NCBI RefSeq assembly: GCF_041248615.1 | Contig: NZ_CP158426.1 | Length of the DNA: 64,000 nucleotides | DNA from: Escherichia coli | GTDB taxonomy: Bacteria > Pseudomonadota > Gammaproteobacteria > Enterobacterales > Enterobacteriaceae | Direction: 5' to 3' (one strand) | Shown: piece after piece, positions 1-64,000 of the stretch | Layout of the letters: the number at the start of each line of letters is the position of its first letter | How positions within the stretch are numbered: the stretch's first letter is position 1 | Position numbers and translations under genes: made by a program | Notes under the pieces: model-generated | What the model saw: only the letters and a program-made list of their open reading frames with translations | What the model was told of the DNA's origin: nothing | Databases searched by the model: none

Positions 1-276
1 AACACGTTTGGCATTGATCGCAGGCGTACCATCAAGTTCGGCCTGTCTGCGAAGCAGCGCCCATACCCGACGATAACCATACGTGGGCAGCTCTCCGATA
101 ACATGGTGTATACGGAGAAGCACATCCGTATCATCTGAGTGACGGCTGCGGCGACCATCTTTCCAGTCATCGGTTCGTCTGAGAATTACGTGCAACTGCG
201 CACGCGACACCCGGAGACAACGGCTGACTAAGCTTACTCCCCATCCCCGGGCAATAAGGGCGCGTGCGCTATCCAC
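1..276 (-). CDS. insD: IS2 transposase OrfB (InsD), N-terminal part only; truncated by window edge
   Basis: Reverse complement of 1-276 translates to (M/V)[45 protein letters not shown]...INAKRV; it overlaps the insC 3' end in another frame, as expected for IS3-family OrfAB frameshifting. Confidence 0.8.
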
Positions 277-599
277 TTTTTTGCACGCCCGTATTCAACG
301 GCTTCTTTAAGGAGTTCATTTTCCATCGTTTTTTTGCCGAGCAGGCGCTGGAGTTCTTTAATCTGCTTCATGGCAGCAGCAAGTTCAGAGGCAGGAACGA
401 CCTGCTCTCCTGCGGCCACAGCAGTAAGACTTCCCTCCTGGTATTGCTTGCGCCAGAGAAATAACTGGCTGGCTGCCACACCGTGTTGCCGGGCAACAAG
501 GGAGACCTTCATTCCCGGTTCAAAACTCTGCTGAACAATAGCGATCTTTTCCTGTGTAGTACGCCGTCTGCGTTTCTCCGGTCCTAAGACATCAATCAT
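234..599 (-). CDS. insC: IS2 transposase OrfA (InsC), 121 aa
   Basis: ORF 234..644 (-) contains [29 protein letters not shown]...[10 protein letters not shown]; start trimmed to the internal Met at 599. Confidence 0.85.
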
Positions 600-687
600 C
601 TGCTCTCCAATGACTAGTCTAAAAACTAGTATTAAGACTATCACTTATTTAAGTGATATTGGTTGTCTGGAGATTCATGGGGCCAGT

Positions 688-765
688 CTACATATAATCA
701 TGTTCATCTTCTAATTCTTTAAATTTTAATAGAGAAATCTCTTCATAATATTCTTTCATTTTCAT
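688..765 (-). pseudogene. Short ORF (MKMKEYYEEISLLKFKELEDEHDYM*) with a good Shine-Dalgarno; its stop codon TAG is the first triplet of the IS2 terminus, so it is probably the 5' remnant of a gene interrupted by IS2
   Basis: AAGGTGA lies 5 nt upstream of the ATG at 765; the frame runs straight into the IS2 end (TAGACTGG). Flanking DNA is very AT-rich. Product not recognised. Confidence 0.3.
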
Positions 766-1184
766 ATAAATCACCTTTTATTTTTTTGTTGTTAACACAG
801 GTTTTTTTCTGCACTACACATTATAGCACATAGAATTAATTCGTTTCATTTTCTGTCAATGAAATAGAGTAAAGATAAATGCTTTTATAAAGCACTTATC
901 ACATCCGTTGCCTTGCTATATATAAAAAGTTCTCCAAACTATACTGGTGTATATTTTCCCCATCAGATACAGTTGTTTTTAAACATTACAATGTTGGATT
1001 CTTGGTTCCAAATAAATCGAGCAACTATTAGTGTTTCAAAATGAAGTTGGGAGCTATTCCTTAATTCGTATGAGGTACAAAATGGGGTACTCGGTGGGGT
1101 ACAGCGTGTATAAGTGACGTCACCACGGGTAAACTTGCATCGGCGAGCAACTTAACCTAAGCTGACAAAAATTAAGAGAAATGT

Positions 1185-1317
1185 AACCAAACGACTCGGG
1201 GTGCCCTTCTGCGTGAAGGCTGAGAAATACCCGTATCACCTGATCTGGATAATGCCAGCGTAGGGAAGTCACGGACCACCAGGTCATTGCTTCTTCACGT
1301 TATGGCAGGAGCAAACT
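1185..1317 (+). promoter_or_regulatory. TPP (thi-box) riboswitch in the thiM 5' leader
   Basis: Sequence AACCAAACGACTCGGGGTGCCCTTCTGCGTGAAGGCTGAGAAATACCCGTATCACCTGATCTGGATAATGCCAGCGTAGGGAA matches the well-known thiM TPP aptamer (CUGAGA motif, P1-P5 arrangement), directly upstream of the thiM ATG. Confidence 0.9.
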
Positions 1318-2106
1318 ATGCAAGTCGACCTGCTGAGTTCCGCGCAATCTGCGCACGCGTTACACCTTTTTCACCAACATTCCCCTCTTGTGCACTGCAT
1401 GACCAACGATGTGGTGCAAACCTTTACTGCCAATACCTTGCTGGCGCTCGGTGCATCGCCAGCGATGGTTATCGAAACCGAAGAGGCCAGTCAGTTTGCG
1501 GCTATCGCCAGTGCGTTGCTGATTAACGTTGGCACGCTGACGCAGCCACGCGCACAGGCGATGCGTGCCGCCGTTGAACAGGCAAAACGCTCTCAAACAC
1601 CCTGGATGCTTGATCCAGTAGCGGTGGGTGCACTCGATTATCGCCGCCGTTTTTGTCTGGAACTTCTGTCTCATAAGCCAACCGCCATACGTGGTAATGC
1701 TTCGGAAATCATGGCATTAGCTGGCGTTGCTAATGGTGGACGGGGAGTGGATACCACTGACGCCGCAGCTAACGCGATACCCGCTGCACAAACACTGGCA
1801 CGGGAAACTGGCGCAATCGTCGTGGTCACTGGCGAGATGGATTATGTTACCGATGGACATCGTATCATTGGTATTCACGGTGGCGATCCGTTAATGACCA
1901 AAGTGGTAGGAACTGGCTGTGCATTATCGGCGGTTGTCGCTGCCTGTTGTGCGTTACCAGGCGATACGCTGGAAAATGTCGCATCTGCCTGTCACTGGAT
2001 GAAACAAGCCGGAGAACGCGCAGTCGCCAGTAGCGAGGGGCCAGGCAGTTTTGTTCCACATTTCCTTGATGCGCTCTGGCAATTGACGCCGGAGGTGCAG
2101 GCATGA
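1318..2106 (+). CDS. thiM: Hydroxyethylthiazole kinase
   Basis: 262 aa ORF beginning [33 protein letters not shown]; recognised ThiM; overlaps thiD start by 4 nt. Confidence 0.95.
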
Positions 2107-2903
2107 AACGAATTAACGCTCTGACGATTGCCGGTACTGATCCGAGTGGTGGTGCGGGGATTCAGGCCGATCTTAAAACCTTCTCGGCACTTGGCGCTTA
2201 TGGTTGCTCAGTGATTACTGCACTGGTGGCGCAAAATACCCGTGGCGTACAGTCGGTGTATCGCATTGAGCCTGATTTTGTCGCCGCCCAGCTCGATTCG
2301 GTGTTCAGCGATGTGCGAATCGATACCACTAAAATCGGTATGTTGGCGGAAACCGATATTGTTGAAGCGGTGGCAGAACGGTTGCAACGTTATCAGATCC
2401 AAAACGTGGTACTCGACACCGTTATGCTGGCAAAAAGCGGCGACCCGCTGCTTTCACCTTCGGCGGTTGCTACGCTGCGCAGTCGATTATTGCCACAGGT
2501 TTCATTAATAACGCCAAACTTGCCCGAAGCTGCTGCCTTGCTCGACGCGCCACACGCGCGCACCGAACAGGAAATGCTGGAACAAGGGCGATCGCTGTTG
2601 GCGATGGGCTGTGGCGCAGTGCTAATGAAAGGTGGTCATCTGGATGATGAGCAAAGCCCGGACTGGCTGTTTACTCGCGAGGGAGAACAACGGTTTACCG
2701 CACCGCGCATTATGACCAAAAACACCCACGGCACTGGTTGTACGCTCTCTGCGGCGTTGGCTGCACTACGCCCGCGCCATACAAACTGGGCTGACACCGT
2801 ACAGGAGGCAAAAAGCTGGCTTTCATCGGCGTTAGCCCAGGCCGACACGCTGGAAGTTGGTCACGGTATTGGTCCGGTTCACCACTTCCACGCCTGGTGG
2901 TGA
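2103..2903 (+). CDS. thiD: Hydroxymethylpyrimidine / phosphomethylpyrimidine kinase
   Basis: 266 aa [34 protein letters not shown]...; PfkB-like ThiD, translationally coupled to thiM. Confidence 0.95.
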
Positions 2904-2958
2904 GCACCGTACTATAGCTGCTTTGGTTATTGTCAGCCTTTGGCACTGACATTCAGGG

Positions 2959-3786
2959 ATGAAACCAATGCAGCTAAGAATCACCAGTCGAAAAAAACTC
3001 ACCGCTTTATTATGCGCTCTTGGGCTAATTTCCATCGTTGCGATTCATCCGCGTCAGACGGTGAATTTTTTCTATTCGACAGCAATTCAGATTAAAGACT
3101 ACATCCACTTCTACGGTTATCGCCCGGTTAAATCTTTCGCTATTCGCATTCCTGCCAGTTACACCATTCACGGAATAGATGTTTCGCGCTGGCAGGAGCG
3201 AATCGACTGGCAGCGGGTGGCAAAAATGCGCGATAACGGTATTCGCTTGCAATTTGCCTTTATCAAGGCGACGGAAGGCGAAAAGCTGGTGGACCCCTAT
3301 TTTTCGCGTAACTGGCAACTAAGCCGCGAAAATGGCCTGCTGCGCGGGGCGTATCATTATTTTTCCCCGTCGGTATCCGCTTCAGTTCAGGCGAGATTAT
3401 TTCTGCAAACGGTGGATTTCTCACAAGGCGATTTCCCTGCCGTGCTGGACGTAGAAGAACGGGGAAAATTATCGGCAAAAGAATTACGCAAGCGGGTAAG
3501 TCAGTGGCTAAAAATGGTCGAAAAAAGTACGGGGAAAAAGCCGATTATTTACTCAGGAGCCGTTTTTTATCACACGAATCTGGCGGGCTATTTCAATGAA
3601 TATCCGTGGTGGGTGGCTCATTACTATCAACGTCGTCCGGACAATGACGGCATGGCCTGGCGCTTCTGGCAGCATTCCGACCGTGGACAGGTAGATGGCA
3701 TTAATGGTCCGGTGGATTTTAATGTGTTTAATGGCACGGTGGAGGAGTTGCAGGTATTCGTTGATGGGATTAAAGAAACGCCTTAA
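2959..3786 (+). CDS. yegX: Glycoside hydrolase family 25 (lysozyme-like) protein with N-terminal signal/anchor
   Basis: 275 aa ORF; position after thiD and recalled YegX identity; hydrophobic N-terminus LTALLCALGLISIVA. Confidence 0.8.
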   Translation: MKPMQLRITSRKKLTALLCALGLISIVAIHPRQTVNFFYSTAIQIKDYIHFYGYRPVKSFAIRIPASYTIHGIDVSRWQERIDWQRVAKMRDNGIRLQFAFIKATEGEKLVDPYFSRNWQLSRENGLLRGAYHYFSPSVSASVQARLFLQTVDFSQGDFPAVLDVEERGKLSAKELRKRVSQWLKMVEKSTGKKPIIYSGAVFYHTNLAGYFNEYPWWVAHYYQRRPDNDGMAWRFWQHSDRGQVDGINGPVDFNVFNGTVEELQVFVDGIKETP

Positions 3787-3837
3787 ATAAGAAGCAGTGA
3801 TATACTCCCACCAGACTCCCTGGCAGGAAAAAGACAA

Positions 3838-4584
3838 ATGGAACAAGCGCATACCCAGCTGATTGCCCAACTGAACGAACGTATTTTAGCGGCGGATAAC
3901 ACGCCGCTTTATATTAAGTTTGCCGAAACGGTAAAAAATGCCGTGCGCAGCGGGGTGCTGGAGCATGGCAATATTTTGCCCGGTGAGCGTGATTTAAGTC
4001 AGTTAACCGGCGTTTCGCGCATTACGGTGCGCAAGGCGATGCAGGCGCTGGAAGAAGAGGGCGTGGTGACGCGTTCGCGTGGTTACGGTACGCAGATCAA
4101 CAACATCTTCGAATACTCGTTGAAAGAAGCGCGAGGTTTTTCTCAGCAGGTGGTATTGCGCGGGAAAAAGCCCGATACACTATGGGTTAACAAGCGTGTC
4201 GTGAAATGTCCCGAAGAAGTCGCGCAGCAGCTAGCGGTCGAAGCAGGAAGTAATGTCTTTTTGCTTAAGCGTATTCGCTATGTCGATGAAGAAGCGGTAT
4301 CAATTGAGGAATCGTGGGTTCCGGCGCATTTAATTCATGATGTTGATGCCATCGGAATTTCTCTTTATGACTACTTCCGCAGCCAGCACATTTACCCACA
4401 ACGTACGCGTTCCCGCGTTAGCGCCCGGATGCCGGATGCCGAGTTTCAGTCACATATTCAGTTAGATAGCAAAATACCGGTGCTGGTGATCAAGCAAGTG
4501 GCGCTTGACCAACAGCAACGGCCTATTGAGTACAGCATTAGCCACTGTCGCAGCGATCTATACGTTTTTGTGTGCGAGGAGTAG
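3838..4584 (+). CDS. yegW: GntR-family (HutC-like) transcriptional regulator
   Basis: 248 aa; N-terminal winged HTH (LPGERDLSQLTGVSRITVRKAMQALEEEG) followed by a UTRA-like effector domain. Confidence 0.8.
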   Translation: MEQAHTQLIAQLNERILAADNTPLYIKFAETVKNAVRSGVLEHGNILPGERDLSQLTGVSRITVRKAMQALEEEGVVTRSRGYGTQINNIFEYSLKEARGFSQQVVLRGKKPDTLWVNKRVVKCPEEVAQQLAVEAGSNVFLLKRIRYVDEEAVSIEESWVPAHLIHDVDAIGISLYDYFRSQHIYPQRTRSRVSARMPDAEFQSHIQLDSKIPVLVIKQVALDQQQRPIEYSISHCRSDLYVFVCEE

Positions 4585-5523
4585 TTCCTCGCGCGTTGGC
4601 GCACAATCACCGCCCCGATGCCCGACAACCCATGACGCCACTGCATTGCCCAGTAATACAGCATCCGCCAGTGGCAGACCAGAGGCCAGCCCGGCAAGTA
4701 CGCCGCCGGCATGACTGTCGCCCGCCCCAATGGTGTCTACAACTTGAGTTGGAAATGCCGGAATGCAGCCAGAAGCGTCGTTGCTGAAATACCATGCGCC
4801 CTCTTTATCGAGACGAATGATCAACGGCGCGGCAAATTTCTCCTGCCATTGCTTGCCAAGTGTTGTTATCTCTGCGGATAAAGCAAAACGTTCGGCGGCA
4901 ATCTCAGCCTCCTGACGATTGAGTGACACTAAAGGTCGACAGGCCATGATCCGCGCCAGTAATGCATCCGGGATATCGCCAATACGTGGGCCAAAATCGA
5001 TAAACGGCGTCACGTCTTGCAGCTTTTCCAGCCATTCCACTAATAATTCGCCGCAGGGCGAGGCCAGTTGATAACCGGAAAAATAGAGCAGGCTGCCAGG
5101 CGCAACGGTTAATCGCGCCAGCCACTGGCGATTCCACTGATTTTCCACACCGCTGAATGACATAAAAGTGCGTTCGCCATCCGGCTCAACCAGCGCCAGA
5201 CACCAGCCGTTATCGCCTTCGGCGTTATCGATCAGGCTGATTAACCCCTCTTTCGCCATCCGGTTGCGAATAATCTCCGCCCACACGCCCTGACCGAGCG
5301 GCAAGGCATTACCCGCTTCGATGCCGAGGCGCTTTAACGCCACGGCAATATTCAGTGCGCAGCCGCCAACGTTAACGCTCTGCTGTTTCAGTTCGATATC
5401 GCACCCACGCCAGGGGAGGGCATAAGCGTCGGCGATCACATCAATGACCGCCGCGCCGACGACCATCACCGGCTGACGCGTGGCTAATTCAGGCAGCAGC
5501 GTGTGTAATCGAGCGCCGCTCAT
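4558..5523 (-). CDS. yegV: PfkB-family sugar/nucleoside kinase
   Basis: 321 aa; PfkB signature near the C-terminus (DTIGAGDSHAGG); start overlaps yegU stop (ATGA). Confidence 0.8.
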   Translation of the reverse strand: MSGARLHTLLPELATRQPVMVVGAAVIDVIADAYALPWRGCDIELKQQSVNVGGCALNIAVALKRLGIEAGNALPLGQGVWAEIIRNRMAKEGLISLIDNAEGDNGWCLALVEPDGERTFMSFSGVENQWNRQWLARLTVAPGSLLYFSGYQLASPCGELLVEWLEKLQDVTPFIDFGPRIGDIPDALLARIMACRPLVSLNRQEAEIAAERFALSAEITTLGKQWQEKFAAPLIIRLDKEGAWYFSNDASGCIPAFPTQVVDTIGAGDSHAGGVLAGLASGLPLADAVLLGNAVASWVVGHRGGDCAPTREELLLAHKNV

Positions 5524-6524
5524 ATCGCCTCCCGTTGTTGGCGATACTTCGCCAGCGCCGTGGCATAGCGGTTGAAATCAAGCTGATTTACCGCATCCAG
5601 TTCCGTCTTTAACGCAGGATCGATTGCGTTAACGCCATGCAACGCGCCACAAATTGCCGTCGCCATAGCACCGATGGTGTCTGTGTCGCCGCCAAGGTTA
5701 GCGCACAGGACGGCGCAACGGTTCGGGTCGGTTTGTGCCAGTTCAACCAGCGCAATGGCGCACGGAACGGACTCAATAGTGCTGGTACCTGCGCCAACGA
5801 CCTGGTAAAGCTGTTCGCTGGCGGATTCGGTGCCGTCGGCATTGCGCACAATTTTCAGCGCAATCTCCAGACGTGCTGCCAGTGAGGCGCTGAAGGTAGT
5901 GATGCGTTTTTGTTGAGCATGTCGCGCAATTGAAGGCAGTGAATCAACAATTGCTGACCAGCTTTCTCCGTCAATGGCACGAGAAATCGCCCATGCGATG
6001 ACTACCGCCCCCGCAACCGCCAGATCGGATTTATGTGTCGGGCTGGAGGCCAGCGCCACATCATCAATAAAGGAATCAACATCACGCGCCGGAAGCAAAC
6101 AACCTAATGGCGAGACGCGCATCGCTGCGCCGTTGGTCACGCCGTTATTTTCCAGTTCAGCAACGGGTTTACCGTCGCGAATGGCGTTAAGCGCAATCTT
6201 CGAGGTCGGACCTAGTACGTTTTTGTTAAAGGCGTCGAAACGCAGCGCCCAGTCGAGAATATTACGCCCAATCAGATCTGGATCGATCTTGCCTTCACGT
6301 TCCAGTAACGCATCCGCCAGACACAGCGCCATCGAGGTATCGTCGGTGAATTCGGCGCGGTTAAAATAACAGGCTGCGTTATTCTCCTTTGGTCCAGGCA
6401 GAAAACGATCAATCCAGCCAAAGTGTGCTTTAACGCGGCTGCGTGGCCAAAGCTCGGAGGGCATCCCCATCGCATCCCCTAACGCCTGCCCATAAAGAGC
6501 ACCGAGAATACGTTCTGTTTTCAT
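5520..6524 (-). CDS. yegU: ADP-ribosylglycohydrolase-family protein
   Basis: 334 aa; MKTERILGALYGQALGDAMGMPSE... is typical of the DraG/ARH family N-terminus; overlaps yegT stop (ATGA). Confidence 0.8.
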   Translation of the reverse strand: MKTERILGALYGQALGDAMGMPSELWPRSRVKAHFGWIDRFLPGPKENNAACYFNRAEFTDDTSMALCLADALLEREGKIDPDLIGRNILDWALRFDAFNKNVLGPTSKIALNAIRDGKPVAELENNGVTNGAAMRVSPLGCLLPARDVDSFIDDVALASSPTHKSDLAVAGAVVIAWAISRAIDGESWSAIVDSLPSIARHAQQKRITTFSASLAARLEIALKIVRNADGTESASEQLYQVVGAGTSTIESVPCAIALVELAQTDPNRCAVLCANLGGDTDTIGAMATAICGALHGVNAIDPALKTELDAVNQLDFNRYATALAKYRQQREAI

Positions 6525-7798
6525 TTAACTTCCCCTTGTGTCAACGCAATATCGCGATCATCGACCTTGATAGCCGTAATTTCGTTGTCGGATTCGCGGA
6601 AAAAAATCATGAACAGCACGGCGATAATGGCAATCATCACCGCGCCAAAAGTCCACATCCCGGACCAGTTGAAAGTCAGTCCGTTTACCGGTTCCTGATA
6701 AGCGAACATCTTTTCCATCATCACACCGCCAAGACGATAGCCGAGCAAACTGCCGAAGCCCTGGCAGCAGAGCGTGATCAGCCCCTGCGCAGCGGTACGC
6801 ATATGCACGGGGGCTTTTTTATCGACATAGATGTAAGCGGTAACGTAGTAAAAATCGTAACTTACTCCATGCAGCAAAATGCCGAGGAACAGTAACGCGT
6901 AGGTGAAATATTCATCCGCACTACCGTAAATAAAGAAGCCATAGCGGATCGCAGCGGTGACCAGACCAAGTAATAATACCTTTTTGATACCAAAGCGTTT
7001 GGTGAAAAACGGCAATGCCAGCATAAAGAAGATTTCAGAGAACTGGCCGAGCGTCATCCAGCCAGTGGCGTTTTTCATACCGACTTCGGTCAGATAACCG
7101 TTGGCAAAGATGTAATAGAACGCCAGTGGCATCGCAAACAGGAATGAACAGAAGAAAAAGACGAGGAAGTTTTTATCGCGCAGCAGGATCAGCGCATCCA
7201 GGCCGAGCATGACTTTAATGTCCATTTTGCCGGTGCTTTTTGGCGGCGTGTCGGGCAGGAAAAACGCAAACACACCGAGCAGAGCAGAACTTCCGGCGGT
7301 AATCAGCAGCGGGATGTTAGTCGGAGAGATATCGGCATAACCCAGCATTTGCGGCAAAAATCCACATGCCAGACCAGAGGCAATCCAGCCGATAGTGCCC
7401 ATCACACGAATGCGTGGGAAATCACGCTCCACATCCGGCACGTTGGCAAAAGCGATACTGTTAGTCAGCGCAATGGTCGGCATATAGGTTAGCGAGTAGG
7501 CCAGCAGTAACGGGAAGAACCCGGCAAAAGTGGTCTGTTGCGCAGCGAAATACATCAGCGCCGCACCAGCGAACATCAATACCGCCAGCACTTTCTGCGC
7601 CGAGAAAAAGCGGTCAGTGATGGAGCCAACCAGAATTGGCGACAGGATCGCCGCAATGGCGGTACAGGCATACGACCAGCCAATTTCTCCGGCACTAAAA
7701 CCGCTTTTACTTAACCACAACCACAATGGCACAAACCACGCGCCCCAGATAAACCATTCAACAAACATCATGAACGACAGCTTTGCTGTTGTTTTCAT
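6521..7798 (-). CDS. yegT: Nucleoside:H+ symporter family (NupG/XapB-like) MFS transporter
   Basis: 425 aa, multi-pass hydrophobic protein; recalled YegT; first gene of an overlapping yegT-yegU-yegV operon. Confidence 0.8.
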   Translation of the reverse strand: MKTTAKLSFMMFVEWFIWGAWFVPLWLWLSKSGFSAGEIGWSYACTAIAAILSPILVGSITDRFFSAQKVLAVLMFAGAALMYFAAQQTTFAGFFPLLLAYSLTYMPTIALTNSIAFANVPDVERDFPRIRVMGTIGWIASGLACGFLPQMLGYADISPTNIPLLITAGSSALLGVFAFFLPDTPPKSTGKMDIKVMLGLDALILLRDKNFLVFFFCSFLFAMPLAFYYIFANGYLTEVGMKNATGWMTLGQFSEIFFMLALPFFTKRFGIKKVLLLGLVTAAIRYGFFIYGSADEYFTYALLFLGILLHGVSYDFYYVTAYIYVDKKAPVHMRTAAQGLITLCCQGFGSLLGYRLGGVMMEKMFAYQEPVNGLTFNWSGMWTFGAVMIAIIAVLFMIFFRESDNEITAIKVDDRDIALTQGEVK

Positions 7799-8054
7799 CT
7801 TTTAATTCCTTCATGACAGGTAATGTAAGGTACGCGATGACAACACCATTTAATAATACCTTTTAAATACCTTTGCGGTGAAAACTTGACCGCGGTAACA
7901 TTTTTTCTGATGAATCGAGCCAACAGAAAACGCTGAAAAAACATCCAAAAGATGGAAAAACTCGCCTGTAACGACCAGGATTATGATTGCCCGCAAAAGG
8001 CGGGCCAGGACAATCCATAGCCGATATCCAATCGGAATTTACGGGAGCATAGTA

Positions 8055-9107
8055 ATGACAGATATTGCGCAGTTGCTTGGCAAAGACGCCGACAACCTTT
8101 TACAGCACCGTTGTATGACTATTCCTTCTGACCAGCTTTATCTCCCCGGACATGACTACGTAGACCGCGTGATGATTGACAATAATCGCCCGCCAGCGGT
8201 GTTACGTAATATGCAGACGTTGTACAACACTGGGCGTCTGGCTGGCACAGGATATCTTTCTATTCTGCCCGTTGACCAGGGCGTTGAGCACTCTGCCGGA
8301 GCTTCATTTGCCGCTAACCCGCTCTACTTTGACCCGAAAAACATTGTTGAACTGGCGATCGAAGCGGGCTGTAACTGTGTGGCGTCAACTTACGGCGTGC
8401 TGGCGTCGGTATCGCGGCGTTACGCGCATCGCATTCCATTCCTCGTCAAACTTAATCACAACGAGACGCTAAGTTACCCGAATACCTACGATCAAACGCT
8501 GTATGCCAGCGTGGAGCAGGCGTTCAACATGGGCGCGGTGGCGGTTGGTGCGACTATCTATTTTGGCTCGGAAGAGTCACGTCGCCAGATTGAAGAAATT
8601 TCTGCGGCTTTTGAACGTGCGCACGAGCTGGGCATGGTGACTGTGCTGTGGGCCTATTTGCGTAACTCCGCCTTTAAGAAAGATGGCGTTGATTACCATG
8701 TTTCCGCCGACCTGACTGGTCAGGCGAACCATCTTGCGGCAACCATAGGTGCAGATATCGTCAAACAAAAAATGGCGGAAAATAACGGCGGCTATAAAGC
8801 AATTAATTACGGTTATACCGACGATCGCGTGTACAGCAAGTTAACCAGCGAAAACCCGATTGATCTGGTGCGTTATCAGTTAGCTAACTGCTATATGGGC
8901 CGGGCTGGGTTGATAAACTCCGGCGGTGCTGCAGGCGGTGAAACTGACCTCAGCGATGCAGTGCGTACTGCGGTTATCAACAAACGCGCTGGCGGAATGG
9001 GGCTGATTCTTGGACGTAAGGCGTTCAAGAAATCGATGGCTGACGGCGTGAAACTGATTAACGCCGTGCAGGACGTTTATCTCGATAGCAAAATTACTAT
9101 CGCCTGA
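8055..9107 (+). CDS. fbaB: Fructose-bisphosphate aldolase class I
   Basis: ORF 7983..9107 trimmed to [47 protein letters not shown] (350 aa), matching recalled FbaB. Confidence 0.9.
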
Positions 9108-9191
9108 TACGCCTTATACGAACAGCACTACCCCGTATGACGGAAAAGGCGTTTACGTCGCATCCGGCATAAAAACACGCGCACTTTGCTA

Positions 9192-9220
9192 CGGCTTCCC
9201 TATCGGGAGGCCGTTTTTTT
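9192..9220 (+). terminator. Rho-independent terminator downstream of fbaB
   Basis: GC-rich imperfect hairpin GGCTTCCC-TATC-GGGAGGCC followed by a T7 run. Confidence 0.5.
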
Positions 9221-9280
9221 GCCTGTCATTCTGATTAATTTTCGAATTGTCGTTTTTGTGATCGTTATCTCGAGATTTAA

Positions 9281-11480
<2,200 letters not shown>

Positions 11481-11489
11481 GGACGGTAT

Positions 11490-11942
11490 ATGACTAACCT
11501 GTTTGTTCGTAGCGGAATTTCTTTTGTCGATCGTAGCGAAGTTTTAACCCATATCGGTACTGAGATGCTCGCGAAAGGTGTGGTTCATGATACCTGGCCA
11601 CAGGCATTAATTGCCAGAGAAGCAGAATTCCCTACCGGGATAATGCTTGAGCAGCACGCCATTGCAATACCGCATTGTGAGGCGATTCATGCTAAGTCGT
11701 CAGCCATTTATCTGTTAAGGCCAGCAAATAAAGTTCATTTTCAGCAAGCGGATGATGATAATGACGTGGCGGTATCGTTGGTTATTGCGTTGATTGTGGA
11801 AAATCCGCAGCAGCAATTGAAACTTTTACGCTGTTTATTTGGCAAGTTACAACAGCCCGATATCGTCGAGACACTAATCACTCTTCATGAAACCCAGTTA
11901 AAGGAATACTTCACAAAGTATGTTTTAGATTCAGACGAATAA
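11490..11942 (+). CDS. gatA: PTS galactitol-specific EIIA component
   Basis: 150 aa; position and recalled sequence in the gat operon. Confidence 0.9.
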   Translation: MTNLFVRSGISFVDRSEVLTHIGTEMLAKGVVHDTWPQALIAREAEFPTGIMLEQHAIAIPHCEAIHAKSSAIYLLRPANKVHFQQADDDNDVAVSLVIALIVENPQQQLKLLRCLFGKLQQPDIVETLITLHETQLKEYFTKYVLDSDE

Positions 11943-11972
11943 ATCCCTCTGTAACAATAAAAAGGACTATTT

Positions 11973-12257
11973 ATGAAACGCAAGATTATTGTCGCTTGCG
12001 GAGGCGCGGTTGCGACCTCTACGATGGCGGCGGAAGAAATTAAAGAGTTGTGTCAGAGTCATAATATTCCTGTTGAATTAATCCAGTGTCGGGTTAATGA
12101 AATAGAGACCTATATGGATGGTGTGCATTTGATATGTACTACCGCCAAAGTTGACCGTAGTTTTGGCGATATTCCGTTAGTTCACGGCATGCCTTTTGTT
12201 TCTGGTGTCGGTATCGAAGCATTACAAAATAAAATTCTGACTATCTTACAGGGGTGA
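11973..12257 (+). CDS. gatB: PTS galactitol-specific EIIB component
   Basis: 94 aa [27 protein letters not shown]; active-site Cys near the N-terminus. Confidence 0.9.
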
Positions 12258-12260
12258 CCT

Positions 12261-13616
12261 ATGTTTTCAGAAGTCATGCGTTATATTCTCGACCTCGGCC
12301 CTACGGTGATGCTGCCGATTGTCATCATTATTTTTTCTAAAATATTAGGCATGAAGGCAGGCGATTGCTTTAAAGCGGGTCTGCATATCGGGATTGGCTT
12401 TGTTGGCATTGGCCTTGTGATTGGCTTAATGCTGGATTCCATTGGTCCGGCGGCGAAAGCGATGGCGGAAAATTTCGACCTGAATCTGCATGTGGTCGAT
12501 GTCGGCTGGCCGGGCTCTTCACCAATGACCTGGGCGTCGCAAATTGCGCTGGTGGCGATTCCGATTGCGATTCTGGTTAACGTGGCGATGCTACTGACCC
12601 GTATGACGCGGGTGGTAAATGTTGATATCTGGAATATCTGGCATATGACCTTCACCGGCGCATTGCTGCATCTGGCAACCGGTTCATGGATGATAGGGAT
12701 GGCGGGTGTGGTAATTCACGCGGCGTTTGTTTATAAGCTCGGCGACTGGTTTGCCCGCGATACCCGAAATTTCTTTGAGCTGGAAGGCATTGCTATTCCG
12801 CACGGTACGTCGGCGTATCTGGGGCCAATTGCGGTGCTGGTGGATGCTATCATCGAGAAAATCCCAGGCGTTAACCGTATTAAATTTAGCGCCGACGATA
12901 TTCAGCGCAAATTTGGTCCGTTTGGCGAGCCTGTCACCGTGGGTTTTGTGATGGGGCTGATTATCGGCATCCTCGCGGGTTACGATGTCAAAGGTGTATT
13001 GCAGCTGGCGGTAAAAACGGCGGCAGTTATGCTGTTGATGCCACGGGTGATTAAACCCATCATGGATGGTTTAACGCCTATCGCTAAGCAGGCCCGTAGT
13101 CGTTTACAGGCGAAGTTCGGCGGTCAGGAGTTCCTGATTGGCCTTGATCCGGCGTTGCTGCTGGGGCATACGGCGGTGGTATCGGCAAGCCTGATTTTTA
13201 TCCCGCTCACCATTTTAATTGCTGTTTGTGTTCCGGGTAATCAGGTACTGCCGTTTGGCGACCTTGCCACCATCGGTTTCTTTGTGGCGATGGCGGTCGC
13301 CGTGCATCGTGGAAATCTGTTCCGCACCTTAATCTCGGGTGTCATCATTATGAGCATCACCCTGTGGATCGCGACGCAAACTATTGGTTTGCACACCCAA
13401 CTGGCGGCTAACGCTGGGGCGTTAAAAGCCGGAGGCATGGTGGCATCAATGGATCAGGGCGGTTCTCCCATTACCTGGTTACTGATTCAGGTTTTCTCCC
13501 CGCAAAATATTCCCGGTTTCATTATTATCGGTGCCATTTATCTTACCGGTATTTTCATGACCTGGCGTAGAGCGCGCGGCTTTATTAAACAAGAGAAAGC
13601 CGTTCTCGCAGAATAA
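12261..13616 (+). CDS. gatC: PTS galactitol-specific EIIC permease
   Basis: 451 aa polytopic membrane protein; gat operon context. Confidence 0.9.
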   Translation: MFSEVMRYILDLGPTVMLPIVIIIFSKILGMKAGDCFKAGLHIGIGFVGIGLVIGLMLDSIGPAAKAMAENFDLNLHVVDVGWPGSSPMTWASQIALVAIPIAILVNVAMLLTRMTRVVNVDIWNIWHMTFTGALLHLATGSWMIGMAGVVIHAAFVYKLGDWFARDTRNFFELEGIAIPHGTSAYLGPIAVLVDAIIEKIPGVNRIKFSADDIQRKFGPFGEPVTVGFVMGLIIGILAGYDVKGVLQLAVKTAAVMLLMPRVIKPIMDGLTPIAKQARSRLQAKFGGQEFLIGLDPALLLGHTAVVSASLIFIPLTILIAVCVPGNQVLPFGDLATIGFFVAMAVAVHRGNLFRTLISGVIIMSITLWIATQTIGLHTQLAANAGALKAGGMVASMDQGGSPITWLLIQVFSPQNIPGFIIIGAIYLTGIFMTWRRARGFIKQEKAVLAE

Positions 13617-13663
13617 TTTTTACCTGAGGGGGAGTTTATCCCCCTTAATAATCAGGAGTTTTT

Positions 13664-14704
13664 ATGAAATCAGTGGTGAATGATACTGATGGTATCGTGC
13701 GCGTTGCCCAACGAGTCATTCCTGAAATTAAACATCAGGATGAGGTGCGGGTAAAAATTGCCAGCTCGGGATTATGTGGTTCCGATTTACCCAGAATATT
13801 TAAAAATGGTGCACATTATTATCCAATAACGTTAGGTCATGAATTTAGCGGCTATATTGATGCGGTGGGATCCGGTGTTGATGATTTACATCCTGGCGAT
13901 GCGGTTGCCTGTGTGCCGTTATTACCCTGTTTTACTTGTCCAGAGTGTTTGAAAGGGTTTTATTCCCAGTGCGCAAAATATGATTTTATTGGCTCGCGGC
14001 GTGATGGTGGATTTGCTGAGTATATTGTCGTTAACCGAAAAAATGTCTTTGCTCTACCCACGGATATGCCTATTGAGGATGGGGCTTTTATTGAACCGAT
14101 TACCGTTGGCCTGCATGCTTTCCATTTAGCGCAAGGTTGTGAGAATAAAAACGTTATTATTATTGGTGCCGGAACCATTGGCCTGCTGGCAATTCAGTGC
14201 GCTGTCGCGCTGGGAGCAAAGAGTGTGACGGCTATCGACATTAGCTCAGAAAAACTGGCACTGGCAAAATCTTTCGGTGCGATGCAAACATTTAACAGCC
14301 TTGAAATGAGCGCGCCGCAAATGCAGGGCGTTTTACGCGAGCTGCGCTTTAATCAGCTTATCCTCGAGACGGCTGGCGTCCCGCAAACCGTCGAACTGGC
14401 GGTAGAGATTGCCGGGCCTCATGCCCAGCTGGCGCTGGTGGGTACGTTGCATCAAGATTTGCATTTAACATCGGCAACGTTTGGCAAAATATTACGTAAA
14501 GAGCTGACGGTTATCGGCAGTTGGATGAACTACTCCAGCCCTTGGCCGGGGCAGGAGTGGGAAACGGCGAGCCGGTTGCTGACAGAACGTAAGTTAAGCC
14601 TGGAGCCATTAATCGCTCACCGTGGAAGCTTTGAAAGCTTCGCCCAGGCGGTGCGTGACATCGCTCGTAATGCTATGCCGGGCAAAGTGTTGCTTATTCC
14701 CTGA
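13664..14704 (+). CDS. gatD: Galactitol-1-phosphate 5-dehydrogenase (Zn-dependent MDR family)
   Basis: 346 aa with GHEFSG zinc-ADH motif and GAGTIG Rossmann motif. Confidence 0.9.
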   Translation: MKSVVNDTDGIVRVAQRVIPEIKHQDEVRVKIASSGLCGSDLPRIFKNGAHYYPITLGHEFSGYIDAVGSGVDDLHPGDAVACVPLLPCFTCPECLKGFYSQCAKYDFIGSRRDGGFAEYIVVNRKNVFALPTDMPIEDGAFIEPITVGLHAFHLAQGCENKNVIIIGAGTIGLLAIQCAVALGAKSVTAIDISSEKLALAKSFGAMQTFNSLEMSAPQMQGVLRELRFNQLILETAGVPQTVELAVEIAGPHAQLALVGTLHQDLHLTSATFGKILRKELTVIGSWMNYSSPWPGQEWETASRLLTERKLSLEPLIAHRGSFESFAQAVRDIARNAMPGKVLLIP

Positions 14705-14803
14705 AACCGCGGGCCAGCGTGATGCTGGCCCGGTATTGTGCAAAACAGATCATTCACCAATGGTCCCCCTTCGTTTACACTAGCCACAATTGAATATGGG
14801 TAA

Positions 14804-15583
14804 ATGACGATGAATTCATTCGAGCGAAGGAATAAGATCATCCAATTAGTGAATGAACAGGGAACCGTGCTTGTTCAGGATCTGGCGGGAGTATTTGCTG
14901 CCTCGGAAGCGACAATCCGTGCCGATTTGCGCTTTCTCGAACAAAAAGGCGTGGTTACGCGCTTTCATGGCGGTGCGGCGAAAATAATGTCCGGTAATAG
15001 TGAAACCGAGACCCAGGAAGTTGGGTTTAAAGAGCGATTTCAGCTCGCCAGCGCGCCAAAAAACAGAATAGCGCAGGCGGCAGTCAAAATGATCCACGAA
15101 GGGATGACCGTTATTCTCGACAGCGGAAGTACGACAATGCTTATCGCCGAAGGATTAATGACCGCCAAAAATATCACGGTGATTACCAACAGTCTCCCGG
15201 CAGCATTTGCCCTTTCCGAAAATAAAGACATTACTCTGGTCGTCTGTGGTGGGACCGTCCGCCATAAAACACGCTCGATGCATGGTTCCATTGCCGAGCG
15301 TTCATTGCAGGATATTAATGCCGATTTAATGTTTGTCGGTGCTGATGGTATTGATGCGGTTAATGGTATTACGACCTTTAATGAAGGTTATTCGATTAGC
15401 GGGGCGATGGTTACAGCCGCAAATAAAGTGATTGCCGTTCTCGATTCATCGAAATTTAATCGTCGCGGTTTTAATCAGGTACTGCCAATCGAAAAAATTG
15501 ACATTATTATTACCGATGATGCCGTGTCAGAGGTGGATAAACTGGCATTGCAGAAGACACGGGTGAAATTAATTACGGTGTAG
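14804..15583 (+). CDS. gatR: DeoR-family repressor of the gat operon, uninterrupted
   Basis: 259 aa ORF (possible alternative start at MNSF, 14810); N-terminal DeoR HTH (RRNKIIQLVNEQGTVLVQDLAGVFAASEATIRADLRFLEQKG) plus sugar-binding domain. Confidence 0.85.
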   Translation: MTMNSFERRNKIIQLVNEQGTVLVQDLAGVFAASEATIRADLRFLEQKGVVTRFHGGAAKIMSGNSETETQEVGFKERFQLASAPKNRIAQAAVKMIHEGMTVILDSGSTTMLIAEGLMTAKNITVITNSLPAAFALSENKDITLVVCGGTVRHKTRSMHGSIAERSLQDINADLMFVGADGIDAVNGITTFNEGYSISGAMVTAANKVIAVLDSSKFNRRGFNQVLPIEKIDIIITDDAVSEVDKLALQKTRVKLITV

Positions 15584-15593
15584 TATTGCTCTG

Positions 15594-15633
15594 TATGCCG
15601 GATAAAGTTTTTACACCGCATCCGGCATTACGG
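15594..15633. repeat. REP-like palindromic element between gatR and yegS
   Basis: GCCGGATAAAG...CGCATCCGGC imperfect palindrome typical of REP elements. Confidence 0.45.
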
Positions 15634-15664
15634 ATTCTCCCTGGTTCAAGAGAGAATAGTGTGA

Positions 15665-16564
15665 TTAACGCAACAATGGGCAATCTGGTGGTAATCGACA
15701 ACGCAACGCCGCCGGAAGTATTTCAATATGAAAGTTTTGTCCGCTCAACGGTTCGCCATCAAGATTAAAAGTGATTTCGTGTGGGGCTTGTATATCAAAC
15801 CACGACGAAGCGCCTTCGATAATATTCGGGTTATCTTCGTCAGATTTTAATGTTGATACGAGAGCCGGAAGAATTTCATCGCCGGTAAAAATGCGCAGTT
15901 GCAGCAAGCCATCGTTAATTAACGCGTTCGGGCACAATTGCTGACCGCCACCGGCCTGACGCCCGTTACCAATACCAATGACCAGGGCGTCACCTTGCCA
16001 GTGAAAGTTTTCACCGCGGATCTCACAACGGTCCGGTTGCAGAGTATCCATGCGCATTAAGCCATGAATGATGTAAGAGACGCCACCCAGCGCGGCTTTT
16101 AATTTTTCCGGCGTTTCTGTGGTAATACGCGTCCCAAATCCGCCTGTCGCCATATTAATAAAACAGGTTTGTTTGTTGACCTGCGCCATATCTATCGCAA
16201 TGGCGTCACCGGCAATTGCCAGTTTCAGCGCCTTATCCAGTGCCTCAGGAATCCTTACACTGGTGGCAAAATCATTGGCGGTTCCTAATGGCAAAATTCC
16301 TAGCGCGGGTATGTCATCCCCCTCACACTGAATCAACGCCGTAGAAACTTCATTAATGGTGCCATCGCCACCACCGGCAATCACCGTTGCGACGCCCAAC
16401 TTCCGGGCCTCCTCTACATATCGTGCGGCATCGCCTTTCTCCCAGGTGACCCGCACATGGATCGTCATTCCTTCCTCACGCAACAGCATAATTGCTTCGC
16501 GCAAGGGTAGATTGTCAGTGCTTTTGCCATTAAGAATCAGTAAGCTGGCGGGAATTTCTGCCAT
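15665..16564 (-). CDS. yegS: Lipid kinase, diacylglycerol-kinase catalytic-domain family
   Basis: 299 aa; GGDGT motif ([13 protein letters not shown]) of the DAGK_cat fold; recalled YegS. Confidence 0.85.
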
Positions 16565-16978
16565 GATCGTATGTGCCTTTATGATTGGTCTGTAGATAGT
16601 GTAGAGCAGAAAAGAAAAGGTGGAGTCAGAACAGGATGAAAGTCGGAGGATAAAAAGTCAGTTCAAGTATGGGGGATTCAGTGGTTACCACCAGGAGCTT
16701 GCAATGGGGACAGCGAATACTAACGGCAGCCACCGATAAATTTCAAAAAAGAGCATATACCTAATATTCAACTAAACAGTGGCATCTTCAATATACTATT
16801 AAAAATATATTAACCCCCCCATGGGGTTACCCGGAAGGGCATCCGTGTATGTAATTCCTACTTATGTAGGAAATGTTGTACAGAACATTTATTATAATCC
16901 TATTCAATTATAATAATCATGCCATTATTATATTTAAACACCAGAGCGTGTCGTTGGTATTTAATGGGGGAAGGTGAG

Positions 16979-17296
16979 ATGAAAAAGATAGCTGCTATAT
17001 CATTAATTAGTATTTTTCTTATGTCTGGTTGTGCTGTGCATAATGATGAGACAAGTATCGGTAAATTTGGTCTTGCATATAAAAGTAATATTCAGCGTAA
17101 ACTCGATAACCAATACTACACCGAAGCCGAAGCTTCTTTAGCCAGGGGCAGAATATCTGGTGCAGAAAATATAGTAAAAAATGATGCAGCTCATTTCTGT
17201 GTTACTCAGGGCAAAAAAATGCAGATAGTTGACCTGAAGACAGAAGGTGCAGGATTACATGGCGTCGCTCGTCTGACATTCAAATGTGGAGAGTGA
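16979..17296 (+). CDS. yegR: Small putative lipoprotein (lipobox LMSGC)
   Basis: ORF 16919..17296 trimmed to MKKIAAISLISIFLMSGCAVHND... (105 aa). Confidence 0.7.
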   Translation: MKKIAAISLISIFLMSGCAVHNDETSIGKFGLAYKSNIQRKLDNQYYTEAEASLARGRISGAENIVKNDAAHFCVTQGKKMQIVDLKTEGAGLHGVARLTFKCGE

Positions 17297-17453
17297 GAAT
17301 ATTTTTGGTAAGCGTCAAACATGCGCGTTCTGGTTGTGCTTAGCCGGAACCTGTGCGAGCACGATGCCGTTACGTGAAAGGCATCGTGCTATGAAGAGAG
17401 ATTCTATCGATGTGGTCAATGGAAGACGGTGACCAGGGATAGGGCTTATGCAT

Positions 17454-17480
17454 AAAAAATAAGCCCGTGTAAGGGAGATT
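17454..17480. other. 27-bp phage P2 attachment-site core (AAAAAATAAGCCCGTGTAAGGGAGATT) overlapping the cyaR 3' end; apparently unoccupied
   Basis: Exact 27-mer present in the sequence; identification as the P2 att core is from memory of the literature. Confidence 0.5.
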
Positions 17481-17540
17481 ACACAGGCTAAGGAGGTGGT
17501 TCCTGGTACAGCTAGCATTTTATGGGTTATGTTTTTCAGC
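17454..17540 (-). ncRNA. cyaR: CyaR (RyeE) CRP-dependent Hfq-binding sRNA
   Basis: Reverse complement equals GCTGAAAAACATAACCCATAAAATGCTAGCTGTACCAGGAACCACCTCCTTAGCCTGTGTAATCTCCCTTACACGGGCTTATTTTTT, including terminator hairpin and U-tail; possible TCACA CRP half-site upstream on the minus strand. Confidence 0.85.
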
Positions 17541-17624
17541 GAAACGGATGATAACCTTAATAAATGCAGCTGTATGTGATCGGTTTCTAAGAATTTTCCA
17601 TCCGGGAAAAATAATCGAAATTAA

Positions 17625-18986
17625 TCACTTACCGTGGGGGTTACGCGTGGTTTCCCCGGAGAAATTACGCATCAGCAGCGCGTAATTTAGCTCAAGATCC
17701 TGCGGCACCGGGATCCACACAGTATAACCATCGCCCGGTGCGACCGGCATTGCTTCGCCTTTGGCGTTTTCCATGTGCTCAAGGGTAAAGTTAATGTTCC
17801 CTTGCGGCGTCATCAGCTCAAGGCTGTCGCCAACGGAGAATTTATTTTTCACCGCTACCGCCGCGAGGTCGCCCTTGCGCTCACTGGTAAACTCACCAAC
17901 AAACTGCTGGCGGTCAGAAACTGAATAACCGTATTCGTAGTTCTGATAATCGTCGTGAGTATGACGACGCAGGAAACCTTCGGTATAGCCACGATGCGCC
18001 AGACCTTCCAGGGTTTCCAGCAGGCTGGTATCGAATGGTTTTCCCGCAGCTGCGTCATCGATAGCTTTACGGTAAACCTGCGCGGTGCGTGCGCAATAGT
18101 AGAAAGATTTGGTACGGCCTTCGATTTTCAGCGAATGCACGCCCATTTTGGTCAGGCGTTCAACATGGGCGATGGCGCGCAGATCTTTCGAGTTCATGAT
18201 GTAAGTGCCGTGCTCATCTTCAAACGCGGTCATATACTCGCCCGGACGCTGGGCTTCTTCGATCATAAACACTTTGTCGGTTGGTGCGCCGATCCCCAGC
18301 GTCGGTTCAACGTTTTGCACCGGAATCGGTTCGTACTTGTGTACGATGTTGCCGACGTCATCTTCTTTCCCTTCCTGGACGTTATACTCCCAGCGGCAGG
18401 CGTTGGTGCAGGTGCCCTGGTTCGGGTCGCGCTTGTTGATATAGCCAGAGAGCAGGCAGCGACCGGAGTAGGCCATGCACAGCGCGCCGTGAACGAAGAT
18501 TTCGATCTCCATATCTGGCACCTGATTGCGGATCTCTTCAATCTCTTCCAGTGACAGTTCGCGAGAGAGGATCACGCGGGTCAGACCCATTTGCTGCCAG
18601 AATTTCACCGTCGCCCAGTTCACGGCGTTAGCCTGTACTGAGAGATGGATCGGCATTTCAGGGAAGTGCTCGCGCACCAGCATAATCAGCCCTGGATCAG
18701 ACATAATCAGCGCATCCGGCCCCATTTCCACCACCGGTTTCAGGTCACGGATAAAGGTTTTCAGCTTGGCGTTGTGCGGTGCAATGTTGACCACGACATA
18801 AAACTTTTTCCCCAGCGCGTGGGCTTCATTGATGCCGAGCTGAAGATTTTCGTGGTTAAATTCGTTGTTGCGCACACGCAGGGAGTAACGCGGCTGGCCC
18901 GCATAAACAGCATCTGCGCCATAAGCGAAAGCGTAACGCATATTTTTCAGCGTTCCCGCCGGGGAAAGGAGTTCCGGTTTAAACAT
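17625..18986 (-). CDS. yegQ: Peptidase U32-family protein (family implicated in tRNA hydroxylation)
   Basis: 453 aa MFKPELLSPAGTLKNMRYAFAYGADAVYAGQPRYSLR...; characteristic U32 N-terminus. Confidence 0.85.
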   Translation of the reverse strand: MFKPELLSPAGTLKNMRYAFAYGADAVYAGQPRYSLRVRNNEFNHENLQLGINEAHALGKKFYVVVNIAPHNAKLKTFIRDLKPVVEMGPDALIMSDPGLIMLVREHFPEMPIHLSVQANAVNWATVKFWQQMGLTRVILSRELSLEEIEEIRNQVPDMEIEIFVHGALCMAYSGRCLLSGYINKRDPNQGTCTNACRWEYNVQEGKEDDVGNIVHKYEPIPVQNVEPTLGIGAPTDKVFMIEEAQRPGEYMTAFEDEHGTYIMNSKDLRAIAHVERLTKMGVHSLKIEGRTKSFYYCARTAQVYRKAIDDAAAGKPFDTSLLETLEGLAHRGYTEGFLRRHTHDDYQNYEYGYSVSDRQQFVGEFTSERKGDLAAVAVKNKFSVGDSLELMTPQGNINFTLEHMENAKGEAMPVAPGDGYTVWIPVPQDLELNYALLMRNFSGETTRNPHGK

Positions 18987-19133
18987 AATTCTCTCGTTCT
19001 GATGACAGGTCAGATCCGCTTCACCTGATGAAGCGGCCAGGGGAGTGCCCCCACTTTAAGGGCGGGCATTGTAGCGCTGTAGGGGGGAGCTGGTAAAGCG
19101 CCGGACGCCAACAACCCACGCCCGGCATCGTAA

Positions 19134-19466
19134 TTACGTATTGTCTTTCACCGTCTGGCTTGTGCCATTGGCTTTAACGGAGGCAATTCCGGTTTCACGA
19201 GATTGCGCGGTGGCGTACATCTGGCTGGAGCCGATAATTTGATGATTAGCGGCTTTCAGATTGAAATAGAATTTGCCGTTGCTTGCCGTTTTTTTCTCAT
19301 AGCGTTCTTCTTGCGGGCTGTTGCTACGCACCGACGCGATGCCCTTTTCCGCAGAGGCTTTTGAGGTATACAGCTCGCTGGTAAGGATAGTCTCACCATT
19401 GCCCGCTTTTAGCACAAACCGAAATTGATTATCACTGCTTTTACTGAGTTCAAACCAACCAGCCAT
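19134..19466 (-). CDS. yegP: DUF1508 / UPF0339 family small protein with tandem repeats
   Basis: ORF 19134..19505 trimmed to MAGWFELSKSSDNQFRFVLKAGNGETILTSELY... (110 aa); two internal repeats. Confidence 0.75.
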   Translation of the reverse strand: MAGWFELSKSSDNQFRFVLKAGNGETILTSELYTSKASAEKGIASVRSNSPQEERYEKKTASNGKFYFNLKAANHQIIGSSQMYATAQSRETGIASVKANGTSQTVKDNT

Positions 19467-19645
19467 AATGACTCCTTGATTGAAATTGCGTATCGAAAAC
19501 AGCATCTAAAAGGACTGTTTACCGATTAAAGTATGAGCGATTTTCTGGTGCCTGCCAGGGCGGAGAGATAATGTCAGTTTGCTGACCATGCGTGGGATTA
19601 TGTTGCCGGATGCGGCGTGAATGCCTTCTCCGGCAGGTAAAAATG

Positions 19646-20368
19646 TTAAACGATGCGGCAGGCGTCGGCTTCCCAGCGGTAACCGACGCCGTAAACGGCA
19701 CGGATAAAGGACTGTTCGGCGTCGAGAGATTCCAGCTTGCGACGCAGGTTTTTAATGTGGCTGTCGATGGTGCGGTCGGTTACTACGCGGTAGTCGTCAT
19801 AAAGATGATTGAGCAATTGCTCGCGGGAGAACACTTTTCCTGGTTCATGAGAGAGCGTTTTCAGCAGACGAAATTCCGCAGGCGTCAGGTCAAGCATTTT
19901 ACCGCGCCATGAAGCCTGAAAACGACCTTCGTCGATAATCAACGGGCTTTCAGCATCCTGTTGCTGCAACTCACGCTGCGGTTTGCAACGGCGCAAAATG
20001 GTTTTGACGCGCGCTACCACTTCCCGTGGGCTGTACGGCTTGCAGATGTAGTCATCTGCACCAATCTCCAGCCCCAGCAGGCGGTCGATCTCTTCGATTT
20101 TTGCTGTCACCATCACGATCGGAATGTCAGAAAAACGACGAATTTCCCGGCACAGCGTCAGGCCATCGGTGCCAGGAAGCATAAGATCCAGCAGGATCAG
20201 ATCCGGTGGTGTCTGGCGCACATACGGCAGTACCTGATCGCCGTGGCTGATAAGCGTCGGCGCATAGCTCGCAGCACGCAGATAATCAATGAGCAACTGC
20301 CCCAGCTTCGGTTCATCTTCCACGATCAAAATACGCGGTGTGTTTTCGTCGATTGGTAACTCGGTCAT
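19646..20368 (-). CDS. baeR: Two-component response regulator (OmpR family)
   Basis: 240 aa; receiver domain ([14 protein letters not shown]...[14 protein letters not shown]) plus winged-helix output; overlaps baeS stop. Confidence 0.95.
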
Positions 20369-21768
20369 ACTTCTCTCTGTAAATCCCGTTCCAGCGGTAA
20401 CTCTACTGTAATGCTTACCCCGCCAAAAGGCGAATGGGCGGCAATAATGCGGCCATTATGTGCTTCAACAATGTTCAGGCAAATCGCCAGCCCCAGCCCG
20501 GAACCGCCGCTGGCTCGGTTGCGGGAACCTTCGGTGCGATAAAAACGTTCAAACAATTTTTGTAGCTGATCGTCACTGACGCCCGGCGCGCTGTCGGCAA
20601 AGGTCAGTCGCACCGTTTTGTCGTGCTGCTCGGCAGAGATTTTCAGGCTACCGCCGCTGTCAGTGTAGCGCAGGCTGTTTTCCAGTAAGTTATTGAATAA
20701 CTGCATTAAACGGTCGCGATCGCCAAATACGGTAATACTGTCTGGCAGGGAAAATTGCAGTTTCAGGCCACGGCTGGCGAATCTTTCGCGAAATGCGCCG
20801 CCCGCCACTTCCAGCAGTGGGATCAAATCTACCGGTGCTTTTTGATAGGCGAGAGCGCCTTCATCAGACATCGACAACTGATGGAGATCGTCAACCAGTT
20901 TGGTCAGTGTACCGACCTCCGCCTGTAAAGACGCCACCGTCTCCGGCGTGAATTTACGCACGCCATCCTGAATGGCTTCCAGTTCACCGCGCAGCACCGC
21001 TAATGGCGTACGCAGTTCGTGAGAAATATCGGCCATAAAATCGCGCCGCATTTGCTGGTTTTTCTCCAGCGTGCTGGCAAGCTGGTTGAAGTCTTGCGCC
21101 AGTTTGCCCAGTTCATCTTCACTGGTGGGTGTCACGCGGGTAGTGAAATCGCCCGCCGCCAGTTTGTGCGTGCCGTCCACCAGCCGTTTGACCGGGGCCA
21201 ACAGACCACGCGCCAGCAGAAAGGTGGCGAGTGCCGCGAGTAACGTAGCCAGGGCGACAATCAGCCAGCTGGTTTGCCGCTGTTGTTTATCGAAATTGAT
21301 ATCAGTATTGCGGGTCAGTCGCTCAATAGGGGAGGCAATCACCGCACCCACTTCCGCACCGTTGACCAGAATGGGTCGCCGTGTACCGTCAGGTGGAATC
21401 GGCGCTCGCGGACCAACCAGCACTTTGTTGTTTTGATCGACCACCCAGAACTGAGTACGCCAGCCGTGCGGCGGCATACCCGGGCCGGGTTTATCTTCCG
21501 AATTATCGTGTTCAAATGAACGCAGGATCTGAAAGACAAAGCGATCGTTGTTGCGCAGGAAGCGCCAGTTACCATGCTGCGCATACTGCTCGCCAAGCGC
21601 ATCACTTAACAGCTGTAATCGCTGTTCATTGCCGTGTTTGATGTAATCAATAAAGCCACGCTCAAAACTGATACGCACCGCCCAGTGCATACTGATCAGC
21701 AAGACAATGCAGGTGGCGAAAATCGCCAGAAACAGTTTGCCGGTAATACCGGGTCGCCAGAACTTCAT
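20365..21768 (-). CDS. baeS: Envelope-stress sensor histidine kinase
   Basis: 467 aa; HAMP, H-box ([11 protein letters not shown]) and ATPase motifs; overlaps mdtD stop. Confidence 0.95.
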
Positions 21769-23180
21769 TGCGCGCTCCTTTTTCGCCGCGAAATAGCTAC
21801 ATTTTGATGCGTATCGTTCGGCACTCTGGCAAAGATGAACGCCGGAAGGGCGATGATAAACGCCATGCTAAGCCAGGTGTACATAAAGACGGTTTGTGTG
21901 GTGCCGCTGTCGATGCTGACATGCTGCGAACCAAAAAGCCCCAGCAACAGCCCGGCGATGGTGACGCCGATACTCATCGACAATTGCATAATCATCGACA
22001 GCAGACTGTTGCCGCTGCTCGCCAGATTGTCCGGGAGATCTTTCAGCGTCAGGGTGTTCATGGAGGAGAAACGGGTCGAGTTGACCATCCCTTGTAAAAA
22101 CAGGACGAACGGCAAAACGTAGTACCAGCCCAGCAGAGCGGTAGTCATAAACAATAGGGTGACCAGCGACAGACCCAGCGTGGTCGCCACCAGCACCCGA
22201 CGGTAGCCAAAGCGATTCACTACCTGTACCACAATTCGCTTCATTCCCATGCTGCCGAGTACCATCGGGATCATCATCAGTCCGGCATGAAACGGCGAGA
22301 AACCGAGGCCAATTTGCAGGAAAACCGGTGTCATAAAGGGCAACATGCCACTGCCAATACGTCCGGCAAAGCTCCCCGCCAGGCCCAGCGAAAAGGTACG
22401 AGTGCGGAACAGTTTCAGACTGAACAGGGCGCGGTTGTTATTTCTGGCGTGCAGCAGATAAAGCACCAGTGCCACCACGCCAACTGCGACCAGGCCAGCA
22501 ATCGCCAGCGGCGATAAACCTGTACCTTTACTGCCGTCCAGCGCCAGGGTTAATACCGCCATGCCAATCGCCAGCAATAAAAAGCCGGAGAGATCGAAGC
22601 GCCGCGTCTGCATGGTGTAGTTCGGCATTAACATCAGTGTGGCGATCGCGCCGATAATTCCCACCGGAATGTTGATCAAAAAGATCCAGTGCCACGACGC
22701 GTACTCCACCAGCAGGCCGCCGAGCGCCGGACCGAGCAGCGGCCCGACCTGACCGGGTAACGTGACAAAGGTCATCGCCGCCATATATTGCTCGCGCGGT
22801 ACGATTTTCATCACCGTCAACCTGCCGACCGGCACCATCATCGCACCGCCAACGCCCTGTAACGCGCGTGCCAGCAACAGTTCGTTCAGCGTGCCGGAAA
22901 GCGCGCAAAACAGTGAACCGAGAGTAAACAGCACGATGGCGGTAAAGAAAATATTGCGCACGCCGACTTTGTCCGCCAGCCAGCCGCTGGCGGGCAGCAT
23001 CACCGCCACGGTCAGTACATAAGAGACAATGACCATGTGCATATGCAACGGACTTTCCCCGAGGCTTTGCGCCATTGAGGGAAGCGCGGTGTTGACGATG
23101 GTGGTGTCCAGCGACTGCATAAAGAAGCCGAAAGCCACAATCCACAATTGCCAGCGGGTGCTGTCGGGAAGATCTGTCAT
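21765..23180 (-). CDS. mdtD: MFS-type efflux transporter
   Basis: 471 aa polytopic protein; final gene of the mdt efflux part of the operon. Confidence 0.9.
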
Positions 23181-26100
23181 TTACTCGGTTACCGTTTGTT
23201 TAGGTTTACGCGAAAAACGCAGCCGCAGACGGTCGAAAAAGAGATACACCACCGGCGTGGTATACAGCGTCAGAAGCTGGCTCATTACCAGACCGCCGAC
23301 AATGGTGATCCCCAGGGGTTGGCGCAGCTCCGAGCCGTCACCGCCCGACAACACCAGCGGCAGCGCGCCAAACAGCGCCGCCAGGGTAGTCATCATAATC
23401 GGGCGAAAACGCAGCAGACAGGCCTGGAAAATAGCTTCCTGCGGCGTCAGGTTACCGTGCCGTTGGGCTTCAAGCGCAAAATCGACCATCATGATGGCGT
23501 TTTTCTTTACGATGCCGATTAATAGCATGATCCCTATCAGGGCGATTAGGCTGAACGGGGCATTGAACAGCTCCAGCGCCAGCAGCGCTCCAACGCCCGC
23601 CGAGGGCAGAGTGGAGAGAATCGTCAGCGGATGTACGTAACTCTCGTAAAGGATACCCAGCACGATATACACCGTGGCGATGGCGGCGATAATCAGGATC
23701 ACCTGCGAGTTCATCGTCTCCTGGAACACCTGCGCCGTGCCGGCAAAACTACCGCGCACCGTCGAAGGCACACCAAGCTGGGTCATTGCGCGATCGATCG
23801 CCGCACTGGCGTCCGAGAGCGATTTCCCGGTCGGCAGGTTGAACGAGATGGTCGAGGCTGCCGATAATCCCTGATGATTCACCGATAGTGGGGCATTCGC
23901 CGGTTGCCATTTAGCGAAATACGACAGCGGGATCGCTTTTCCTTCGTTATTGATAACGAACATTTTTTCCAGCGCGCTGATGTCCTGGGTATAACGCGGA
24001 TCCACTTCCATCACCACTTTGTACTGGTTCATTGGCTGATAAATGGTCGAGATTTGCCGCTGACCGAAGGCGTTATTTAACAGGCTGTTGGCGGCCTGTA
24101 CGTCGATTCCCAGCCGTGCCATGGTGTCGCGATCGTAAACCAGATTCATCTCCGCGCCGTTATCCTGCTGATCGGAGTTCACGTCCGCCAGTTCCGGCAA
24201 CGTCGCCAGTTTTTTGCGGATTTTCGGCTCCCATTCGCGCAGTGCCGCCAGGTCGTCGGATAACAACGTGTACTGGTAGCTGGCGTTCGACTGACGCCCA
24301 CCAACGCGAATATCCTGTACCGCCATCAGGAACAGATTCGCCCCCGGTTCTTTCGCCAGTTTTACGCGCAGACGGTCGATAATTTGCTGCGCCGTTTCGC
24401 TGCGTTCGTCGCGTGGCTTGAGGGTGATAAACATCATCCCACTGTTCACCCGCGAACCGCCGGTAAAGCCGGTGACATTATCCACCGCCGGATCGTCACG
24501 GATAATTTTCATAAAATCCTGCAACTTACCGCGCATCGCCTGAAACGAAATACTCTGATCCGCCTGTATCCCGCCCATCAACACGCCGGTGTCCTGCTCC
24601 GGGAAGAAGGTTTTCGGGATCGAGATATATAGCCAGATATTCAGCGCAATGGTGCCAAGCAGCACCACGCCCACCAGACGGGTATGATTGAGCACCCATT
24701 TCAGCGACTTGCCATAGCCTTGTTGCAGGGCTACCAACATGCGACCAAAACCACGCAGTCGCTTTTGCTCGCGCGGCTTGCTGGCTTTCAGCATCCAGCC
24801 ACACATCATCGGCGTTAGCGTCAGGGAAACCAGCAACGAAATACCAATGGCGACAGAAAGCGTCACGGCAAACTCGCGTAACAGTCGGCCCGGCAATCCG
24901 CCCATCAACAGCAGCGGCAGGAACACCGCCACCAGTGACAGACTCATCGACAGCACCGTAAAACCGACTTCGCGAGTACCTTGCAGTGCGGCTTGCAACG
25001 GTTTCATTCCCGCTTCCAGATGACGTGCAATGTTTTCCAGCACCACGATGGCGTCATCCACCACGAAACCAGTAGCAATGGTGAGCGCCATTAACGAAAG
25101 ATTATTGAGACTGAAACCGCACAGGTACATCGCCGCAAACGTACCAATCAGCGAAACCGGCACCGCAACGGCGGGAATAATAGTGGCGCGACCCGAGCGC
25201 AGGAATAAAAAGACCACCAGAATGACCAGCGCCACCGAGATAATCAGCGTTTGCTCGACTTCCTCCAGCGAGGCGCGAATAGTGGGGGAGCGATCCTGGG
25301 CAATTTGCAGATCAATCGCCGCCGGAATGGTCTCCTGCAACTCCGGTAATTTTGCCCGGATGCTGTCAACCGTCTGGATTATATTGGCTTCCGGCAGCTT
25401 GCGGATCATCAGCAAAATAGCCGGTTTGGCGTTGGTCATCCCGGCGTTACGTACATCTTGTACAGAGTCGGTCACCGTCGCCACATCGCCCAGACGAACC
25501 GCGCCGCCGTTGTTGTAATGAATAATCAACGGCTGATATTCAGCGGCGGTTTTCAGTTCATCGTTAGTCTGGATCTGCCAGCGGTGAGTATCATCTTCCA
25601 GCGCCCCCTGCGGTTTACGCACGTTGGCATTGCTGATGGCGGTGCGCACATCGTCCAGCGACACGCCCTGATTAAACAGCGCCTGCGGATTCAGCCCGAC
25701 GCGTACGGCGGGCAGTGAGCTGCCGCCGACATCGACATCACCAACACCGTCGATTTGCGAAATCGTCGGAGCCAGCTGCGTCGAGGCGAAATCGTACAGT
25801 TCACCCTGCGAATAAGTATCGGATGTCAGCGTGAGGATCATTATTGGCGCATCCGACGGGTTCGCTTTGCGATAGGTCGGACGGCTTGGCATCCCGCTGG
25901 GCAGCAAACTTTGCGCGGCGTTGATCGCCGCTTGCACATCGCGCGCTGCGCCGTTGATATCGCGGTCAAAATCAAACTGCAAAATAATGCGCGTGCTGCC
26001 GAGCGAACTGCTGGAGGTCATTTCACTGACCCCGGCAATGCGCCCAAGTGAGCGCTCCAGCGGCGTGGCAACGGAAGACGCCATTGTTTCTGGTGACGCA

Positions 26101-26258
26101 CCGGGCAGCGAGGCGCTGACCATAATCACCGGAAAATCGACCTGCGGCAGCGGGGCGACCGGCAGCATACGGAAGCCCAGTATGCCGCACAGGGTAATGG
26201 CGACCGACAGTAAAATCGTCGCCACCGGGCGGTAAATGAAGAGGGCAAAAAACTTCAT
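23181..26258 (-). CDS. mdtC: RND multidrug efflux pump subunit
   Basis: 1025 aa RND protein [25 protein letters not shown].... Confidence 0.95.
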
Positions 26259-29200
26259 TTACGCCTCCTCTTCATGACGGGCAAAGCGGCTTTTGGTCCA
26301 CAATGCCAGGCGGTCGAATAGCAGATAAATCACTGGCGTGGTAAACAGCGTCAGCACCTGGCTGACAATCAGACCGCCGACCATGCCGATACCTAACGGA
26401 CGACGCAGTTCCGCGCCGACCCCGGTACTCAACATCAGCGGCAGCGCGCCAAGCAGAGCCGCCAGAGTGGTCATCAGGATCGGACGAAAACGCAACAGAC
26501 AAGCCTGGTAGATGGCATCGCGCGGCGACATGCCTTGCTCGCGCTCAGCAGCCAGCGCGAAGTCGATCATCATGATGGCGTTCTTCTTCACGATACCGAT
26601 CAGCAAAATAATGCCGATAATGGCAATCACATCCAGTTCGCTACCGGCAATCATTAACGCCAGCAGTGCGCCGACCCCTGCGGTGGGTAGCGTCGAGAGA
26701 ATGGTGATCGGGTGAATAAAGCTCTCGTACAGAATGCCGAGCACGATATACATCGCCACCACCGCCGCGACAATCAGCCAGACAGTGCTGCCCAACGCCG
26801 ACTGGAAGGCGAGGGTGCTGCCCTGGAACTGCGTGGTGATATCCACCGGCAGATTCAGCGTCTTTTCGGTGTCCATAATCGCCTGCACCGCATCGCCCAG
26901 CGAATAGTTATCCGGCACGTTAAAGGAGATGGTCGTTACCGGGAACTGATCCAGATGGTTGATGGAAAGCGGCGCAAAACGCTGCTCAATTTTGGCAATT
27001 GAGCTTAACGGCACCACTCCACCGTCGCTGCTGGTCAGGCGAATGGTATCCAGCGCCGCGAGGCCTGGGGTATTTTCGGTGTTGTGTTCCAGCACCACGC
27101 GATACTGGTTAGCCTGAGTATAAATAGTGGAAATCAGCCGCTGACCAAACGCGTTGTACAGGGCGTTATCGACATCCGCCATGCTGATCCCCAGACGGCT
27201 GGCGCTGTCGCGATCAACATTGACATACGCCACCAGCCCTTTGTCCTGCCAGTCGCTGGAGACATCAGATAGCTGTGGCAGCTGCTGGAGTTTTTCCATC
27301 AACTGTGGCACCCAGGTACTGAGCGCATCCAGTGACGTGGCCTGCAAGGTAAACTGGTACTGGGTGCGGCTGACCTGAGTATCGATGGTCAGGTCCTGCG
27401 TTGGTTGCAGGAAGAGATCGACGCCCGGCACTTTATCCACCGCCGTTTGCAGACGGGCGATGACTTTTTGCACCCGATCATCACGTTCATCCAACGGTTT
27501 GAGGTTGATCTGCAAACGCGCACTGTTCAGCGACGGGTTAGTGCCATCAACGCCAACAAACGAGGTCAGGCTTTGCACTGCCGGATCCTGCAAAATCACA
27601 TCCGCGACCTGGCGTTGCCGCTGGGCCATATTGGCAAAGGAGCTGGATTGCGGTGCCTGCAAAGTGCCCTGAATAATGCCGTTGTCCTGTACCGGGAAGA
27701 AACCTTTCGGAATGAACACCCACAACAGCACGCTAAGCAGCAGCGTGCTGAGCGCCACGCTTAAGGTCAGCCACGGATGATTCAGCACTTTCGCCAGTCC
27801 ACGACCATAGGCGGTGATTATCCTGTCGAACATTTTCTCCAAGGCTCGGGAGAAGCGGTTCTGTTTACGCAGCGACTCCTGGCTGAGCATCCGCGCGCAC
27901 ATCATCGGTGTCAGGGTCAGCGACACCACTGCTGAGATCAAAATCGCGACGGCCAGAGTAATAGCAAATTCGCGGAACAGTCGCCCGACGATATCGCCCA
28001 TAAACAGCAGTGGGATCAACACCGCAATCAGTGAGAAGGTCAGCGAGATAATGGTAAAGCCGATTTCACCTGCGCCTTTGAGCGCCGCCGCCAGCGGTTT
28101 TTCGCCTTTTTCGATATAGCGCGAAATGTTCTCGATCACCACGATGGCGTCATCGACCACGAATCCGGTGGCGATAGTTAACGCCATCAGCGTCAGGTTA
28201 TTGATCGAAAAATCGAGAAACACCATAACCGCGAAAGTGCCGATTAACGACAGCGGTACAGCAACACCGGGAATGATGGTCGCCGGAATATTGCGCAAAA
28301 ACAGGTAGATAATCATGACTACCAGCGCGATAGCCATCATCAATTCAAACTGGGTATCGTTGACCGATGCGCGGATGTTGGTGGTGCGGTCAGAAAGCAC
28401 TGTCACCTTCACCGATTTCGGCAAACTCTCGGTGAGCTGTGGCAGCATCTGCCGGATGCTGTCGGCGGTGGAGATAATGTTAGCACCGGGCTGGCGCTGA
28501 ACATTCATCACAATGGCCTGTTCTTTGTTCGCCCACGCGCCGAGCCAGCTGTTTTCTGCTCCTTGCTCTACGGTTGCGACATCGCCCAGACGAATCGGCG
28601 CGCCGTTCTGGTAGGCAATAATTAGCTGGCGATACTCTTCGGCGGATTGCATCTGGTCGTTCGCGGAAAGGGTGACCGCGCGGGAAGGGCCGTCGAGGCT
28701 ACCTTTTGCCGAGTTAACGTTAGCGCCGGTAATAGCGGTGCGCACGGTTTCGCTGGTCAGGCCGAGGGCGGCAATCGCCTGAGCGTTAAGTTTGACACGA
28801 ACAGCCGGACGCTGGCCGCTGGAAAGCGTCACCAGGCCGACACCGGAAATCTGCGAGATTTTCTGCGCGACGCGGGTTTCCACCATATCTTCCACTTGCG
28901 TCATTGGCATGGCGGTTGAGGTGACGGCGAGCGTCATGATTGGTGGATCTGCCGGGTTCACTTTGCTGTAAACCGGCGGGTTAGGCAGATCGCTCGGCAA
29001 CAAGTTGGTCGCAGCGTTAATCGCGGCCTGCACTTCCTGCTCGGCGACATCCAGCGGTAATGTTAGCTGGAACTGCAAAGTGATAACTGACGCACCGCCG
29101 GAACTTTGCGACGACATCTGTTTCAGGCCAGACATCTGCCCAAACTGGCGTTCAAGCGGCGCGGTAACGGCAGAGGTCATGACATCCGGGCTCGCACCTG

Positions 29201-29381
29201 GGTAGAGCGTGACTACCTGAATGGTCGGATAGTCCACTTCCGGCAGCGCCGAAACGGGCAGGGCTCGATAACCGATAATCCCGGCGAGTAAGATCGCCAC
29301 CATCAGCAGCGTGGTGGCGACAGGACGCATAATAAACAGGCGCGACGGGCCGCCTGTGCTGCTCGGGGGTAACACCTGCAT
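26259..29381 (-). CDS. mdtB: RND multidrug efflux pump subunit
   Basis: 1040 aa RND protein [34 protein letters not shown]...; overlaps mdtA stop. Confidence 0.95.
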
Positions 29382-30628
29382 CAGGAGCGTGCTCCTTTTT
29401 TCGCGTATTCGCGGCTGGTGGCTTTCTCTTCCGGAGTGGTGGCGCTCTGGGCTTCCACTACTTCCACTTTCGCCCCTTCGGTCAGGCGATCAATGCCGTC
29501 TGTCACTACGCGGTCGCCCGCAGAAATACCTGCGCGGATCACCACTTTCTGACTGTCCTGAATGCCCGGCGTCACCAGATGTTTGCTGACCTTGTTTTCG
29601 CTATTCAGCACCCAGACAAAATGGCCTTCGTTGCCCATTTGCAGAGCGGCGGTGGGGATCACTACGGCGTTTTGTTCGGTGTCGACTAACATACGCGCGT
29701 TAACAAACTGATTGGGAAACAGCGCATCATCCTGATTATTAAAGCGTGCTTTCACTTTAATCGTACCGGTAGTGGCATCGATTTGGTTATCGAGACTTAA
29801 CAGCGTGCCTTCACTTAATTTCTTCGAGTTGGTGCGATCCCAGGCTTCAACAACCAGCGGTTTTCCGGCTTTTTGCGCCTGTACTACGGTAGCGATATCG
29901 CTTTCCGGCAGGGTAAAGAGCAAATCGATAGGATGCGTCTGGGTGATCACCACAATCCCGGTGGTATCACCACTGGAGATTTGGTTACCAACATCAACCT
30001 GCTTGAGACCAACGCGACCATCGATTGGTGCGGTGATGCGGCTCCAGTCGAGCTGCAGCTGCGCGCTGGCGACGCTTGCTTCATCAGCCTTAATGGTGCC
30101 TTCGGTTTCACTGACCAGCGCCTGTTGGGCATCCAGCTCCTGGCGGGAGACAAGATTGGTTTTTGCCAGTTGTTGATAACGCGCCAGGTCACGGCGGGCG
30201 TTGGCAAGCGTGGCTTTATCTTTTGCCAGTTGGCCCTGGGCTTGTGCTAATGCAACTTTGAACTGGCTTGGGTCAATTTCTGCCAGTAAATCGCCTGCTT
30301 TGACCTGCTGGCCTTCCTGGAAATGTAACGCCATCAGTTGACCGTCCACGCGGCTGCGCACCGTAACGGTATTAGCGGCGGTAATGGTGCCAAGCCCGGT
30401 GAGATAACGTGGCACAGCTTGTTCTACGGCAGTCGCCGCCTGAACCGGGGCTAATGGGCCGGCACGCATACCACGGCGACCACCCGCTGGCGATTGCTGC
30501 GCTTGTTTCGTCGCCCCTGGGGCTGCACTCTGGGAGTCATTGCGGCCTTGCCAGAACCAGAATGCGGCGATGGCGGCGATAACCAACACGATTACGATTA
30601 CCCAACGGGATTTATAACTGCCTTTCAT
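29381..30628 (-). CDS. mdtA: Membrane fusion protein of the MdtABC efflux system
   Basis: ORF 29381..30775 trimmed to [27 protein letters not shown]... (415 aa); the upstream in-frame extension is unlikely to be coding. Confidence 0.9.
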
Positions 30629-30681
30629 CGTTAAGAGTTTCTCTTCCTGAAACGTTTCACGGAATGATACTAGTGTAGCCA

Positions 30682-30699
30682 GCCAATAAGGGAGAAAAA
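30682..30699 (-). promoter_or_regulatory. Candidate BaeR box upstream of mdtA
   Basis: Minus-strand sequence TTTTTCTCCCTTATTGGC closely matches my recalled BaeR consensus TTTTTCTCCATDATTGGC; located about 55-70 nt upstream of the mdtA start. Confidence 0.5.
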
Positions 30700-30856
30700 T
30701 GGAGGAATTATGAAACACTGTCGGGAATCGTCTGAATGACGGGCACATTTGCGAGCACGCATCCAGTAATAACACATGAAACTATTTTATCTGCAAGTTA
30801 GCGATAGACTGCTTGCATGGCGAAAGGAGGTAAGCCGCCGTTTTCAGCGGGACGCT

Positions 30857-30999
30857 GAAACGGGAAAGCCCCTCCCGAGGAAGGGGCCTTAAATAAGGAA
30901 AGGGTCATGATGAAGCTACTCATCATCGTGGTGCTCTTAGTGATTAGCTACCCAGCATACTAAGACTACCAGGGCGGGGGAAACCCCGCTCTACCCTCA
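30857..30999 (-). ncRNA. Sib antisense RNA (SibB-like), copy 1
   Basis: Minus-strand promoter TTGACA-17nt-TACTTT (31034..31006) and hairpin GCCCCT/AGGGGC followed by U-run near 30857-30887; transcript fully overlaps the ibs ORF. Ends are approximate. Confidence 0.6.
30907..30963 (+). CDS. Type I toxin Ibs (18 aa, MMKLLIIVVLLVISYPAY), IbsB-like
   Basis: Short hydrophobic ORF with SD AAGGAAAGGG upstream; matches recalled Ibs family; too short for the ORF track. Confidence 0.75.
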   Translation: MMKLLIIVVLLVISYPAY

Positions 31000-31184
31000 C
31001 TCCTGAAAGTATGCCTTCACGATAAGATTGTCAATCTGCAGGCTTTGCAGTCTGCGATCCTGCCAGCAAATATTCTTTGCGAGACGTTACGCAATAATCA
31101 CACTGGAAACTATTTTATCCGCAAGTCAGCGATAGACTGCATACAGGGCGAAAGGAGGTAAGCCGACGATTTCAGCGGGACGCT

Positions 31185-31327
31185 GAAACGGGAAAGCCCC
31201 TCCCGAGGAAGGGGCCTTAAATAAGGAAAGGGTCATGATGAAGATACTCATCATCGTGGTGCTCTTAGTGATTAGCTACCCAGCATACTAAGACTACCAG
31301 GGCGGGGGAAACCCCGCTCTACCCTCA
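31185..31327 (-). ncRNA. Sib antisense RNA, copy 2
   Basis: Same promoter and terminator as copy 1, shifted by 328 bp. Confidence 0.6.
31235..31291 (+). CDS. Type I toxin Ibs (18 aa, MMKILIIVVLLVISYPAY), IbsB-like, second copy
   Basis: Same unit as copy 1 shifted by 328 bp; one substitution (L4I). Confidence 0.75.
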   Translation: MMKILIIVVLLVISYPAY

Positions 31328-31513
31328 CTCCTGAAAGTATGCCTTCACGATAAGATTGTCAATCCGCAGGCTTTGCAGTCTGCGATCCTGCCAGCAAATA
31401 TTCTTTGCGAGTCGTTACGCAATAATCACAGAGGAAACTATTTTGGTCACGCGTTAGCGATAGACTGCATTCAGGGCGAAAGGAGGTAAGCCGACGATTT
31501 CAGCGGGACGCTG

Positions 31514-31662
31514 AAACGGGAAACCCTCTCCCGGAGAAGAGGGCTTTTAATAAGGAAAGGGTTATGATGAAGCACGTCATCATACTGGAGATACTCTTAG
31601 TGATTAGCTTCCAGGCTTACTAAGAACACCAGGGGGAGGGAGAAACCTCTCCCTAACCCTCA
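31514..31662 (-). ncRNA. Sib antisense RNA (SibA-like), copy 3
   Basis: Minus-strand promoter TTGACA-17nt-TAATTT; terminator hairpin CCCTCT/AGAGGG plus U-run. Ends are approximate. Confidence 0.55.
31564..31623 (+). CDS. Type I toxin Ibs (19 aa, MMKHVIILEILLVISFQAY), IbsA-like
   Basis: Diverged third unit; SD AAGGAAAGGG conserved. Confidence 0.7.
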   Translation: MMKHVIILEILLVISFQAY

Positions 31663-31843
31663 CTCCTGAAATTATGTCACTCCGCCCTTAGTGTCAATCG
31701 ACGGCTCTCCGTTCTTGCGAGGCGAATAGCAAAATTTTCTGCGCCGCCGGGCCTAATTCTGAAAGTTTCTTCGTTTGCTCTTATTTCATTATTGCAATCG
31801 GTATGATACCGGGCCTCAATAATTCTCTAAGAAAGGATTTCTT

Positions 31844-32503
31844 ATGAGCGAACAAATCACGTTTGCCACCAGCGATTTTGCCAGTAACCCGGAACCACGT
31901 TGCCCCTGCATTTTGCTGCTGGATGTTTCTGGTTCTATGAACGGTAGACCTATTAATGAACTTAACGCCGGATTGGTTACCTTTCGCGATGAGCTGCTTG
32001 CCGATTCGCTGGCCTTAAAAAGAGTGGAACTCGGCATTGTGACGTTCGGCCCGGTGCATGTGGAACAACCCTTTACCAGCGCCGCTAATTTTTTCCCGCC
32101 CATCCTGTTTGCCCAGGGCGATACACCAATGGGCGCTGCCATTACCAAAGCCCTGGATATGGTAGAGGAGCGGAAACGTGAGTATCGTGCAAATGGTATT
32201 TCGTATTATCGCCCGTGGATTTTCCTGATCACCGATGGCGCTCCAACCGATGAGTGGCAGGCTGCCGCCAACAAAGTGTTTCAGGGGGAAGAAGATAAGA
32301 AGTTTGCCTTCTTTTCCATCGGTGTTCAGGGGGCGGATATGAAGACTTTGGCACAAATCAGCGTTCGTCAGCCTTTGCCACTGCAGGGATTACAATTCCG
32401 TGAACTGTTTAGCTGGTTATCCAGTTCGCTGCGTTCGGTTTCCCGCTCCACGCCGGGAACGGAAGTTGTGCTGGAAGCGCCAAAAGGCTGGACGTCAGTG
32501 TGA
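31844..32503 (+). CDS. yegL: von Willebrand factor A (vWA) domain protein, TerY-like
   Basis: 219 aa; MIDAS motif DVSGSM at residues about 27-32 ([12 protein letters not shown]) and later threonine/aspartate positions (LITDGAPTD). Confidence 0.85.
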
Positions 32504-33261
32504 GCTGGCGTCTGGTCTATGCATCAACCGTTGGAACGTCGCACATCAGCGCGGACTTGCCTTGCCAGGATGCCTGCCAGATGCAGGTTGCCTGGTTAAA
32601 TGACCAGCAGCCATTATTGTCGGTATTTGTCGCCGATGGCGCAGGTAGCGTCTCGCAGGGTGGCGAAGGTGCGGAGCTTGCCGTTAATGAAGCGATGGCT
32701 TATATGATGCAAAAATTGCAGGGCGGGGAATTGGGGCTTAATGATGTCCTCGCAACGGATATTGTGCTGACCGTTCGTCAGCGACTTTTTGCCGAGGCGG
32801 AAGCCAAAGAATTAGCTGTTCGCGATTTTGCCTGCACGTTTATGGGATTGATTTCATCAGCTAATGGCACCCTGATTATGCAGATTGGCGATGGCGGCGT
32901 GGTGGTAGATTTGGGGCACGGTCTGCAACTGCCGCTCACGCCGATGGTAGGTGAATATGCCAATATGACACACTTCATTACTGATGAAGATGCCGTTTCC
33001 AGACTGGAAACTTTCACCAGCACTGAGCGTGCGCATAAAGTTGCAGCATTTACGGATGGTATCCAGCGGCTGGCGTTAAATATGCTGGATAATTCTCCCC
33101 ATGTGCCTTTCTTTACCCCGTTTTTCAATGGGCTGGCGTCAGCAACGCAGGAACAACTCGATTTATTACCTGAATTGTTAAAGCAGTTTTTGTCCAGCCC
33201 GGCGGTAAACGAGCGTACGGATGATGATAAAACGTTGGCACTGGCGCTGTGGTTACCATGA
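32500..33261 (+). CDS. yegK: PP2C-family protein Ser/Thr phosphatase
   Basis: 253 aa; GTG start overlapping the yegL stop (GTGA); metal-binding Asp/Gly-rich motif ([30 protein letters not shown]). Confidence 0.85.
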
Positions 33262-35198
33262 AACCCACTTTATATACTGCTACTGGTGAGTGCGTTACGC
33301 CAGGCTGTGAACTGGGCAAAGGTGGCGAAGGCGCGGTTTATGATATCGAGGAGTTTGTCGATAGCGTCGCCAAGATTTATCACACGCCGCCACCCGCCTT
33401 AAAACAGGACAAACTTGCCTTTATGGCTGCGACAGCTGACGCACAGTTGCTGAATTATGTCGCCTGGCCGCAGGCAACGCTTCACGGTGGACGAGGCGGA
33501 AAAGTTATCGGTTTTATGATGCCAAAAGTTTCTGGTAAAGAACCGATTCATATGATCTATAGCCCGGCACATCGTCGCCAGAGTTACCCTCATTGTGCGT
33601 GGGATTTTCTACTCTATGTTGCGCGTAATATTGCTTCATCTTTTGCTACGGTTCACGAGCACGGGCATGTCGTGGGTGACGTAAACCAGAACAGCTTTAT
33701 GGTAGGCCGTGACAGCAAAGTGGTGTTGATTGATAGCGACTCCTTTCAGATTAACGCCAACGGCACACTGCATTTATGCGAAGTCGGCGTGTCGCATTTT
33801 ACGCCGCCAGAGCTGCAAACCTTGCCATCATTTGTCGGCTTTGAACGCACCGCGAATCACGATAATTTTGGCCTTGCGTTGCTGATTTTTCACGTCTTGT
33901 TTGGTGGTCGGCATCCTTATTCCGGTGTACCGCTTATCTCTGATGCGGGTAATGCGCTGGAGACGGATATTGCCCATTTCCGTTATGCCTACGCGTCAGA
34001 TAATCAGCGACGTGGTTTAAAACCGCCGCCACGATCTATTCCGCTGTCGATGTTACCGGGCGATGTTGAAGCCATGTTTCAGCAGGCATTCACGGAAAGT
34101 GGCGTGGCAACCGCGCGTCCGACGGCAAAAGCGTGGGTAGCGGCACTTGATTTACTACGCCAACAGTTAAAGAAATGTACCGTTTCGGCAATGCATGTTT
34201 ACCCCGGTCATTTGACTGACTGCCCGTGGTGTGCGCTGGATAATCAAGGCGTTATCTATTTTATTGATCTCGGCGAAGAGGTCATTACCACCGGCGGTGA
34301 TTTTGTGCTGGCGAAAGTCTGGGCAATGGTGATGGCGTCAGTAGCACCACCAGCATTGCAACTGCCATTACCCGATCATTTCCAACCGACTGGCAGGCCG
34401 CTTCCTTTAGGCCTGTTACGGCGTGAATACATCATTCTGATTGAGATCGCACTGTCAGCGTTATCGCTGCTGCTTTGCGGCCTTCAGGTAGAACCGCGTT
34501 ATATCATTTTGGTTCCCGTGCTGGCGGCTATCTGGATTATTGGCAGCCTGACAAGCAAAGCGTACAAAGCAGAAATCCAGCAACGTCGTGAGGCGTTTAA
34601 TCGCGCGAAAATGGACTATGACCATTTAGTAAGCCAGATCCAACGGCTGGGCGGGCTGGAAGGTTTTATCGCCAAACGGGCGATGATCGAAAAAATGAAG
34701 GACGAAATTCTCGGGTTACCGGAAGAGGAGAAACGCGCTCTGGCAGCACTTCATGACACTGCAAGGGAACGGCAGAAGCAGAAGTTTCTGGAGGGATTTT
34801 TTATTGATGTTGCCTCTATTCCCGGCGTTGGCCCTGCGCGTAAAGCGGCGTTACGGTCTTTTGGTATTGAAACAGCCGCAGATGTTACCCGTCGTGGCGT
34901 TAAGCAAGTGAAAGGGTTTGGCGACCATCTGACCCAGGCGGTTATCGACTGGAAAGCGAGTTGTGAACGCCGTTTTGTGTTCAGGCCGAACGAAGCGGTA
35001 ACGCCTGCAGACAGACAAGCGGTACTGACTAAAATGGCCGCCAAACGACATCGGCTGGAATCGACGTTGACTGTCGGCGCGACAGAGTTGCAGCGATTCC
35101 GCCTTCAAGCTCCAGCACGGACCATGCCGTTGATGGAACCGTTACGTCAGGCGGCAGAAAAACTGGCTCAGGCGCAGGCTGAATTAAGCCGTTGCTGA
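33258..35198 (+). CDS. yegI: Atypical eukaryotic-like Ser/Thr protein kinase with membrane segment and C-terminal HhH-like region
   Basis: ATG overlaps the yegK stop (ATGA); alternative GTG at 33249. Gly-rich loop GKGGEGAVY, candidate Lys in VAKIYH, divergent catalytic loop HVVGDVNQNS, DSD in place of DFG. Confidence 0.8.
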   Translation: MKPTLYTATGECVTPGCELGKGGEGAVYDIEEFVDSVAKIYHTPPPALKQDKLAFMAATADAQLLNYVAWPQATLHGGRGGKVIGFMMPKVSGKEPIHMIYSPAHRRQSYPHCAWDFLLYVARNIASSFATVHEHGHVVGDVNQNSFMVGRDSKVVLIDSDSFQINANGTLHLCEVGVSHFTPPELQTLPSFVGFERTANHDNFGLALLIFHVLFGGRHPYSGVPLISDAGNALETDIAHFRYAYASDNQRRGLKPPPRSIPLSMLPGDVEAMFQQAFTESGVATARPTAKAWVAALDLLRQQLKKCTVSAMHVYPGHLTDCPWCALDNQGVIYFIDLGEEVITTGGDFVLAKVWAMVMASVAPPALQLPLPDHFQPTGRPLPLGLLRREYIILIEIALSALSLLLCGLQVEPRYIILVPVLAAIWIIGSLTSKAYKAEIQQRREAFNRAKMDYDHLVSQIQRLGGLEGFIAKRAMIEKMKDEILGLPEEEKRALAALHDTARERQKQKFLEGFFIDVASIPGVGPARKAALRSFGIETAADVTRRGVKQVKGFGDHLTQAVIDWKASCERRFVFRPNEAVTPADRQAVLTKMAAKRHRLESTLTVGATELQRFRLQAPARTMPLMEPLRQAAEKLAQAQAELSRC

Positions 35199-35210
35199 GC
35201 CAGTTTTCAA

Positions 35211-36563
35211 TTAACGAAACACCACTTCCGCCCAGCGTGCCAGCCCGGCGGTGACGGAGCCAAAGTCATCGCCGCCTGCAATCGGAATGCCCGGCAACTG
35301 TTCTGCCAGCGCCTTTTTAATCAGCGGTGAACGGGCGCTACCGCCGGTCAGGTAGATAACGTCCGGTTTTTCCTGGGCGTTATCCAGGGCCAGTTGCACC
35401 TGTTCCAGAATCCGCGCCAGTGGCTGGCTGAGGGCGCTTTCCAGCCCTTGCTGGCTAATCAGCGTAGCCAGTTCATCGCTGATAAACGGCAGTGAGGCGC
35501 GGGTTTCCGCTACGCTTGAAAGCGCAATTTTGCTCTCTTCTGCGCTACGTACCAGGCGATAGCTTAAACGCTGACGCCAGACTTTCTGTAACAGGGCCAC
35601 TTTTTCCGGTTCGCGGGCATCGCGTACCAGATCGTTAAGCAGACGACCGTTGGCACTACTGTAGAAATCACTTTGCGCAGGGACGTCGTTGATGGCAACC
35701 GCATTCCACCACGGCAGAATCGGCAGGGCGATGCCTTTTTCGGTTTCGCCCCCCATGCCCAGTAACGGCATCAGGTTTTTAAACGCCAGTGCGATATCCA
35801 GATCGTTACCGCCAATACGGCAACCACTGTGACCCAGCAGGCTGGCTTCACGATCGAGACGCGAACGCCACTGCGGCCCCATCAGCAGCAATGAACAGTC
35901 AGTCGTACCACCGCCGATATCCACCACCAGCACCCGTTTTTCTTCCTGCAAGGTGGCTTCGTAATCCAGCCCAGCCGCGACCGGCTCGTACTGGAATACC
36001 ACATCCTTAAACCCGGCACGCTTCGCCGCGCGTTCCAGAATCCCCTGCGCCTGGGTGTTTGCTTCATCGCCGCCAAGCCCCTGGAAGTTGATAGGGCGAC
36101 CAATTACCGCCTGAGTAATCGCATCCGGCAGCTGTGCCTGCGCCTGCTGGCGAATGTGCAACATCATTGCGCAGACCAGATCCTCAAACAGCGCTACCTG
36201 CTGCGGTTTTAAGCCGCTGGCACCGAGGAACGATTTTGGTGATTTCACAAACCACACTTCTTCTGGATCATCAATGTACTGTGCCAGTGAGGAAAGACCG
36301 AACTGCACGCTTTTCGCCGTAACATCGATATCTTCTTCGCGGTTATAACGAATCGCCCGACGCAACAGCGCCTGCGTTTCATCGTCGTCTGCCGGAACAT
36401 CATGATGGCGGTACAGCCATTCGCTTACCGCTTCACGCGTTGGCGCGCAAAGCATTGAAGGCAGCAGCGTGCTGTCGTTTTCCATTTTCAGTAATTGCGG
36501 CTTACCGTCGCGCATGACCGCCACTGAACAGTTTGCTGTACCGTAATCAAAACCAATAAACAC
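35211..36563 (-). CDS. yegD: Hsp70/actin-like ATPase-fold protein (DnaK paralog)
   Basis: ORF 35211..36626; proposed GTG start at 36563 gives 450 aa beginning (V)FIGFDYGTANCSVAVM; Hsp70 phosphate-binding motifs (VVDIGGGTTDCS). Confidence 0.8.
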   Translation of the reverse strand: MFIGFDYGTANCSVAVMRDGKPQLLKMENDSTLLPSMLCAPTREAVSEWLYRHHDVPADDDETQALLRRAIRYNREEDIDVTAKSVQFGLSSLAQYIDDPEEVWFVKSPKSFLGASGLKPQQVALFEDLVCAMMLHIRQQAQAQLPDAITQAVIGRPINFQGLGGDEANTQAQGILERAAKRAGFKDVVFQYEPVAAGLDYEATLQEEKRVLVVDIGGGTTDCSLLLMGPQWRSRLDREASLLGHSGCRIGGNDLDIALAFKNLMPLLGMGGETEKGIALPILPWWNAVAINDVPAQSDFYSSANGRLLNDLVRDAREPEKVALLQKVWRQRLSYRLVRSAEESKIALSSVAETRASLPFISDELATLISQQGLESALSQPLARILEQVQLALDNAQEKPDVIYLTGGSARSPLIKKALAEQLPGIPIAGGDDFGSVTAGLARWAEVVFR

Positions 36564-36696
36564 GAAATAATCCCCATGCCGGTGAAGAAGGGGCGTGACT
36601 TTAGCGAAATGTTGCCGTCGCGACAACCGGAATATGAAAGCAAAGCGTAGCGTCTGAATAACGTTTATGCTGAAAGCGGATTAACAAGGAGATGCG

Positions 36697-37554
36697 ATGT
36701 ATACCCTGAACTGGCAGCCGCCGTATGACTGGTCGTGGATGTTGGGATTTCTCGCCGCCCGTGCGGTGAACGGTGTGGAAACGGTCGCTGACGATTATTA
36801 TGCCCGTAGTCTGGCGGTGGGCGAATATCGCGGCGTGGTGACTGCTATTCCGGATATAGCCCGCCATACTCTGCACATAAATTTAAGTGCAGGTTTAGAA
36901 CCTGTTGCCGCAGAGTGTCTGGCGAAAATGAGCCGCCTGTTTGATCTGCAATGTAACCCGCAGATTGTTAACGGTGCGTTGGGCAAGTTAGGCGCGGCGC
37001 GGCCCGGATTGCGTTTACCCGGCAGTGTTGATGCTTTTGAGCAGGGCGTGCGGGCGATTTTAGGCCAACTGGTGAGCGTGGCGATGGCGGCAAAATTGAC
37101 CGCCAGAGTGGCACAGCTTTATGGCGAACGGCTGGATGATTTTCCGGATTATGTCTGCTTCCCCACGCCTCAGCGGCTGGCAGCAGCCGACCCGCAGGCA
37201 TTAAAAGCGTTAGGTATGCCGTTGAAACGGGCAGAGGCGCTGATTAATCTGGCAAATGCGGCGCTGGAGGGCACCTTACCAATGACAATTCCGGGCGACG
37301 TAGAGCAAGCGATGAAAACGCTGCAAACTTTTCCGGGTATCGGGCGCTGGACGGCGAATTATTTCGCCTTACGTGGCTGGCAGGCGAAAGATGTTTTCCT
37401 GCCGGATGATTATCTGATTAAACAGCGATTTCCGGGAATGACACCGGCACAAATCCGCCGTTATGCCGAACGCTGGAAGCCCTGGCGTTCTTATGCGCTG
37501 TTGCATATCTGGTATACGGAAGGCTGGCAACCAGACGGAACGGACGAATTGTAG
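36697..37554 (+). CDS. alkA: DNA-3-methyladenine glycosylase II
   Basis: 285 aa MYTLNWQPPYDWSWMLGFLAARAVNGVETV...; HhH-GPD glycosylase. Confidence 0.9.
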   Translation: MYTLNWQPPYDWSWMLGFLAARAVNGVETVADDYYARSLAVGEYRGVVTAIPDIARHTLHINLSAGLEPVAAECLAKMSRLFDLQCNPQIVNGALGKLGAARPGLRLPGSVDAFEQGVRAILGQLVSVAMAAKLTARVAQLYGERLDDFPDYVCFPTPQRLAAADPQALKALGMPLKRAEALINLANAALEGTLPMTIPGDVEQAMKTLQTFPGIGRWTANYFALRGWQAKDVFLPDDYLIKQRFPGMTPAQIRRYAERWKPWRSYALLHIWYTEGWQPDGTDEL

Positions 37555-37575
37555 GCCTGATACGCCGCATCAGGC
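37551..37575. repeat. REP-type palindrome between convergent alkA and dgcE
   Basis: GCCTGATACGCCGCATCAGGC imperfect palindrome. Confidence 0.5.
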
Positions 37576-37591
37576 GATGGGGAAGCACGCC

Positions 37592-40500
37592 TCAGTTAAT
37601 CGCGAAATAACTGCTATTCACCAGCAAATCCAGCGGTTGGGCATCGGCAATCACATCGCCATAAATCAGATCGACGCCGATGCCAGAAAGCGTATCCATC
37701 ACCAGGGGTAAAACTACTGGCCCGGCGATGGTCTTCATCCCGAGCCGCTGAGCGTGCCCCTGAATGATCGTAATCAGCATCTCATCCATCAAATTTCCCT
37801 GCACGTTGGCGCATAACTCACCATCAAGTAGCAGGTAATCTGCCATATTCGCTTTCAGCGAGTTGAAGATTTGCAGATCGCGGCCCACCTGACTGAATAC
37901 GATCCGACATCCCGCCAGCCGCAGTTTTTGCACGTTTTCTGCGTGATCTAAAATCGCGTCTGCCGGAATAATCAGATGTAATAACCGTGGTGGTAGAGGG
38001 CTATTTTCCAGCTGCTCAATTAGTTCATTCACCAGCGTGGCGCTACTCAAACCGGCAACGGAAAGCGGGAGGGCGATGCTTATACCTTTACTGGCAACCG
38101 CTTTGGCGGCCTGCTGGAAAAAATCGTGGAATACCCGTCGGTCAAGAGCATGGCTAAGTGCCGGATCGCTGAAGCTACGACGAAATGTTTGTTCATCAAT
38201 AATCTCGCCTTCGCAACTCCAGAGCTTAAGTGAAATCAGCCACAAATTACGCGCTTTCGGGATCCGCGGCGAAGCGACACCGTGGGCGATCATCATCAAC
38301 TGATTCTCTTTAATCATCCGCCACTGTTCATCAAGCGACATCGCCGCCCGTTCGCTATGTGCGGTAGCTTGCTGCGGTTCGTAAATCGTCACCCGGCCCC
38401 GGCCACCATTTTTGGAGGCATAACAGGCGATATCAGCCTGCGACATCACTTCAGCCGCCTGATGATTGTTGTCATCAATCAAGGTAATCCCGGCACTGGC
38501 ACCTACCCGATGTACACGTCCTTCCCAGATAAAGTGATAGTCATTCACGGCGCTGATAATGCGTGTAGCGATAAAACGCGCACTTTCGACATTACAATCT
38601 GGCAGCAGCAGACCAAATTCATCGCCACCGAGTCGCGCCAGCACGTCGCTGGAGCGCAGCATACTCAGCATCAACGACGCCAGTTCGCGCAGTAAAGCAT
38701 CGCCAGCGGCGTGCCCGGCGCTGTCATTCACCGCTTTAAAGCGATCAAGATCGATAAACACCAGTGCATGTCGCTGATGTGTACTGTTTACCGTTTGCAG
38801 CAGGATACGCAGTTGCTTCTCAAAACTGGCGCGATTGGCGAGATGCGTCAGTGCATCATGGGAGGCGCTGTAGCTCAGCTGGCGCAGCATTTTGCGTGAT
38901 TCGGTGACGTCCTGAATCACCAGAACCGAGCCTATATTGCTGCCGTCCAGAGTACTTAACGGCGTAATACTGTAATGCACGTCGTAGCTGCCGCCGCTCC
39001 GGCAGTGCAACACCACATCTTGTTCAATCGCGGAACGTGAGGTGTCGGCACTGTAAATGTTCTCCATTAATGGTCCGTTGTCGCCAAAAGTAATATGCAA
39101 CACCGTCAGGAGCGGAACACCTAATGCTTCTTCCTGCGTCCAGCCGCTCATCTTCTCCGCCACCGGATTCATAAAGGTAATTTTCATCGCCATATCAATA
39201 CAGACCACGGCTTCGCCGATGGAATCCAGCGTAATGTGCAGGCGCTCTTTTTCCTGAAACAATGCCTCGTTAAGCTGTTTCACTTCGGTCATATCCATAT
39301 TAATGCCGAGCAGGCGTTCGACTTCGCCTTCTTTATTCAGTACCCGGTTAGCGAGGGCGCGGATATGGCGAATGCCGTCTTTCACGGTAATGCGAAATTC
39401 CAGTTTAAAGGGAGAGCGTGATTGCAATGAATCGCGAATCACTTTTTCGGCGTGCTGGCGATCTTCCGGCAGCACGCACTCGTACCACACCTGCCAGTTC
39501 GGTTTGATATGCGGAGGAATTTCATACAGCTCGAACATCCGCTTATCCCAGCTAAAAATATTCGGCTTAAGCTCCCACTCCCAGATGCCAATTCCGCCCG
39601 CTTCGTTAGCCAGCGTGATGCGCTCCATCAGTTGCTGGTTCACCTGTTCGGTGCGTTTTAGCTCGTTAATGTCTTCAATCTGAGCGATAAAATAGAGCGG
39701 CGTACCATCGGTGTGGCGCACCAGTGAGACGGCAAGCAACGCCCAGACAACATCGCCATTGCGGTTGTAGTAGCGTTTTTCCATTGAATAGGTGTTTATT
39801 TCACCGCTGATCAGCTTTTCAACCTGTTGCAGATCTTTATTGAGATCCTCCGGCCAGGTCAGTTGCTGAAAGGTGAGTCCGCGCAGTTCTTCCTGACTGT
39901 AACCGAGAAACTGGCAGAGCGCTTTGTTGGATTGCAGCCATTGCCCCTCGGTGCCCACTAATGCCATGCCGATGGCGGAATATTCCATCGCGTTCCGAAA
40001 GCGGGTTTCGCTTTCGGAAATGTGTTTGCGTTCCGCACGAAAGGCATACATCACCATGGTCATGATGTTGGCGGGCAGCAGGATCAGCAAAAACGGTAGC
40101 CACGGCATATGGCTCATCAGGTATGTACGCGGCGTAGCAAGCAGGGAGGGATCCGCGGCCATCATCAGTGACACCATCATCACCGTGGTAAGGAAGATCA
40201 AAAAGGCTTCCATTCGTGGCAGGCGCACGGCGCTCCACATCAACAGCACAATAATGAAAGTAAAAGGCCACGGCAGATACAGCATCGAAAGCCAGCTTAA
40301 CGTCAGTGTGATGGCTAACGTGAGCAGCGACTCAAAAAGCAACCGTGGGTTGCGATGGCGCAGCAGATAGTGTGGTTTAAATAACAATCCCAGCGGCACT
40401 AGTGCCAGTGCGCCGATGGATTCTGAAAGTACCCATATCAAAAATGCCCTGAGAGGATCGTCTCCGGGCGTCAGCAGGGCAACCAGAACACCCCCCAACA

Positions 40501-40909
40501 GAGGCGGAACAATGGCGCTGCCGAGTGCCAGACGCAGCCAGTCAGCCAGATTTTGCAATGGGTTATACCACGGCAGCAATTTACGCAGTAGCACTGCCCC
40601 GACCACGGCTTCAACAATATTGATGGTCGTCCAGGTCATGTTCAGCGAGCTGGTGGAAAAAAGCAGGATGGATGCGGCGATATTTCCCAGCGAGCAGCTC
40701 AGCGCAATTCCCGGCCACATGCGCCCGGCATGGCGATAAAACGCCACCATCATGATGGACGTCGGGAACCACAGTGGGGCGAGTTGGGTGCCAAACTGCG
40801 AAAGCTCAAGCGAGAAAAGGGTAAAGATAAACGAGACTAAACCTAAACTGACCAGGTGAAGCAGCGGGTGGGGCAGGGCAATTAATACATGCTGTGATTG
40901 TTTGCTCAT
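37592..40909 (-). CDS. dgcE: Multi-domain diguanylate cyclase: N-terminal membrane sensor, PAS repeats, GGDEF and EAL-like domains
   Basis: 1105 aa; GGDEF motif (RLGGDEFGLLL) and a C-terminal EAL-like domain; recalled YegE/DgcE. Confidence 0.9.
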   Translation of the reverse strand: MSKQSQHVLIALPHPLLHLVSLGLVSFIFTLFSLELSQFGTQLAPLWFPTSIMMVAFYRHAGRMWPGIALSCSLGNIAASILLFSTSSLNMTWTTINIVEAVVGAVLLRKLLPWYNPLQNLADWLRLALGSAIVPPLLGGVLVALLTPGDDPLRAFLIWVLSESIGALALVPLGLLFKPHYLLRHRNPRLLFESLLTLAITLTLSWLSMLYLPWPFTFIIVLLMWSAVRLPRMEAFLIFLTTVMMVSLMMAADPSLLATPRTYLMSHMPWLPFLLILLPANIMTMVMYAFRAERKHISESETRFRNAMEYSAIGMALVGTEGQWLQSNKALCQFLGYSQEELRGLTFQQLTWPEDLNKDLQQVEKLISGEINTYSMEKRYYNRNGDVVWALLAVSLVRHTDGTPLYFIAQIEDINELKRTEQVNQQLMERITLANEAGGIGIWEWELKPNIFSWDKRMFELYEIPPHIKPNWQVWYECVLPEDRQHAEKVIRDSLQSRSPFKLEFRITVKDGIRHIRALANRVLNKEGEVERLLGINMDMTEVKQLNEALFQEKERLHITLDSIGEAVVCIDMAMKITFMNPVAEKMSGWTQEEALGVPLLTVLHITFGDNGPLMENIYSADTSRSAIEQDVVLHCRSGGSYDVHYSITPLSTLDGSNIGSVLVIQDVTESRKMLRQLSYSASHDALTHLANRASFEKQLRILLQTVNSTHQRHALVFIDLDRFKAVNDSAGHAAGDALLRELASLMLSMLRSSDVLARLGGDEFGLLLPDCNVESARFIATRIISAVNDYHFIWEGRVHRVGASAGITLIDDNNHQAAEVMSQADIACYASKNGGRGRVTIYEPQQATAHSERAAMSLDEQWRMIKENQLMMIAHGVASPRIPKARNLWLISLKLWSCEGEIIDEQTFRRSFSDPALSHALDRRVFHDFFQQAAKAVASKGISIALPLSVAGLSSATLVNELIEQLENSPLPPRLLHLIIPADAILDHAENVQKLRLAGCRIVFSQVGRDLQIFNSLKANMADYLLLDGELCANVQGNLMDEMLITIIQGHAQRLGMKTIAGPVVLPLVMDTLSGIGVDLIYGDVIADAQPLDLLVNSSYFAIN

Positions 40910-41226
40910 TACCGCTTTATCCGCAAGACCAGGTCGCCAGTATTCGTTTCTGTGTTTATGCTAGTACAAAAGTTTTACATTTTATATGCGAATTGCTCAT
41001 AAAGTGACGTAAAGGCGGATAATTTGCGCAACGGCGTATAACATTTTTTACCTTGTATAAAACTGATCAACGTAATTTGCCACCGGGAATTCTTTGTCAA
41101 CAATTAACTCTGAGCGCGCGGCAACGCTATTCGACTGGTATCAGGCGGATGAAATCCCTATAATTGCCGCGTTTGGCGCTTCGTCGCCCCCTTCCTAACA
41201 TCCAGGTTAATCAGGTCGCTAAATAT

Positions 41227-41868
41227 ATGACTGATCAGTCTCATCAGTGCGTCATTATCGGTATCGCTGGCGCATCGGCTTCCGGCAAGAGTCTTATTGC
41301 CAGTACCCTTTATCGTGAATTACGTGAGCAAGTCGGTGATGAACACATCGGCGTAATTCCCGAAGACTGCTATTACAAAGATCAAAGCCATCTGTCGATG
41401 GAAGAACGCGTTAAGACCAACTACGACCATCCCAGCGCGATGGATCACAGCCTGCTGCTTGAGCATTTACAAGCGTTGAAACGCGGCTCGGCAATTGACC
41501 TGCCGGTTTACAGCTATGTTGAACATACGCGTATGAAAGAAACGGTGACGGTTGAGCCGAAGAAAGTCATCATTCTCGAAGGCATTTTGCTGCTAACGGA
41601 TGCGCGTTTGCGTGATGAACTTAACTTCTCAATTTTCGTTGATACCCCGCTGGATATCTGCCTGATGCGCCGCATCAAGCGTGACGTTAACGAGCGTGGG
41701 CGTTCAATGGATTCAGTGATGGCGCAATATCAAAAAACCGTGCGTCCGATGTTCCTGCAATTCATTGAGCCTTCTAAACAATATGCGGACATTATCGTGC
41801 CGCGCGGCGGGAAAAACCGCATCGCCATCGATATATTGAAAGCGAAAATAAGTCAGTTCTTTGAATAA
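41227..41868 (+). CDS. udk: Uridine/cytidine kinase
   Basis: ORF 41164..41868 trimmed to [22 protein letters not shown] (213 aa); P-loop. Confidence 0.9.
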
Positions 41869-41959
41869 GCTTGATAAATTGTGTACCGTTCAGTGATAAC
41901 CTGGTATGCCCTTGACGTAATTGGCGTTAAGGGAGTGATGCGCGAAAGGAGAAAATGCC

Positions 41960-42541
41960 ATGCGTCTGTGTGACCGAGATATTGAAGCCTGGCTTGATGA
42001 AGGCCGTTTGTCGATCAACCCACGTCCGCCAGTGGAGCGTATTAACGGCGCGACAGTGGATGTGCGCCTGGGCAATAAATTTCGTACCTTCCGTGGTCAC
42101 ACGGCAGCGTTTATCGATCTGAGCGGTCCCAAAGATGAAGTGAGCGCCGCGCTTGACCGCGTGATGAGCGATGAGATCGTTCTCGATGAAAGCGAGGCGT
42201 TCTATCTTCACCCAGGAGAGCTGGCGCTGGCGGTGACGCTGGAGTCGGTGACGCTGCCAGCCGATCTGGTGGGATGGCTGGACGGTCGTTCCTCACTGGC
42301 GCGTCTGGGGCTTATGGTGCACGTCACCGCGCACCGTATCGATCCGGGCTGGTCTGGCTGTATTGTGCTGGAGTTCTACAACTCCGGTAAGCTGCCGCTG
42401 GCGCTGCGTCCGGGCATGTTAATTGGTGCGCTGAGCTTTGAGCCGCTTTCCGGCCCGGCGGCGCGACCTTACAACCGCCGTGAAGATGCGAAATATCGCA
42501 ACCAGCAGGGCGCGGTAGCCAGCCGAATCGATAAAGACTAA
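41960..42541 (+). CDS. dcd: dCTP deaminase
   Basis: 193 aa [23 protein letters not shown].... Confidence 0.95.
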
Positions 42542-42562
42542 TTCAGGCCCATTGAGGATACC

Positions 42563-44416
42563 ATGAGACGATTTCTGACGACGCTGATGATACTCCTGGT
42601 CGTGCTGGTGGCCGGGTTATCTGCGTTAGTGTTGCTGGTGAATCCGAATGATTTCCGCGACTATATGGTCAAGCAAGTTGCTGCACGTAGCGGTTATCAA
42701 TTGCAGCTCGACGGGCCACTGCGTTGGCACGTCTGGCCGCAGCTTAGTATCCTCTCCGGGCGAATGTCTCTCACCGCCCAGGGCGCGAGCCAGCCACTGG
42801 TTCGCGCCGACAACATGCGTCTGGACGTGGCGCTTTTACCACTGCTGAGTCATCAACTGAGCGTTAAGCAGGTAATGCTAAAAGGGGCAGTGATCCAACT
42901 GACGCCGCAGACGGAAGCGGTACGCAGTGAAGATGCCCCGGTTGCACCACGCGACAATACCTTGCCGGATCTGTCAGACGATCGCGGATGGTCGTTTGAT
43001 ATATCCAGTCTTAAGGTGGCGGACAGCGTGCTGGTGTTCCAGCATGAAGATGACGAGCAGGTGACAATCCGCAATATTCGCCTGCAAATGGAACAAGATC
43101 CCCAACATCGTGGTTCATTTGAGTTCTCCGGGCGGGGTAATCGCGATCAGCGCGATCTCACGATATCCCTTAACGGTACGGTAGATGCTTCTGATTATCC
43201 GCATGATTTAACGGCGGCTATTGAACAAGTTAACTGGCAGTTGCAGGGTGCAGATTTACCAAAACAAGGTATTCAGGGGCAGGGGAGTTTCCAGGCCCAG
43301 TGGCAGGAGTCACATAAACGCCTTTCATTTAACCAAATTAGTTTGACCGCCAATGACAGTACGCTGAGCGGGCAAGCACAGGTCACGCTGACAGAGCAAC
43401 CGGAATGGCAGCTGAGACTGCAATTTCCGCAACTGAATCTTGACAACCTCATCCCGCTTAATGAAACAGCGAACGGTGAAAACGGTGCCGCGCAGCAGGG
43501 GCAGAGCCAATCAACGTTGCCGCGCCCGGTCATTTCTTCGCGTATTGATGAACCGGCCTATCAGGGACTGCAAGGCTTTACGGCTGATATTTTGTTGCAG
43601 GCCAGTAACGTGCGCTGGCGCGGAATGAATTTTACAGATGTTGCCACGCAAATGACCAACAAGTCGGGTTTGCTGGAAATTACTCAACTGCAGGGCAAAC
43701 TTAACGGTGGACAGGTTTCACTGCCGGGCACGCTGGACGCGACATCAATAAATCCGCGGATAAACTTCCAGCCACGGCTGGAAAACGTTGAGATTGGTAC
43801 CATTCTGAAGGCGTTTAACTATCCGATTTCGTTGACCGGAAAGATGTCACTGGCTGGTGATTTCTCCGGTGCTGACATAGATGCCGACGCATTCCGCCAT
43901 AACTGGCAAGGACAGGCACATGTCGAAATGACCGACACGCGCATGGAAGGGATGAACTTCCAGCAGATGATTCAGCAAGCGGTAGAACGTAATGGTGGTG
44001 ATGTGAAGGCCGCTGAAAACTTCGATAACGTAACGCGTCTTGACCGCTTTACCACCGATTTGACGTTGAAGGATGGCGTCGTGACGTTAAACGACATGCA
44101 AGGTCAATCGCCCATGCTGGCGCTTTCCGGGGCTGGTACGTTGAATCTGGCGGAGCAAACCTGTGACACCCAGTTTGATATTCGGGTCGTGGGGGGCTGG
44201 AACGGGGAAAGCAAACTGATTGATTTCCTCAAAGAAACGCCAGTACCGCTTCGGGTTTATGGCAACTGGCAGCAACTCAATTACAGTCTGCAAGTGGATC
44301 AGTTACTGCGCAAACATCTACAGGACGAAGCGAAACGTCGCCTGAATGACTGGGCCGAGCGGAATAAAGATTCCCGCAATGGCAAAGATGTGAAGAAGTT
44401 GCTGGAGAAGATGTAG
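42563..44416 (+). CDS. asmA: AsmA outer-membrane assembly protein (AsmA-like family)
   Basis: 617 aa with N-terminal membrane anchor; udk-dcd-asmA order conserved. Confidence 0.9.
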   Translation: MRRFLTTLMILLVVLVAGLSALVLLVNPNDFRDYMVKQVAARSGYQLQLDGPLRWHVWPQLSILSGRMSLTAQGASQPLVRADNMRLDVALLPLLSHQLSVKQVMLKGAVIQLTPQTEAVRSEDAPVAPRDNTLPDLSDDRGWSFDISSLKVADSVLVFQHEDDEQVTIRNIRLQMEQDPQHRGSFEFSGRGNRDQRDLTISLNGTVDASDYPHDLTAAIEQVNWQLQGADLPKQGIQGQGSFQAQWQESHKRLSFNQISLTANDSTLSGQAQVTLTEQPEWQLRLQFPQLNLDNLIPLNETANGENGAAQQGQSQSTLPRPVISSRIDEPAYQGLQGFTADILLQASNVRWRGMNFTDVATQMTNKSGLLEITQLQGKLNGGQVSLPGTLDATSINPRINFQPRLENVEIGTILKAFNYPISLTGKMSLAGDFSGADIDADAFRHNWQGQAHVEMTDTRMEGMNFQQMIQQAVERNGGDVKAAENFDNVTRLDRFTTDLTLKDGVVTLNDMQGQSPMLALSGAGTLNLAEQTCDTQFDIRVVGGWNGESKLIDFLKETPVPLRVYGNWQQLNYSLQVDQLLRKHLQDEAKRRLNDWAERNKDSRNGKDVKKLLEKM

Positions 44417-44435
44417 GTTACCAGGTGACCTGTCC

Positions 44436-44472
44436 TGTAGGCCTGATAAGACGCGTGAAGCGTCGCATCAGG
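44436..44472. repeat. REP element downstream of asmA
   Basis: TGTAGGCCTGATAAGACGCGTGAAGCGTCGCATCAGGC palindrome. Confidence 0.55.
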
Positions 44473-44708
44473 CGTTCGTGGCGGCACCATTATATTCTGA
44501 ATATGTAAGATCGAAGGCTGTTCCGTTCACTTGATGTTCCTCGCTACTATGGAACGCTCAAGCCGGTGAACGTGCCAGGATGGCTCAATCTCCACCACCC
44601 TGGCAACCCGGACCCACACCCCCGCTGTGATGTCCATGTACCACAGACAACGCTTCATTGCTGAAGTTATAAGGCGTTACGCAGCATTGGGTAAAATGGC
44701 CGATACCA

Positions 44709-46292
44709 TCACACCTCGTACTCCATCTCGCCATCCTTACGCAGCGGTATAATCTGCACCTTCTGCACGCGATGGCTTTCCACCTGCAACGTTTTGAGCA
44801 AGTAATCCCCTACCTGAACTTCTTCGCCAGGTTTTGGAATACGCTGCAAATATTCCATCAGCAGCCCGGCAATGGTGTGATATTCGCGTTTCTCATCCAG
44901 CGGTAGCGGCACATATTGCACCAGATCTTCCAGTGGCATATGACCATTCGCCGTCCAGGAACCGTCGGCGTTTTTCTGAATATCATGGCGGGCGTCGATC
45001 TCTTCCACTTCGTTCGGTAAGTTACCGGCAATGGTTTCAGTGACGTCACTTAATGTCACAATCCCTTCCACCGAGCCAAACTCATCCACTACAAAAGCAA
45101 AGTGCGTGCGGGCATTACGGAACTGCTCCAGGGCAGGTAACAACGGCAAGGTTTCCGGGAACACCAGCGGCTGGCGAATCAACACCCGCAGGTTGAGCGG
45201 TTCGCCGCGCAGAGACTGTTGTAGCAGGTCGATAACGTGAACAACACCGAGCAAATCTTCTGCGTCATCACCGTCGGTAACCACCAACCGCGTATGCTGA
45301 TTTCGCTCCAGCAACTGGCGGATTTCTTCTTCCGGCGCGTTGAGATCGATATGCTCAATATCGTGGCGCGACGTCATAATGCTGCTGACGGTACGCTGGT
45401 TAAGATTAAGTACCCGCTCAATCATCCGCCGTTCCTGCGGATTAAAGATCTGCTGGTTACCATGATCCACCAGCATGGACGCGGTTTCGGCGTCCAGTTC
45501 CGCATCTTCTTTTTGCCCGCTAAGCAGGCGCATTACCGCTTCGGTAGTCCGCTGGCGCAGCGTCTGGTTAGCGGAAAGAAAACGTCGCCGGTTAAAGATA
45601 GCCAACTGATTGAGCGCCTCGATCATCACCGAGAAACCAATAGCAGCGTACAGGTAGCCTTTCGGAATGACGAAGCCGAAACCTTCTGCCACCAGGCTAA
45701 AGCCAATCATCAACAGGAAGCTTAAGCAGAGAATAACGATCGTCGGGTGACTGTTAACAAATTGCGTTAACGGCTTGCTGGCCATCAACATCAGGCTAAT
45801 AGCGATAACGACGGCGGCCATCATGACCAGTAAATGGTCGACCATCCCGACGGCGGTAATCACCGAGTCGAGTGAGAAGATGGCGTCCAGTACCACAATT
45901 TGTGTCACCACCCCCCAGAACTTCGCACCTTTGCGTTGTGTGGGGTTATTGCTGTCTTTCCCTTCCAGCCGTTCGTTCAGCTCCATCGTGGCTTTGAACA
46001 ACAGGAAGAAACCACCAAACAGCATGATTAAGTCGCGGGCGCTAAAGGTAAACGAGCGAAAGCTGAATAGCGGTTGTGTCAGGGTGACCAGCCAGGAGAT
46101 TGACGCCAGCAGTAACAGGCGCATTAACATCGCCAGCAGCAGCCCGGTAACCCGTGCGCGGTCGCGCTGCTTCGGCGGTAGTTTTTCGGCGAGGATGGCA
46201 ATAAAGACCAGGTTATCAATGCCGAGGACCAGTTCGATCACAATCAGCGTGATTAACCCGGCCCAGATAGACGGATCGGCAATCCATTCCAT
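44709..46292 (-). CDS. yegH: TerC-family membrane domain fused to CBS pair and CorC/HlyC transporter-associated domain
   Basis: ORF 44709..46358 trimmed to [34 protein letters not shown] (527 aa). Confidence 0.8.
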
Positions 46293-46453
46293 AGTAAGTA
46301 CAAAACCTATTCGTTGTATGACAAATGTCACAATTCGATCATGGATAAATCGGGGCAAAAATGCAATGTTGCAGCACTATTTATCTCATATTATTTGAGG
46401 TTTATAACCTCACATTATCCCTGAATTAAAAGTGGTAATAATAAAACATTATT

Positions 46454-46467
46454 TAAGAAATATCGCA
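46454..46467 (+). promoter_or_regulatory. Candidate RcsAB box upstream of wza
   Basis: TAAGAAATATCGCA loosely resembles the recalled RcsAB box consensus TaAGaatatTCctA; the match is weak. Confidence 0.25.
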
Positions 46468-46760
46468 TATGGAGACACAATATTAAATATTGTCAACCTA
46501 AAGAAACTCCTAAAAACCATATTGAATGACACTTAATATAATTCTTAAAAATAGCCAATTGCCGAATTGTTACCTTGCCTGCTATTCCGTTAGCTGTAAC
46601 ACTTCCTCCTGCATTATTGGAGAGCCAATCTTCAATTACCATAATGTCACCTTATATTCGGAAGTTAATTTCCGCAATAACCCTTTCTCATCAACGACTG
46701 TATGTTGAGAGGGTTTTAAAAATTAAGCTAAATCAGTATATTGGTAGCTAAAAAGCCAGG

Positions 46761-46772
46761 GGCGGTAGCGTG
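46761..46772 (+). promoter_or_regulatory. ops element (GGCGGTAGCGTG) within a JUMPstart sequence in the wza leader; RfaH-dependent antitermination signal
   Basis: Exact match to GGCGGTAGNNTG about 180 nt upstream of the wza start. Confidence 0.65.
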
Positions 46773-46950
46773 TCTGGATGCCTGAAAGACCAGTCTGAAT
46801 TATTCTGTCAATAGCCTGCGGATGAAATCAATTTTTTTAGGACTGATGCCAGTTAAATTTTTATTCAATTAACTGCAAGGTAAATGTGCATGGCGACATT
46901 GCTATTAATAGTGCACAGGATAATTACTCTGCCAAAGTGATAAATAAACA

Positions 46951-48090
46951 ATGATGAAATCCAAAATGAAATTGATGCCATTATTGGTGTCAGTAACCTT
47001 GATAAGCGGTTGCACAGTACTTCCGGGCAGCAATATGTCGACGATGGGCAAAGACGTCATCAAACAGCAGGACGCTGATTTCGATCTCGACAAAATGGTG
47101 AATGTTTATCCGCTGACCCCGCGCCTGATTGACCAATTACGACCACGCCCCAACGTAGCGCGCCCCAATATGACGCTGGAAAGTGAGATCGCGAATTACC
47201 AGTATCGCGTCGGGCCGGGGGACGTTCTTAATGTCACCGTCTGGGATCACCCGGAACTCACCACGCCAGCCGGTCAGTACCGCAGCTCCAGCGACACCGG
47301 CAACTGGGTACAGCCTGACGGCACCATGTTCTACCCGTATATCGGCAAAGTTCTCGTGGTGGGGAAAACGCTCGCTGAAATCCGCAGTGATATTACCGGG
47401 CGCTTAGCGACGTACATCGCTGACCCGCAGGTGGACGTTAATATCGCCGCCTTCCGCTCGCAAAAAGCCTATATCTCCGGCCAGGTGAATAAATCCGGCC
47501 AACAGGCGATCACCAACGTGCCACTGACCATTCTCGATGCCATCAACGCCGCAGGTGGCCTGACCGACACCGCTGACTGGCGCAACGTGGTGCTAACACA
47601 CAATGGTCGTGAAGAGCGCATTTCTTTGCAGGCGCTGATGCAAAACGGCGACCTCAATCAGAACCGACTGCTTTACCCCGGCGATATTCTCTACGTGCCG
47701 CGTAATGATGATCTGAAAGTGTTTGTGATGGGTGAAGTGAAGAAACAGAGCACCCTGAAAATGGACTTTAGCGGCATGACCCTGACTGAAGCCCTGGGTA
47801 ATGCTGAAGGCATCGACATGACCACCTCCAACGCCAGCGGCATCTTTGTCATTCGTCCGCTGAAAGGCGAGGGCGGGCGTAACGGCAAGATTGCCAATAT
47901 CTATCAGCTGGATATGTCCGATGCGACGTCGCTGGTGATGGCGACAGAATTCCGCCTACAACCTTATGACGTGGTGTATGTCACCACCGCCCCGGTTTCC
48001 CGCTGGAACCGTCTGATCAATCAGTTGCTGCCAACTATTAGCGGTGTCCGTTACATGACGGATACAGCCAGCGACATTCATAACTGGTAA
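46951..48090 (+). CDS. wza: Colanic acid export outer-membrane lipoprotein (OPX family)
   Basis: 379 aa [23 protein letters not shown].... Confidence 0.95.
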
Positions 48091-48095
48091 TCGTC

Positions 48096-48539
48096 ATGTT
48101 TAACAACATCTTAGTTGTCTGTGTCGGCAATATTTGCCGTTCCCCGACGGCGGAACGCTTACTGCAACGTTATCACCCGGAGCTAAAAGTGGAGTCCGCT
48201 GGACTCGGCGCGCTGGTCGGAAAGGGCGCTGATCCTACCGCTATCAGCGTCGCCGCAGAACATCAACTGTCTCTGGAAGGTCATTGCGCACGGCAAATCA
48301 GCCGCCGTCTGTGTCGCAACTACGACCTGATTTTGACCATGGAAAAGCGCCATATCGAACGCTTATGCGAGATGGCACCGGAGATGCGCGGCAAAGTTAT
48401 GCTGTTTGGTCACTGGGATAACGAATGTGAAATCCCCGATCCGTATCGCAAAAGCCGGGAAACGTTTGTAGCGGTGTACACATTACTTGAACGGTCTGCC
48501 CGCCAGTGGGCGCAGGCATTGAACGCAGAGCAGGTATAA
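48096..48539 (+). CDS. wzb: Low-molecular-weight protein-tyrosine phosphatase
   Basis: 147 aa with CVGNICRS P-loop. Confidence 0.95.
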   Translation: MFNNILVVCVGNICRSPTAERLLQRYHPELKVESAGLGALVGKGADPTAISVAAEHQLSLEGHCARQISRRLCRNYDLILTMEKRHIERLCEMAPEMRGKVMLFGHWDNECEIPDPYRKSRETFVAVYTLLERSARQWAQALNAEQV

Positions 48540-48541
48540 GA

Positions 48542-50704
48542 ATGACAGAAAAAGTAAAACAACATGCCGCTCCGGTAACGGGCAGTGATGAAATCGATAT
48601 TGGTCGCCTGGTCGGCACCGTCATTGAAGCGCGCTGGTGGGTAATTGGCATCACCGCCGTATTCGCCCTCTGTGCCGTGGTTTACACCTTCTTCGCCACG
48701 CCGATATACAGCGCCGACGCACTGGTACAAATCGAACAAAGCAGCGGCAATTCGTTAGTGCAGGATATCGGATCGGCATTAGCCAACAAACCGCCAGCAT
48801 CGGACGCCGAGATCCAGTTGATTCGTTCTCGCCTGGTGCTTGGTAAAACGGTGGACGATCTCGACCTCGATATTGCGGTGAGCAAAAACACGTTCCCGAT
48901 TTTCGGTGCGGGCTGGGAGCGCCTGATGGGACGCCAGAACGAGACGGTGAAAGTGACTACCTTTAACCGTCCGAAAGAGATGGCGGATCAGGTGTTTACG
49001 CTTAATGTGCTGGATGACAAAAACTACACCCTGAGCAGTGATGGCGGCTTTAGCGCCCGTGGACAAGCGGGCCAGATGCTGAAAAAAGAAGGCGTCACGC
49101 TGATGGTTGAAGCCATTCACGCCCGCCCGGGCAGTGAGTTTACCGTCACCAAATACTCCACGCTGGGGATGATCAACCAACTGCAAAACAGCCTGACGGT
49201 AATGGAGAACGGCAAAGACGCAGGCGTACTGAGCCTGACTTATACCGGTGAAGACCGCGAACAGATCCGCGACATTCTTAACAGTATCGCCCGTAACTAT
49301 CAGGAACAAAATATTGAGCGCAAATCCGCGGAAGCGTCGAAAAGCCTCGCTTTCCTCGCGCAACAGTTACCGGAAGTACGTAGCCGCCTCGATGTTGCCG
49401 AAAACAAACTGAATGCCTTCCGTCAGGATAAAGATTCAGTTGATCTGCCGCTGGAAGCGAAAGCGGTGCTCGATTCGATGGTGAACATCGACGCGCAGTT
49501 GAACGAACTGACCTTTAAAGAGGCGGAAATCTCCAAGCTGTACACCAAAGTTCACCCGGCGTACCGCACGCTGCTGGAGAAACGGCAGGCGCTGGAAGAC
49601 GAAAAAGCCAAACTTAATGGTCGCGTAACGGCGATGCCGAAAACCCAGCAGGAGATTGTGCGCCTGACCCGCGATGTCGAGTCTGGTCAGCAGGTCTATA
49701 TGCAACTGCTGAATAAAGAGCAGGAGCTGAAAATCACCGAAGCCAGCACCGTCGGCGATGTGCGCATTGTTGACCCGGCAATCACTCAGCCTGGTGTGCT
49801 GAAACCGAAGAAAGGGTTGATTATCCTCGGTGCAATTATCCTCGGCCTGATGCTCTCAATCGTGGGTGTGCTGCTGCGCTCGTTGTTTAATCGCGGTATC
49901 GAAAGCCCGCAAGTACTGGAAGAACACGGTATTAGCGTCTATGCCAGCATCCCGCTGTCGGAATGGCAGAAAGCGCGCGATAGCGTCAAAACCATCAAAG
50001 GGGTTAAACGCTATAAACAGAGCCAGCTACTGGCAGTGGGGAATCCAACCGATCTGGCGATTGAAGCCATCCGCAGTCTGCGTACCAGTCTGCACTTCGC
50101 GATGATGCAGGCGCAGAACAATGTGTTGATGATGACCGGGGTTAGCCCGTCAATCGGTAAAACCTTTGTCTGCGCTAACCTGGCGGCGGTGATCAGTCAG
50201 ACCAATAAACGGGTGTTGTTGATCGACTGCGATATGCGCAAAGGCTACACCCACGAGCTGTTGGGCACCAATAACGTCAATGGCCTGTCGGAAATTCTGA
50301 TTGGTCAGGGCGATATTACTACCGCTGCTAAACCGACCTCTATTGCCAAATTTGACCTGATCCCGCGCGGTCAGGTGCCGCCAAATCCTTCTGAACTGTT
50401 GATGAGCGAACGCTTTGCCGAACTGGTGAACTGGGCGAGTAAAAACTATGACCTGGTGTTGATTGATACGCCGCCGATTCTGGCAGTGACCGATGCGGCA
50501 ATTGTTGGTCGTCATGTCGGAACGACGTTAATGGTGGCGCGTTATGCGGTCAACACATTGAAAGAAGTGGAAACCAGTCTGAGCCGCTTTGAGCAAAACG
50601 GTATTCCGGTGAAAGGGGTGATTCTGAACTCCATCTTCCGCCGCGCCAGCGCGTATCAGGATTATGGCTATTACGAATACGAATATAAGTCGGATGCGAA
50701 ATAA
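48542..50704 (+). CDS. wzc: Tyrosine autokinase / polysaccharide co-polymerase
   Basis: ORF 48506..50704 trimmed to MTEKVKQHAAPV (720 aa); Walker A (SPSIGKT) and C-terminal Tyr-rich tail (YQDYGYYEYEY). Confidence 0.95.
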   Translation: MTEKVKQHAAPVTGSDEIDIGRLVGTVIEARWWVIGITAVFALCAVVYTFFATPIYSADALVQIEQSSGNSLVQDIGSALANKPPASDAEIQLIRSRLVLGKTVDDLDLDIAVSKNTFPIFGAGWERLMGRQNETVKVTTFNRPKEMADQVFTLNVLDDKNYTLSSDGGFSARGQAGQMLKKEGVTLMVEAIHARPGSEFTVTKYSTLGMINQLQNSLTVMENGKDAGVLSLTYTGEDREQIRDILNSIARNYQEQNIERKSAEASKSLAFLAQQLPEVRSRLDVAENKLNAFRQDKDSVDLPLEAKAVLDSMVNIDAQLNELTFKEAEISKLYTKVHPAYRTLLEKRQALEDEKAKLNGRVTAMPKTQQEIVRLTRDVESGQQVYMQLLNKEQELKITEASTVGDVRIVDPAITQPGVLKPKKGLIILGAIILGLMLSIVGVLLRSLFNRGIESPQVLEEHGISVYASIPLSEWQKARDSVKTIKGVKRYKQSQLLAVGNPTDLAIEAIRSLRTSLHFAMMQAQNNVLMMTGVSPSIGKTFVCANLAAVISQTNKRVLLIDCDMRKGYTHELLGTNNVNGLSEILIGQGDITTAAKPTSIAKFDLIPRGQVPPNPSELLMSERFAELVNWASKNYDLVLIDTPPILAVTDAAIVGRHVGTTLMVARYAVNTLKEVETSLSRFEQNGIPVKGVILNSIFRRASAYQDYGYYEYEYKSDAK

Positions 50705-50725
50705 CGACGCCTGCATTCGCACCGC

Positions 50726-50762
50726 CCCGTAGGCCGGATAAGGCGTTCACGCCGCATCCGGC
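50726..50762. repeat. REP element between wzc and wcaA
   Basis: GCCGGATAAGGCGTTCACGCCGCATCCGGC palindrome. Confidence 0.55.
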
Positions 50763-50796
50763 AAGCAAACCAGCTCATAAGCCGGGAGAACAACCT

Positions 50797-51636
50797 ATGA
50801 AAGACAATCCGCTGATCTCAATCTATATGCCGACCTGGAACCGCCAACAACTGGCGATTCGGGCGATAAAATCGGTCCTGCGCCAGGACTACAGTAACTG
50901 GGAGATGATCATCGTGGATGATTGCTCCACCTCCTGGGAACAGCTGCAACAGTACGTTACAGCCCTCAACGACCCGCGTATTACCTACATTCACAACGAC
51001 ATTAACAGCGGGGCGTGCGCGGTACGTAACCAGGCGATTATGCTGGCGCAAGGGGAATACATCACCGGGATCGATGATGATGATGAATGGACACCCAACC
51101 GCCTGAGCGTCTTCCTCGCCCATAAACAGCAACTGGTCACACACGCCTTTTTGTACGCTAACGACTACGTTTGCCAGGGCGAAGTCTATTCCCAACCGGC
51201 AAGTTTGCCGCTGTATCCCAAATCGCCGTATTCACGCCGCCTGTTCTACAAACGCAATATCATTGGCAATCAGGTCTTTACCTGGGCGTGGCGTTTCAAA
51301 GAGTGTTTGTTCGATACCGAACTGAAAGCGGCACAGGATTACGACATTTTCCTGCGGATGGTGGTGGAGTACGGCGAACCGTGGAAAGTGGAAGAGGCGA
51401 CGCAGATCCTGCATATCAATCACGGTGAAATGCAGATCACCTCGTCACCGAAAAAATTCTCCGGATACTTCCACTTTTACCGCAAGCACAAAGACAAATT
51501 CGACCGTGCCAGCAAAAAATATCAGCTGTTTACCCTCTACCAGATCCGCAATAAACGCATGACCTGGCGGACGTTGTTGACGCTGCTATCGGTGCGTAAC
51601 GGCAAACGTCTGGCTGAAGGAATACGGGGGCGTTAA
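50797..51636 (+). CDS. wcaA: Colanic acid glycosyltransferase (GT2 family)
   Basis: 279 aa; ISIYMPTWNRQQ... and DDDDEW (DXD) motif. Confidence 0.9.
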   Translation: MKDNPLISIYMPTWNRQQLAIRAIKSVLRQDYSNWEMIIVDDCSTSWEQLQQYVTALNDPRITYIHNDINSGACAVRNQAIMLAQGEYITGIDDDDEWTPNRLSVFLAHKQQLVTHAFLYANDYVCQGEVYSQPASLPLYPKSPYSRRLFYKRNIIGNQVFTWAWRFKECLFDTELKAAQDYDIFLRMVVEYGEPWKVEEATQILHINHGEMQITSSPKKFSGYFHFYRKHKDKFDRASKKYQLFTLYQIRNKRMTWRTLLTLLSVRNGKRLAEGIRGR

Positions 51637-51638
51637 GG

Positions 51639-52127
51639 ATGCTGGAAGATCTGCGCGCCAACAGCTGGAGTTTACGCCCGTGCTGCATGGTGCTTGCCTA
51701 TCGCGTCGCCCATTTTTGTTCAGTGTGGCGCAAAAAGAACGTTCTCAACAATCTGTGGGCGGCTCCGCTGCTGGTGCTGTATCGCATTATCACCGAAGGC
51801 TTTTTCGGTTATGAAATCCAGGCCGCTGCGACCATTGGCCGCCGTTTCACTATCCATCACGGTTACGCCGTAGTGATCAATAAAAACGTGGTAGCGGGGG
51901 ATGATTTCACCATTCGCCACGGCGTCACTATCGGCAATCGGGGGGCCGATAACATGGCATGTCCACACATTGGTAACGGTGTCGAACTCGGTGCCAACGT
52001 CATTATTCTTGGTGATATCACGATTGGTAACAACGTCACCGTGGGCGCGGGCAGCGTGGTGCTCGACTCTGTCCCGGACAACGCGCTGGTGGTGGGAGAA
52101 AAAGCGCGAGTGAAGGTAATTAAATGA
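51639..52127 (+). CDS. wcaB: Colanic acid acetyltransferase (hexapeptide repeat)
   Basis: 162 aa; left-handed beta-helix repeats. Confidence 0.9.
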   Translation: MLEDLRANSWSLRPCCMVLAYRVAHFCSVWRKKNVLNNLWAAPLLVLYRIITEGFFGYEIQAAATIGRRFTIHHGYAVVINKNVVAGDDFTIRHGVTIGNRGADNMACPHIGNGVELGANVIILGDITIGNNVTVGAGSVVLDSVPDNALVVGEKARVKVIK

Positions 52128-53341
52128 ATATTTTGCAATTTAATGTGCGACTGGCGGAAGGCGGGGCGGCAGGTGTGGCGTTAGATCTCCACCAGCGTGC
52201 GCTGCAACAGGGGCTGGCGTCACATTTTGTCTACGGCTACGGCAAAGGCGGCAAAGAGAGCGTCAGCCATCAAAACTATCCGCAGGTCATCAAACATACG
52301 CCGCAGATGACCGCGATGGCGAACATTGCCCTGTTTCGTCTGTTTAATCGCGATCTGTTTGGCAATTTCAATGAGTTATATCGCACCATTACTCGCACAC
52401 CGGGCCCGGTGGTTCTGCATTTTCATGTGCTGCACAGCTACTGGCTAAATCTTAAGAGCGTGGTGCGCTTTTGCGAAAAGGTGAAAAACCACAAACCGGA
52501 TGTCACTCTGGTCTGGACGCTGCACGATCACTGGAGCGTTACCGGACGCTGCGCCTTTACCGACGGTTGCGAAGGCTGGAAAACGGGCTGCCAGAAATGC
52601 CCGACCTTAAATAATTATCCGCCGGTGAAGATTGATCGCGCACACCAGCTGGTGGCGGGCAAACGCCAGTTATTCCGTGAGATGCTGGCGCTGGGCTGTC
52701 AGTTTATTTCCCCCAGCCAGCATGTGGCTGATGCTTTCAATAGTCTGTACGGTCCAGGGCGTTGCCGGATTATCAATAATGGCATTGATATGGCAACCGA
52801 AGCGATTCTGGCGGACTTGCCTCCGGTGCGCGAAACTCAGGGCAAGCCGAAAATCGCGGTGGTAGCGCATGACCTGCGTTACGACGGCAAAACTAACCAG
52901 CAACTGGTACGCGAGATGATGGCGCTGGGCGACAAAATCGAACTGCATACCTTTGGTAAGTTCTCGCCGTTCACCGCTGGCAACGTGGTTAATCACGGCT
53001 TTGAAACTGACAAGCGCAAGTTGATGAGCGCGCTCAATCAGATGGATGCGCTGGTATTCAGTTCTCGCGTCGATAACTACCCGCTAATTTTGTGTGAGGC
53101 GCTATCGATTGGCGTGCCGGTGATTGCCACCCATAGCGACGCGGCGCGGGAAGTGCTGCAAAAATCCGGCGGTAAAACCGTCAGTGAAGAAGACGTGCTG
53201 CAACTGGTCCAGTTAAGCAAACCGGAAATCGCGCAGGCGGTATTTGGTACCACGCTGGCTGAGTTCAGCCAGCGCAGCCGTGCCGCCTACAGTGGACAAC
53301 AGATGCTGGAGGAGTATGTCAACTTCTATCAGAATCTGTAG
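52124..53341 (+). CDS. wcaC: Colanic acid glycosyltransferase (GT4-like)
   Basis: 405 aa; order and recalled sequence. Confidence 0.9.
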   Translation: MNILQFNVRLAEGGAAGVALDLHQRALQQGLASHFVYGYGKGGKESVSHQNYPQVIKHTPQMTAMANIALFRLFNRDLFGNFNELYRTITRTPGPVVLHFHVLHSYWLNLKSVVRFCEKVKNHKPDVTLVWTLHDHWSVTGRCAFTDGCEGWKTGCQKCPTLNNYPPVKIDRAHQLVAGKRQLFREMLALGCQFISPSQHVADAFNSLYGPGRCRIINNGIDMATEAILADLPPVRETQGKPKIAVVAHDLRYDGKTNQQLVREMMALGDKIELHTFGKFSPFTAGNVVNHGFETDKRKLMSALNQMDALVFSSRVDNYPLILCEALSIGVPVIATHSDAAREVLQKSGGKTVSEEDVLQLVQLSKPEIAQAVFGTTLAEFSQRSRAAYSGQQMLEEYVNFYQNL

Positions 53342-54533
53342 CTACCTGCTGCTGCCGCTGATCTACCTGCTGGTTAACGTCAAAATCGCCCAGCTTGGTG
53401 AAAGTTTCCCCATCACCATCGTCACTTTTTTACCTGTCTTGTTACTGCTGTTTTTAGAGCGCATCAGCGTTAAAAAATTAATGATTGCCCTGGGGATTGG
53501 CGCGGGACTCACGGCGTTTAACTACCTGTTTGGTCAGTCGTTGGATGCCAGTAAATACGTCACTTCAACCATGCTGTTTGTCTATATTGTGATCATTATT
53601 GGCATGGTGTGGAGTATTCGCTTTAAAACGATTTCGCCCCACAACCACCGCAAGATATTACGCTTTTTTTATCTGGTGGTCGGGTTGGTGGTGGCGCTGG
53701 CGGCGGTGGAGATGGCGCAAATTATCCTCACCGGCGGCAGCAGTATTATGGAATCGATTTCGAAATATCTGATTTACAGCAACAGCTATGTGCTGAATTT
53801 CATCAAATTCGGCGGCAAGCGCACGACAGCACTTTATTTCGAACCGGCATTTTTCGCTCTGGCATTAATCTCAATTTGGCTCAGCATCAAACAGTTTGGT
53901 ATCAAAACGCCTAAAACCGATGCTATGATTCTCGCAGGGATAATATTATCCGGATCGTTTTCAGGGGTTATGACCTTTATCCTGTTTTATTTGCTGGAGT
54001 GGGCATTTCAATATCTGAATAAAGAGGCGATTAAGAAAAAGTTACCGTTAGCATTGATTTCTCTGGCTGTATTCCTGGTTGGTGTGGTAATTGCATTTCC
54101 TTATATTTCCACCCGTCTGGGTGATTTAGGCACGGAAGGATCGTCATCGTATTATCGTATTGTCGGTCCGCTGGTGATGGTCGGTTATTCTTTGACCCAT
54201 ATTGACGGTGTAGTCAGATTTGGCTCACTTTATGAATATGTCGCATCATTCGGAATATTTAACGGTGCGGATGTCGGAAAAACCATAGACAATGGTTTGT
54301 ATCTGCTGATTATTTATTTTTCCTGGTTCGCAGTGTTTTTATCGCTGTGGTACATGGGGAAAGTGATAAAAATGATGATCAACGCTTTTGGTGATAACCG
54401 CAATTTTCGCGTGCAATTATATCTTTTTACTCCGGTATCGCTGTTTTTTACCGGTTCGATATTTAGCCCGGAATATGCATTTTTAATCGTCTGTCCGTTT
54501 ATTTTGCGAAAAGCGTTAAATATTACGAGGTAA
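53316..54533 (+). CDS. wcaD: Putative colanic acid polymerase (Wzy-like membrane protein)
   Basis: ORF 53244..54533 trimmed to [24 protein letters not shown] (405 aa); overlaps the wcaC 3' end. Confidence 0.85.
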
Positions 54534-54543
54534 GAATAAGAAC

Positions 54544-55290
54544 ATGTTGCTTAGCATAATCACTGTCGCGTTTCGTAACCTCGCAGGGATAGTCAAAACA
54601 CACGCCTCGCTGGCGCATCTGGCGCAGGCGGACGATATCAGCTTCGAATGGATTGTTGTCGATGGCGGTTCCAATGACGGCACCTGTGAGTACCTGGAAA
54701 ATCTCAAGGGTATCTATAACCTACGCTTTGTCAGCGAGCCAGATAACGGTATCTACGACGCCATGAACAAAGGCATTGCGATGGCACAAGGCAAGTTCGC
54801 GTTGTTTCTCAACTCAGGTGATATTTTTCATCAGGATGCCGCAAATTTTGTCCGTAAGTTAAAAGTACAAAAAGATAACGTGATGATCACTGGCGATGCG
54901 CTGCTGGATTTTGGCGACGGGCATAAAATTAAACGTAGCGCCAAACCGGGCTGGTATATTTATCACAGCCTGCCCGCCAGTCATCAGGCGATATTTTTCC
55001 CGGTATCCGGCTTGAAAAAATGGCGTTATGACCTGGAATATAAAGTTTCGTCCGACTACGCGCTGGCGGCCAAAATGTATAAAGCCGGTTATGCATTTAA
55101 AAAACTCAATGGTCTGGTGTCTGAATTTTCCATGGGTGGGGTATCTACCACCAATAATATGGAATTGTGTGCTGACGCCAAAAAAGTCCAACGGCAGATA
55201 TTGCACGTGCCTGGCTTCTGGGCTGAATTATCCTGGCATTTACGCCAACGTACTACCTCAAAGACGAAAGCCTTATATAACAAAAGCTGA
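54544..55290 (+). CDS. wcaE: Colanic acid glycosyltransferase (GT2)
   Basis: 248 aa. Confidence 0.9.
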
Positions 55291-55305
55291 ATATAAGGGA
55301 AAACG

Positions 55306-55854
55306 ATGCAAGATTTAAGCGGTTTCTCGGTACCGAAAGGGTTCCGGGGCAGCAATGCTATTAAAGTGCAATTGTGGTGGGCGGTACAGGCAACAATATT
55401 TTCCTGGTCGCCACAAGTATTGTATCGCTGGCGGGCTTTTTTATTACGTTTATTCGGCGCAAAAATAGGAAAAAACGTAGTTATTCGTCCGTCAGTAAAA
55501 ATTACCTATCCGTGGAAATTAACCTTAGGTGATTACGCGTGGGTCGGCGATGAGGTCAATTTATATACCCTCGGTGAAATAACCATTGGCGCACATTCGG
55601 TGATATCGCAAAAAAGTTATTTATGCACCGGGAGCCACGACCATGCAAGTCAACATTTCACCATTAACGCCACGCCTATTGTGATTGGCGATAAATGCTG
55701 GCTGGCAACCGATGTTTTTGTTGCCCCTGGCGTCACGATTGGCGACGGCACCGTCGTGGGTGCGCGAAGCAGTGTTTTTAAATCGCTTCCGGCAAATGTG
55801 GTTTGCCGGGGGAATCCCGCAGTGGTGATACGCGAACGCGTTGAAACTGAATAA
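55306..55854 (+). CDS. wcaF: Colanic acid acetyltransferase (hexapeptide repeat)
   Basis: 182 aa. Confidence 0.9.
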   Translation: MQDLSGFSVPKGFRGSNAIKVQLWWAVQATIFSWSPQVLYRWRAFLLRLFGAKIGKNVVIRPSVKITYPWKLTLGDYAWVGDEVNLYTLGEITIGAHSVISQKSYLCTGSHDHASQHFTINATPIVIGDKCWLATDVFVAPGVTIGDGTVVGARSSVFKSLPANVVCRGNPAVVIRERVETE

Positions 55855-55880
55855 ATTCAAAAAATACAGAGGAATAAGGC

Positions 55881-57002
55881 ATGTCAAAAGTCGCTCTCAT
55901 CACCGGTGTAACCGGACAAGACGGTTCTTACCTGGCAGAGTTTCTGCTGGAAAAAGGTTACGAGGTGCATGGTATTAAGCGTCGTGCATCGTCATTCAAC
56001 ACCGAGCGCGTGGATCATATTTATCAGGATCCGCACACCTGCAACCCGAAATTCCATCTGCATTATGGCGACCTGAGTGATACCTCCAACCTGACGCGCA
56101 TTTTGCGTGAAGTACAGCCGGATGAAGTGTACAACCTGGGTGCAATGAGCCACGTTGCAGTTTCTTTTGAGTCACCGGAATATACCGCAGACGTCGATGC
56201 GATGGGTACGCTGCGCCTGCTGGAGGCGATCCGCTTCCTCGGTCTGGAAAAGAAAACCCGTTTTTATCAGGCTTCCACCTCTGAACTGTACGGTCTGGTG
56301 CAGGAAATTCCGCAGAAAGAGACCACGCCGTTCTATCCGCGATCTCCGTATGCGGTCGCCAAACTGTATGCCTACTGGATCACCGTTAACTACCGCGAAT
56401 CCTACGGCATGTACGCCTGTAACGGTATTCTCTTCAACCATGAATCCCCGCGCCGCGGCGAAACCTTCGTTACCCGCAAAATCACCCGCGCAATCGCCAA
56501 CATCGCCCAGGGGCTGGAGTCGTGCCTGTACCTCGGCAATATGGATTCCCTGCGTGACTGGGGCCATGCCAAAGACTACGTAAAAATGCAGTGGATGATG
56601 CTGCAACAGGAACAGCCGGAAGATTTCGTTATCGCTACCGGCGTTCAGTACTCCGTGCGTCAGTTCGTGGAAATGGCGGCAGCACAGCTGGGCATCAAAC
56701 TGCGCTTTGAAGGCACGGGCGTTGAAGAGAAGGGCATTGTGGTTTCCGTCACCGGGCATGACGCGCCGGGCGTTAAACCGGGCGATGTGATTATCGCCGT
56801 TGACCCGCGTTACTTCCGTCCGGCGGAAGTTGAAACGCTGCTCGGCGACCCGACCAAAGCGCACGAAAAACTGGGCTGGAAACCGGAAATCACCCTCAGA
56901 GAGATGGTGTCTGAAATGGTGGCTAATGACCTCGAAGCGGCGAAAAAACACTCTCTGCTGAAATCTCACGGCTACGACGTGGCGATCGCGCTGGAGTCAT
57001 AA
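55881..57002 (+). CDS. gmd: GDP-mannose 4,6-dehydratase
   Basis: 373 aa [32 protein letters not shown].... Confidence 0.95.
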
Positions 57003-57004
57003 GC

Positions 57005-57970
57005 ATGAGTAAACAACGCATTTTTATCGCTGGCCATCGCGGAATGGTCGGTTCCGCCATCAGGCGACAGCTCGAACAGCGCGGTGATGTGGAGCTGGTA
57101 TTACGCACCCGCGATGAACTGAACCTGCTGGACAGCCGCGCGGTGCATGATTTCTTTGCCAGCGAAAGCATTGACCAGGTCTATCTGGCGGCGGCGAAAG
57201 TGGGCGGCATTGTTGCCAACAACACCTATCCGGCGGATTTCATCTATCAGAACATGATGATTGAGAGCAACATCATTCACGCCGCGCATCAGAACGACGT
57301 GAACAAACTGCTGTTTCTCGGATCGTCCTGTATCTACCCGAAACTGGCAAAACAGCCGATGGCAGAAAGCGAGTTATTGCAGGGTACGCTGGAGCCGACC
57401 AACGAGCCTTACGCCATTGCCAAAATCGCCGGGATCAAACTGTGCGAATCTTACAACCGCCAGTACGGACGCGATTACCGCTCGGTCATGCCGACCAACC
57501 TGTACGGGCCGCACGACAACTTCCATCCGAGTAACTCGCATGTGATCCCAGCATTGCTGCGTCGCTTCCACGAGGCGACGGCACAGAATGCGCCGGACGT
57601 GGTGGTGTGGGGCAGTGGTACACCGATGCGCGAATTTCTGCATGTCGATGATATGGCGGCGGCAAGCATTCATGTGATGGAGCTGGCGCACGAAGTCTGG
57701 CTGGAGAACACCCAGCCGATGCTGTCGCACATTAACGTCGGCACGGGCGTTGACTGCACTATCCGCGAGCTTGCGCAAACCATCGCCAAAGTGGTGGGTT
57801 ACAAAGGTCGGGTGGTTTTTGATGCCAGTAAACCGGATGGTACGCCGCGCAAACTGCTGGATGTGACGCGCCTGCATCAGCTTGGCTGGTATCACGAAAT
57901 CTCACTGGAAGCGGGGCTTGCCAGCACTTACCAGTGGTTCCTTGAGAATCAAGACCGCTTTCGGGGGTAA
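57005..57970 (+). CDS. fcl: GDP-L-fucose synthase
   Basis: 321 aa [19 protein letters not shown].... Confidence 0.95.
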
Positions 57971-57972
57971 TG

Positions 57973-58452
57973 ATGTTTTTACGTCAGGAAGACTTTGCCA
58001 CGGTAGTGCGCTCCACACCGCTTGTCTCTCTCGACTTTATTGTCGAGAACAGTCGCGGCGAGTTTCTGCTTGGCAAAAGAACCAACCGCCCGGCGCAGGG
58101 TTACTGGTTTGTGCCGGGAGGGCGCGTGCAGAAAGACGAAACGCTGGAAGCCGCATTTGAGCGGCTGACGATGGCGGAACTGGGGCTGCGTCTGCCAATA
58201 ACAGCAGGCCAGTTTTACGGTGTCTGGCAGCACTTTTATGACGATAACTTCTCCGGCACGGATTTCACCACTCACTATGTGGTGCTCGGTTTTCGCTTCA
58301 GAGTAGTGGAAGAAGAGCTGTTACTGCCGGATGAGCAGCATGACGATTACCGCTGGCTGACGCCGTACGCACTGCTCGCCAGTAACGATGTTCACGCTAA
58401 CAGCCGCGCCTATTTTCTCGCTGAGAAGCGTGCCGGAGTACCCGGATTATGA
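57973..58452 (+). CDS. gmm: GDP-mannose mannosyl hydrolase (Nudix)
   Basis: 159 aa from MFLRQEDF; Nudix box region; the ORF track starts one codon earlier (57970). Confidence 0.9.
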
Positions 58453-59672
58453 AAATACTGGTCTACGGCATTAACTACTCGCCGGAGTTAACCGGCATCG
58501 GCAAATACACCGGCGAGATGGTGGAATGGCTGGCGGCACAAGGTTATGAGGTGCGGGTCATTACCGCACCGCCTTACTACCCGCAATGGCAGGTGGGCGA
58601 GAACTATTCCGCCTGGCGGTACAAACGAGAAGAGGGGGCCGCTACGGTGTGGCGCTGCCCGCTGTACGTGCCAAAACAGCCGAGCACCCTGAAACGCCTG
58701 TTGCATCTCGGCAGTTTTGCCGTCAGCAGTTTTTTCCCGTTGATGGCGCAACGTCGCTGGAAGCCGGATCGCATTATCGGCGTAGTGCCAACGCTGTTTT
58801 GCACGCCGGGAATGCGCCTGCTGGCGAAATTCTCTGGCGCGCGTACCGTGCTGCATATTCAGGATTACGAAGTGGACGCCATGCTGGGGCTGGGCTTTGC
58901 CGGAAAAGGCAAAGGCGGCAAAGTGGCACAGCTGGCAACGGCGTTCGAACGTAGCGGACTGCATAACGTCGATAACGTCTCCACGATTTCGCGTTCGATG
59001 ATGAATAAAGCCATCGAAAAAGGCGTGGCGGCAGAAAACGTCATTTTCTTCCCCAACTGGTCAGAAATTGCCCGTTTTCAGCATGTCGCAGACGCCGATG
59101 TTGATGACCTTCGTAACCAGCTTGGCCTGCCGGATAACAAAAAAATCATTCTTTACTCCGGCAATATTGGTGAAAAGCAGGGGCTGGAAAACGTTATTGA
59201 AGCTGCCGAACGTCTGCGCGATGAACCGCTGATTTTTGCCATTGTTGGGCAGGGCGGCGGCAAAGCGCGGCTGGAAAAAATGGCGCAGCAGCGTGGACTG
59301 CGCAACATGCAATTTTTCCCGCTGCAATCGTATAACGCTTTACCCGCACTGCTGAAGATGGGCGATTGCCATCTGGTGGTGCAAAAACGCGGCGCGGCAG
59401 ATGCCGTATTGCCGTCGAAACTGACCAATATTCTGGCGGTAGGCGGTAACGCGGTGATTACCGCAGAAGCCCACACCGAACTGGGGCAGCTTTGCGAAAC
59501 CTTTCCGGGCATTGCGGTTTGCGTAGAACCGGAATCGGTCGAGGCGCTGGTGGCGGGGATCCGTCAGGCGCTCCTGCTGCCCAAACACAACACGGTGGCA
59601 CGTGAATATGCCGAACGCACGCTCGATAAAGAGAACGTGTTACGTCAATTTATAAATGATATTCGGGGATAA
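58449..59672 (+). CDS. wcaI: Colanic acid glycosyltransferase (GT4)
   Basis: 407 aa [20 protein letters not shown].... Confidence 0.9.
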
Positions 59673-59674
59673 TT

Positions 59675-61111
59675 ATGGCGCAGTCGAAACTCTATCCAGT
59701 TGTGATGGCAGGTGGCTCCGGTAGCCGCTTATGGCCGCTTTCCCGCGTACTTTACCCCAAGCAGTTTTTATGCCTGAAAGGCGATCTCACCATGCTGCAA
59801 ACCACCATCTGCCGCCTGAACGGCGTGGAGTGCGAAAGCCCGGTGGTGATTTGCAATGAGCAGCACCGCTTTATTGTCGCGGAACAGCTGCGTCAACTGA
59901 ACAAACTCACCGAGAATATTATTCTCGAACCGGCAGGGCGTAACACTGCACCTGCCATTGCACTGGCGGCGCTGGCGGCAAAACGTCATAGCCCGGAGAG
60001 CGACCCATTAATGCTGGTGCTGGCGGCGGATCATGTGATTGCCGATGAAGACGCTTTTCGCACCGCCGTGCGTAATGCTATGCCATATGCCGAAGCGGGC
60101 AAGCTGGTGACCTTCGGCATTGTGCCGGATCTACCAGAAACCGGTTATGGCTATATTCGTCGCGGTGAAGTGTCTGCGGGTGAGCAGGATACGGTGGCCT
60201 TTGAAGTGGCGCAGTTTGTCGAAAAACCAAATCTGGAAACCGCTCAGGCCTATGTGGCAAGCGGCGAATATTACTGGAACAGCGGTATGTTCCTGTTCCG
60301 CGCCGGACGCTATCTCGAAGAACTGAAAAAATATCGCCCGGATATTCTCGACGCCTGTGAAAAAGCGATGAGCGCCGTCGATCCGGATCTCGATTTTATT
60401 CGCGTGGATGAAGAAGCGTTTCTGGCCTGCCCGGAAGAGTCGGTGGATTACGCGGTCATGGAACGTACGGCAGATGCCGTTGTGGTGCCGATGGATGCGG
60501 GCTGGAGCGATGTCGGTTCCTGGTCTTCATTATGGGAGATCAGCGCCCACACCGCCGAGGGCAACGTTTGCCACGGCGATGTGATTAATCACAAAACTGA
60601 AAACAGCTATGTGTATGCCGAATCTGGCCTGGTCACCACCGTCGGGGTGAAAGATTTGGTGGTAGTGCAGACCAAAGATGCGGTGCTGATTGCCGACCGT
60701 AACGCGGTGCAGGATGTGAAAAAAGTGGTCGAGCAGATCAAAGCCGATGGTCGCCATGAGCATCGGGTGCATCGCGAAGTGTATCGCCCGTGGGGCAAAT
60801 ATGACTCTATCGACGCGGGCGACCGCTACCAGGTGAAACGCATCACCGTGAAACCGGGCGAAGGTTTGTCGGTACAGATGCATCATCACCGCGCGGAACA
60901 CTGGGTGGTTGTCGCGGGAACGGCAAAAGTCACTATCGACGGTGATATCAAACTGCTTGGTGAAAACGAGTCCATTTATATTCCGCTGGGGGCGACGCAT
61001 TGCCTGGAAAACCCGGGGAAAATTCCGCTCGATTTAATTGAAGTGCGCTCCGGCTCTTATCTCGAAGAGGATGATGTGGTGCGCTTCGCGGATCGCTACG
61101 GACGGGTGTAG
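59675..61111 (+). CDS. cpsB: Mannose-1-phosphate guanylyltransferase
   Basis: 478 aa [24 protein letters not shown].... Confidence 0.95.
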
Positions 61112-61212
61112 CAGTTGAATAATCAACCGGATTAATTCTCCGGTAAATAACGACAAAAACAAAATTGGCCGTTTCGGTCAGGGCCAACTATTGCCTGAAA
61201 AAGGGTAACGAT

Positions 61213-62583
61213 ATGAAAAAATTAACCTGCTTTAAAGCCTATGATATTCGCGGGAAATTAGGCGAAGAACTGAATGAAGATATCGCCTGGCGCATTGGTC
61301 GCGCCTATGGCGAATTTCTCAAACCGAAAACCATTGTGTTAGGTGGTGATGCCCGCCTCACCAGCGAAACCTTAAAACTGGCGCTGGCGAAAGGTTTACA
61401 GGATGCGGGCGTCGATGTGCTGGATATCGGCATGTCCGGCACCGAAGAGATCTATTTCGCCACGTTCCATCTCGGCGTGGATGGCGGCATCGAAGTTACC
61501 GCCAGCCATAACCCGATGGATTACAACGGCATGAAACTGGTGCGCGAAGGGGCTCACCCGATCAGCGGTGATACCGGACTGCGCGATGTCCAGCGTCTGG
61601 CAGAAGCCAACGACTTCCCTCCCGTTGATGAAACCAAACGCGGTCGCTATCAGCAAATCAATCTGCGTGACGCTTACGTTGATCACCTGTTCGGTTATAT
61701 CAACGTCAAAAACCTCACGTCGCTCAAGCTGGTGATCAACTCCGGGAACGGCGCGGCGGGTCCGGTGGTGGACGCCATTGAAGCCCGCTTTAAAGCCCTC
61801 GGCGCACCGGTGGAATTAATCAAAGTACACAACACGCCGGACGGCAATTTCCCCAACGGTATTCCTAACCCGCTACTGCCGGAATGCCGCGACGACACCC
61901 GCAATGCGGTCATCAAACACGGCGCGGATATGGGCATTGCCTTTGATGGCGATTTTGACCGCTGTTTCCTGTTTGACGAAAAAGGGCAGTTTATCGAGGG
62001 CTACTACATTGTCGGCCTGCTGGCAGAAGCGTTCCTCGAAAAAAATCCCGGCGCGAAGATCATCCACGATCCACGTCTCTCCTGGAACACCGTTGATGTG
62101 GTGACTGCCGCAGGCGGCACCCCGGTAATGTCGAAAACCGGACACGCCTTTATTAAAGAACGGATGCGCAAGGAAGACGCCATCTACGGTGGCGAAATGA
62201 GCGCCCACCATTACTTCCGTGATTTTGCCTACTGCGACAGCGGCATGATCCCGTGGCTGCTGGTCGCCGAACTGGTGTGCCTGAAAGGGAAAACGCTGGG
62301 CGAACTGGTGCGCGACCGGATGGCAGCGTTTCCGGCAAGCGGTGAGATCAACAGCAAACTGGCGCAACCCGTTGAGGCAATTAATCGCGTCGAACAGCAT
62401 TTTAGCCGTGAGGCGCTGGCGGTGGATCGCACCGATGGCATCAGTATGACCTTTGCCGACTGGCGCTTTAACCTGCGCTCCTCCAACACCGAACCGGTGG
62501 TGCGGTTGAATGTGGAATCACGCGGTGATGTGCCGCTGATGGAAGCGCGAACGCGAACTCTGCTGACGTTGCTGAACGAGTAA
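61213..62583 (+). CDS. cpsG: Phosphomannomutase
   Basis: ORF 61165..62583 trimmed to [14 protein letters not shown] (456 aa); active-site TASHNP motif. Confidence 0.9.
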
Positions 62584-62637
62584 TGTCGGATCTTCCCTTA
62601 CCCCATTGCGGGTAAGGGGCTAATAACAGGAACAACG

Positions 62638-64000
62638 ATGACAAATCTAAAAAAGCGCGAGCGAGCGAAAACCAATGCATCGTTAATCTCTATGGTGCAA
62701 CGCTTTTCAGATATCACCATCATGTTTGCCGGACTATGGCTGGTTTGCGAAGTCAGCGGACTGTCATTCCTCTACATGCACCTGTTGGTGGCGCTGATTA
62801 CGCTGGTGGTGTTCCAGATGCTGGGCGGCATCACCGATTTTTATCGCTCATGGCGCGGTGTTCGGGCAGCGACAGAATTTGCCCTGTTGCTACAAAACTG
62901 GACGTTAAGCGTGATTTTCAGCGCCGGACTGGTGGCGTTTAACAATGATTTCGACACGCAACTGAAAATCTGGCTGGCGTGGTATGGGCTGACCAGCATC
63001 GGACTGGTGGTTTGCCGTTCATGTATTCGCATTGGGGCGGGCTGGCTGCGTAATCATGGCTATAACAAGCGCATGGTCGCGGTGGCGGGGGATTTAGCCG
63101 CCGGACAAATGCTGATGGAGAGCTTCCGTAATCAGCCGTGGTTAGGGTTTGAAGTGGTGGGCGTTTACCACGACCCGAAACCGGGTGGCGTTTCTAACGA
63201 CTGGGCGGGCAATCTGCAACAGCTGGTCGAGGATGCGAAAGCGGGCAAGATTCATAACGTCTATATCGCGATGCAAATGTGCGACGGCGCGCGAGTGAAA
63301 AAACTGGTCCATCAATTGGCGGACACCACCTGTTCGGTGCTGCTGATCCCCGATGTCTTTACCTTCAACATTCTCCATTCCCGTATCGAAGAGATGAACG
63401 GCGTACCGGTGGTGCCGCTTTACGATACGCCGCTTTCCGGGGTTAACCGCCTGATAAAACGTGCGGAAGACATTGTGCTGGCGACGCTTATCCTGCTGCT
63501 GATCTCCCCGGTGCTGTGCTGTATTGCGCTGGCGGTAAAACTCAGTTCACCAGGACCGGTTATTTTCCGCCAGACTCGCTACGGCATGGATGGCAAGCCG
63601 ATCAAAGTGTGGAAGTTCCGTTCGATGAAAGTGATGGAGAACGACAAAGTGGTAACTCAGGCGACGCAGAACGATCCGCGCGTCACCAAAGTGGGGAACT
63701 TTCTGCGCCGCACCTCGCTGGATGAATTGCCGCAGTTTATCAATGTGCTGACCGGGGGGATGTCGATTGTCGGTCCACGTCCACACGCGGTGGCGCATAA
63801 CGAACAGTATCGCCAGCTCATTGAAGGCTACATGCTGCGCCATAAGGTGAAACCGGGCATTACCGGCTGGGCGCAGATTAATGGCTGGCGTGGCGAAACC
63901 GACACGCTGGAGAAAATGGAAAAACGCGTCGAGTTCGACCTTGAGTACATCCGCGAATGGAGCGTCTGGTTCGATATCAAAATCGTTTTCCTGACGGTGT
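62638..64000 (+). CDS. wcaJ: UDP-glucose:undecaprenyl-phosphate glucose-1-phosphate transferase, 3'-truncated by window end
   Basis: Manual translation from the ATG at 62638: MTNLKKRERAKTNASLISMVQRFSDITIMFAGLWLV...; open to the window edge, so absent from the ORF track. The track's 62736..62942 ORF is in a different frame. Confidence 0.85.
   Translation, partial: MTNLKKRERAKTNASLISMVQRFSDITIMFAGLWLVCEVSGLSFLYMHLLVALITLVVFQMLGGITDFYRSWRGVRAATEFALLLQNWTLSVIFSAGLVAFNNDFDTQLKIWLAWYGLTSIGLVVCRSCIRIGAGWLRNHGYNKRMVAVAGDLAAGQMLMESFRNQPWLGFEVVGVYHDPKPGGVSNDWAGNLQQLVEDAKAGKIHNVYIAMQMCDGARVKKLVHQLADTTCSVLLIPDVFTFNILHSRIEEMNGVPVVPLYDTPLSGVNRLIKRAEDIVLATLILLLISPVLCCIALAVKLSSPGPVIFRQTRYGMDGKPIKVWKFRSMKVMENDKVVTQATQNDPRVTKVGNFLRRTSLDELPQFINVLTGGMSIVGPRPHAVAHNEQYRQLIEGYMLRHKVKPGITGWAQINGWRGETDTLEKMEKRVEFDLEYIREWSVWFDIKIVFLTV

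Follow-up and report, generated by a model that had tools for sequence, protein, structure and literature searches.

The type I toxin-antitoxin family Ibs/Sib, its tandem arrangement between mdtA and yegL, and the differences in Ibs number between strains were all established before the present analysis. The number of SIB repeats reportedly differs among related bacteria, as a 2008 abstract by Fozo and co-workers is said to state. The closest described counterpart of the locus considered here is the sibA/ibsA-sibB/ibsB pair of E. coli K-12 MG1655 (b4436/b4667 and b4437/b4668), which is flanked by mdtA and yegL, has a repeat of 328 bp, and carries each ibs ORF inside an antisense Sib RNA. A further K-12 member of the same RNA and peptide family, ibsC/sibC, is a single unit elsewhere; it has been experimentally dissected and is the source of the mechanism outlined below, and its different TRD sequences give cognate-only repression. 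More distant parallels are ldr/rdl (LDR repeats) and zor/orz, in which a small hydrophobic toxin is likewise paired with an RNA antitoxin and duplicated in one intergenic region, with the copy number of zor/orz varying between strains. The sequences of both systems are, however, unrelated to Ibs/Sib, and Orz pairs with the 5' UTR, so that the whole ORF is not covered.

In the K-12 homologues, Sib represses its cognate ibs mRNA via two independent recognition domains, after which the duplex spreads and is cleaved by RNase III; in SibC these are TRD1 (+46 to +68), whose pairing site is within the ORF, and TRD2 (+99 to +115), which targets the translation-initiation region (PMC2943612). An excess of IbsC causes depolarisation of the inner membrane in a matter of minutes, and central hydrophobic and C-terminal residues of the peptide are required for toxicity (reviewed in PMC8309996). 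IbsA from Salmonella is reported to bind subunits a and b of Fo and to inhibit ATP synthase, and the L11A substitution abolishes the activity of this peptide (2025 preprint, bioRxiv 10.1101/2025.05.26.656083). With respect to copy number, Fozo et al. 2010 report, in their Table 1, Ibs counts of 6 for EDL933 (O157:H7), 7 each for S. boydii and E. fergusonii, and 4 for S. flexneri, and lineage-specific duplications are discussed in the same paper (PMC2887945). The same laboratory's 2024 survey by BLASTn dealt with tisB, shoB and zor and left out ibs/sib, and no report of an ibs/sib copy-number distribution was found in the literature searched.

The window analysed here is a 64,000-nt stretch of an E. 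coli genome (contig NZ_CP158426.1). Its mdtA-yegL interval corresponds to the K-12 sibA/sibB locus in both flanks and repeat unit, but holds three units where K-12 holds two. The array and its flanking genes, the latter as annotated by PGAP in the identical genome GN02461, are as follows.

30748-31697, strand not assigned: SIB tandem array of three 328-bp units (repeat search and TRF)
29381-30628, minus strand: mdtA, the left flank, transcribed away from the array
31844-32503, plus strand: yegL, the right flank

With Tandem Repeats Finder, a single array was obtained at 30767-31676, with a period of 328, 2.8 copies, 90% matches and a score of 1439, and a repeat search returned three in-register copies at a spacing of 328/328, the first two being 93% identical over 300 nt. 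The units of the window are 94-98% identical to those of K-12. A preliminary description of this DNA had proposed three tandem units with a period of about 328 bp between mdtA and yegL, and both repeat analyses and the PGAP flanks bear this out; the extent it had given, 30776-31690, is correctly located yet slightly narrow, the full repeat running from approximately 30748 to 31697.

Each unit carries a short ORF on the plus strand, given here from its translation and from the PGAP annotation of GN02461, where the product name of all three is 'type I toxin-antitoxin system Ibs family toxin'.

30907-30963, plus strand: ibs of unit 1, IbsB type, 18 aa, MMKLLIIVVLLVISYPAY, WP_001386901.1
31235-31291, plus strand: ibs of unit 2, IbsB type, 18 aa, MMKILIIVVLLVISYPAY, WP_012767742.1
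31564-31623, plus strand: ibsA-type CDS of unit 3, 19 aa, MMKHVIILEILLVISFQAY, WP_072146903.1

The three peptides are hydrophobic (GRAVY 1.6-2.15), and their translations are exactly those of the preliminary description, which had also noted a conserved Shine-Dalgarno sequence; in the sequence this is a purine-rich AAGGAAAGGG tract that precedes the ATG of every ORF. All three ORFs are intact, each having its start codon, its stop codon and its SD tract. No convincing consensus for an ibs promoter was seen upstream of the three window ORFs, and the mapping by Han et al. covered only ibsC and ibsD. Other ORFs of at least 20 aa in the array, exemplified by the 42-aa minus-strand ORFs at 30798-30926 and 31126-31254, were rejected as mechanical, since they are without an SD and extend beyond the Sib terminator.

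On the minus strand, the Rfam family SIB_RNA (RF00113; gathering score 56) gave three full-length matches covering model positions 1-147, with E-values of about 1e-30. The ends of the RNAs listed here were placed solely by homology, through alignment of the annotated K-12 sibA and sibB RNAs to the window, and their terminator hairpins are predicted.

30863-30998, minus strand: Sib RNA of unit 1, SibB-like, 136 nt; 141.6 bits; 130/136 identical to K-12 sibB; terminator hairpin 30865-30890
31191-31326, minus strand: Sib RNA of unit 2, 136 nt; 140.8 bits; 129/136 identical to SibB; terminator hairpin 31193-31218
31518-31661, minus strand: SibA (unit 3), 144 nt; 145.9 bits; 141/144 identical to K-12 sibA; terminator hairpin 31521-31546

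Folding predicts that each Sib RNA terminates in an 11-bp G+C-rich hairpin, and the fold z-scores relative to shuffled sequences are -3.86, -3.7 and -4.4 for units 1, 2 and 3, respectively. With ends placed by homology, the coordinates locate each ibs ORF and its ribosome-binding site wholly within the antisense Sib RNA. Although the toxins are annotated in the RefSeq record of GN02461, the Sib RNAs are not. The following putative promoters were read from the sequence.

31006-31034, minus strand: promoter of Sib unit 1, TTGACA at 31034-31029, 17 nt, TACTTT at 31011-31006
31334-31362, minus strand: promoter of Sib unit 2, TTGACA at 31362-31357, 17 nt, TACTTT at 31339-31334
31669-31697, minus strand: promoter of SibA, TTGACA at 31697-31692, 17 nt, TAATTT at 31674-31669

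In each unit, 7 nt separate the -10 box from the Sib start expected from K-12 homology (30998, 31326 and 31661). The sequences and the 17-nt spacing agree with the preliminary description, but its label of 'near-consensus' was generous: the -35 boxes are perfect, whereas the -10 boxes share just 3/6 positions with TATAAT. A simple scan of 30600-31860 for sigma-70 consensus promoters and terminators called neither the Sib promoters nor the minus-strand terminators, because of these -10 boxes and because the U-tracts are short.

SIB_RNA scores of 141-146 bits, E-values near 1e-30 and fold z-scores of -3.7 to -4.4 exclude a chance origin. Together with the position of the ORFs antisense to and inside the Sib RNAs, the identity to the K-12 Sib RNAs, and the PGAP product names, they make the identification of the three modules secure, and the Ibs/Sib assignment of the preliminary description is upheld by the Rfam family and the PGAP naming. 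We therefore regard it as practically certain that 30748-31697 is a chromosomal SIB repeat array of three intact tandem Ibs/Sib type I toxin-antitoxin modules, and that three units is one common copy-number state; none of the data speak against this reading. The array is already known and annotated in RefSeq, and is a polymorphic toxin-antitoxin array. The novelty implied by the preliminary description is therefore not sustained, as differences in Ibs counts had been tabulated in 2010 (PMC2887945).

By analogy with the K-12 homologues, the modules of the window would be expected to operate by the same mechanism. The plus strand of each encodes a hydrophobic Ibs peptide of 18-19 aa, and the minus strand would give a Sib RNA of 136-144 nt that would span the entire ibs ribosome-binding site and ORF. 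The first contact between Sib and ibs mRNA would be made through TRD1, in the ORF, and TRD2, in the translation-initiation region; pairing would then extend to a long duplex, such that translation would be blocked and the RNA cut by RNase III. Any surplus Ibs peptide would insert into the inner membrane and depolarise it.

To examine copy number across the species, the 1.8-kb region was compared by megablast with 5,426 complete E. coli genomes. Many genomes, including O157:H7, are collinear with the window and carry three annotated Ibs genes; others carry two, and some four. MG1655 carries only sibA/ibsA and sibB/ibsB between mdtA and yegL, so that the two units attributed to K-12 in the preliminary description are confirmed by the annotation, and the case it had raised against itself, a reference that also has three, does not apply to MG1655. 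For counting, the unique left and right flanks were concatenated into queries of 200, 600, 1300 and 1800 nt, and the flank pieces were joined only if the distance between them did not exceed 500 bases plus half the length of the query, which sets a gap limit for each query.

200-nt query, gap limit 600 bp: 83 genomes joined, at most 1 unit
600-nt query, gap limit 800 bp: 2,308 genomes joined, at most 2 units
1300-nt query, gap limit 1150 bp: 4,479 genomes joined, at most 3 units
1800-nt query, gap limit 1400 bp: 5,105 genomes joined, at most 4 units

Subtraction gives the copy-number classes among the 5,416 complete genomes that hold both flanks.

At most 1 unit: 83 genomes, 1.5%
2 units: 2,225 genomes, 41.1%
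3 units: 2,171 genomes, 40.1% (O157:H7 included)
4 units: 626 genomes, 11.6%
Remainder, larger or IS-interrupted arrays: about 311 genomes, 5.7%

These classes rest on the distance between the flanks, and arrays interrupted by an IS fall into the 5.7% remainder, where units are uncounted. In the genomes listed individually, flank-to-flank spans of approximately 300, 632, 960 and 1288 bp and the annotated Ibs counts agree with the classes. In strain 124611, an IS150 insertion lies within the array. The three-unit state is thus ordinary in E. coli, and as common as two; neither is the reference state within the species, and the two-unit state of K-12 offers no species-wide reference. The quantitative distribution for this locus in 5,416 complete genomes is a useful by-product of the analysis. 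That two and three units are almost equally frequent (41% and 40%), four being present in 12%, could reflect selection on dosage rather than neutral instability of the repeats.

Comparison of individual arrays illustrates how the units vary. In O157:H7 9.1_Anguil (NZ_CP076235.1), as in the window, two 18-aa B-type units are followed by a 19-aa IbsA beside yegL, all annotated by PGAP; its B-type units, encoding MMKILIIVVLLVISYPAY and MMKWIIIVVLLVISFPAY, are 91.5% identical, whereas the corresponding cores of the window differ by 1 nt. The same repeat family occupies the same locus as four units in AGR6128 and 21F61, as two units without ibsA in AR_0089 and Nissle 1917, and as one-unit arrays. 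These arrays differ from that of the window in copy number and in their sets of unit variants, and their existence indicates that the array expands and contracts. Across strains and positions, the Ibs variants comprise L4/Y15, I4/Y15, W4-I5/F15, L4/W15 and L4/F15, and B-type units are 91-97% identical both within and between strains. The variable sites of the units form mosaics, while the first unit always retains a position-specific left edge, a combination expected if the repeats undergo unequal crossing-over and gene conversion. The copy-number polymorphism, from one to four or more units, thus very probably stems from exchange among the 328-bp repeats, through unequal homologous recombination as well as gene conversion.

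The polarity of these changes was approached with a scan of one genome per species for an exact 21-nt pattern, in which loci were of uneven length and which gives a partial picture of the outgroups. Citrobacter species, as well as Salmonella enterica arizonae and diarizonae, have a single unit adjoining mdtA, with 19-aa A-type peptides. In E. whittamii and Escherichia sp. MOD1-EC7003, a single 18-aa B-type unit lies between mdtA and yegL. Two units are present in Escherichia sp. E1V33 and in Pseudocitrobacter faecalis, and E. albertii and E. fergusonii gave no match to the exact 21-nt pattern. The single unit in related genera and sister Escherichia indicates that multi-unit arrays are derived by tandem duplication, and the array very probably expanded within Escherichia from a single ancestral mdtA-adjacent unit.

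The significance of the locus lies mostly in its correct annotation, and what remains are two small lineage-specific details, the separation of the unit 1 and unit 2 cores by only 1/136 nt and a rare V9E form of IbsA; this twin module and the altered toxin would only refine a system that is already well understood. The similarity of units 1 and 2 is uneven along their length. Upstream of the Sib 3' end, 18/115 nt differ (84% identical), but the Sib/ibs core differs at the single position mentioned above and the promoter and spacer segment at 1/77 nt, and the cores have accordingly been homogenised in the lineage of the window. The one core difference falls at Sib position 83 (window 31244 versus 30916), where it changes ibs codon 4 from L to I; in the RNA it lies in the loop of hairpin 73-92 and, by SibC numbering, outside both TRD1 and TRD2. 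Since the sole difference spares both recognition domains, the Sib RNAs of units 1 and 2 probably cross-repress both mRNAs, to judge from the sequence. If true, this would break the cognate-only rule described for K-12.

Two alternative accounts of the third copy itself were considered. Short reads can mis-assemble 328-bp tandem repeats, and a two-unit array could in this way have been wrongly expanded. Yet units 1 and 2 are distinguishable, differing at 14/330 aligned positions; the 1.8-kb region has counterparts of 99% identity or better in nine complete genomes; GN02461 (an E. coli blood isolate from the USA) shows 100% identity over 1.8 kb and has three toxins annotated by PGAP; KE55 has flanks 100% identical to those of the window and an equal span; and some 2,171 complete genomes show three-unit spacing. 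An assembly artefact is therefore very unlikely, and close to refuted. The other account, that ibsB/sibB was recently duplicated in this lineage from a K-12-like two-unit ancestor, extends the suggestion of the preliminary description that an IbsB-like unit is duplicated relative to K-12. The extra unit is indeed of the 18-aa IbsB type, but the suggestion is oversimplified, as three units are as common as two and the units are mosaic. Nor is unit 1 the K-12 IbsB: the K-12 peptide ends in ...ISFPAY and those of the window units in ...ISYPAY, and K-12 ibsB is 95.5% and 94.2% identical to the window units, equal to neither. The near-identity of the cores and of the adjoining 77 nt does fit a recent duplication or conversion, as does GMF065, whose 300-nt flanks are both 100% identical and which shares the V9E ibsA but has only two units. 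However, the B unit of GMF065 shows 8 differences from unit 1 of the window, of which 5 form a cluster in the ORF's distal half (unit positions 178-193), and is therefore no simple deletion product; the two-unit state with such a divergent unit instead implies that exchange is ongoing in the lineage of the window. Units 1 and 2 are, moreover, only 84% identical over the 115 nt that lie upstream of their cores, which a simple recent duplication leaves unexplained, and about 40% of E. coli, e.g. O157:H7, have three units that are 91-96% mutually identical. A recent lineage-specific duplication is thus rather unlikely, and the data are better read as an old multi-unit array in which exchange continues, combined with recent homogenisation of the cores in the lineage of the window.

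The old array could still hold one or more units that are decayed relics and not working modules, and here unit 3 is the relevant case. The IbsA of the window is K-12 IbsA with a V9E substitution (GTG to GAG, 31588-31590). The glutamate introduces a charge midway along the hydrophobic helix, shortens the longest hydrophobic run from 10 to 5 residues, and reduces core hydropathy from 3.53 to 2.83. Because central hydrophobic residues matter in IbsC (PMC8309996) and L11A inactivates the Salmonella peptide, V9E may weaken the toxin, as judged from its sequence; moreover, K-12 already tolerates ibsA expression without SibA (PMC2943612). Against decay, the three ORFs retain their start, stop and SD tract, all of the Sib RNAs score as full-length family members behind perfect -35 boxes, and the substitution alters both strands together, so that cis pairing with SibA stays perfect. 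Furthermore, the exact 60-nt V9E allele recurs in 15 independent complete genomes of the 4,446 having ibsA. Decayed units are therefore unlikely overall, and only the toxin of unit 3 could have decayed. That the haplotype constitutes a natural experiment, combining cross-repression between units 1 and 2, decay of the V9E toxin and dosage selection on copy number, we consider quite improbable. Should IbsA-V9E be non-toxic, unit 3 would be a toxin-defective module within an array of otherwise intact modules, and a disarmed toxin with its SibA retained would represent an early step toward an orphan antitoxin.

Units 1 and 2, the two B-type units of the array, have 136-nt Sib/ibs cores that are identical except at one nucleotide. 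This lone difference (30916 in unit 1, 31244 in unit 2) lies at Sib position 83, which is also codon 4 of ibs. Over the 115 nt upstream of the cores, the two units share just 84% identity, and this combination of near-identical cores and diverged upstream sequence points to recent homogenisation of the core. Judged from the same sequence comparison, modules 1 and 2 probably cross-repress each other. The situation differs from that in O157:H7, where the two B-type units are clearly unlike each other.

The third unit carries an unusual form of the toxin. In its IbsA (ORF 31564-31623), codon 9 (31588-31590) encodes a V9E substitution, which places a charged residue amid the hydrophobic helix of the peptide. 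The exact allele is rare: among the 4,446 complete E. coli genomes with ibsA, just 15 carry it. From its position, the substitution may lower the toxicity of IbsA, with SibA being retained.

Other array states occur in the species. By megablast, ibsA is absent from approximately 18% of complete E. coli genomes, and some two-unit arrays, including those of AR_0089 and Nissle 1917, consist of two B-type units without any ibsA. In strain 124611 (NZ_CP158317.1, locus 2459-3828), an IS150 element lies within the array, between the B-type unit and ibsA. This insertion indicates that some of the 5.7% of complete genomes falling outside the one- to four-unit flank-distance classes represent interrupted arrays rather than longer ones.

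In GN02461, an E. coli genome whose 1.8-kb array region matches the window at 100% identity, the RefSeq annotation (NZ_CP095533.1) includes all three Ibs coding sequences but no Sib ncRNA feature in the equivalent of 30863-31661, whereas both sibA and sibB are annotated in the K-12 record.

The 117-nt gap between mdtA and the array (30631-30747) shows 86-95% identity to Citrobacter, as compared with a lower 77-80% for the mdtA coding sequence. It contains the following motif:

30682-30699, minus strand: TTTTTCTCCCTTATTGGC, within the stretch upstream of mdtA

Seventeen of the 18 positions of this motif agree with the published BaeR box consensus, so the 117-nt stretch is probably the conserved mdtABCD promoter.

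Between yegH and asmA, a RelE/ParE-family toxin and a helix-turn-helix protein are annotated in GN02461, while the same interval in K-12 MG1655 is an empty 273-bp gap.

about 44469-45087, minus strand: type II toxin-antitoxin pair from the GN02461 annotation, placed by offset from the 1.8-kb array region, the only part aligned to that genome

Aside from the Sib RNAs, Rfam matches in the window number four, all expected in such a chromosomal region:

1187-1283, plus strand: TPP riboswitch, upstream of thiM
17457-17542, minus strand: CyaR sRNA
46734-46772, plus strand: JUMPstart element, preceding the colanic acid genes
61159-61208, plus strand: algC RNA

Follow-up and report, generated by a model that had tools for sequence, protein, structure and literature searches.

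The yegL-pphC-yegI operon of Escherichia coli: a TerY-P-like vWA, phosphatase and kinase cassette with a possible role in defence

In a 64,000-nucleotide stretch of Escherichia coli contig NZ_CP158426.1 (the window), three genes of the plus strand follow one another between positions 31844 and 35198. These are yegL (31844-32503), a 219 aa open reading frame for a TerY-family vWA protein, which RefSeq calls 'vWA domain-containing protein'; pphC, or yegK (32500-33261), a 253 aa frame with a GTG start for a PP2C-type Ser/Thr phosphatase; and yegI (33258-35198), which encodes an atypical Ser/Thr kinase of 646 aa when read from its ATG, an alternative in-frame GTG start being possible at 33249. A preliminary description of this DNA had reported three same-strand genes with overlapping stop and start codons in a single operon, and direct reading agrees with it: yegL ends and pphC begins in the shared bases GTGA (32500-32503, plus strand), pphC ends and yegI begins in the shared bases ATGA (33258-33261, plus strand), and the genes are as tightly packed as one operon would require. 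RefSeq already names all three, and the operon is a known, annotated one. Its arrangement in the window is of the REL606/O157 type, with the pphC/yegI overlap and without yegJ, and this ATGA junction has been reported for strains REL606 and O157:H7 (10.1101/819920). The only clear ribosome-binding site of the operon is an AGGA Shine-Dalgarno sequence (31834-31837, plus strand), 6 nt 5' of the yegL ATG, while direct reading found none comparable before the pphC GTG or the yegI ATG; this pattern is consistent with coupled translation of the three genes, which we infer from it. The end of yegI lies 12 nt from the stop codon of the convergent yegD.

YegL matches the Pfam families VWA (2.2e-9) and VWA_2 (4.2e-7), and the vWA motif previously pointed out (D27-V-S-G-S-M32) belongs to a complete MIDAS site composed of D27, S29, S31, T94 and D131. 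In addition, the protein ends in a motif, W191-L-S-x-S195...S200. A tblastn comparison with the ter-operon TerY genes of IncHI2 plasmids gave E=4e-16 at 28-36% identity, the MIDAS residues together with W191, S195 and S200 being invariant when YegL is aligned with three TerY proteins, and both motifs are likewise invariant across 51 triad loci. On these alignments, YegL is a true TerY relative. Moreover, of the three components YegL is under the strongest constraint and is the best conserved, with a median identity at non-Escherichia loci of 65% (41% for pphC and 39% for yegI) and a dN/dS of 0.047 (0.147 for pphC and 0.126 for yegI).

The PP2C metal-binding motifs already recognized in PphC were borne out, since residues 11-220 match Pfam PP2C_2 at 1.8e-50 and the acidic motifs QD, DGAGS, GD, DG and DD are invariant in 15 homologues. 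PphC is reported to be a Mn2+-dependent PP2C enzyme with phosphatase activity, which dephosphorylates YegI (10.1101/303594).

The kinase domain of YegI (33258-34163, plus strand; residues 1-302) comprises a Gly-rich loop (G20-V27), K39, the catalytic D141 and D159-S-D161-S162; the motifs listed in the preliminary description (G20-KGGEGAVY, K39, H137-VVGDVNQNS146 and D159-S-D161) are all found there. The canonical HRDxKxxN loop and DFG are absent from YegI, their places being taken by H-VVGDVNQNS and DSD. In an alignment of eighty homologues that are 33-62% identical to the E. coli protein, G20-V27, K39, D141, D159, D161 and S162 are invariant and the family consensus reads GDVNQGN and D[CS]DS, E. 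coli YegI having NS in the catalytic loop where most members have GN. The E. coli sequence itself gave no match to Pfam Pkinase, whereas 63 of the 80 full-length homologues matched it at E<=1e-3, and among PDB entries the family profile found eukaryotic kinases and PknE at E ~1e-6. The AlphaFold2 model (pLDDT 94.1, pTM 0.81) resembles PknB, CaMKII and BRAF with Foldseek target-normalised TM-scores of 0.65-0.73. Profiles and model together support a bilobal protein-kinase fold for YegI; in fact, the vWA, PP2C and kinase folds, for which a check had been proposed, are all supported by Pfam, PDB profile comparison or structure model.

Much of the enzymology has been reported. According to 10.1101/819920, YegI is a Mn2+-preferring inner-membrane kinase which autophosphorylates in trans on the activation-loop serines S153, S160 and S162; K39D and D141N abolish its activity, which is also lost when DSD is changed to DFG or DSG, and the VGDxxQxS loop and the DSD motif are described there as well. 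The bioRxiv reports 10.1101/303594 and 10.1101/819920 became the E. coli YegI, PphC and YegL papers of Rajagopalan, Nagle and Dworkin (J Bacteriol 2018) and Rajagopalan and Dworkin (FEBS Lett 2020), whose genes are the same as those of the window, with no essential difference. The triad had been put forward as a system of undiscovered function; its identification stands, but not the discovery, since the enzymology was already reported in these works and, with the ATGA overlap, DSD and VGDxxQxS in print, the present finding is a re-identification. Like the PknB/PstP and PrkC/PrpC pairs, YegI and PphC combine a bilobal kinase, which has the catalytic Lys and Asp and autophosphorylates in its activation loop, with a cognate PP2C encoded in the same operon. 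Nevertheless, YegI departs from Hanks-type kinases in VGDVNQNS (vs HRDxKxxN) and DSD (vs DFG), lacks an extracellular sensor domain, for which there is just a short hairpin loop, and adds an HhH tail on the cytoplasmic side and a vWA protein as its obligatory partner.

The C-terminal half of YegI had been passed over, and it is the most informative part of the protein regarding mechanism. Directly after the kinase domain, a zinc-knuckle-like beta-hairpin (34167-34247, plus strand; residues 304-330) has the pattern C307-x5-H313-x8-C322-P-W324-C325, with C307, H313, C322, W324 and C325 invariant in the 80 homologues and its strands (304-306 and 314-316) modelled by AlphaFold2 at pLDDT >90. None of the 80 members matches Pfam TerY_C; CPWC is also found in the TerY-C domain of one ter-plasmid TerY. 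A membrane hairpin follows (34422-34577, plus strand; residues ~389-440), formed by two hydrophobic helices (389-408 and from 418 onward in the model) with Kyte-Doolittle means over 19-residue windows of 2.31 and 2.07 in E. coli, the family median for the best segment being 2.26. Then come a cytoplasmic coiled-coil stalk (34578-34790, plus strand; residues ~441-511) and a putative tandem helix-hairpin-helix (HhH) module (34800-34970, plus strand; residues 515-571; IPGVGPARKAALRSFGIETAADV ... VKGFGDHLTQAVIDW), with G525, S534, G536, T539, A540, D542, G553, G555 and W565 near-invariant. The match of E. coli YegI to Pfam HHH_5 is marginal (E=0.0025) and 26 of the 80 homologues match at E<=0.1, while databases name relatives 'helix-hairpin-helix domain-containing protein' or 'DNA-binding helix-hairpin-helix protein with protein kinase domain'. 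A long C-terminal helix (residues 583-645; 35004-35198 with the stop codon, plus strand) runs back along the stalk in the AlphaFold2 model. The description of a putative zinc knuckle, membrane hairpin, coiled coil and tandem HhH in YegI, drawn from alignment and model, is new here; the available text of 10.1101/303594 and 10.1101/819920 holds no discussion of the zinc knuckle or the HhH module, nor of where the cassette occurs and which genes surround it. The hairpin was already published as a two-pass topology with both termini cytoplasmic, by PhoA-LacZ fusions, in 10.1101/819920.

At least 80% of a 3.7 kb stretch containing the operon is present, at a fixed position, in 5402 of 5426 complete E. 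coli genomes (99.6%), a recurrence which shows that the arrangement did not arise by chance, and the other Escherichia species keep the operon at 91-96% identity. These data bear on the reading of the locus as a horizontally gained, transcriptionally silent and functionless cassette which drift alone holds in E. coli. Such a relic could account for the barely detectable expression of YegI and PphC reported for laboratory culture, for the lack of a consensus sigma-70 promoter in the 146 nt preceding yegL (the region having no more promoter-like sites than shuffled sequence), for the catalytic loop of E. coli YegI being off the family consensus (NS vs GN), and for the operon being interrupted by yegJ, which in K-12-type strains is inserted in place of the ATGA junction of pphC and yegI, in 1924 of 5426 genomes (35%). 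However, the reading frames are intact in more than 5400 genomes with dN/dS of 0.05-0.15, the kinase core has a dN near zero at dS ~0.05-0.27, the operon is retained across Escherichia species, and both YegI and PphC are reported to be active in vitro (10.1101/819920, 10.1101/303594). By these substitution ratios the operon is under purifying selection, and the selection data largely refute the idea of a silent relic, which we consider very improbable.

Outside Escherichia, the three genes travel together. All of them are present in 75 of the best 80 genome loci, the other five being contigs which end upstream, and in 73 of these 75 the genes lie close together in one conserved order, with the vWA/PP2C junction spaced at zero or less in 46 of the 75. 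Order, sizes and the same or nearly the same overlaps recur in Klebsiella, Betaproteobacteria, Actinobacteria, Firmicutes and archaea, and relatives occur in at least 546 species-representative genomes, among them Proteobacteria, Actinobacteria, Paenibacillus, Planctomycetota, Acidobacteria, Chlorobiaceae, Synergistaceae and Methanoregula. The vWA, PP2C and kinase genes are an obligate three-gene unit, from bacteria to methanogenic archaea, to which yegD is never linked outside Escherichia in the best genome loci. The cassette is also horizontally mobile: it occurs on 82 plasmids, of which 46 are conjugative (pQBR103 included), and one copy adjoins a Tn7-like transposition module.

Moreover, its company is often that of defence genes, found in seven of nine annotated non-Escherichia neighbourhoods: GmrSD, type I restriction-modification and SymE (L006); JetB, PD-T4-1-like, SNase and BrxR (L008); PifA at E=1e-118 and AbiH (L009); type I restriction-modification and Mrr (L011); E1/E2/JAB genes (L013); GmrSD with PglW-like and PglX-like genes (L035); and Mrr directly 3' of the kinase gene (L037). 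At 20 further loci, immediate neighbours match PADLOC at E<=1e-5 in seven cases, among them JetA (3e-184), GajA (3e-215) and PDC-S01 (9e-176), against none of ten E. coli flank genes (mdtABCD-baeSR, yegD, alkA and dgcE). The one-sided Fisher test for this difference, computed by hand, gives p ~0.04, or 0.11 with the five convincing matches only, for a small sample and a control drawn from a single genome. In E. coli itself, PADLOC places no defence gene within ~10 kb of the locus, where there are only Sib/Ibs type I toxin-antitoxin repeats upstream.

A fixed three-gene cassette which often stands among anti-phage genes makes defence against phage or foreign DNA the leading guess for its function. 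The composition recognized earlier, that of the TerY-P triad defined by Anantharaman, Iyer and Aravind in 2012 and used in describing CoCoNuT type II/III-A systems (eLife 2024), is matched by TerY-like vWA, PP2C and kinase genes in one operon. The likeness extends to the association with restriction and DNA-processing genes, and may extend to a zinc-binding element right after the kinase domain; but YegI goes on past the knuckle into membrane hairpin, coiled coil and tandem HhH, and the YegL-PphC-YegI (YegLKI) cassette stands alone, outside McrBC/CoCoNuT or type VII secretion-like clusters. TerY-P triads of other kinds protect against T7-like phages (Gao 2020, as described by papers which cite it), and a Pseudomonas aeruginosa variant protects against Autographiviridae with survival of the cells (Sci Adv 2024). 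With these the E. coli operon shares the three domain types, the stand-alone module and a kinase with a putative nucleic-acid-binding C-terminus, which in TerY-P kinases is reportedly a predicted OB fold or zinc ribbon; in the system of Gao 2020 it is reported to be an OB fold, whereas YegI has HhH. The label 'TerY-P-like' holds, but not membership of the phage-validated subfamily, as YegL matches the PADLOC TerY model (PDLC02224) only partially (E=0.013, 13 bits) and neither PphC nor YegI has a TerY-P match. In fact, PphC has no PADLOC match even at E<=10, though a PP2C model (PDLC02222) exists, and YegI gave just weak matches to PD-T4-6 (2.3e-4) and MkoA (5.4e-4). Assignment to that subfamily was rejected on the unmatched models and the missing C-terminal OB fold. 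More distant YegL-type proteins and other YegLKI-type triads are also missed by the PADLOC TerY-P models.

The relationship of YegL to TerY recalls the role first proposed for TerY-P triads, namely metal or xenobiotic stress sensing, in which the YegL MIDAS site, the putative YegI zinc knuckle and the Mn2+ enzymes would perceive a metal or tellurite-type signal and switch a stress response. The homology, with MIDAS and C-terminal motif conserved, would agree with this, as would the Mn2+ preference reported for YegI and PphC (10.1101/819920, 10.1101/303594) and the TerC-family gene yegH (44709-46358), ~9.5 kb downstream of the operon. Nevertheless, such metal dependence is generic to kinases, PP2C enzymes and vWA domains, the proximity of yegH is not kept elsewhere, and terZABCDE, terW and terX are unlinked both in E. 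coli and in all nine annotated neighbourhoods. Conversely, the ter-plasmid TerY genes adjoin terW, terX and TerD-family genes and no kinase or phosphatase, and one TerY paralogue has a C-terminal cysteine-rich TerY-C domain which YegL lacks. A metal sensor is, on balance, rather improbable.

A stronger competitor is endogenous signalling, in which a domesticated triad would regulate host proteins when cells are in stationary phase or suffer envelope or DNA stress, and would have no part against invaders in Escherichia; YegI would phosphorylate cellular substrates, PphC would reverse this and YegL would be the adaptor. Core-genome status and purifying selection fit this well, and some 100 E. 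coli proteins with phospho-Ser or phospho-Thr are reported to lack an assigned kinase. In K-12-type strains the yegJ product binds RNase E, and YegJ overexpression induces the neighbouring yegD, a hint of local regulatory wiring. When YegL or YegI is overproduced, endogenous DNA damage and mutation rise (10.1101/354589); this disturbance of DNA integrity would suit a host regulator, and it also provides a link to DNA in E. coli for the defence reading. However, the cassette elsewhere is sporadic, on plasmids and in defence islands, unlike a housekeeping regulator, yegD is unlinked outside Escherichia, and the disruption of operon coupling by yegJ is tolerated in 35% of E. coli genomes. We regard purely endogenous signalling as unlikely, while giving it appreciable weight.

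The most likely role for yegL-pphC-yegI, to which we would give about an even chance, is that of a domesticated TerY-P-type switch which senses and responds to invading DNA or phage. The operon would be a self-contained, reversible Ser/Thr phosphorylation switch, acquired horizontally and kept as a core operon. The kinase head, putative zinc knuckle and membrane hairpin are followed by a coiled-coil stalk presenting the tandem HhH, whose tip may bind nucleic acid near the membrane, such as DNA on its way into the cell. Binding would unite kinase heads for trans-autophosphorylation, active YegI could then phosphorylate host or invader proteins, YegL may be a MIDAS-dependent adaptor or substrate, and PphC would keep the switch off and reset it. 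The dN/dS values and the near-zero dN of the kinase core speak for functional maintenance. Against defence, the E. coli copy behaves as a core housekeeping gene at a fixed position with flanks free of PADLOC matches, its expression is barely detectable under laboratory conditions, and the operon encodes no nuclease or other obvious effector. E. coli B and K-12 are the standard permissive hosts for the T-phages, T7 included; B has the intact coupled operon and K-12 the form interrupted by yegJ, so that the operon, as natively expressed, does not stop these phages. A literature search yielded no paper connecting yegI with a phage phenotype. More tentatively, and with clearly less than an even chance, the YegLKI cassette may represent a distinct TerY-P immune subtype of bacteria and archaea, which would sense nucleic acid at the inner membrane face through HhH and answer by phosphorylation rather than with a nuclease, the vWA protein being the central adaptor or effector and the whole being core and normally silent in E. 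coli; if so, this subtype escapes current defence-finder models.

The window itself comes from a divergent lineage. Against K-12, O157 and others its identity is ~96-98% throughout, and against WP4-S18-ESBL-07 it is 100%. Within the region, E. coli lineages differ most in the 5' half of pphC (~32501-33000), where identity falls to 89-95% and both dN and dS are raised.

The three genes lie on one strand: yegL at 31844-32503 (RefSeq 'vWA domain-containing protein'), pphC, formerly yegK, at 32500-33261 with a GTG start ('protein-serine/threonine phosphatase PphC') and yegI at 33258-35198 ('protein kinase YegI'). The yegL/pphC junction overlaps in GTGA and that of pphC/yegI in ATGA, coordinates and overlaps being exactly those of the preliminary description, and the motifs it had read in YegI (GKGGEGAVY, K39, HVVGDVNQNS and DSD) are all present. 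The observation is thus confirmed and its interpretation supported; nevertheless, the genes are already annotated and the locus is partly characterised, so that known genes have here been correctly identified anew. Rajagopalan and Dworkin (10.1101/303594) renamed YegK PphC and described it as a Mn2+-dependent PP2C-like phosphatase which dephosphorylates YegI. According to their further report (10.1101/819920), YegI is an active kinase that prefers Mn2+ and requires K39 and D141, and its DSD motif cannot become DFG or DSG; its autophosphorylation follows second-order kinetics, the modified residues being S153, S160 and S162, and the protein crosses the inner membrane twice, its N- and C-terminus both being cytoplasmic. 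The same authors also described the VGDxxQxS loop, the ATGA overlap and the insertion of yegJ in K-12 strains, and they found neither a condition with robust expression nor a substrate. In E. coli, moreover, increased DNA damage and mutation follow overproduction of YegL or YegI (10.1101/354589).

The vWA, PP2C and kinase folds assigned to the three products were supported by Pfam, by a profile search of the PDB and by an AlphaFold2 model. YegL matches the Pfam VWA (2.2e-9) and VWA_2 (4.2e-7) families, and none of its MIDAS residues (D27, S29, S31, T94 and D131) varies in 51 bacterial and archaeal cassettes, while PphC matches PP2C_2 (1.8e-50), with acidic metal-site motifs invariant in 15 homologues. 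The E. coli YegI sequence gives no Pkinase match in Pfam, its only entry being a marginal one to HHH_5 (E=0.0025). The alignment was built from 80 full-length homologues that share 33-62% identity with the E. coli protein, and 63 of them match Pkinase at E<=1e-3. The family profile retrieved TTK, RSK, BRAF and PknE from the PDB at ~1e-6, and the YegI model (pLDDT 94.1, pTM 0.81) reached target-normalised TM-scores of 0.65-0.73 against PknB, CaMKII and BRAF. In this model the kinase domain (residues 1-302) is followed by a putative zinc knuckle (304-330), a hydrophobic hairpin (389-408 and 418 onward), a continuous coiled coil reaching residue 511, a tandem helix-hairpin-helix (HhH, 515-571) and a long return helix (583-645). 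Besides the catalytic residues, C307, H313, C322, W324 and C325 are invariant in the 80 homologues; the putative knuckle, C-x5-H-x8-CPWC, is predicted with confidence as a beta-hairpin directly after the kinase domain, and the glycines of the tandem HhH, together with W565, are near-invariant or invariant.

The TerY-P idea reportedly originates with Anantharaman et al. in 2012. The TerY-P composition attributed to the triad holds at the level of architecture: the PP2C and kinase genes are linked, a putative zinc-binding element follows the YegI kinase domain, and YegL aligns with the three TerY proteins of an IncHI2 ter cluster, with which it shares the invariant MIDAS site and a C-terminal W191/S195/S200 motif. 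Against the phage-validated TerY-P systems modelled in PADLOC, however, YegL reaches only E=0.013 with the TerY model, PphC matches no model, YegI matches generic defence kinases and these only weakly, and other YegLKI-type triads (vWA-PP2C-kinase trios related to this one) likewise have no match to the TerY-P models. In addition, the kinase of the validated TerY-P system is described as carrying an OB fold, whereas YegI carries HhH instead. Judged by sequence, the YegLKI-type triad is TerY-P-like by architecture but a separate branch from the validated subfamily. TerY-P modules reportedly protect against T7-like phages (Gao 2020), and a variant from P. aeruginosa gives protection from Autographiviridae, most cells surviving. 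The likeness of YegL to ter-cluster proteins also raises a role in metal or tellurite-type sensing; yegH (44709-46358, - strand), a TerC-family membrane protein gene by its RefSeq annotation, does lie ~9.5 kb downstream of the TerY-like gene, but this proximity is probably a coincidence, the two not being linked in other genomes, and we consider such a role unlikely. The last helix of YegL, rich in serine (W191-L-S-x-S-...-S-x-S), was considered as a phospho-acceptor specific to the triad, an idea weakened by the same motif being invariant in ter-operon TerY proteins without a kinase partner. The TerY-C domain of the TerY encoded at 11021-12058 on an IncHI2 ter plasmid (locus L119) contains I-C-P-W-C, resembling the invariant D-C-P-W-C of the putative YegI knuckle (34176-34232), though despite this likeness no profile-level match supported homology of the two.

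Relatives of YegI are numerous. Among 1.84 billion cluster representatives, phmmer found 9554 clusters at E<=1e-3, of which 3187 reached E<=1e-30, the full architecture of ~646 aa being kept in more than 100 clusters, down to 35% identity; among the close relatives, identity is 91-100% within Escherichia and then drops directly to ~62% in Klebsiella and ~60% in Betaproteobacteria. A search based on YegL was uninformative, its matches being dominated by near-identical E. coli variants. When one genome per species was scanned, at least 546 carried a relative, and the best 80 of these span Proteobacteria, Frankia, Georgenia, Paenibacillus, Planctomycetota, Acidobacteria, Chlorobiaceae, Synergistaceae and Methanoregula/Methanomicrobiales. 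All three genes were present in 75 of these 80 loci, the other five being contigs which end upstream, and in 73 of the 75 they were compact and in the order vWA-PP2C-kinase. The cassette, an obligate and mobile unit, also occurs on 82 plasmids, of which 46 are conjugative; pQBR103 and further Pseudomonas megaplasmids belong to this set. Constraint is by far strongest on the vWA protein: across non-Escherichia loci, median identity to E. coli is 65% for YegL, 41% for PphC and 39% for YegI, with which dN/dS within E. coli agrees.

Archaeal relatives were found at seven loci (L092, L096, L100-L102, L104 and L105, from Methanoregula and Methanomicrobiales); the full triad is present in five, L096 being an incomplete contig without the vWA gene, and identity to E. 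coli is ~60% for YegL and ~32-36% for PphC and YegI. These cassettes are a striking example of transfer between domains of life, the three genes being conserved to very different degrees. A phage origin was rejected: the cassette is essentially absent from sequenced phages, 50,697 phage records giving one weak match, and the IMG/VR matches are for the most part on very large contigs. Seven of the latter, classed as viral and 200-420 kb long (L018, L019, L022, L024, L026, L027 and L034), carry homologues of the vWA protein and kinase, most of them with a detectable PP2C; they may be huge phages or misclassified host DNA. Their kinases match YegI only across the kinase and zinc-knuckle part, ~residues 13-332, and in L018 an IS200/IS605-like TnpB gene (Cas12f-like, 1.7e-26) sits between phosphatase and kinase.

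Recognised defence genes lie within 10 kb of the cassette in seven of the nine annotated neighbourhoods outside Escherichia: GmrSD-like (PADLOC Orf5 2e-213), type I restriction-modification and SymE genes in Klebsiella spallanzanii (L006); JetB (3e-93), PD-T4-1/PDC-S36, SNase and BrxR in Piscinibacter (L008); PifA (1e-118) and AbiH in Chromobacterium (L009), adjoining a Tn7-like module; type I restriction-modification and Mrr in one metagenome (L011) and E1/E2/JAB genes with a resolvase in another (L013); GmrSD, PglW-like and PglX-like genes in an NCBI genome (L035); and Mrr directly after the kinase in a sequencing-run assembly (L037). The annotated neighbourhoods of L010 and L012 contained none. 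In a further sample, the nearest large ORF adjoining the triad at 20 more loci, seven matched PADLOC at E<=1e-5: JetA (3e-184), GajA (3e-215), PDC-S01 (9e-176), PDC-S26 and a BrxH-like helicase, the remaining two being a weak PDC-M28C and a spurious LigA BRCT-domain match. None of ten genes flanking the E. coli locus matched at the same cut-off, and the comparison gave a one-sided Fisher p of ~0.04, or 0.11 with only the five convincing matches (computed by hand). This evidence is suggestive without being rigorous; the E. coli copy, for its part, plainly lies outside any defence island. No conserved effector gene was found on the downstream side of the kinase, where the neighbours differ by lineage (TetR-like regulators, a secreted Cys-rich protein in Burkholderia, JetA, LigA and others). 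In Burkholderia, Paraburkholderia and Caballeronia (L076, L099, L109 and L115) a fourth gene overlaps the kinase stop by 4 nt; its product in L076 (11932-12591) and L099 (11875-12540) is ~220 aa long, has an N-terminus resembling a signal peptide and contains repeated W-x-C-x2-G-[YF]-x3-G-x2-C units. This protein has no match in Pfam, PADLOC or NCBIfam and might serve the membrane kinase as a periplasmic partner particular to these lineages. A fourth component was also considered in yegD and rejected, no YegD homologue occurring in any non-Escherichia locus.

Rajagopalan and Dworkin describe YegI as membrane-anchored and trans-autophosphorylating, with the cognate phosphatase PphC reversing the modification. 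From its anatomy and context, the HhH tip on the coiled-coil stalk might bind nucleic acid near the membrane, and this binding, or the clustering resulting from it, would promote trans-autophosphorylation; the kinase would then modify host or invader proteins, PphC would keep the system off, and YegL may be an adaptor, a substrate or an effector that works by means of its MIDAS site. A role of yegL-pphC-yegI related to invading DNA or phage is, in our judgement, evenly poised between true and false. The strongest points against it are the core-genome status with housekeeping flanks, the near-silent expression in culture, and the fact that E. coli B and K-12 are permissive hosts for classical T-phages. 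According to Rajagopalan and Dworkin, the operon is intact in REL606 (E. coli B) and interrupted by yegJ in K-12. As regards core status, the interval 31600-35300 was found by megablast in 5417 of 5426 complete E. coli genomes, at >=80% coverage in 5402. To our knowledge, E. coli has only this one pair of eukaryotic-like kinase and PP2C phosphatase. Domesticated, endogenous signalling is a possible, if rather doubtful, alternative to a response to invaders, set against the defence neighbours found elsewhere; if true, a rare mobile defence-type cassette would have been domesticated into core physiology. If, on the other hand, the invader-sensing role is true, nearly every E. coli strain would hold an unrecognised immune module, including laboratory B strains, with the operon intact, and K-12 strains, with it broken by yegJ; a very large family, archaeal members included, would gain a function, and phosphorylation-based immunity a compact model without a dedicated nuclease. 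The residual interest lies in the physiological role and in a possible unrecognised, very widespread branch of TerY-P.

Within E. coli, dN/dS is 0.047 for yegL, 0.147 for pphC and 0.126 for yegI. With values <=0.15 in all three genes, the positive or diversifying selection expected of many immune genes was rejected; a silent relic, the other reading to be set beside near-silent expression, appears very improbable. The 5' half of pphC (32501-33000) is a divergence hotspot, with 89-95% identity to other E. coli lineages against ~97% on either side; dS (0.19-0.33) and dN (0.03-0.05) are elevated alike, a pattern suggesting recombination or long-standing allelic variants, not positive selection. 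The hotspot agrees with the published 92% identity of PphC between K-12 and REL606, where the two enzymes differ in kinetics.

The window carries the uninterrupted form of the operon, without yegJ. The yegJ form occurs in 1924 of the 5426 genomes, with an AT-rich insert of ~0.7 kb (22985-23711 in the K-12 locus, L002) that bears yegJ (DUF2314) on the opposite strand and replaces ~57 nt at the pphC/yegI junction (33255-33312 in the window). In this form PphC ends in WAE or WTE instead of WLP, YegI begins with MKTNIK and has 648 aa, and the ATGA coupling is abolished. The YegJ protein binds RNase E, and its overexpression induces yegD (2026 paper, PMC13232886).

Only 14 of the 5426 genomes are >=99% identical to the window over the triad, identity to WP4-S18-ESBL-07 being 100%. 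Identity to K-12, O157:H7 and three other strains is ~96-98% along the whole window (tested over 12001-55500) and not only at this locus, so the strain belongs to a divergent lineage. To the right of yegI, in window order, lie the Hsp70-like yegD (- strand), alkA and dgcE. The stops of the convergent yegI and yegD are 12 nt apart (35199-35210), and as no terminator-like hairpin was detected between them, the two transcripts would collide or overlap. Promoter and terminator scans yielded no more sites than shuffled sequence did, and no convincing candidate ahead of yegL. To the left, mdtB and mdtA (- strand) precede three tandem repeats of the Sib antitoxin RNA/Ibs toxin type I system, located between mdtA and yegL on the - strand (30892-31034, 31220-31362 and 31549-31697; Rfam SIB_RNA, 141-146 bits). 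The number of Sib/Ibs copies varies by strain, being two in K-12 and TUM13773, three in O157 and four in AHB6 and GF66.1.

Follow-up and report, generated by a model that had tools for sequence, protein, structure and literature searches.

The dgcE locus

A large protein encoded next to alkA in a 64,000-nucleotide stretch of an Escherichia coli genome (the window) carries a GGDEF domain followed by an EAL-like domain, raising the question of whether it both makes and degrades c-di-GMP, or whether one of its two domains has lost its activity. DgcE would stand at the head of the c-di-GMP cascade leading to curli and cellulose, so annotating it correctly has a bearing on how a strain's biofilm potential is read. 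An earlier note, working from the letters alone, had called the gene dgcE, a known gene of low interest, and proposed a Pfam domain search and a residue-level alignment of the EAL-like domain, whose catalytic competence it left open. We performed both analyses, and the gene is almost certainly dgcE (yegE), encoding the major E. coli diguanylate cyclase with a catalytically dead EAL-like domain. The locus is organized as follows:

36697..37554, plus strand: alkA, convergent with dgcE and ending 37 bp from the dgcE 3' end
37555..37591, unstranded: alkA-dgcE convergent spacer, 37 bp, with an apparent truncated REP-type palindrome (labeled by eye)
37592..40909, minus strand: dgcE (yegE) coding sequence from the ORF list, 1105 aa, ATG start, TGA stop
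40910..41226, unstranded: dgcE-udk divergent intergenic region, 317 bp, presumably the dgcE promoter and 5' UTR
41227..41868, plus strand: udk, divergent from dgcE and on its 5' side

The ORF listing gives a single intact reading frame at dgcE. Several complete E. coli genomes carry, between alkA and udk, a locus that is annotated as dgcE and has the same DNA at 100% identity; among 5426 complete E. coli genomes, the locus has a match in 5417. The protein matches the NCBIfam equivalog NF007298 (PRK09776 diguanylate cyclase), scoring 2066.5 bits where the cut-off is 1135, and the alignment is full-length (protein residues 1-1105 to profile positions 1-1111 of 1111). E. coli K-12 DgcE (YegE, b2067) aligns without gaps and is identical at 1090 of 1105 positions (98.6%), and alkA and udk flank dgcE in K-12 as well. 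These matches bear out the identity and the position next to alkA given in the earlier note. Because the profile matches are strong and the DNA matches an annotated core gene exactly, a chance match is of no concern. dgcE is an already known gene that is present, intact and orthodox in the window, and its listing as a known gene of low interest was appropriate.

Domain architecture and cyclase active site

Pfam searches, run for the PAS and EAL-like domains on isolated segments, recovered the following domains, shown with the motifs and the linker and all on the minus strand:

40028..40855: MASE1 membrane domain, residues 19-294 (PF05231, E 1.8e-35, profile positions 2-298 of 299)
39632..40015: PAS domain 1, residues 299-426 (PAS_9/PAS_3/PAS, E 1.8e-12 to 6.8e-11)
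39257..39631: PAS domain 2, residues 427-551 (PAS_3, E 1.6e-11)
38870..39256: PAS domain 3, residues 552-680 (PAS_4, E 1.9e-12)
38396..38866: GGDEF (diguanylate cyclase) domain, residues 682-838 (PF00990, E 1.1e-45, profile positions 1-160 of 161)
38645..38656: RxxD motif, here RSSD (752-755), located five residues upstream of GGDEF
38615..38629: GGDEF motif of the active site, intact, residues 761-765
38309..38389: linker between GGDEF and EAL, residues 841-867, more polymorphic than any other stretch of DgcE
37595..38308: degenerate EAL domain (EAL-deg), residues 868-1105 (Pfam EAL, E 7.7e-22; also from alignments, AF2 and Foldseek)

The order MASE1, three PAS domains, GGDEF and degenerate EAL is the same as that described in PMC6510439. 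The architecture claimed earlier, a membrane sensor, PAS repeats, an intact GGDEF domain and an EAL-like domain in 1105 residues, is therefore matched by Pfam and correct. A Kyte-Doolittle scan fits a polytopic N-terminus: 13 overlapping 19-residue windows reach at least 1.5 within the first 300 residues and group into about eight hydrophobic segments, although the threshold is crude and does not cleanly separate membrane from cytoplasm, as one window past residue 300 also scores 1.67.

Translation places both the GGDEF motif, as the earlier note had claimed, and the RSSD motif in the cyclase domain, and both motifs are invariant in seven alleles. We take the RSSD position to be a putative product-inhibition I-site, as in other cyclases. 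In K-12, a GGAAF mutant of DgcE loses function, and c-di-GMP is very low both in this mutant and when dgcE is deleted, according to PMC6510439 and PMC13031359. By analogy with these mutants, DgcE in the window would synthesize c-di-GMP from GTP.

Catalytic residues and fold of the EAL-like domain

With an intact cyclase motif, DgcE might be bifunctional, with an EAL-like domain that works as a c-di-GMP phosphodiesterase and breaks down the messenger made by the cyclase. There are tandem GGDEF-EAL proteins whose two domains are both active, such as MorA (4rnh), one of the structural matches to the DgcE domain. In the whole protein, Pfam EAL also matches residues 898-1088 with 73.5 bits (E 2.2e-20), well above the gathering threshold of 31.3; however, the match covers profile positions 39-234 of 236 and skips positions 1-38, which hold the EAL signature region.

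To resolve individual residues, we used a MAFFT L-INS-i alignment of six EAL sequences: DgcE, PdeH, PdeL, RbdA (5xgb), PA0575 (5m3c) and FimX. We take PdeH, PdeL and RbdA to be active phosphodiesterases, and PA0575 serves as a canonical-motif reference. The list of canonical residues was compiled from those common to PdeH, PdeL, RbdA and PA0575, from a review (PMC7288161) and from general knowledge. In this alignment, the QP motif becomes H876-G877 in DgcE, and EALxR becomes LISLK, with L891-I892-S893 at EAL and K895 at the arginine. The metal-binding asparagine is replaced by P948, ExxE by IxxA (I980 and A983), the DD of DDFG(T)G by S1006-Q1007, and the catalytic lysine of K-I-D by L1027. EGVE, the E(G)VE motif, reads GPVV (G1063 and V1066), and QG reads YG, with Y1083 for the glutamine. 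Independent phmmer alignments agree, apart from being offset by a single register at the EAL motif and at the N motif; in both alignments, the EAL- and N-motif stretches of DgcE contain no Glu or Asn in any register, and WLISLKLW is without an acidic residue. A four-sequence MAFFT alignment was discarded, as its N-terminal half was misaligned, placing ENQLMM of DgcE opposite the PdeL and PdeH EAL motif.

The fold itself is kept in the predicted structure. An AF2 model of the EAL-like domain reaches a pLDDT of 87.7 and a pTM of 0.86, from an eight-sequence input alignment including FimX, RbdA and PA0575 that may pull the model towards those folds, and Foldseek aligns it to the EAL domains of FimX, RbdA, RocR, TBD1265 and MorA with TM-scores of 0.76-0.89. 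This confidently predicted EAL fold would suit a bifunctional enzyme, but DgcE keeps none of the metal-binding and catalytic positions conserved in PdeH, PdeL, RbdA and PA0575, and its best PDB sequence matches are the non-catalytic domains of FimX. Because all canonical EAL residues are substituted, the EAL-like domain is catalytically incompetent, and we give the bifunctional reading next to no credence.

The same FimX matches raise a second alternative, in which the domain is a receptor of the FimX/LapD type that binds the c-di-GMP made by the GGDEF domain but leaves it uncleaved, thereby mediating feedback inhibition. For EAL-deg alone, the FimX EAL domains of Xanthomonas and P. aeruginosa (4f3h, 4fok, 3hv8) are the closest PDB sequence match (E 2.4e-07), with 4f3h, 4foj and 3hv9 at the top. 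FimX domains (7lkq, 4j40, 4fou) also lead the Foldseek matches by E-value, by a marginal difference and with TM-scores equal or higher for active EAL enzymes. The FimX and DgcE domains are alike in being non-catalytic and in carrying SQ where DDFG has DD, and EAL-deg is inhibitory in vivo according to PMC6510439. Unlike DgcE, however, FimX keeps QP, E(V)L-R, the second Glu of ExxE and the lysine, and binds c-di-GMP.

Fifteen residues of X. citri FimX contact c-di-GMP (PMC7288161). DgcE retains three of the 15: D508 (D923), G674 (G1084) and D675 (D1085, which is Glu in K-12). The changed contacts are Q463→H, R481→K, S490→D, P491→E, M495→R, R534→P, E653→G, F654→P, Q673→Y and T680→A, and the F479-L480 positions become I/S or L/I depending on alignment register. 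With three of 15 contacts kept, a receptor function is unexpected. PMC6510439 also describes the c-di-GMP-binding positions as degenerate and, from sequence, infers an absence of c-di-GMP binding by EAL-deg. Moreover, the RxxD site in the GGDEF domain would already offer a conventional feedback route. We therefore regard the receptor reading as very improbable. Taken together, the loss of the EAL residues and the sparse FimX contacts argue that the domain is no phosphodiesterase and is improbable as a c-di-GMP receptor.

The question of catalytic competence that the earlier note had left open is thus answered in the negative. Genetic analysis in PMC6510439, in which EAL-deg is degenerate, inhibitory and counteracts oligomer formation, agrees with our residue analysis. 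This residue-level answer, consistent with published work, is what is gained over the first reading; the analysis of dgcE in the window makes no open question newly testable.

Comparison with known proteins and proposed mechanism

K-12 DgcE has the same length, domain order, neighboring genes, GGDEF and RxxD motifs and degenerate EAL motif positions. The best solved relative over PAS domain 3, GGDEF and EAL is Pseudomonas aeruginosa RbdA (PA0861; PDB 5xgb; E 2.3e-73, residues 545-1089), whose solved part is without MASE1. Like DgcE, RbdA has a tandem PAS-GGDEF-EAL arrangement and an intact GGDEF motif; unlike DgcE, it has the full set of EAL catalytic residues (ELL, N, ExxE, DD, K, ExVE, QG). 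RbdA acts as a phosphodiesterase according to PMC6510439, which makes DgcE the mirror case, its cyclase being active and its EAL dead. The same text describes E. coli PdeA (there called YfgA) and PdeF (YfgF) as MASE1-GGDEFdeg-EAL proteins. By that description they resemble DgcE in joining MASE1 to c-di-GMP enzyme domains, and PdeA resembles it in its pattern of proteolytic degradation, but they are built the other way round, their GGDEF being degenerate and their EAL active.

The open reading frame, identity, domain order, GGDEF and RxxD motifs, EAL fold, lost catalytic residues and selection were observed on the sequence; all functional steps that follow would hold by orthology. MASE1 would anchor DgcE in the inner membrane, followed by three cytoplasmic PAS domains, a competent GGDEF domain that would convert GTP to c-di-GMP, and a dead C-terminal EAL domain. 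[quoted passage not shown] Its authors propose that DgcE takes its input signal from a drop in GTP in stationary phase, and that activation proceeds through alignment and dimerization of the PAS region and the GGDEF domains; the dimerization and activation role belongs to the whole PAS region, which that paper terms 'PAS3'. EAL-deg would inhibit the cyclase by some means other than product degradation and would counter higher-order oligomers, the suggested active form. MASE1 may also make DgcE a target of continuous proteolysis, and DgcE activity would be inverse to membrane potential. The c-di-GMP produced by DgcE would then turn on CsgD, curli and cellulose by acting on the PdeR/DgcM module.

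Sequence variation and selection

Nei-Gojobori counts over seven alleles, which do not separate relaxed constraint from positive selection, give a pN/pS of 0.20 for residues 841-1105 and 0.029 for residues 1-840, a difference of about seven-fold. In the same alleles, pS is similar in the two parts (0.080 and 0.099, respectively), and six of the 27 positions of the linker (residues 841-867) are variable. Constraint on the EAL-deg region is relaxed, yet selection there remains purifying. The 15 substitutions that separate the protein from K-12 DgcE are mostly (nearly all) conservative, and 12 of them lie in the linker and EAL-deg, within residues 842-1085 (last 265 residues; Fisher p 6.6e-6). 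We rejected recombination as the source of this excess, since synonymous divergence in EAL-deg does not exceed that elsewhere in the gene.

It is conceivable, but improbable, that EAL-deg is more than a steric block to oligomerization and is instead a module for binding a ligand or partner, with its pocket remodeled for another small molecule or a protein. In that case, its fast evolution and the hypervariable linker might tune DgcE output, and with it matrix production, between E. coli lineages.

Flanking intergenic regions

The alkA-dgcE spacer is 37 bp in the window and 108 bp in K-12, and the alignment shows that a REP-like sequence is missing here. A terminator in this spacer was considered and rejected, as its hairpin is no better than those of shuffled sequences (z -1.29); terminator-like sites in the region number eight against 4.3 ± 2.6 expected, not clearly above expectation. 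An Rfam search of 35000-43000 at a permissive threshold gave a single chance-level match, to an archaeal snoRNA model (E 0.81). On the other side of the gene, a consensus scan found no minus-strand sigma-70-like site upstream of dgcE. We take dgcE to be RpoS-dependent, as reported, and if so, a sigma-70 consensus scan is uninformative for its promoter. The dgcE-udk region itself differs from that of K-12 by few substitutions across a spanning alignment of 381 columns.

The dgcE gene and its genomic context

The earlier note described dgcE as a known gene next to alkA, and our ORF list reproduces its coordinates and length exactly: the gene runs from ATG to TGA and encodes 1105 amino acids. Any other ORF that overlaps it, on whichever strand, is a short mechanical frame (61-148 aa). 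At its 3' end dgcE meets the convergent alkA.

Genes at the dgcE locus (window coordinates)
36697..37554, plus strand: alkA, convergent with the dgcE 3' end across a 37-bp spacer
37592..40909, minus strand: dgcE, diguanylate cyclase
41227 (annotated start), plus strand: udk, divergent from the dgcE 5' end, with 317 bp between

GC content across dgcE is unremarkable (0.50-0.56). In a megablast search with window 37000-41500 as query, the locus is present in 5,417 of 5,426 complete E. coli genomes, several of them 100% identical to it; one of these, TUM14759, differs from the window at 5 bases over 16.5 kb. Every match among those listed is annotated dgcE, alkA and udk. Along its whole length the protein scores 2066 bits with the NCBIfam equivalog NF007298 (PRK09776, diguanylate cyclase), whose cut-off is 1135, and it is identical to K-12 DgcE (b2067, formerly YegE) at 1090 of 1105 positions without gaps. 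dgcE in the window is an already known core gene at its normal chromosomal position. A PDB search found no solved structure of DgcE itself, and the best relative there is RbdA of P. aeruginosa, over its PAS-GGDEF-EAL part (5xgb, E 2.3e-73).

Domain architecture and cyclase site

Pfam annotation bears out the proposed order of membrane sensor, PAS repeats, GGDEF domain and C-terminal EAL-like domain. The three inter-domain segments, scanned one by one, are each a PAS domain by themselves.

Domains of DgcE (residues)
19-294: MASE1 (Pfam)
299-426: PAS domain 1 (segment scanned separately)
427-551: PAS domain 2 (segment scanned separately)
552-680: PAS domain 3 (segment scanned separately)
682-838: GGDEF (Pfam, full profile)
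752-755: RxxD motif (RSSD), five residues upstream of the GGDEF motif (translation)
898-1088: EAL (Pfam)

A hydropathy scan gave 13 overlapping windows of at least 1.5 within residues 1-300, grouped into about 8 hydrophobic segments; since one window past residue 300 reaches 1.67, this crude threshold does not split membrane from cytoplasm cleanly. The published count is ten transmembrane segments (PMC6510439).

Translation places an intact GGDEF motif at residues 761-765, as the earlier note had read it. The D-x-D-R-F-K-x-V-N-D-x-x-G-H-x-x-G-D pattern typical of active cyclases can be read directly at residues 720-737. RSSD lies at the position that the product-inhibition site has in other cyclases, and is a putative site of this kind in DgcE.

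The EAL domain of DgcE lacks the canonical catalytic residues

Whether the EAL-like domain is catalytically competent had been left open. We aligned DgcE residues 850-1105 with the active phosphodiesterases PdeH, PdeL and RbdA, with PA0575 as an additional reference in which the canonical motifs are present, and with FimX, a c-di-GMP receptor that is not catalytic. PdeH and PdeL sequences came from the K-12 genome record, and those of RbdA and PA0575 from phmmer output. The canonical positions are common to all four enzymes, except that PdeH lacks the Arg after its ELL motif, and DgcE keeps none of them.

Canonical EAL positions and the aligned DgcE residues (coordinates confirmed by translation)
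QP: H876-G877
E(A/V/L)L: L891-I892-S893
R following E(A/V/L)L: K895
N: P948
ExxE: I980 … A983
DD of DDFG: S1006-Q1007
K of K-I-D: L1027
E(G)VE: G1063-P-V-V1066
QG: Y1083-G1084

At the EAL and N motifs, two independent phmmer alignments are shifted by one register, but the stretches concerned, WLISLKLW and ISIALPLSVAG, have neither Glu nor Asn, so the loss holds in either register. All seven E. coli alleles that we compared have the same degenerate residues. Residues 868-1105 (window 37595..38308; hereafter EAL-deg) keep the EAL fold in an AlphaFold2 model, with a mean pLDDT of 87.7 and a pTM of 0.86. The model superposes on solved EAL domains, including FimX, RbdA, RocR, TBD1265 and MorA, with TM scores of 0.76-0.89, with the caveat that its 8-row input alignment contained three of the families superposed on. 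With the canonical residues absent and the fold retained, EAL-deg is an EAL domain by fold that has no active site. Judged by this alignment, in which all canonical residues are replaced, the domain is catalytically dead. For K-12 DgcE, Pfiffer et al. likewise describe essentially all c-di-GMP-binding, metal-binding and catalytic residues as unconserved (PMC6510439).

FimX EAL domains are the closest PDB sequences to isolated EAL-deg, and FimX also comes first by E-value in the Foldseek list; we therefore tested the idea that EAL-deg is a c-di-GMP receptor. According to a review, 15 residues of X. citri FimX contact c-di-GMP (PMC7288161). Mapped through alignments, three of the 15 are retained in DgcE (D923, G1084 and D1085, the last being Glu in K-12), and the others are substituted, mostly non-conservatively. 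With so few contacts left, we rejected a FimX-type role, and c-di-GMP receptor function of EAL-deg is unlikely. The likeness to FimX lies in shared loss, SQ for DD being an example, not in a shared pocket.

Constraint along dgcE

Twelve of the 15 amino-acid differences from K-12 fall within residues 842-1085, in the C-terminal 24% of the protein (Fisher p 6.6e-6). Against K-12, residues 841-1105 have a dN/dS of 0.17 and residues 1-840 one of 0.017, with dS alike in both parts (0.116 and 0.124, respectively); across seven alleles that span the species' diversity, pN/pS is 0.20 versus 0.029. By these contrasts the C-terminal region is relaxed about 7-fold with purifying selection persisting, although seven alleles and simple counting do not separate relaxation from positive selection. 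Such a relaxed but still purifying pattern fits a retained non-catalytic regulatory role. The GGDEF-EAL linker (residues 841-867; window 38309-38389) is the most polymorphic stretch among the seven alleles, with 6 of 27 positions variable and a pN/pS of 1.85 on very few sites.

dS against K-12 (dgcE at L002 8267-11584, the K-12 locus) is uneven along the gene: the third that encodes MASE1 has about 0.045, with one difference in the first 300 nt, and the parts for the PAS, GGDEF and EAL-like domains have 0.12-0.20; neighboring genes show 0.064-0.085. Such unevenness may reflect old recombination. A few complete E. coli genomes carry an apparently disrupted dgcE (matches H30, H32 and H35). Two of these matches span 3311 nt where the query has 3318 nt, suggesting a frameshifting deletion, and one, annotated 'MASE1 domain-containing protein', extends over just 34% of the query.

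Proposed regulation of DgcE, by orthology with K-12

We take the mechanism of DgcE in the window by orthology from K-12, where deletion of dgcE leaves very low c-di-GMP and DgcE is the major cyclase (PMC13031359). According to PMC6510439, DgcE acts upstream of PdeR and triggers the CsgD, curli and cellulose programme at its top level, with MASE1 and the PAS region activating. There, RdcA, a GTPase, binds MASE1 together with RdcB, and the activation of DgcE that follows requires GTP hydrolysis; the authors suggest low GTP in stationary phase as the signal. EAL-deg is described as inhibitory, dimerizing and opposing higher-order oligomers, which the authors propose as the active form, and MASE1 as conferring rapid N-to-C proteolytic turnover. 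A 2026 study reports DgcE activity inverse to membrane potential or PMF and ties RdcA, RdcB and YnjH to the same phenotype (PMC13031359). By analogy, RdcA and RdcB acting on MASE1 would activate the cyclase in the window, and EAL-deg would restrain it.

Flanking DNA and nearby genes

Rfam at a permissive threshold returned nothing credible over 35000-43000. A scan for promoters and terminators around dgcE stayed within expectation and matched no promoter on the minus strand upstream of the gene; the dgcE-udk intergenic region has only a few substitutions relative to K-12. At the alkA 3' end and spacer (window 37530-37591), 51 bp are missing relative to K-12, comprising the K-12 alkA stop codon and the first REP-like palindrome, and the second palindrome lacks 11 bp. 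With this REP-like sequence lost, the spacer is 37 bp versus 108 bp in K-12, and as a result the last residues of AlkA are altered (...WQPDGTDEL, 285 aa, versus ...WQPDEA, 282 aa, in K-12). The leftover spacer hairpin is no better than shuffles.

Further from dgcE, yegJ (DUF2314, b2071), in K-12 located on the opposite strand from its neighbors yegI and pphC and between them, is absent at the pphC/yegI junction (window about 32500-33260; L001 1501-4199, L001 being a compared locus), and pphC and yegI form a coupled pair with a 4-bp overlap. Upstream of yegL, the annotation has two type I toxin genes of the Ibs family, ibsA and a second Ibs (window 31235-31623; L001 236-624); they are also found in K-12, overlapping the antisense RNAs SibA and SibB.

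Follow-up and report, generated by a model that had tools for sequence, protein, structure and literature searches.

Conserved elements in the regulatory region of the Escherichia coli colanic acid (wza–wca) operon

The 64-kb stretch of Escherichia coli chromosome analysed here (the window) includes the first genes of the colanic acid operon. Our subject is the 658-bp gap between yegH and wza, 46293-46950. Gene annotation was taken from RefSeq record NZ_LT599825, which is 100% identical over the query. The gene order is asmA (+), yegH (-), then wza, wzb and wzc (+), as it also is in K-12, and the divergence of yegH (minus) from wza-wzb-wzc (plus) identifies the gap as the upstream region of the colanic acid operon. 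The genes on either side are as follows.

44709-46292, minus strand: yegH, the divergent neighbour, encoding a TerC family membrane protein, with its start codon at 46292 (RefSeq; Pfam TerC, CBS and CorC_HlyC)
46951-48090, plus strand: wza, the first gene of the colanic acid operon (annotation; Pfam Poly_export, SLBB and Wza_C)

The gap is AT-rich, with a GC content of 0.29-0.40 compared with about 0.50-0.60 in the flanks, and 4818 of the 5426 complete E. coli genomes carry it at a coverage of at least 80%, with an identity of 95-100% in most cases. A comparison with K-12, called for in an earlier reading of the sequence alone, shows the functional blocks to be the same base for base. K-12 differs from the window at 15 positions, all in variable segments, and is identical in Box A, Box B, the P1 and P2 candidates, the JUMPstart/ops element and the interval from ops to the wza ATG, each of which is described below.

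For a wider comparison, 80 loci with close Wza relatives were fetched from other species and genera, and the 700 nt upstream were aligned for 79 of them. The sample takes in Escherichia, Citrobacter, Salmonella, Enterobacter, Lelliottia, Kosakonia, Phytobacter, Franconibacter, Atlantibacter, Trabulsiella, Cedecea, Buttiauxella and others. The 79 loci show sharply conserved blocks alternating with unalignable DNA, and the suggestion that the region could hide additional small elements is borne out by several further conserved blocks in this alignment. One of them lies next to yegH.

46319-46368, no strand assigned: yegH-proximal conserved block, with the palindrome TGACAAATGTCA at 46319-46330 (column identity 70-99% across the 79 loci)

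This block is possibly the yegH promoter, or an operator. Its position bears on the description of the region, in the sequence-only reading, as a leader of about 590 bp that begins at 46359. The AT-rich gap is there, but 46359 falls in yegH-proximal conserved DNA, so that the label of leader does not suit the whole. Going by the predicted start sites, some 340-400 nt would be transcribed, rather than 590, and the first 190-250 bp or so would be promoter and operator DNA.

The most readily recognised features of the gap lie well downstream, in the putative transcribed leader.

46734-46772, plus strand: JUMPstart element (Rfam RF01707), comprising the hairpin UUGGU/GCCAG (46742-46759) and then GGGCGGUAGCGUG
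46761-46772, plus strand: ops (operon polarity suppressor), GGCGGTAGCGTG, an exact match in the non-template strand, ending well short of wza with 190 nt between its start and the ATG

The exact ops was already reported from the sequence alone, with these coordinates, and it is confirmed on the plus strand exactly there. The 12-nt ops sequence, GGCGGTAGnnTG, lies on the coding-sense strand of wza. It is the sole exact copy within the 64-kb window, where there is one copy with a single mismatch, at 20644-20655 on the minus strand, within a 467-aa open reading frame. The covariance model for RF01707, whose gathering score is 35, gives 57.2 bits here (E = 1.7e-10 over the 64 kb), and the match is complete, covering model positions 1-38 of 38 with ops as its 3' end. 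The element is sense-oriented in the 5' leader of a polysaccharide cluster, 179 nt upstream of wza, with both candidate start sites (~46548 and ~46611, predicted from sequence) upstream of ops; by covariance model and by position alike, the earlier call of a JUMPstart/ops element was correct. JUMPstart also scores above threshold in 19 of the 20 orthologous loci tested, and GGCGGTAG is found at -186 to -199 from the ATG in 74 of the 79 aligned loci. One further locus has it at -308, as the result of a 118-nt insertion. Pseudescherichia vulneris and two related assemblies have lost a 33-nt segment with the hairpin and ops and have kept the promoter blocks and the initiation region; since the rest of the region survives in this lineage without JUMPstart, ops is not indispensable everywhere.

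Published data place RfaH at this site. For strain CFT073, Dataset S2 of PMC9765446 lists wza with GGCGGTAGCGTG at -190, in the untranslated region, with an RfaH ChIP signal. In the same study RfaH was associated with wza-wcaM in an hns stpA double mutant, and only there; the wza promoter was bound by H-NS and silent in rich medium, and a sigma70 peak appeared only without H-NS. Transcription of wca is described as subject to JUMPstart-RfaH antitermination and activated by RcsA and RcsB (PMC9976346, citing Stout 1996 and Hobbs & Reeves 1994), and for E. coli K92 PMC9765446 cites a report that RfaH controls the synthesis of colanic acid (Navasa 2014). RfaH itself cuts pausing, blocks Rho through the exclusion of NusG, and brings in ribosomes via S10 (PMC5449661).

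Upstream of the leader, the alignment picks out two boxes that resemble binding sites of the Rcs regulators.

46454-46467, plus strand: Box A, candidate RcsAB box TAAGAAATATCGCA, the site proposed in the sequence-only reading, with six of six invariant consensus positions and the same sequence in K-12
46490-46516, plus strand: TTGTCAAC motif, Box B and an A-tract (about 90-100% column identity)
46499-46512, plus strand: Box B, proximal RcsB-like box TAAAGAAACTCCTA, its right half ATCCTAAAA nearly invariant and its left half degenerate

Box A agrees with the RcsAB consensus TaAGaatatTCctA (quoted as TaAGaa/tatTCctA in PMC3950696 and PMC4325325) at 9 of 14 positions, including all six capitals, and it is the only site in the gap that satisfies every invariant position. 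A consensus search that allowed three mismatches did not retrieve Box A, because the match is only 9 of 14; the five mismatches all fall at weakly conserved positions. It also fits the box of the RcsB homodimer, the pseudopalindromic 14-mer TN(G/A)GAN4TC(T/C)NA (PMC7913699), with one mismatch. When any base is allowed at position 12 of the RcsB pattern, shuffling the gap yields an expectation of 0.19 occurrences (P ~0.13), so that the match alone is not significant. In 49 of the 79 orthologous loci, however, this relaxed pattern precedes Box B by 44-46 bp, and Box A forms an island of 60-90% identity amid variable DNA. Most genera have TAGGAAATATCGCA or TAGGATATATCGCA here, and Atlantibacter has TGAGGATATTCCTA, which is near the consensus. 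It is this conservation at fixed spacing, not sequence statistics, that leads us to take Box A as probably a real operator. It is probably also the published RcsAB box of the wza promoter, where Wehland & Bernhard 2000, according to papers that cite it (e.g. PMC3950696), reported binding of the RcsA-RcsB heterodimer and loss of activation on mutation. The earlier description of 46454-46467 as weakly RcsAB-like thus probably had the right site, but “weak” undersells a sequence held at fixed spacing across genera.

Box B is better conserved than Box A and belongs to the best conserved block of the promoter region, TTGTCAAYA-TAAAGAAAATCCTAAAA (46490-46516); the core wTCC[TG]AAA is present in 69 of 79 loci, and the box adjoins the TATAAT of P1. 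Its fit to the RcsB box depends on the species. In E. coli, only the right half fits in register 0; shifted by one base, the site fits the weaker variant ...N4(A/C)CTNA except for the first T, and an A replaces the G at invariant position 4. Elsewhere, the site takes the forms TGAGGCTAATCCTA, TCAGGTTAATCCTA or TAAGTTAATTCCTA in some genera; variants like the first two approach the RcsB box of PMC7913699, and versions in several genera are near-perfect. The right half is of the ATCCTA type, the half that RcsB may bind according to PMC3950696.

Two further conserved blocks follow Box B, and each has features of a promoter.

46534-46550, plus strand: P1, candidate promoter with -10 element TAATATAAT, a perfect TATAAT at 46537-46542 and no -35 hexamer
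46567-46613, plus strand: P2 or early-leader block, CCTTGCCTG-N7-TTAGCTGYAACAATTCTTCCAGCAT, 41 bp beyond the P1 block

The P1 block, CTTAATAT(A/T)AATCTTAAAA, starts 33-34 bp downstream of the start of Box B, and the conserved CTTAATATTAATCTTAAAA block is present in 62 of 79 loci at this fixed distance of 33-34 bp. Transcription from P1 is predicted to start at about 46547-46550, which would centre Box B near -42 and Box A near -88. In the second block a -35-like element, TTGCCT (46576-81), is followed after 17 bp by a candidate extended -10, TGT-AACACT (46599-604), with a predicted start at about 46611. CTTGYC is found in 77 of the 79 loci and TGnAACAAT in 75, and the spacer is exactly 17 bp in all 74 loci that have both. 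On its sequence, the block at 46567-46613 could be either a second sigma70 promoter, P2, or a C-rich, G-poor, rut-like stretch making up the first 60 nt of the P1 transcript. The latter reading is prompted by its composition, which is C-rich and G-poor as at Rho loading sites; the C/G ratio is about 2 over 46540-46708 and weaker in the orthologues (median 1.36). Inspection of the block for hairpin covariation gave nothing consistent, and a candidate GTTAC/GTAAC stem in the early leader is not maintained. A generic promoter scan of the region was uninformative, returning two matches where 3.7 were expected, both in non-conserved DNA. RegulonDB reportedly also lists a sigma-E-type wza promoter (PMC9764084); inspection of the gap by eye turned up no convincing match to GGAACTT-N16-TCAAA.

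Conservation resumes beyond ops and continues to the start of wza.

46798-46880, plus strand: conserved post-ops leader blocks ATTATTCTGTCAATAGCC, TTTTTAGGACTGATGCCAGTTA and ATTAACTGCA (column identity 80-100%)
46822-46872, plus strand: 16-codon open reading frame MKSIFLGLMPVKFLFN, starting 50 nt after ops, its reality uncertain
46912-46950, plus strand: wza translation-initiation region, nearly invariant and lacking a canonical Shine-Dalgarno sequence

Across genera, identity is 90-100% in the 40 nt that lead up to the ATG, compared with a level of about 0.69 at the synonymous sites of wza, and by this measure the leader downstream of ops is conserved beyond the synonymous-site level. The only semblance of a ribosome-binding site is GUGAU at 46937-41, 9 nt before the AUG; starts poor in Shine-Dalgarno sequence are reported for RfaH-dependent genes. 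The conservation is at the level of primary sequence and not of RNA structure, since the leader shows no covariation, no other Rfam match and no terminator. RNAalifold, run on 20 species from ops to 40 nt past the ATG, gave a covariation term of -0.7 kcal/mol with compensatory change in 2 of 25 predicted pairs, and, apart from the JUMPstart hairpin, predicted no more than a few short stems of invariant sequence. At relaxed thresholds, Rfam returned JUMPstart alone for 46250-47050, the next matches being chance-like (E = 0.21 and 2.9), and a terminator scan of the leader found no intrinsic terminator or attenuator. A bulged hairpin at 46681-46713 with a UUUU run (to 46717) is specific to E. coli, has its U-run broken in K-12 and is not conserved in other genera; folding species by species revealed no terminator shared within the variable part of the leader.

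Two other accounts of this part of the sequence were tried and rejected. The post-ops leader might have been a degenerate tandem duplicate of the wza start, with which it shares ATGAAATC and TGATGCCA, but the two align locally no better than shuffled sequences do (P = 0.34 for the window and 0.08-0.9 for eight other species). Nor is there exceptional synonymous constraint at the 5' end of wza, where codons 1-15 score 0.81, compared with about 0.69 for the gene, since further stretches of it attain 0.82-0.86.

We conclude with high confidence that the gap serves as the regulatory region of the colanic acid (wza-wca) operon of E. coli, with Rcs-activated initiation and RfaH recruitment at ops. 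The feature is already known, the promoter and leader of this operon having been characterised before. Among the exopolysaccharides of E. coli under Rcs control, colanic acid is the main one, and its operon is a model for the switching-on of horizontally acquired, H-NS-silenced, Rho-sensitive gene clusters, by counter-silencing through an activator combined with RfaH.

Which of the two promoter-like blocks is the core promoter? It is possible, though on balance doubtful, that P2 fills this role, with the P1 block an upstream AT-rich element, or that the two work in tandem. With P2 as the core promoter, the AT-rich element would be the TAATATAAT block, and the Rcs-like boxes, centred at about -105 and -150, would act from far upstream. 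The invariant 17-bp spacer (74 of 74) argues for P2, as does the pattern of a conserved block, a variable spacer and a conserved block running to a purine, which is promoter-like. The distance to the boxes is no objection, since at rcsA the RcsAB boxes lie about 170 bp upstream of the start (PMC11879457), and RegulonDB is reported to list two wza promoters (PMC9764084). On the other hand, the E. coli -10 element of P2, AACACT, is poor, whereas P1 has a perfect TATAAT and Box B abuts the -35 position of P1. RcsB boxes abut the -35 position at RcsB-only promoters. Neither candidate was flagged by the generic promoter scan. For the same stretch of DNA, the PGAP annotation offers a quite different explanation of the conservation, a 49-aa hypothetical protein encoded on the minus strand at 46493-46642, to which we give practically no credence. 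PGAP calls this frame in many E. coli genomes, but only 2 of 80 aligned sequences keep it intact; it is already interrupted in another E. coli, the K-12 annotation lacks it, and it has no Pfam match. It overlaps Box B and both promoter candidates, which account for the conservation, and we regard it as spurious.

For the leader, two readings compete with the one that we favour. In the more radical of them, the ops/JUMPstart match is a relic or has arisen by chance, and the colanic acid genes are expressed independently of RfaH. RfaH was indeed first mapped to two K-12 operons, neither of them that of colanic acid (PMC9765446), and one lineage has deleted JUMPstart. A family match at E = 1.7e-10, with the position and sequence of ops kept in 74 of 79 species, makes this reading very improbable, however, and an RfaH ChIP signal is reported at the site itself, besides the K92 study cited in PMC9765446. 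The other reading explains the conservation beyond ops by a translated upstream frame of 16-18 codons, perhaps read by ribosomes recruited through RfaH and serving in coupling or in the tuning of wza. Of 74 anchored loci, 54 have an ATG-initiated frame that spans the conserved core and is 14 aa or longer, and 69 have one when the minimum is lowered to 8 aa; for the remaining two frames the numbers are 0 and 4-6. The frame survives indels (16 or 18 codons), loss of the internal ATG is paired with presence of the upstream ATG and vice versa, and AGGA stands 3 nt before the internal ATG. Its conserved core reads FLGL[M/I]PV[I/K]F. Nevertheless, we think that translation is unlikely to be the cause of the conservation. 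Entropy at the three codon positions is 0.74, 0.56 and 0.72, with no relaxation at the third, and the core codons are invariant at synonymous sites, which implies a constraint on nucleotides; moreover, the variable residues are not conserved as protein, the first ATG has no Shine-Dalgarno sequence before it, and Trabulsiella, Franconibacter and Silvania confinis lack the frame. Constraint on the nucleotides may have kept the frame open incidentally.

The mechanism that we favour, with RfaH acting at ops on transcripts that start at an Rcs-activated promoter, draws its elements, their family membership, their conservation and their fixed spacing across about 80 species from the present comparison, and RfaH and H-NS occupancy and the general workings of RfaH and Rcs from the literature; the start site, a role for Box B and the loading of Rho onto the early, C-rich part of the leader are what we infer. 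The AT-rich DNA would normally be silenced by H-NS. Under envelope stress, phosphorylated RcsB with RcsA would bind the RcsAB box at 46454-46467, RcsB would probably also occupy the proximal box at 46499-46512, and the two boxes would jointly activate the -35-less promoter with its -10 TATAAT at 46537-46542. Some 400 nt of leader would then be transcribed. At ops (46761-46772) RNA polymerase would pause, exposing the non-template ops strand, on which RfaH loads. Staying with the polymerase, RfaH would suppress pausing and keep NusG off, so blocking termination by Rho, and its contact with S10 would aid translation from the Shine-Dalgarno-poor wza start. The outcome would be expression of the whole operon of more than 20 kb.

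How does this arrangement compare with other systems? The leaders of other ops-containing operons (waaQ, O-antigen rfb/wzx, hlyCABD, kps and tra) share with wza the 12-nt ops in the non-template strand and a long untranslated leader; they, too, have AT-rich, H-NS-bound DNA and a weak or absent Shine-Dalgarno sequence on the first gene. In CFT073, rfaQ, wzx, tssH and c4518 carry the identical ops 12-mer (PMC9765446). What sets wza apart from these leaders is that initiation itself is silenced and needs the Rcs phosphorelay, that the distance from ops to the ATG (190 nt) stays nearly the same across genera, and that the intervening sequence is unusually conserved. The rcsA promoter likewise has two RcsAB boxes in curved, H-NS-bound, AT-rich DNA (PMC11879457), and Box A fits the same consensus. 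Compared with RcsB-only promoters such as rprA and osmC, Box B is alike in position; with its degenerate left half, it is a candidate box. The RcsAB sites of Erwinia amylovora amsG and Pantoea stewartii cpsA are situated some 530-555 bp ahead of the start codon of the first gene and are followed by a long leader. The wza region, with Box A at -497 to -484, resembles them in layout.

Confirmation of the individual elements adds nothing new, and it is the comparative map that supplies testable hypotheses, which bear on RcsA-independent activation and on the RfaH-mediated coupling of ribosomes to genes without a Shine-Dalgarno sequence. At its most elaborate, the map could be read as a rigid composite, in which Box A and Box B, 45 bp apart, would serve as separate RcsA-dependent and RcsA-independent inputs to two promoters at fixed spacing, with a post-ops element that is either a translated frame or a protein- or RNA-binding site. 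We consider this a long shot. If it held, the post-ops element could be the first ribosome-loading point for RfaH-modified polymerase, and this would explain why the 190 nt between ops and wza are conserved beyond the level of synonymous sites.

Finally, there is a further box upstream of Box A, which forms a good RcsB-type palindrome in Enterobacter, Lelliottia, Trabulsiella and others but not in E. coli.

46378-46391, plus strand: Box C, RcsB-like TGAGATTTCTCTTA in other genera and degenerate CACTATTTATCTCA in E. coli

Relative to the ATG, Enterobacter, Lelliottia, Trabulsiella, Franconibacter and others have their matches to the Box C pattern between about -605 and -657.

Three related assemblies provide a natural variant of the colanic acid operon that lacks ops. 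In the orthologous wza loci of Pseudescherichia vulneris (L040), Escherichia sp. ESNIH1 (L041) and the MAG UBA7338 (L037), both the JUMPstart hairpin and ops are absent, a 33-nt segment being missing ~150-190 nt before wza, and GGCGGTAG was not found anywhere across the three leaders. All three assemblies do retain the promoter blocks and Rcs boxes, along with the invariant initiation region. Changes of other kinds are seen in two Citrobacter loci. That of Citrobacter sp. On2M (L005) has a G-to-A change within ops (GACGGTAGCGTG), and its JUMPstart, at 2285-2324, scores 41.8 bits, slightly over the cut-off. In Citrobacter amalonaticus (L042) a 118-nt insertion (TATAGCCAAAATAATTCGGGTTACGGG...GACGGGTA), located ~60-180 nt before wza, separates two conserved leader blocks and leaves ops shifted to -308; this putative element has the look of a small repeat or mobile element.

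Within the E. coli yegH-wza gap, the following additional features were located.

46319-46330: TGTCAA copy 1, a palindrome (TGACAAATGTCA) directly upstream of yegH
46378-46391: third RcsB-like box, adjoining the conserved yegH-proximal block
46490-46497: TGTCAA copy 2 (TTGTCAAC), adjoining Box B, the RcsB-like box at 46499-46512
46493-46642, minus strand: 49-aa hypothetical protein WP_024044812.1 (RefSeq/PGAP annotation)
46681-46717, plus strand: bulged hairpin CCCTTTCTCATCAAC...GTTGAGAGGG followed by TTTTAAAAA, directly upstream of JUMPstart
46806-46815: TGTCAA copy 3 (CTGTCAATAG), downstream of ops
46822-46872, plus strand: 16-codon ORF (MKSIFLGLMPVKFLFN), starting 50 nt past ops

Is the small ORF downstream of ops a gene? 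Its reading frame is maintained in most genera, indels included, and the third positions of its core codons are invariant. It may be either a genuine upstream ORF or a side effect of a conserved nucleotide element. The hairpin that precedes JUMPstart resembles a terminator; other genera do not conserve it, and in the K-12 counterpart the T-run is broken (GGGTGTGAAAAA).

The 49-aa protein is annotated across many E. coli genomes, K-12 being without the annotation. Since its open frame survives in only two of the 80 aligned orthologous regions, and a Pfam search with the protein gave no matches, we reject it as a real gene; the call, which overlies the wza promoter, is almost certainly spurious.

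The third RcsB-like box lies at approximately -605 to -657 relative to the wza ATG in several orthologous loci (L030, L036, L055, L066, L014, L078 and others). In Enterobacter, Lelliottia, Trabulsiella and Franconibacter the box forms a good palindrome (TGAGATTTCTCTTA), and the E. coli version is degenerate (CACTATTTATCTCA). In other genera it could place yegH under Rcs control or belong to a more extended Rcs array.

All three copies of the TGTCAA hexamer in the gap fall within conserved blocks, and the repeats may represent a putative regulator site or a coincidence. The conserved -10 block of the candidate wza promoter P1, at 46532-46549, reads CTTAAT-N6-CTTAAA (CTTAATATTAATCTTAAAA in most genera). 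The PmrA/BasR box has the form CTTAAT-N5-CTTAAT; the two are thus alike, but the spacer is one base longer in the -10 block. An influence of BasSR on the wza promoter has been suggested from expression data (PMC2478693).

Elsewhere in the window, an ops-like site and several strong Rfam matches were found.

1187-1283, plus strand: TPP riboswitch
17457-17542, minus strand: CyaR sRNA
20644-20655, minus strand: ops-like 12-mer with one mismatch (GGCGGTAGCCTG), within a 467-aa ORF (20365-21768, minus strand)
30892-31034, 31220-31362 and 31549-31697, minus strand: three tandem Sib antitoxin RNAs
61159-61208, plus strand: algC RNA motif RF02929 (78 bits, E = 1e-15)

In published ChIP, RfaH was not detected at intragenic ops-like sites. 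The RF02929 match, farther down the strand that carries wza, is located where a 478-aa ORF (59675-61111) is separated by a short gap from the ORF that follows it (61165-62583); from their position, the two ORFs probably correspond to manC/cpsB- and manB/cpsG-type genes in the wza operon.

Follow-up and report, generated by a model that had tools for sequence, protein, structure and literature searches.

A conserved stem-loop at the cpsG-wcaJ junction of the colanic acid operon and its relationship to BoxC repeats

Introduction

Enterobacteria make colanic acid as a stress capsule under Rcs control. How a single promoter controls expression along its 20-gene operon is only partly known, and because WcaJ commits scarce undecaprenyl-phosphate, fitness depends on how the upstream and downstream genes are balanced. 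Most of the wca genes abut or overlap, while the three sizeable spacers of the operon all hold palindromic or structured elements. One of these spacers, between cpsG and wcaJ, contains a small, ordinary-looking stem-loop, here called H2. Intercistronic palindromic stem-loops related to a named repeat are a well-known kind of element. A literature search for the cpsG-wcaJ spacer found no paper that mentions it.

The DNA analyzed, hereafter the window, is a stretch of 64,000 nt from Escherichia coli (contig NZ_CP158426.1, assembly GCF_041248615.1). The region 62380-62840 shares 100% identity with E. coli CFSAN018748 and 98% with K-12, where the junction corresponds to roughly 2,121,500-2,121,650 of NC_000913.3, minus strand. 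The identities of cpsG and wcaJ were taken from the RefSeq annotation of identical or near-identical E. coli records.

Structure of the cpsG-wcaJ spacer

The cpsG stop codon TAA occupies positions 62581-62583 and the wcaJ ATG positions 62638-62640, leaving a spacer of 54 nt (62584-62637). The original prediction placed a perfect 9-bp hairpin in this spacer, and the hairpin can be read there directly from the sequence. Its stem is lengthened to 10 bp by a U62594:G62619 pair, and the complete H2 helix, which includes 6 G-C pairs, has a predicted folding energy of -17.1 kcal/mol (RNAfold). The elements in and around the spacer are as follows.

62563-62589, + strand: hairpin H1, 11 bp, CUGACGUUGCU / loop GAACG / AGUAAUGUCGG, from fold prediction and alignment
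62590-62593, + strand: linker AUCU between H1 and H2, 4 nt, evolving at a near-neutral rate
62594-62603, + strand: C-rich 5' arm of H2, U + CCCUUACCC; in alignment A2, pairs 47-68 and 50-63 change on both sides
62595-62603, + strand: core 5' arm of H2, CCCTTACCC, from the sequence
62604-62609, + strand: loop of H2, CAUUGC (CATTGC in the DNA), 6 nt, variable in E. coli and between genera
62610-62618, + strand: core 3' arm of H2, GGGTAAGGG, from the sequence
62610-62619, + strand: G-rich 3' arm of H2, GGGUAAGGG + G, from fold and alignment
62620-62637, + strand: A-rich, single-stranded tail without a U-run, carrying the wcaJ Shine-Dalgarno sequence AGGA at 62628-62631, from the sequence
62634-62684, + strand: tentative helix H3, AACGAUG (62634-62640, including the wcaJ start codon) with CAUCGUU (62678-62684, codons 14-16, GCA TCG TTA)
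62629-62631 with 62687-62689: outer pairs of H3

H2 is not the only hairpin at the junction. The 5' arm of H1 consists of the last cpsG codons, and its 3' arm includes the UAA stop and the first 6 bases of the spacer. H1 forms on the sense strand only and vanishes when the antisense strand is folded. The original prediction was right about the existence and coordinates of H2 and about its lack of a U-tract, but it missed the companion hairpin enclosing the cpsG stop, the occurrence of BoxC/PIT/TMECO elements at the same site, and the pattern of three palindrome-filled spacers in the operon.

For the 55-nt spacer, z was -1.6 and 15 of 200 shuffled sequences were equally stable, and for the 30-nt H2 hairpin alone z was -3.4. 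Folded jointly on the sense strand, H1 and H2 reach -31.6 kcal/mol (z = -5.0), a stability equaled by none of 200 shuffles. Perfect hairpins of at least 9 bp number 9 in the window, compared with 2.2 expected from shuffles. Other perfect, GC-rich and short-looped hairpins of this length occur at 14710-14732, 27726-27750, 39994-40018 and 53253-53274, one example being CGGGCCAGC-GTGAT-GCTGGCCCG. Taken alone, the bare H2 hairpin is statistically unremarkable, and it is the genome comparison that changes this. Given its cross-species conservation and compensatory changes, H2 is no chance match.

A covariance-model search of Rfam found nothing overlapping 62560-62640 either at the gathering threshold or at E values up to 10, and membership of H2 in a known RNA family was rejected. 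A coding explanation was also rejected. The candidates were two minus-strand ORFs (62468-62680 and 62598-62723) and a plus-strand mini-ORF of 10 codons, which starts at an ATG formed with the last base of the cpsG stop (62583), in a UAAUG stop-start overlap, and runs through H2 to a TAA at 62615 in the 3' arm. The mini-ORF is present in E. coli and E. whittamii but absent from Salmonella and C. amalonaticus, where the ATG is missing, and it is frameshifted by 1-nt loop indels within E. coli; it was on these indels and missing start codons that coding was dismissed. Translational coupling, one of the roles originally suggested for the hairpin, draws weak support from this non-conserved overlap.

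Downstream of H2, the wcaJ start codon is paired in the minimum free energy fold of 72 of 77 loci. Codon 15 of wcaJ is TCG in all 77 despite its fourfold degeneracy, and the synonymous positions of codons 14 and 16 hardly vary. The tentative H3 helix may throttle WcaJ translation.

Variation of the spacer between genera and within E. coli

The comparison drew on 80 wcaJ loci, each from a different species, in about 40 genera of enterobacteria, and 76 cpsG-wcaJ spacers were analyzed. The spacers range from 39 to 357 nt in length, and 75 of the 76 fold to -14 kcal/mol or below, centered on a hairpin whose 5' arm is rich in C and whose 3' arm is rich in G. The sole loss of the hairpin is in Citrobacter sp. 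MGH106. Conservation across the Enterobacteriaceae, which had been put forward as a check on the hairpin, is therefore borne out for the structure, and it is accompanied by compensatory substitutions. This result favors a role at the RNA level of the general kind suggested originally, such as stability, processing or insulation. In 51 of the 76 spacers the sense strand is the more stable of the two.

The placement of the structure is also shared. Across genera, the median distance from the cpsG stop to the first strong helix is 10 nt, which is also the distance found in E. coli. Of 69 spacers, 55 have this helix no more than 15 nt from the stop, and in the other 14 it lies farther away. A median of 21 nt separates the end of the last strong helix from the wcaJ ATG, and this helix is always clear of the conserved AGGA block. 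The loop varies from 3 to 7 nt and the arm sequences change between genera.

Three forms of the hairpin can be distinguished. Escherichia, Salmonella and Citrobacter possess a simple hairpin homologous to H2, with an arm of CCCTTACCC, CCCCTTACC, CCTTTGCCC or CCTTCGCCC. A simple hairpin of the CCCCTCTCCC/GGGGAGAGGG type is found in Leclercia, Lelliottia, Kosakonia and others. Enterobacter, Kluyvera, Buttiauxella and many other genera carry a nested or doubled composite, CCCCTCACCC-TAA-CCCTCTCCCC-nnn-GGGGAGAGGG-TTA-GGGTGAGGGG, within spacers as long as 357 nt, and the long BoxC alleles of these other genera reach a duplex of 35-39 bp.

Some spacers have more elaborate arrangements. In the longest, of 357 nt (locus L053), a unit of about 65 nt is repeated three times in tandem between BoxC arms, and another of 247 nt (L027) contains repeated GGGAGATCGCCCGGAGCGG...CACCCTCGCCCCTTTGGGG units. 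In Citrobacter youngae CCUG 30791 and Citrobacter sp. Cu233 (L011 and L013, about 1750-2000), cpsG is reduced to a short remnant ORF while H1 and H2 are retained before wcaJ.

Complete genomes of E. coli are dimorphic at this spacer. The short hairpin allele is present in 4,129 genomes and a BoxC-bearing allele of 127-135 nt in 509 (about 11%), and together the two account for essentially all of the approximately 4,640 E. coli genomes with the locus. The long allele (positions 505-639 of locus L001 and the spacer of L003) contains a degenerate inverted pair of BoxC/TMECO elements. Since a few flanking bases differ as well, it is an allelic replacement and not a simple insertion into the loop. 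Otherwise, variation in E. coli is made up of loop substitutions and 1-nt loop indels, which give the loops CATTGC, CACTGC, CACTTGC, CCACTGC, TACTGC and CTCTGC, together with one C-to-T change in the stem that results in a U.G pair on the sense strand. The plasticity of the spacer, including its length range, the polymorphism within E. coli and the single loss, fits a tolerated repeat as well as it fits a functional one.

Evidence for selection on the structure

The covariation sample consisted of 16 aligned sequences from Escherichia, Salmonella and Citrobacter, 15 of them distinct and all related, in which helices H1 and H2 were scored. Of the cells in these two helices, 96.8% form standard pairs (96.4% for H1 alone). 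Both sides change in three pairs, representing 17 cells. In H2 these are A-U to G-C and C-G to U-A switches, and in H1 an A-U to G-C switch that combines a Thr/Ala codon with a non-coding base. Five further pairs of H1 change on one side by way of G.U, and U.G intermediates on the sense strand are seen in the alignment. The covariation score over these 15 distinct but related sequences is 0.236, compared with 0.167 in shuffles, none of which reached the observed value in 500 trials, and with 0.035-0.112 in slid controls.

Rates of change point in the same direction. Within Escherichia, Salmonella and Citrobacter, divergence from E. coli is 0.14 in the H2 stems, 0.56 in the H2 loop, 0.46 in the H1-H2 linker, 0.37 in the tail and 0.065 in the ribosome-binding block, and fourfold-degenerate sites of the flanking genes diverge by 0.34-0.57. 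C. amalonaticus and C. sedlakii each have 0 of 20 stem differences at a fourfold divergence of about 0.4. Within this set of 15 related sequences, the general properties of conserved cis-acting RNAs are thus present, with pairing retained through compensatory or wobble changes and stems evolving more slowly than loops. Over all spacers, G.U pairs outnumber A.C mismatches by 208 to 155, a modest excess in a count too noisy to be decisive, since helices formed by the low-complexity arms are easily misregistered. Part of the excess could stem from C-to-T mutation with a strand bias. For this question the simple hairpins and H1 alone were taken into account, in a qualitative way.

Gene conversion from sister repeats cannot account for the conservation, since the short hairpin is single-copy and has no donor copies. 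A 34-nt query of the short hairpin was found in 4,128 genomes, at a median of 1 place each and at most 2. Based on the comparative evidence, H2 is probably a sense-strand RNA stem-loop kept by purifying selection.

Relationship to BoxC elements

The composite found in other genera is known in the literature as BoxC, which is the same as the PIT element (potential intrastrand triplex) and the TMECO triplex motif (Holder et al., 2015, PMC4666352). The earlier literature on BoxC/PIT includes Bergler (1992) and Hoyne and Maher (2000, 2002). The TMECO pattern is CCCTCNCCC N3-6 GGGNGAGGG N3 GGGNGAGGG, and the MG1655 genome has 23 copies, all intergenic (PMC4666352). According to the same source, TMECO loci show raised local variability, are unstable and are absent from Salmonella, palindromic pairs often lose sequence by deletion while a hairpin remains, and no function has been demonstrated for BoxC elements. 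Holder et al. further state, citing Hoyne and Maher, that BoxC/PIT elements have no promoter or terminator activity. The cpsG-wcaJ locus is not listed by gene name in their supplements.

The published TMECO pattern occurs exactly in 16 of the 76 spacers, and in 24 of the 76 with up to two mismatches. H2 itself departs from it in each of its blocks. In place of the C block CCCTCNCCC, the window has the arm CCCTTACCC, which mismatches at position 5, and an exact search finds no TMECO in the window spacer. The 6-nt loop falls within the 3-6 nt allowed, but the following GGGTAAGGG differs from the G block GGGNGAGGG in having A for G at position 5, which compensates for the change in the C block. 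Finally, the 3' arm is followed by GCTAATAACAGG and not by a 3-nt loop and a second G block to serve as the third triplex strand, there is no extra C block upstream, and no further GGGTRAGGG was found in the window. With the second G block missing, the short allele cannot form a triplex.

The resemblance is nevertheless considerable. H2 and BoxC share the type of arm (CCCTNNCCC with GGGNNAGGG), a loop of 3-6 nt and a strictly intergenic location, and true TMECO copies occupy this very spacer in other genera and in the 509 E. coli genomes with the long allele. In contrast, position 5 of the H2 arms is T and A rather than C and G. H2 is also single-copy, whereas BoxC has about 23-36 copies per genome, and a 49-mer of the composite is found at a median of 34 places per E. 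coli genome. While TMECO loci are reported to be unstable and absent from Salmonella, H2 has been kept at the orthologous site across genera. A status as dispersed repeat, which does apply to the composite BoxC, was accordingly rejected for H2. Because position 5 differs, the third block is missing and the element is not dispersed, H2 is a relative of the BoxC-occupied site and not a member of BoxC. It is the short, single-copy, locus-fixed relative of the BoxC/PIT/TMECO repeat that fills the same spacer in most other Enterobacteriaceae and in about 11% of E. coli.

Possible functions of the hairpin

The preferred reading is that H2 is a maintained stem-loop of the sense-strand cps mRNA, a short relative of the BoxC-occupied site, that would act in the manner of a REP as a decay barrier and insulator. 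The statement as a whole is given a probability of about 0.45. Confidence in the parts concerning identity and selection is higher, and for the specific mechanism, a barrier to 3'-to-5' decay combined with insulation, the chances are put at about one in three. What favors a barrier and insulator is that stability and a position between stop and ribosome-binding site are conserved together with an indifference to sequence and size, as expected of a REP-like intercistronic barrier.

Between them, H1 and H2 fill the spacer and leave the wcaJ ribosome-binding site free. According to this mechanism, a stable RNA structure of any sequence would block 3'-to-5' exonucleolytic decay, and the upstream part of the 20-gene transcript, from wza to cpsG, would outlive the part from wcaJ to wcaM. 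In addition, the untranslated C-rich spacer would be kept folded, insulating the two cistrons from one another. The expected outcome would be that the initiating transferase WcaJ is expressed at a lower level than the sugar-nucleotide genes. A broader proposal holds that a BoxC-type hairpin has been kept at this junction by selection since before the split of Escherichia, Salmonella and Citrobacter, in its BoxC form across the family, and that together with H1 and H3 it sets the level of WcaJ relative to the sugar-nucleotide enzymes. This proposal is distinctly doubtful.

The sequence was also inspected for signals of RNA processing. RNase III requires about 20 bp or more of near-continuous duplex, while H2 has 10 bp and H1 11 bp, with 4 nt between them. 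No convincing recognition motif for CsrA, RNase E or RNase III was recognized by reading the sequence, and no canonical RNase E motif lies beside H2. The cps operon is poorly expressed in standard cultures. The supplements of Adams et al. (2021) that were searched have no 3'-end entries for any cps gene.

An alternative to a maintained function is that H2 is a neutral relic, a BoxC palindrome that collapsed by internal deletion, is harmless within the operon and has its pairing preserved by palindrome dynamics at the DNA level, such as template switching. The presence of bona fide BoxC/TMECO elements in the same spacer of many genera and in the 509 E. coli genomes agrees with such an origin, as does the similarity of the arms (CCCTtACCC in H2 and CCCTCACCC in BoxC). 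So do the observations of Holder et al. that deletions in TMECO pairs often leave a hairpin and that no function was found, and likewise the range of spacer lengths (39-357 nt) and the loss of the hairpin in one Citrobacter. However, stems whose rate of change is 3-4 times lower than that of the loop, linker and fourfold sites, and that show no difference from two Citrobacter species, are difficult to reconcile with neutrality, and a single-copy hairpin has no conversion donors. Empty alleles are almost nil (1 of the 76 species spacers, with the short and long alleles making up nearly all of the E. coli genomes), and the neighboring hairpin H1 shows covariation and is formed by the sense RNA only. 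Neutrality is therefore considered unlikely.

A second alternative would give the hairpin a single task, which is to hide a C-tract from Rho. The C-rich arm in an untranslated spacer would otherwise load Rho and cause polarity on wcaJ-wcaM, and pairing with the G-rich arm would mask it. The 5' arm of H2 and its flank, CUUCCCUUACCCC, are C-rich and G-poor. The spacer is moreover one of few untranslated gaps in an operon of about 20 kb with a JUMPstart antitermination signal, and hairpins of any size are tolerated provided that the arms pair. Nevertheless, a typical Rho loading region is longer than the 54-nt gap, and H1 is left unexplained, making Rho shielding improbable as the sole role.

It is less probable again that the structure acts through its proximity to the stop codon, modulating CpsG termination or wcaJ coupling in the way that REPs near stop codons do through ribosome stalling and tmRNA tagging, or, in a variant, through the UAAUG mini-ORF (62583-62615). 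The short distance between stop and helix in most spacers (at most 15 nt in 55 of 69; 10 nt in E. coli) and the enclosure of the cpsG stop by H1 are in line with this, and regulation of the termination of translation by REPs has been reported (Liang et al., 2015, as cited in PMC6815119 and PMC8450116). Yet with UAA in the A site, H2 would lie just outside the mRNA channel of the ribosome, judging by known footprints, the distance from stop to helix exceeds 15 nt in 14 of 69 spacers, and the mini-ORF is subject to the losses and frameshifts described above.

A role for H2 as DNA, whether as a protein operator, as a cruciform or triplex, or as a hotspot of recombination bordering the cpsB-cpsG module, is very unlikely. 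In its favor, H2 is perfectly palindromic as DNA, local variability is raised at TMECO loci and the spacer is polymorphic in E. coli. A fixed dimeric operator, however, is hard to envisage because the loop varies from 3 to 7 nt and the arms change between genera. The lack of a third block precludes a triplex in the short allele, 9 bp are too few for cruciform extrusion, and the G.U-tolerant evolution and sense-only H1 point to RNA.

Least credible of all, and rejected in agreement with the original prediction, is an intrinsic terminator or attenuator ending the wza-cpsG transcript, for although a GC-rich stem-loop does lie downstream of a stop codon and operons of this family are reported to have a stem-loop attenuator after wzc, the stem is followed directly by GCTAATAACAGG, without a T-run, in a tail (GCUAAUAACAGG) that has no U-rich tract, a terminator scan of 61000-64000 did not call this site, the tails are A-rich in all genera, BoxC/PIT elements are described as lacking terminator activity, and the essential downstream genes wcaJ-wcaM have no nearby promoter-like site, a scan of 61000-64000 having found no sigma-70-like promoter for wcaJ.

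If the broader proposal, in which the hairpin with H1 and H3 sets the level of WcaJ, were true, it would be the first function assigned to a BoxC/PIT member or derivative, a class that has had none since 1992, and would imply that copies of BoxC have been recruited as ready-made intercistronic RNA hairpins. The comparison shows that the junction before wcaJ carries structures under purifying selection at the place where other genera have BoxC repeats. It is mildly surprising to find a BoxC-type hairpin throughout the family at one orthologous junction, with selection on a single-copy derivative and a companion hairpin over the stop codon. The locus therefore offers a defined and mutable site at which to ask whether BoxC/PIT elements do anything, and what, and how long polysaccharide operons grade their expression.

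Comparison with other structured elements of the operon

Besides the cpsG-wcaJ junction, structured elements were located in the following parts of the operon.

46734-46772, + strand: JUMPstart element upstream of wza, from an Rfam search
50729-50763: canonical REP, GTAGGCCGGATAAGGCGTTCACGCCGCATCCGGCA, in the wzc-wcaA spacer (92 nt)
61159-61208: algC RNA motif (Rfam RF02929, 78 bits), a conserved hairpin + ACTGTTGCCTGAAAAAGGG, in the cpsB-cpsG spacer

A stem-loop attenuator has been described after wzc in group 1 capsule and colanic acid clusters (Rahn and Whitfield, 2003, as cited in PMC2516531 and PMC3438125), and the REP in the wzc-wcaA spacer is positioned at the site of this reported attenuator (PMC2516531). 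In the K30 and Klebsiella clusters, the reported stem-loop is located directly upstream of wbaP, the gene for the initiating phosphoglycosyl transferase. H2 belongs to the same operon family and lies upstream of wcaJ much as the K30 and Klebsiella stem-loop lies upstream of wbaP. In contrast, it differs from the post-wzc attenuator in both junction and sequence, and attenuation has been demonstrated for the wzc-proximal site only.

Intercistronic REP/BIME elements, such as those of malE-malF and the REP after wzc, resemble H2 in being stable, GC-rich stem-loops within an operon, just after a stop codon and without a U-tract. REPs are described as stabilizing upstream mRNA and as able to down-regulate translation of the upstream gene (summarized in PMC8450116; also PMC6815119). 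Both REP/BIME elements and H2 would be expected to act through structure rather than sequence, whether in mRNA stabilization, attenuation or upstream translation. Despite these similarities, H2 is not a REP. It lacks the REP consensus, does not resemble the REP at 50729-50763, and is single-copy rather than dispersed in many copies, without mobility of the RAYT type.

The algC motif is, like H1 and H2, a conserved structured element, and it is found on the other side of cpsG. However, its sequence and structure are unrelated to theirs, and it is represented in Rfam, whereas H1 and H2 match no Rfam family. The motif also occurs in Salmonella, Enterobacter and other loci of the comparison set, and it is a known candidate for a cis-regulatory RNA upstream of phosphomannomutase genes.

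The cpsB-cpsG spacer often hosts clusters of REP/BIME elements in other strains and genera (for example 282 nt in locus L004 and 156 nt in L003), and BoxC is present there in 6 of 70 cases. The cpsG-wcaJ spacer hosts BoxC and rarely REP, the reverse of the cpsB-cpsG spacer, such that each spacer keeps its own type of palindrome. Other known RNAs in the window are three tandem SIB antitoxin RNAs (30892-31697, - strand), CyaR (17457-17542, - strand) and a TPP riboswitch (1187-1283, + strand).
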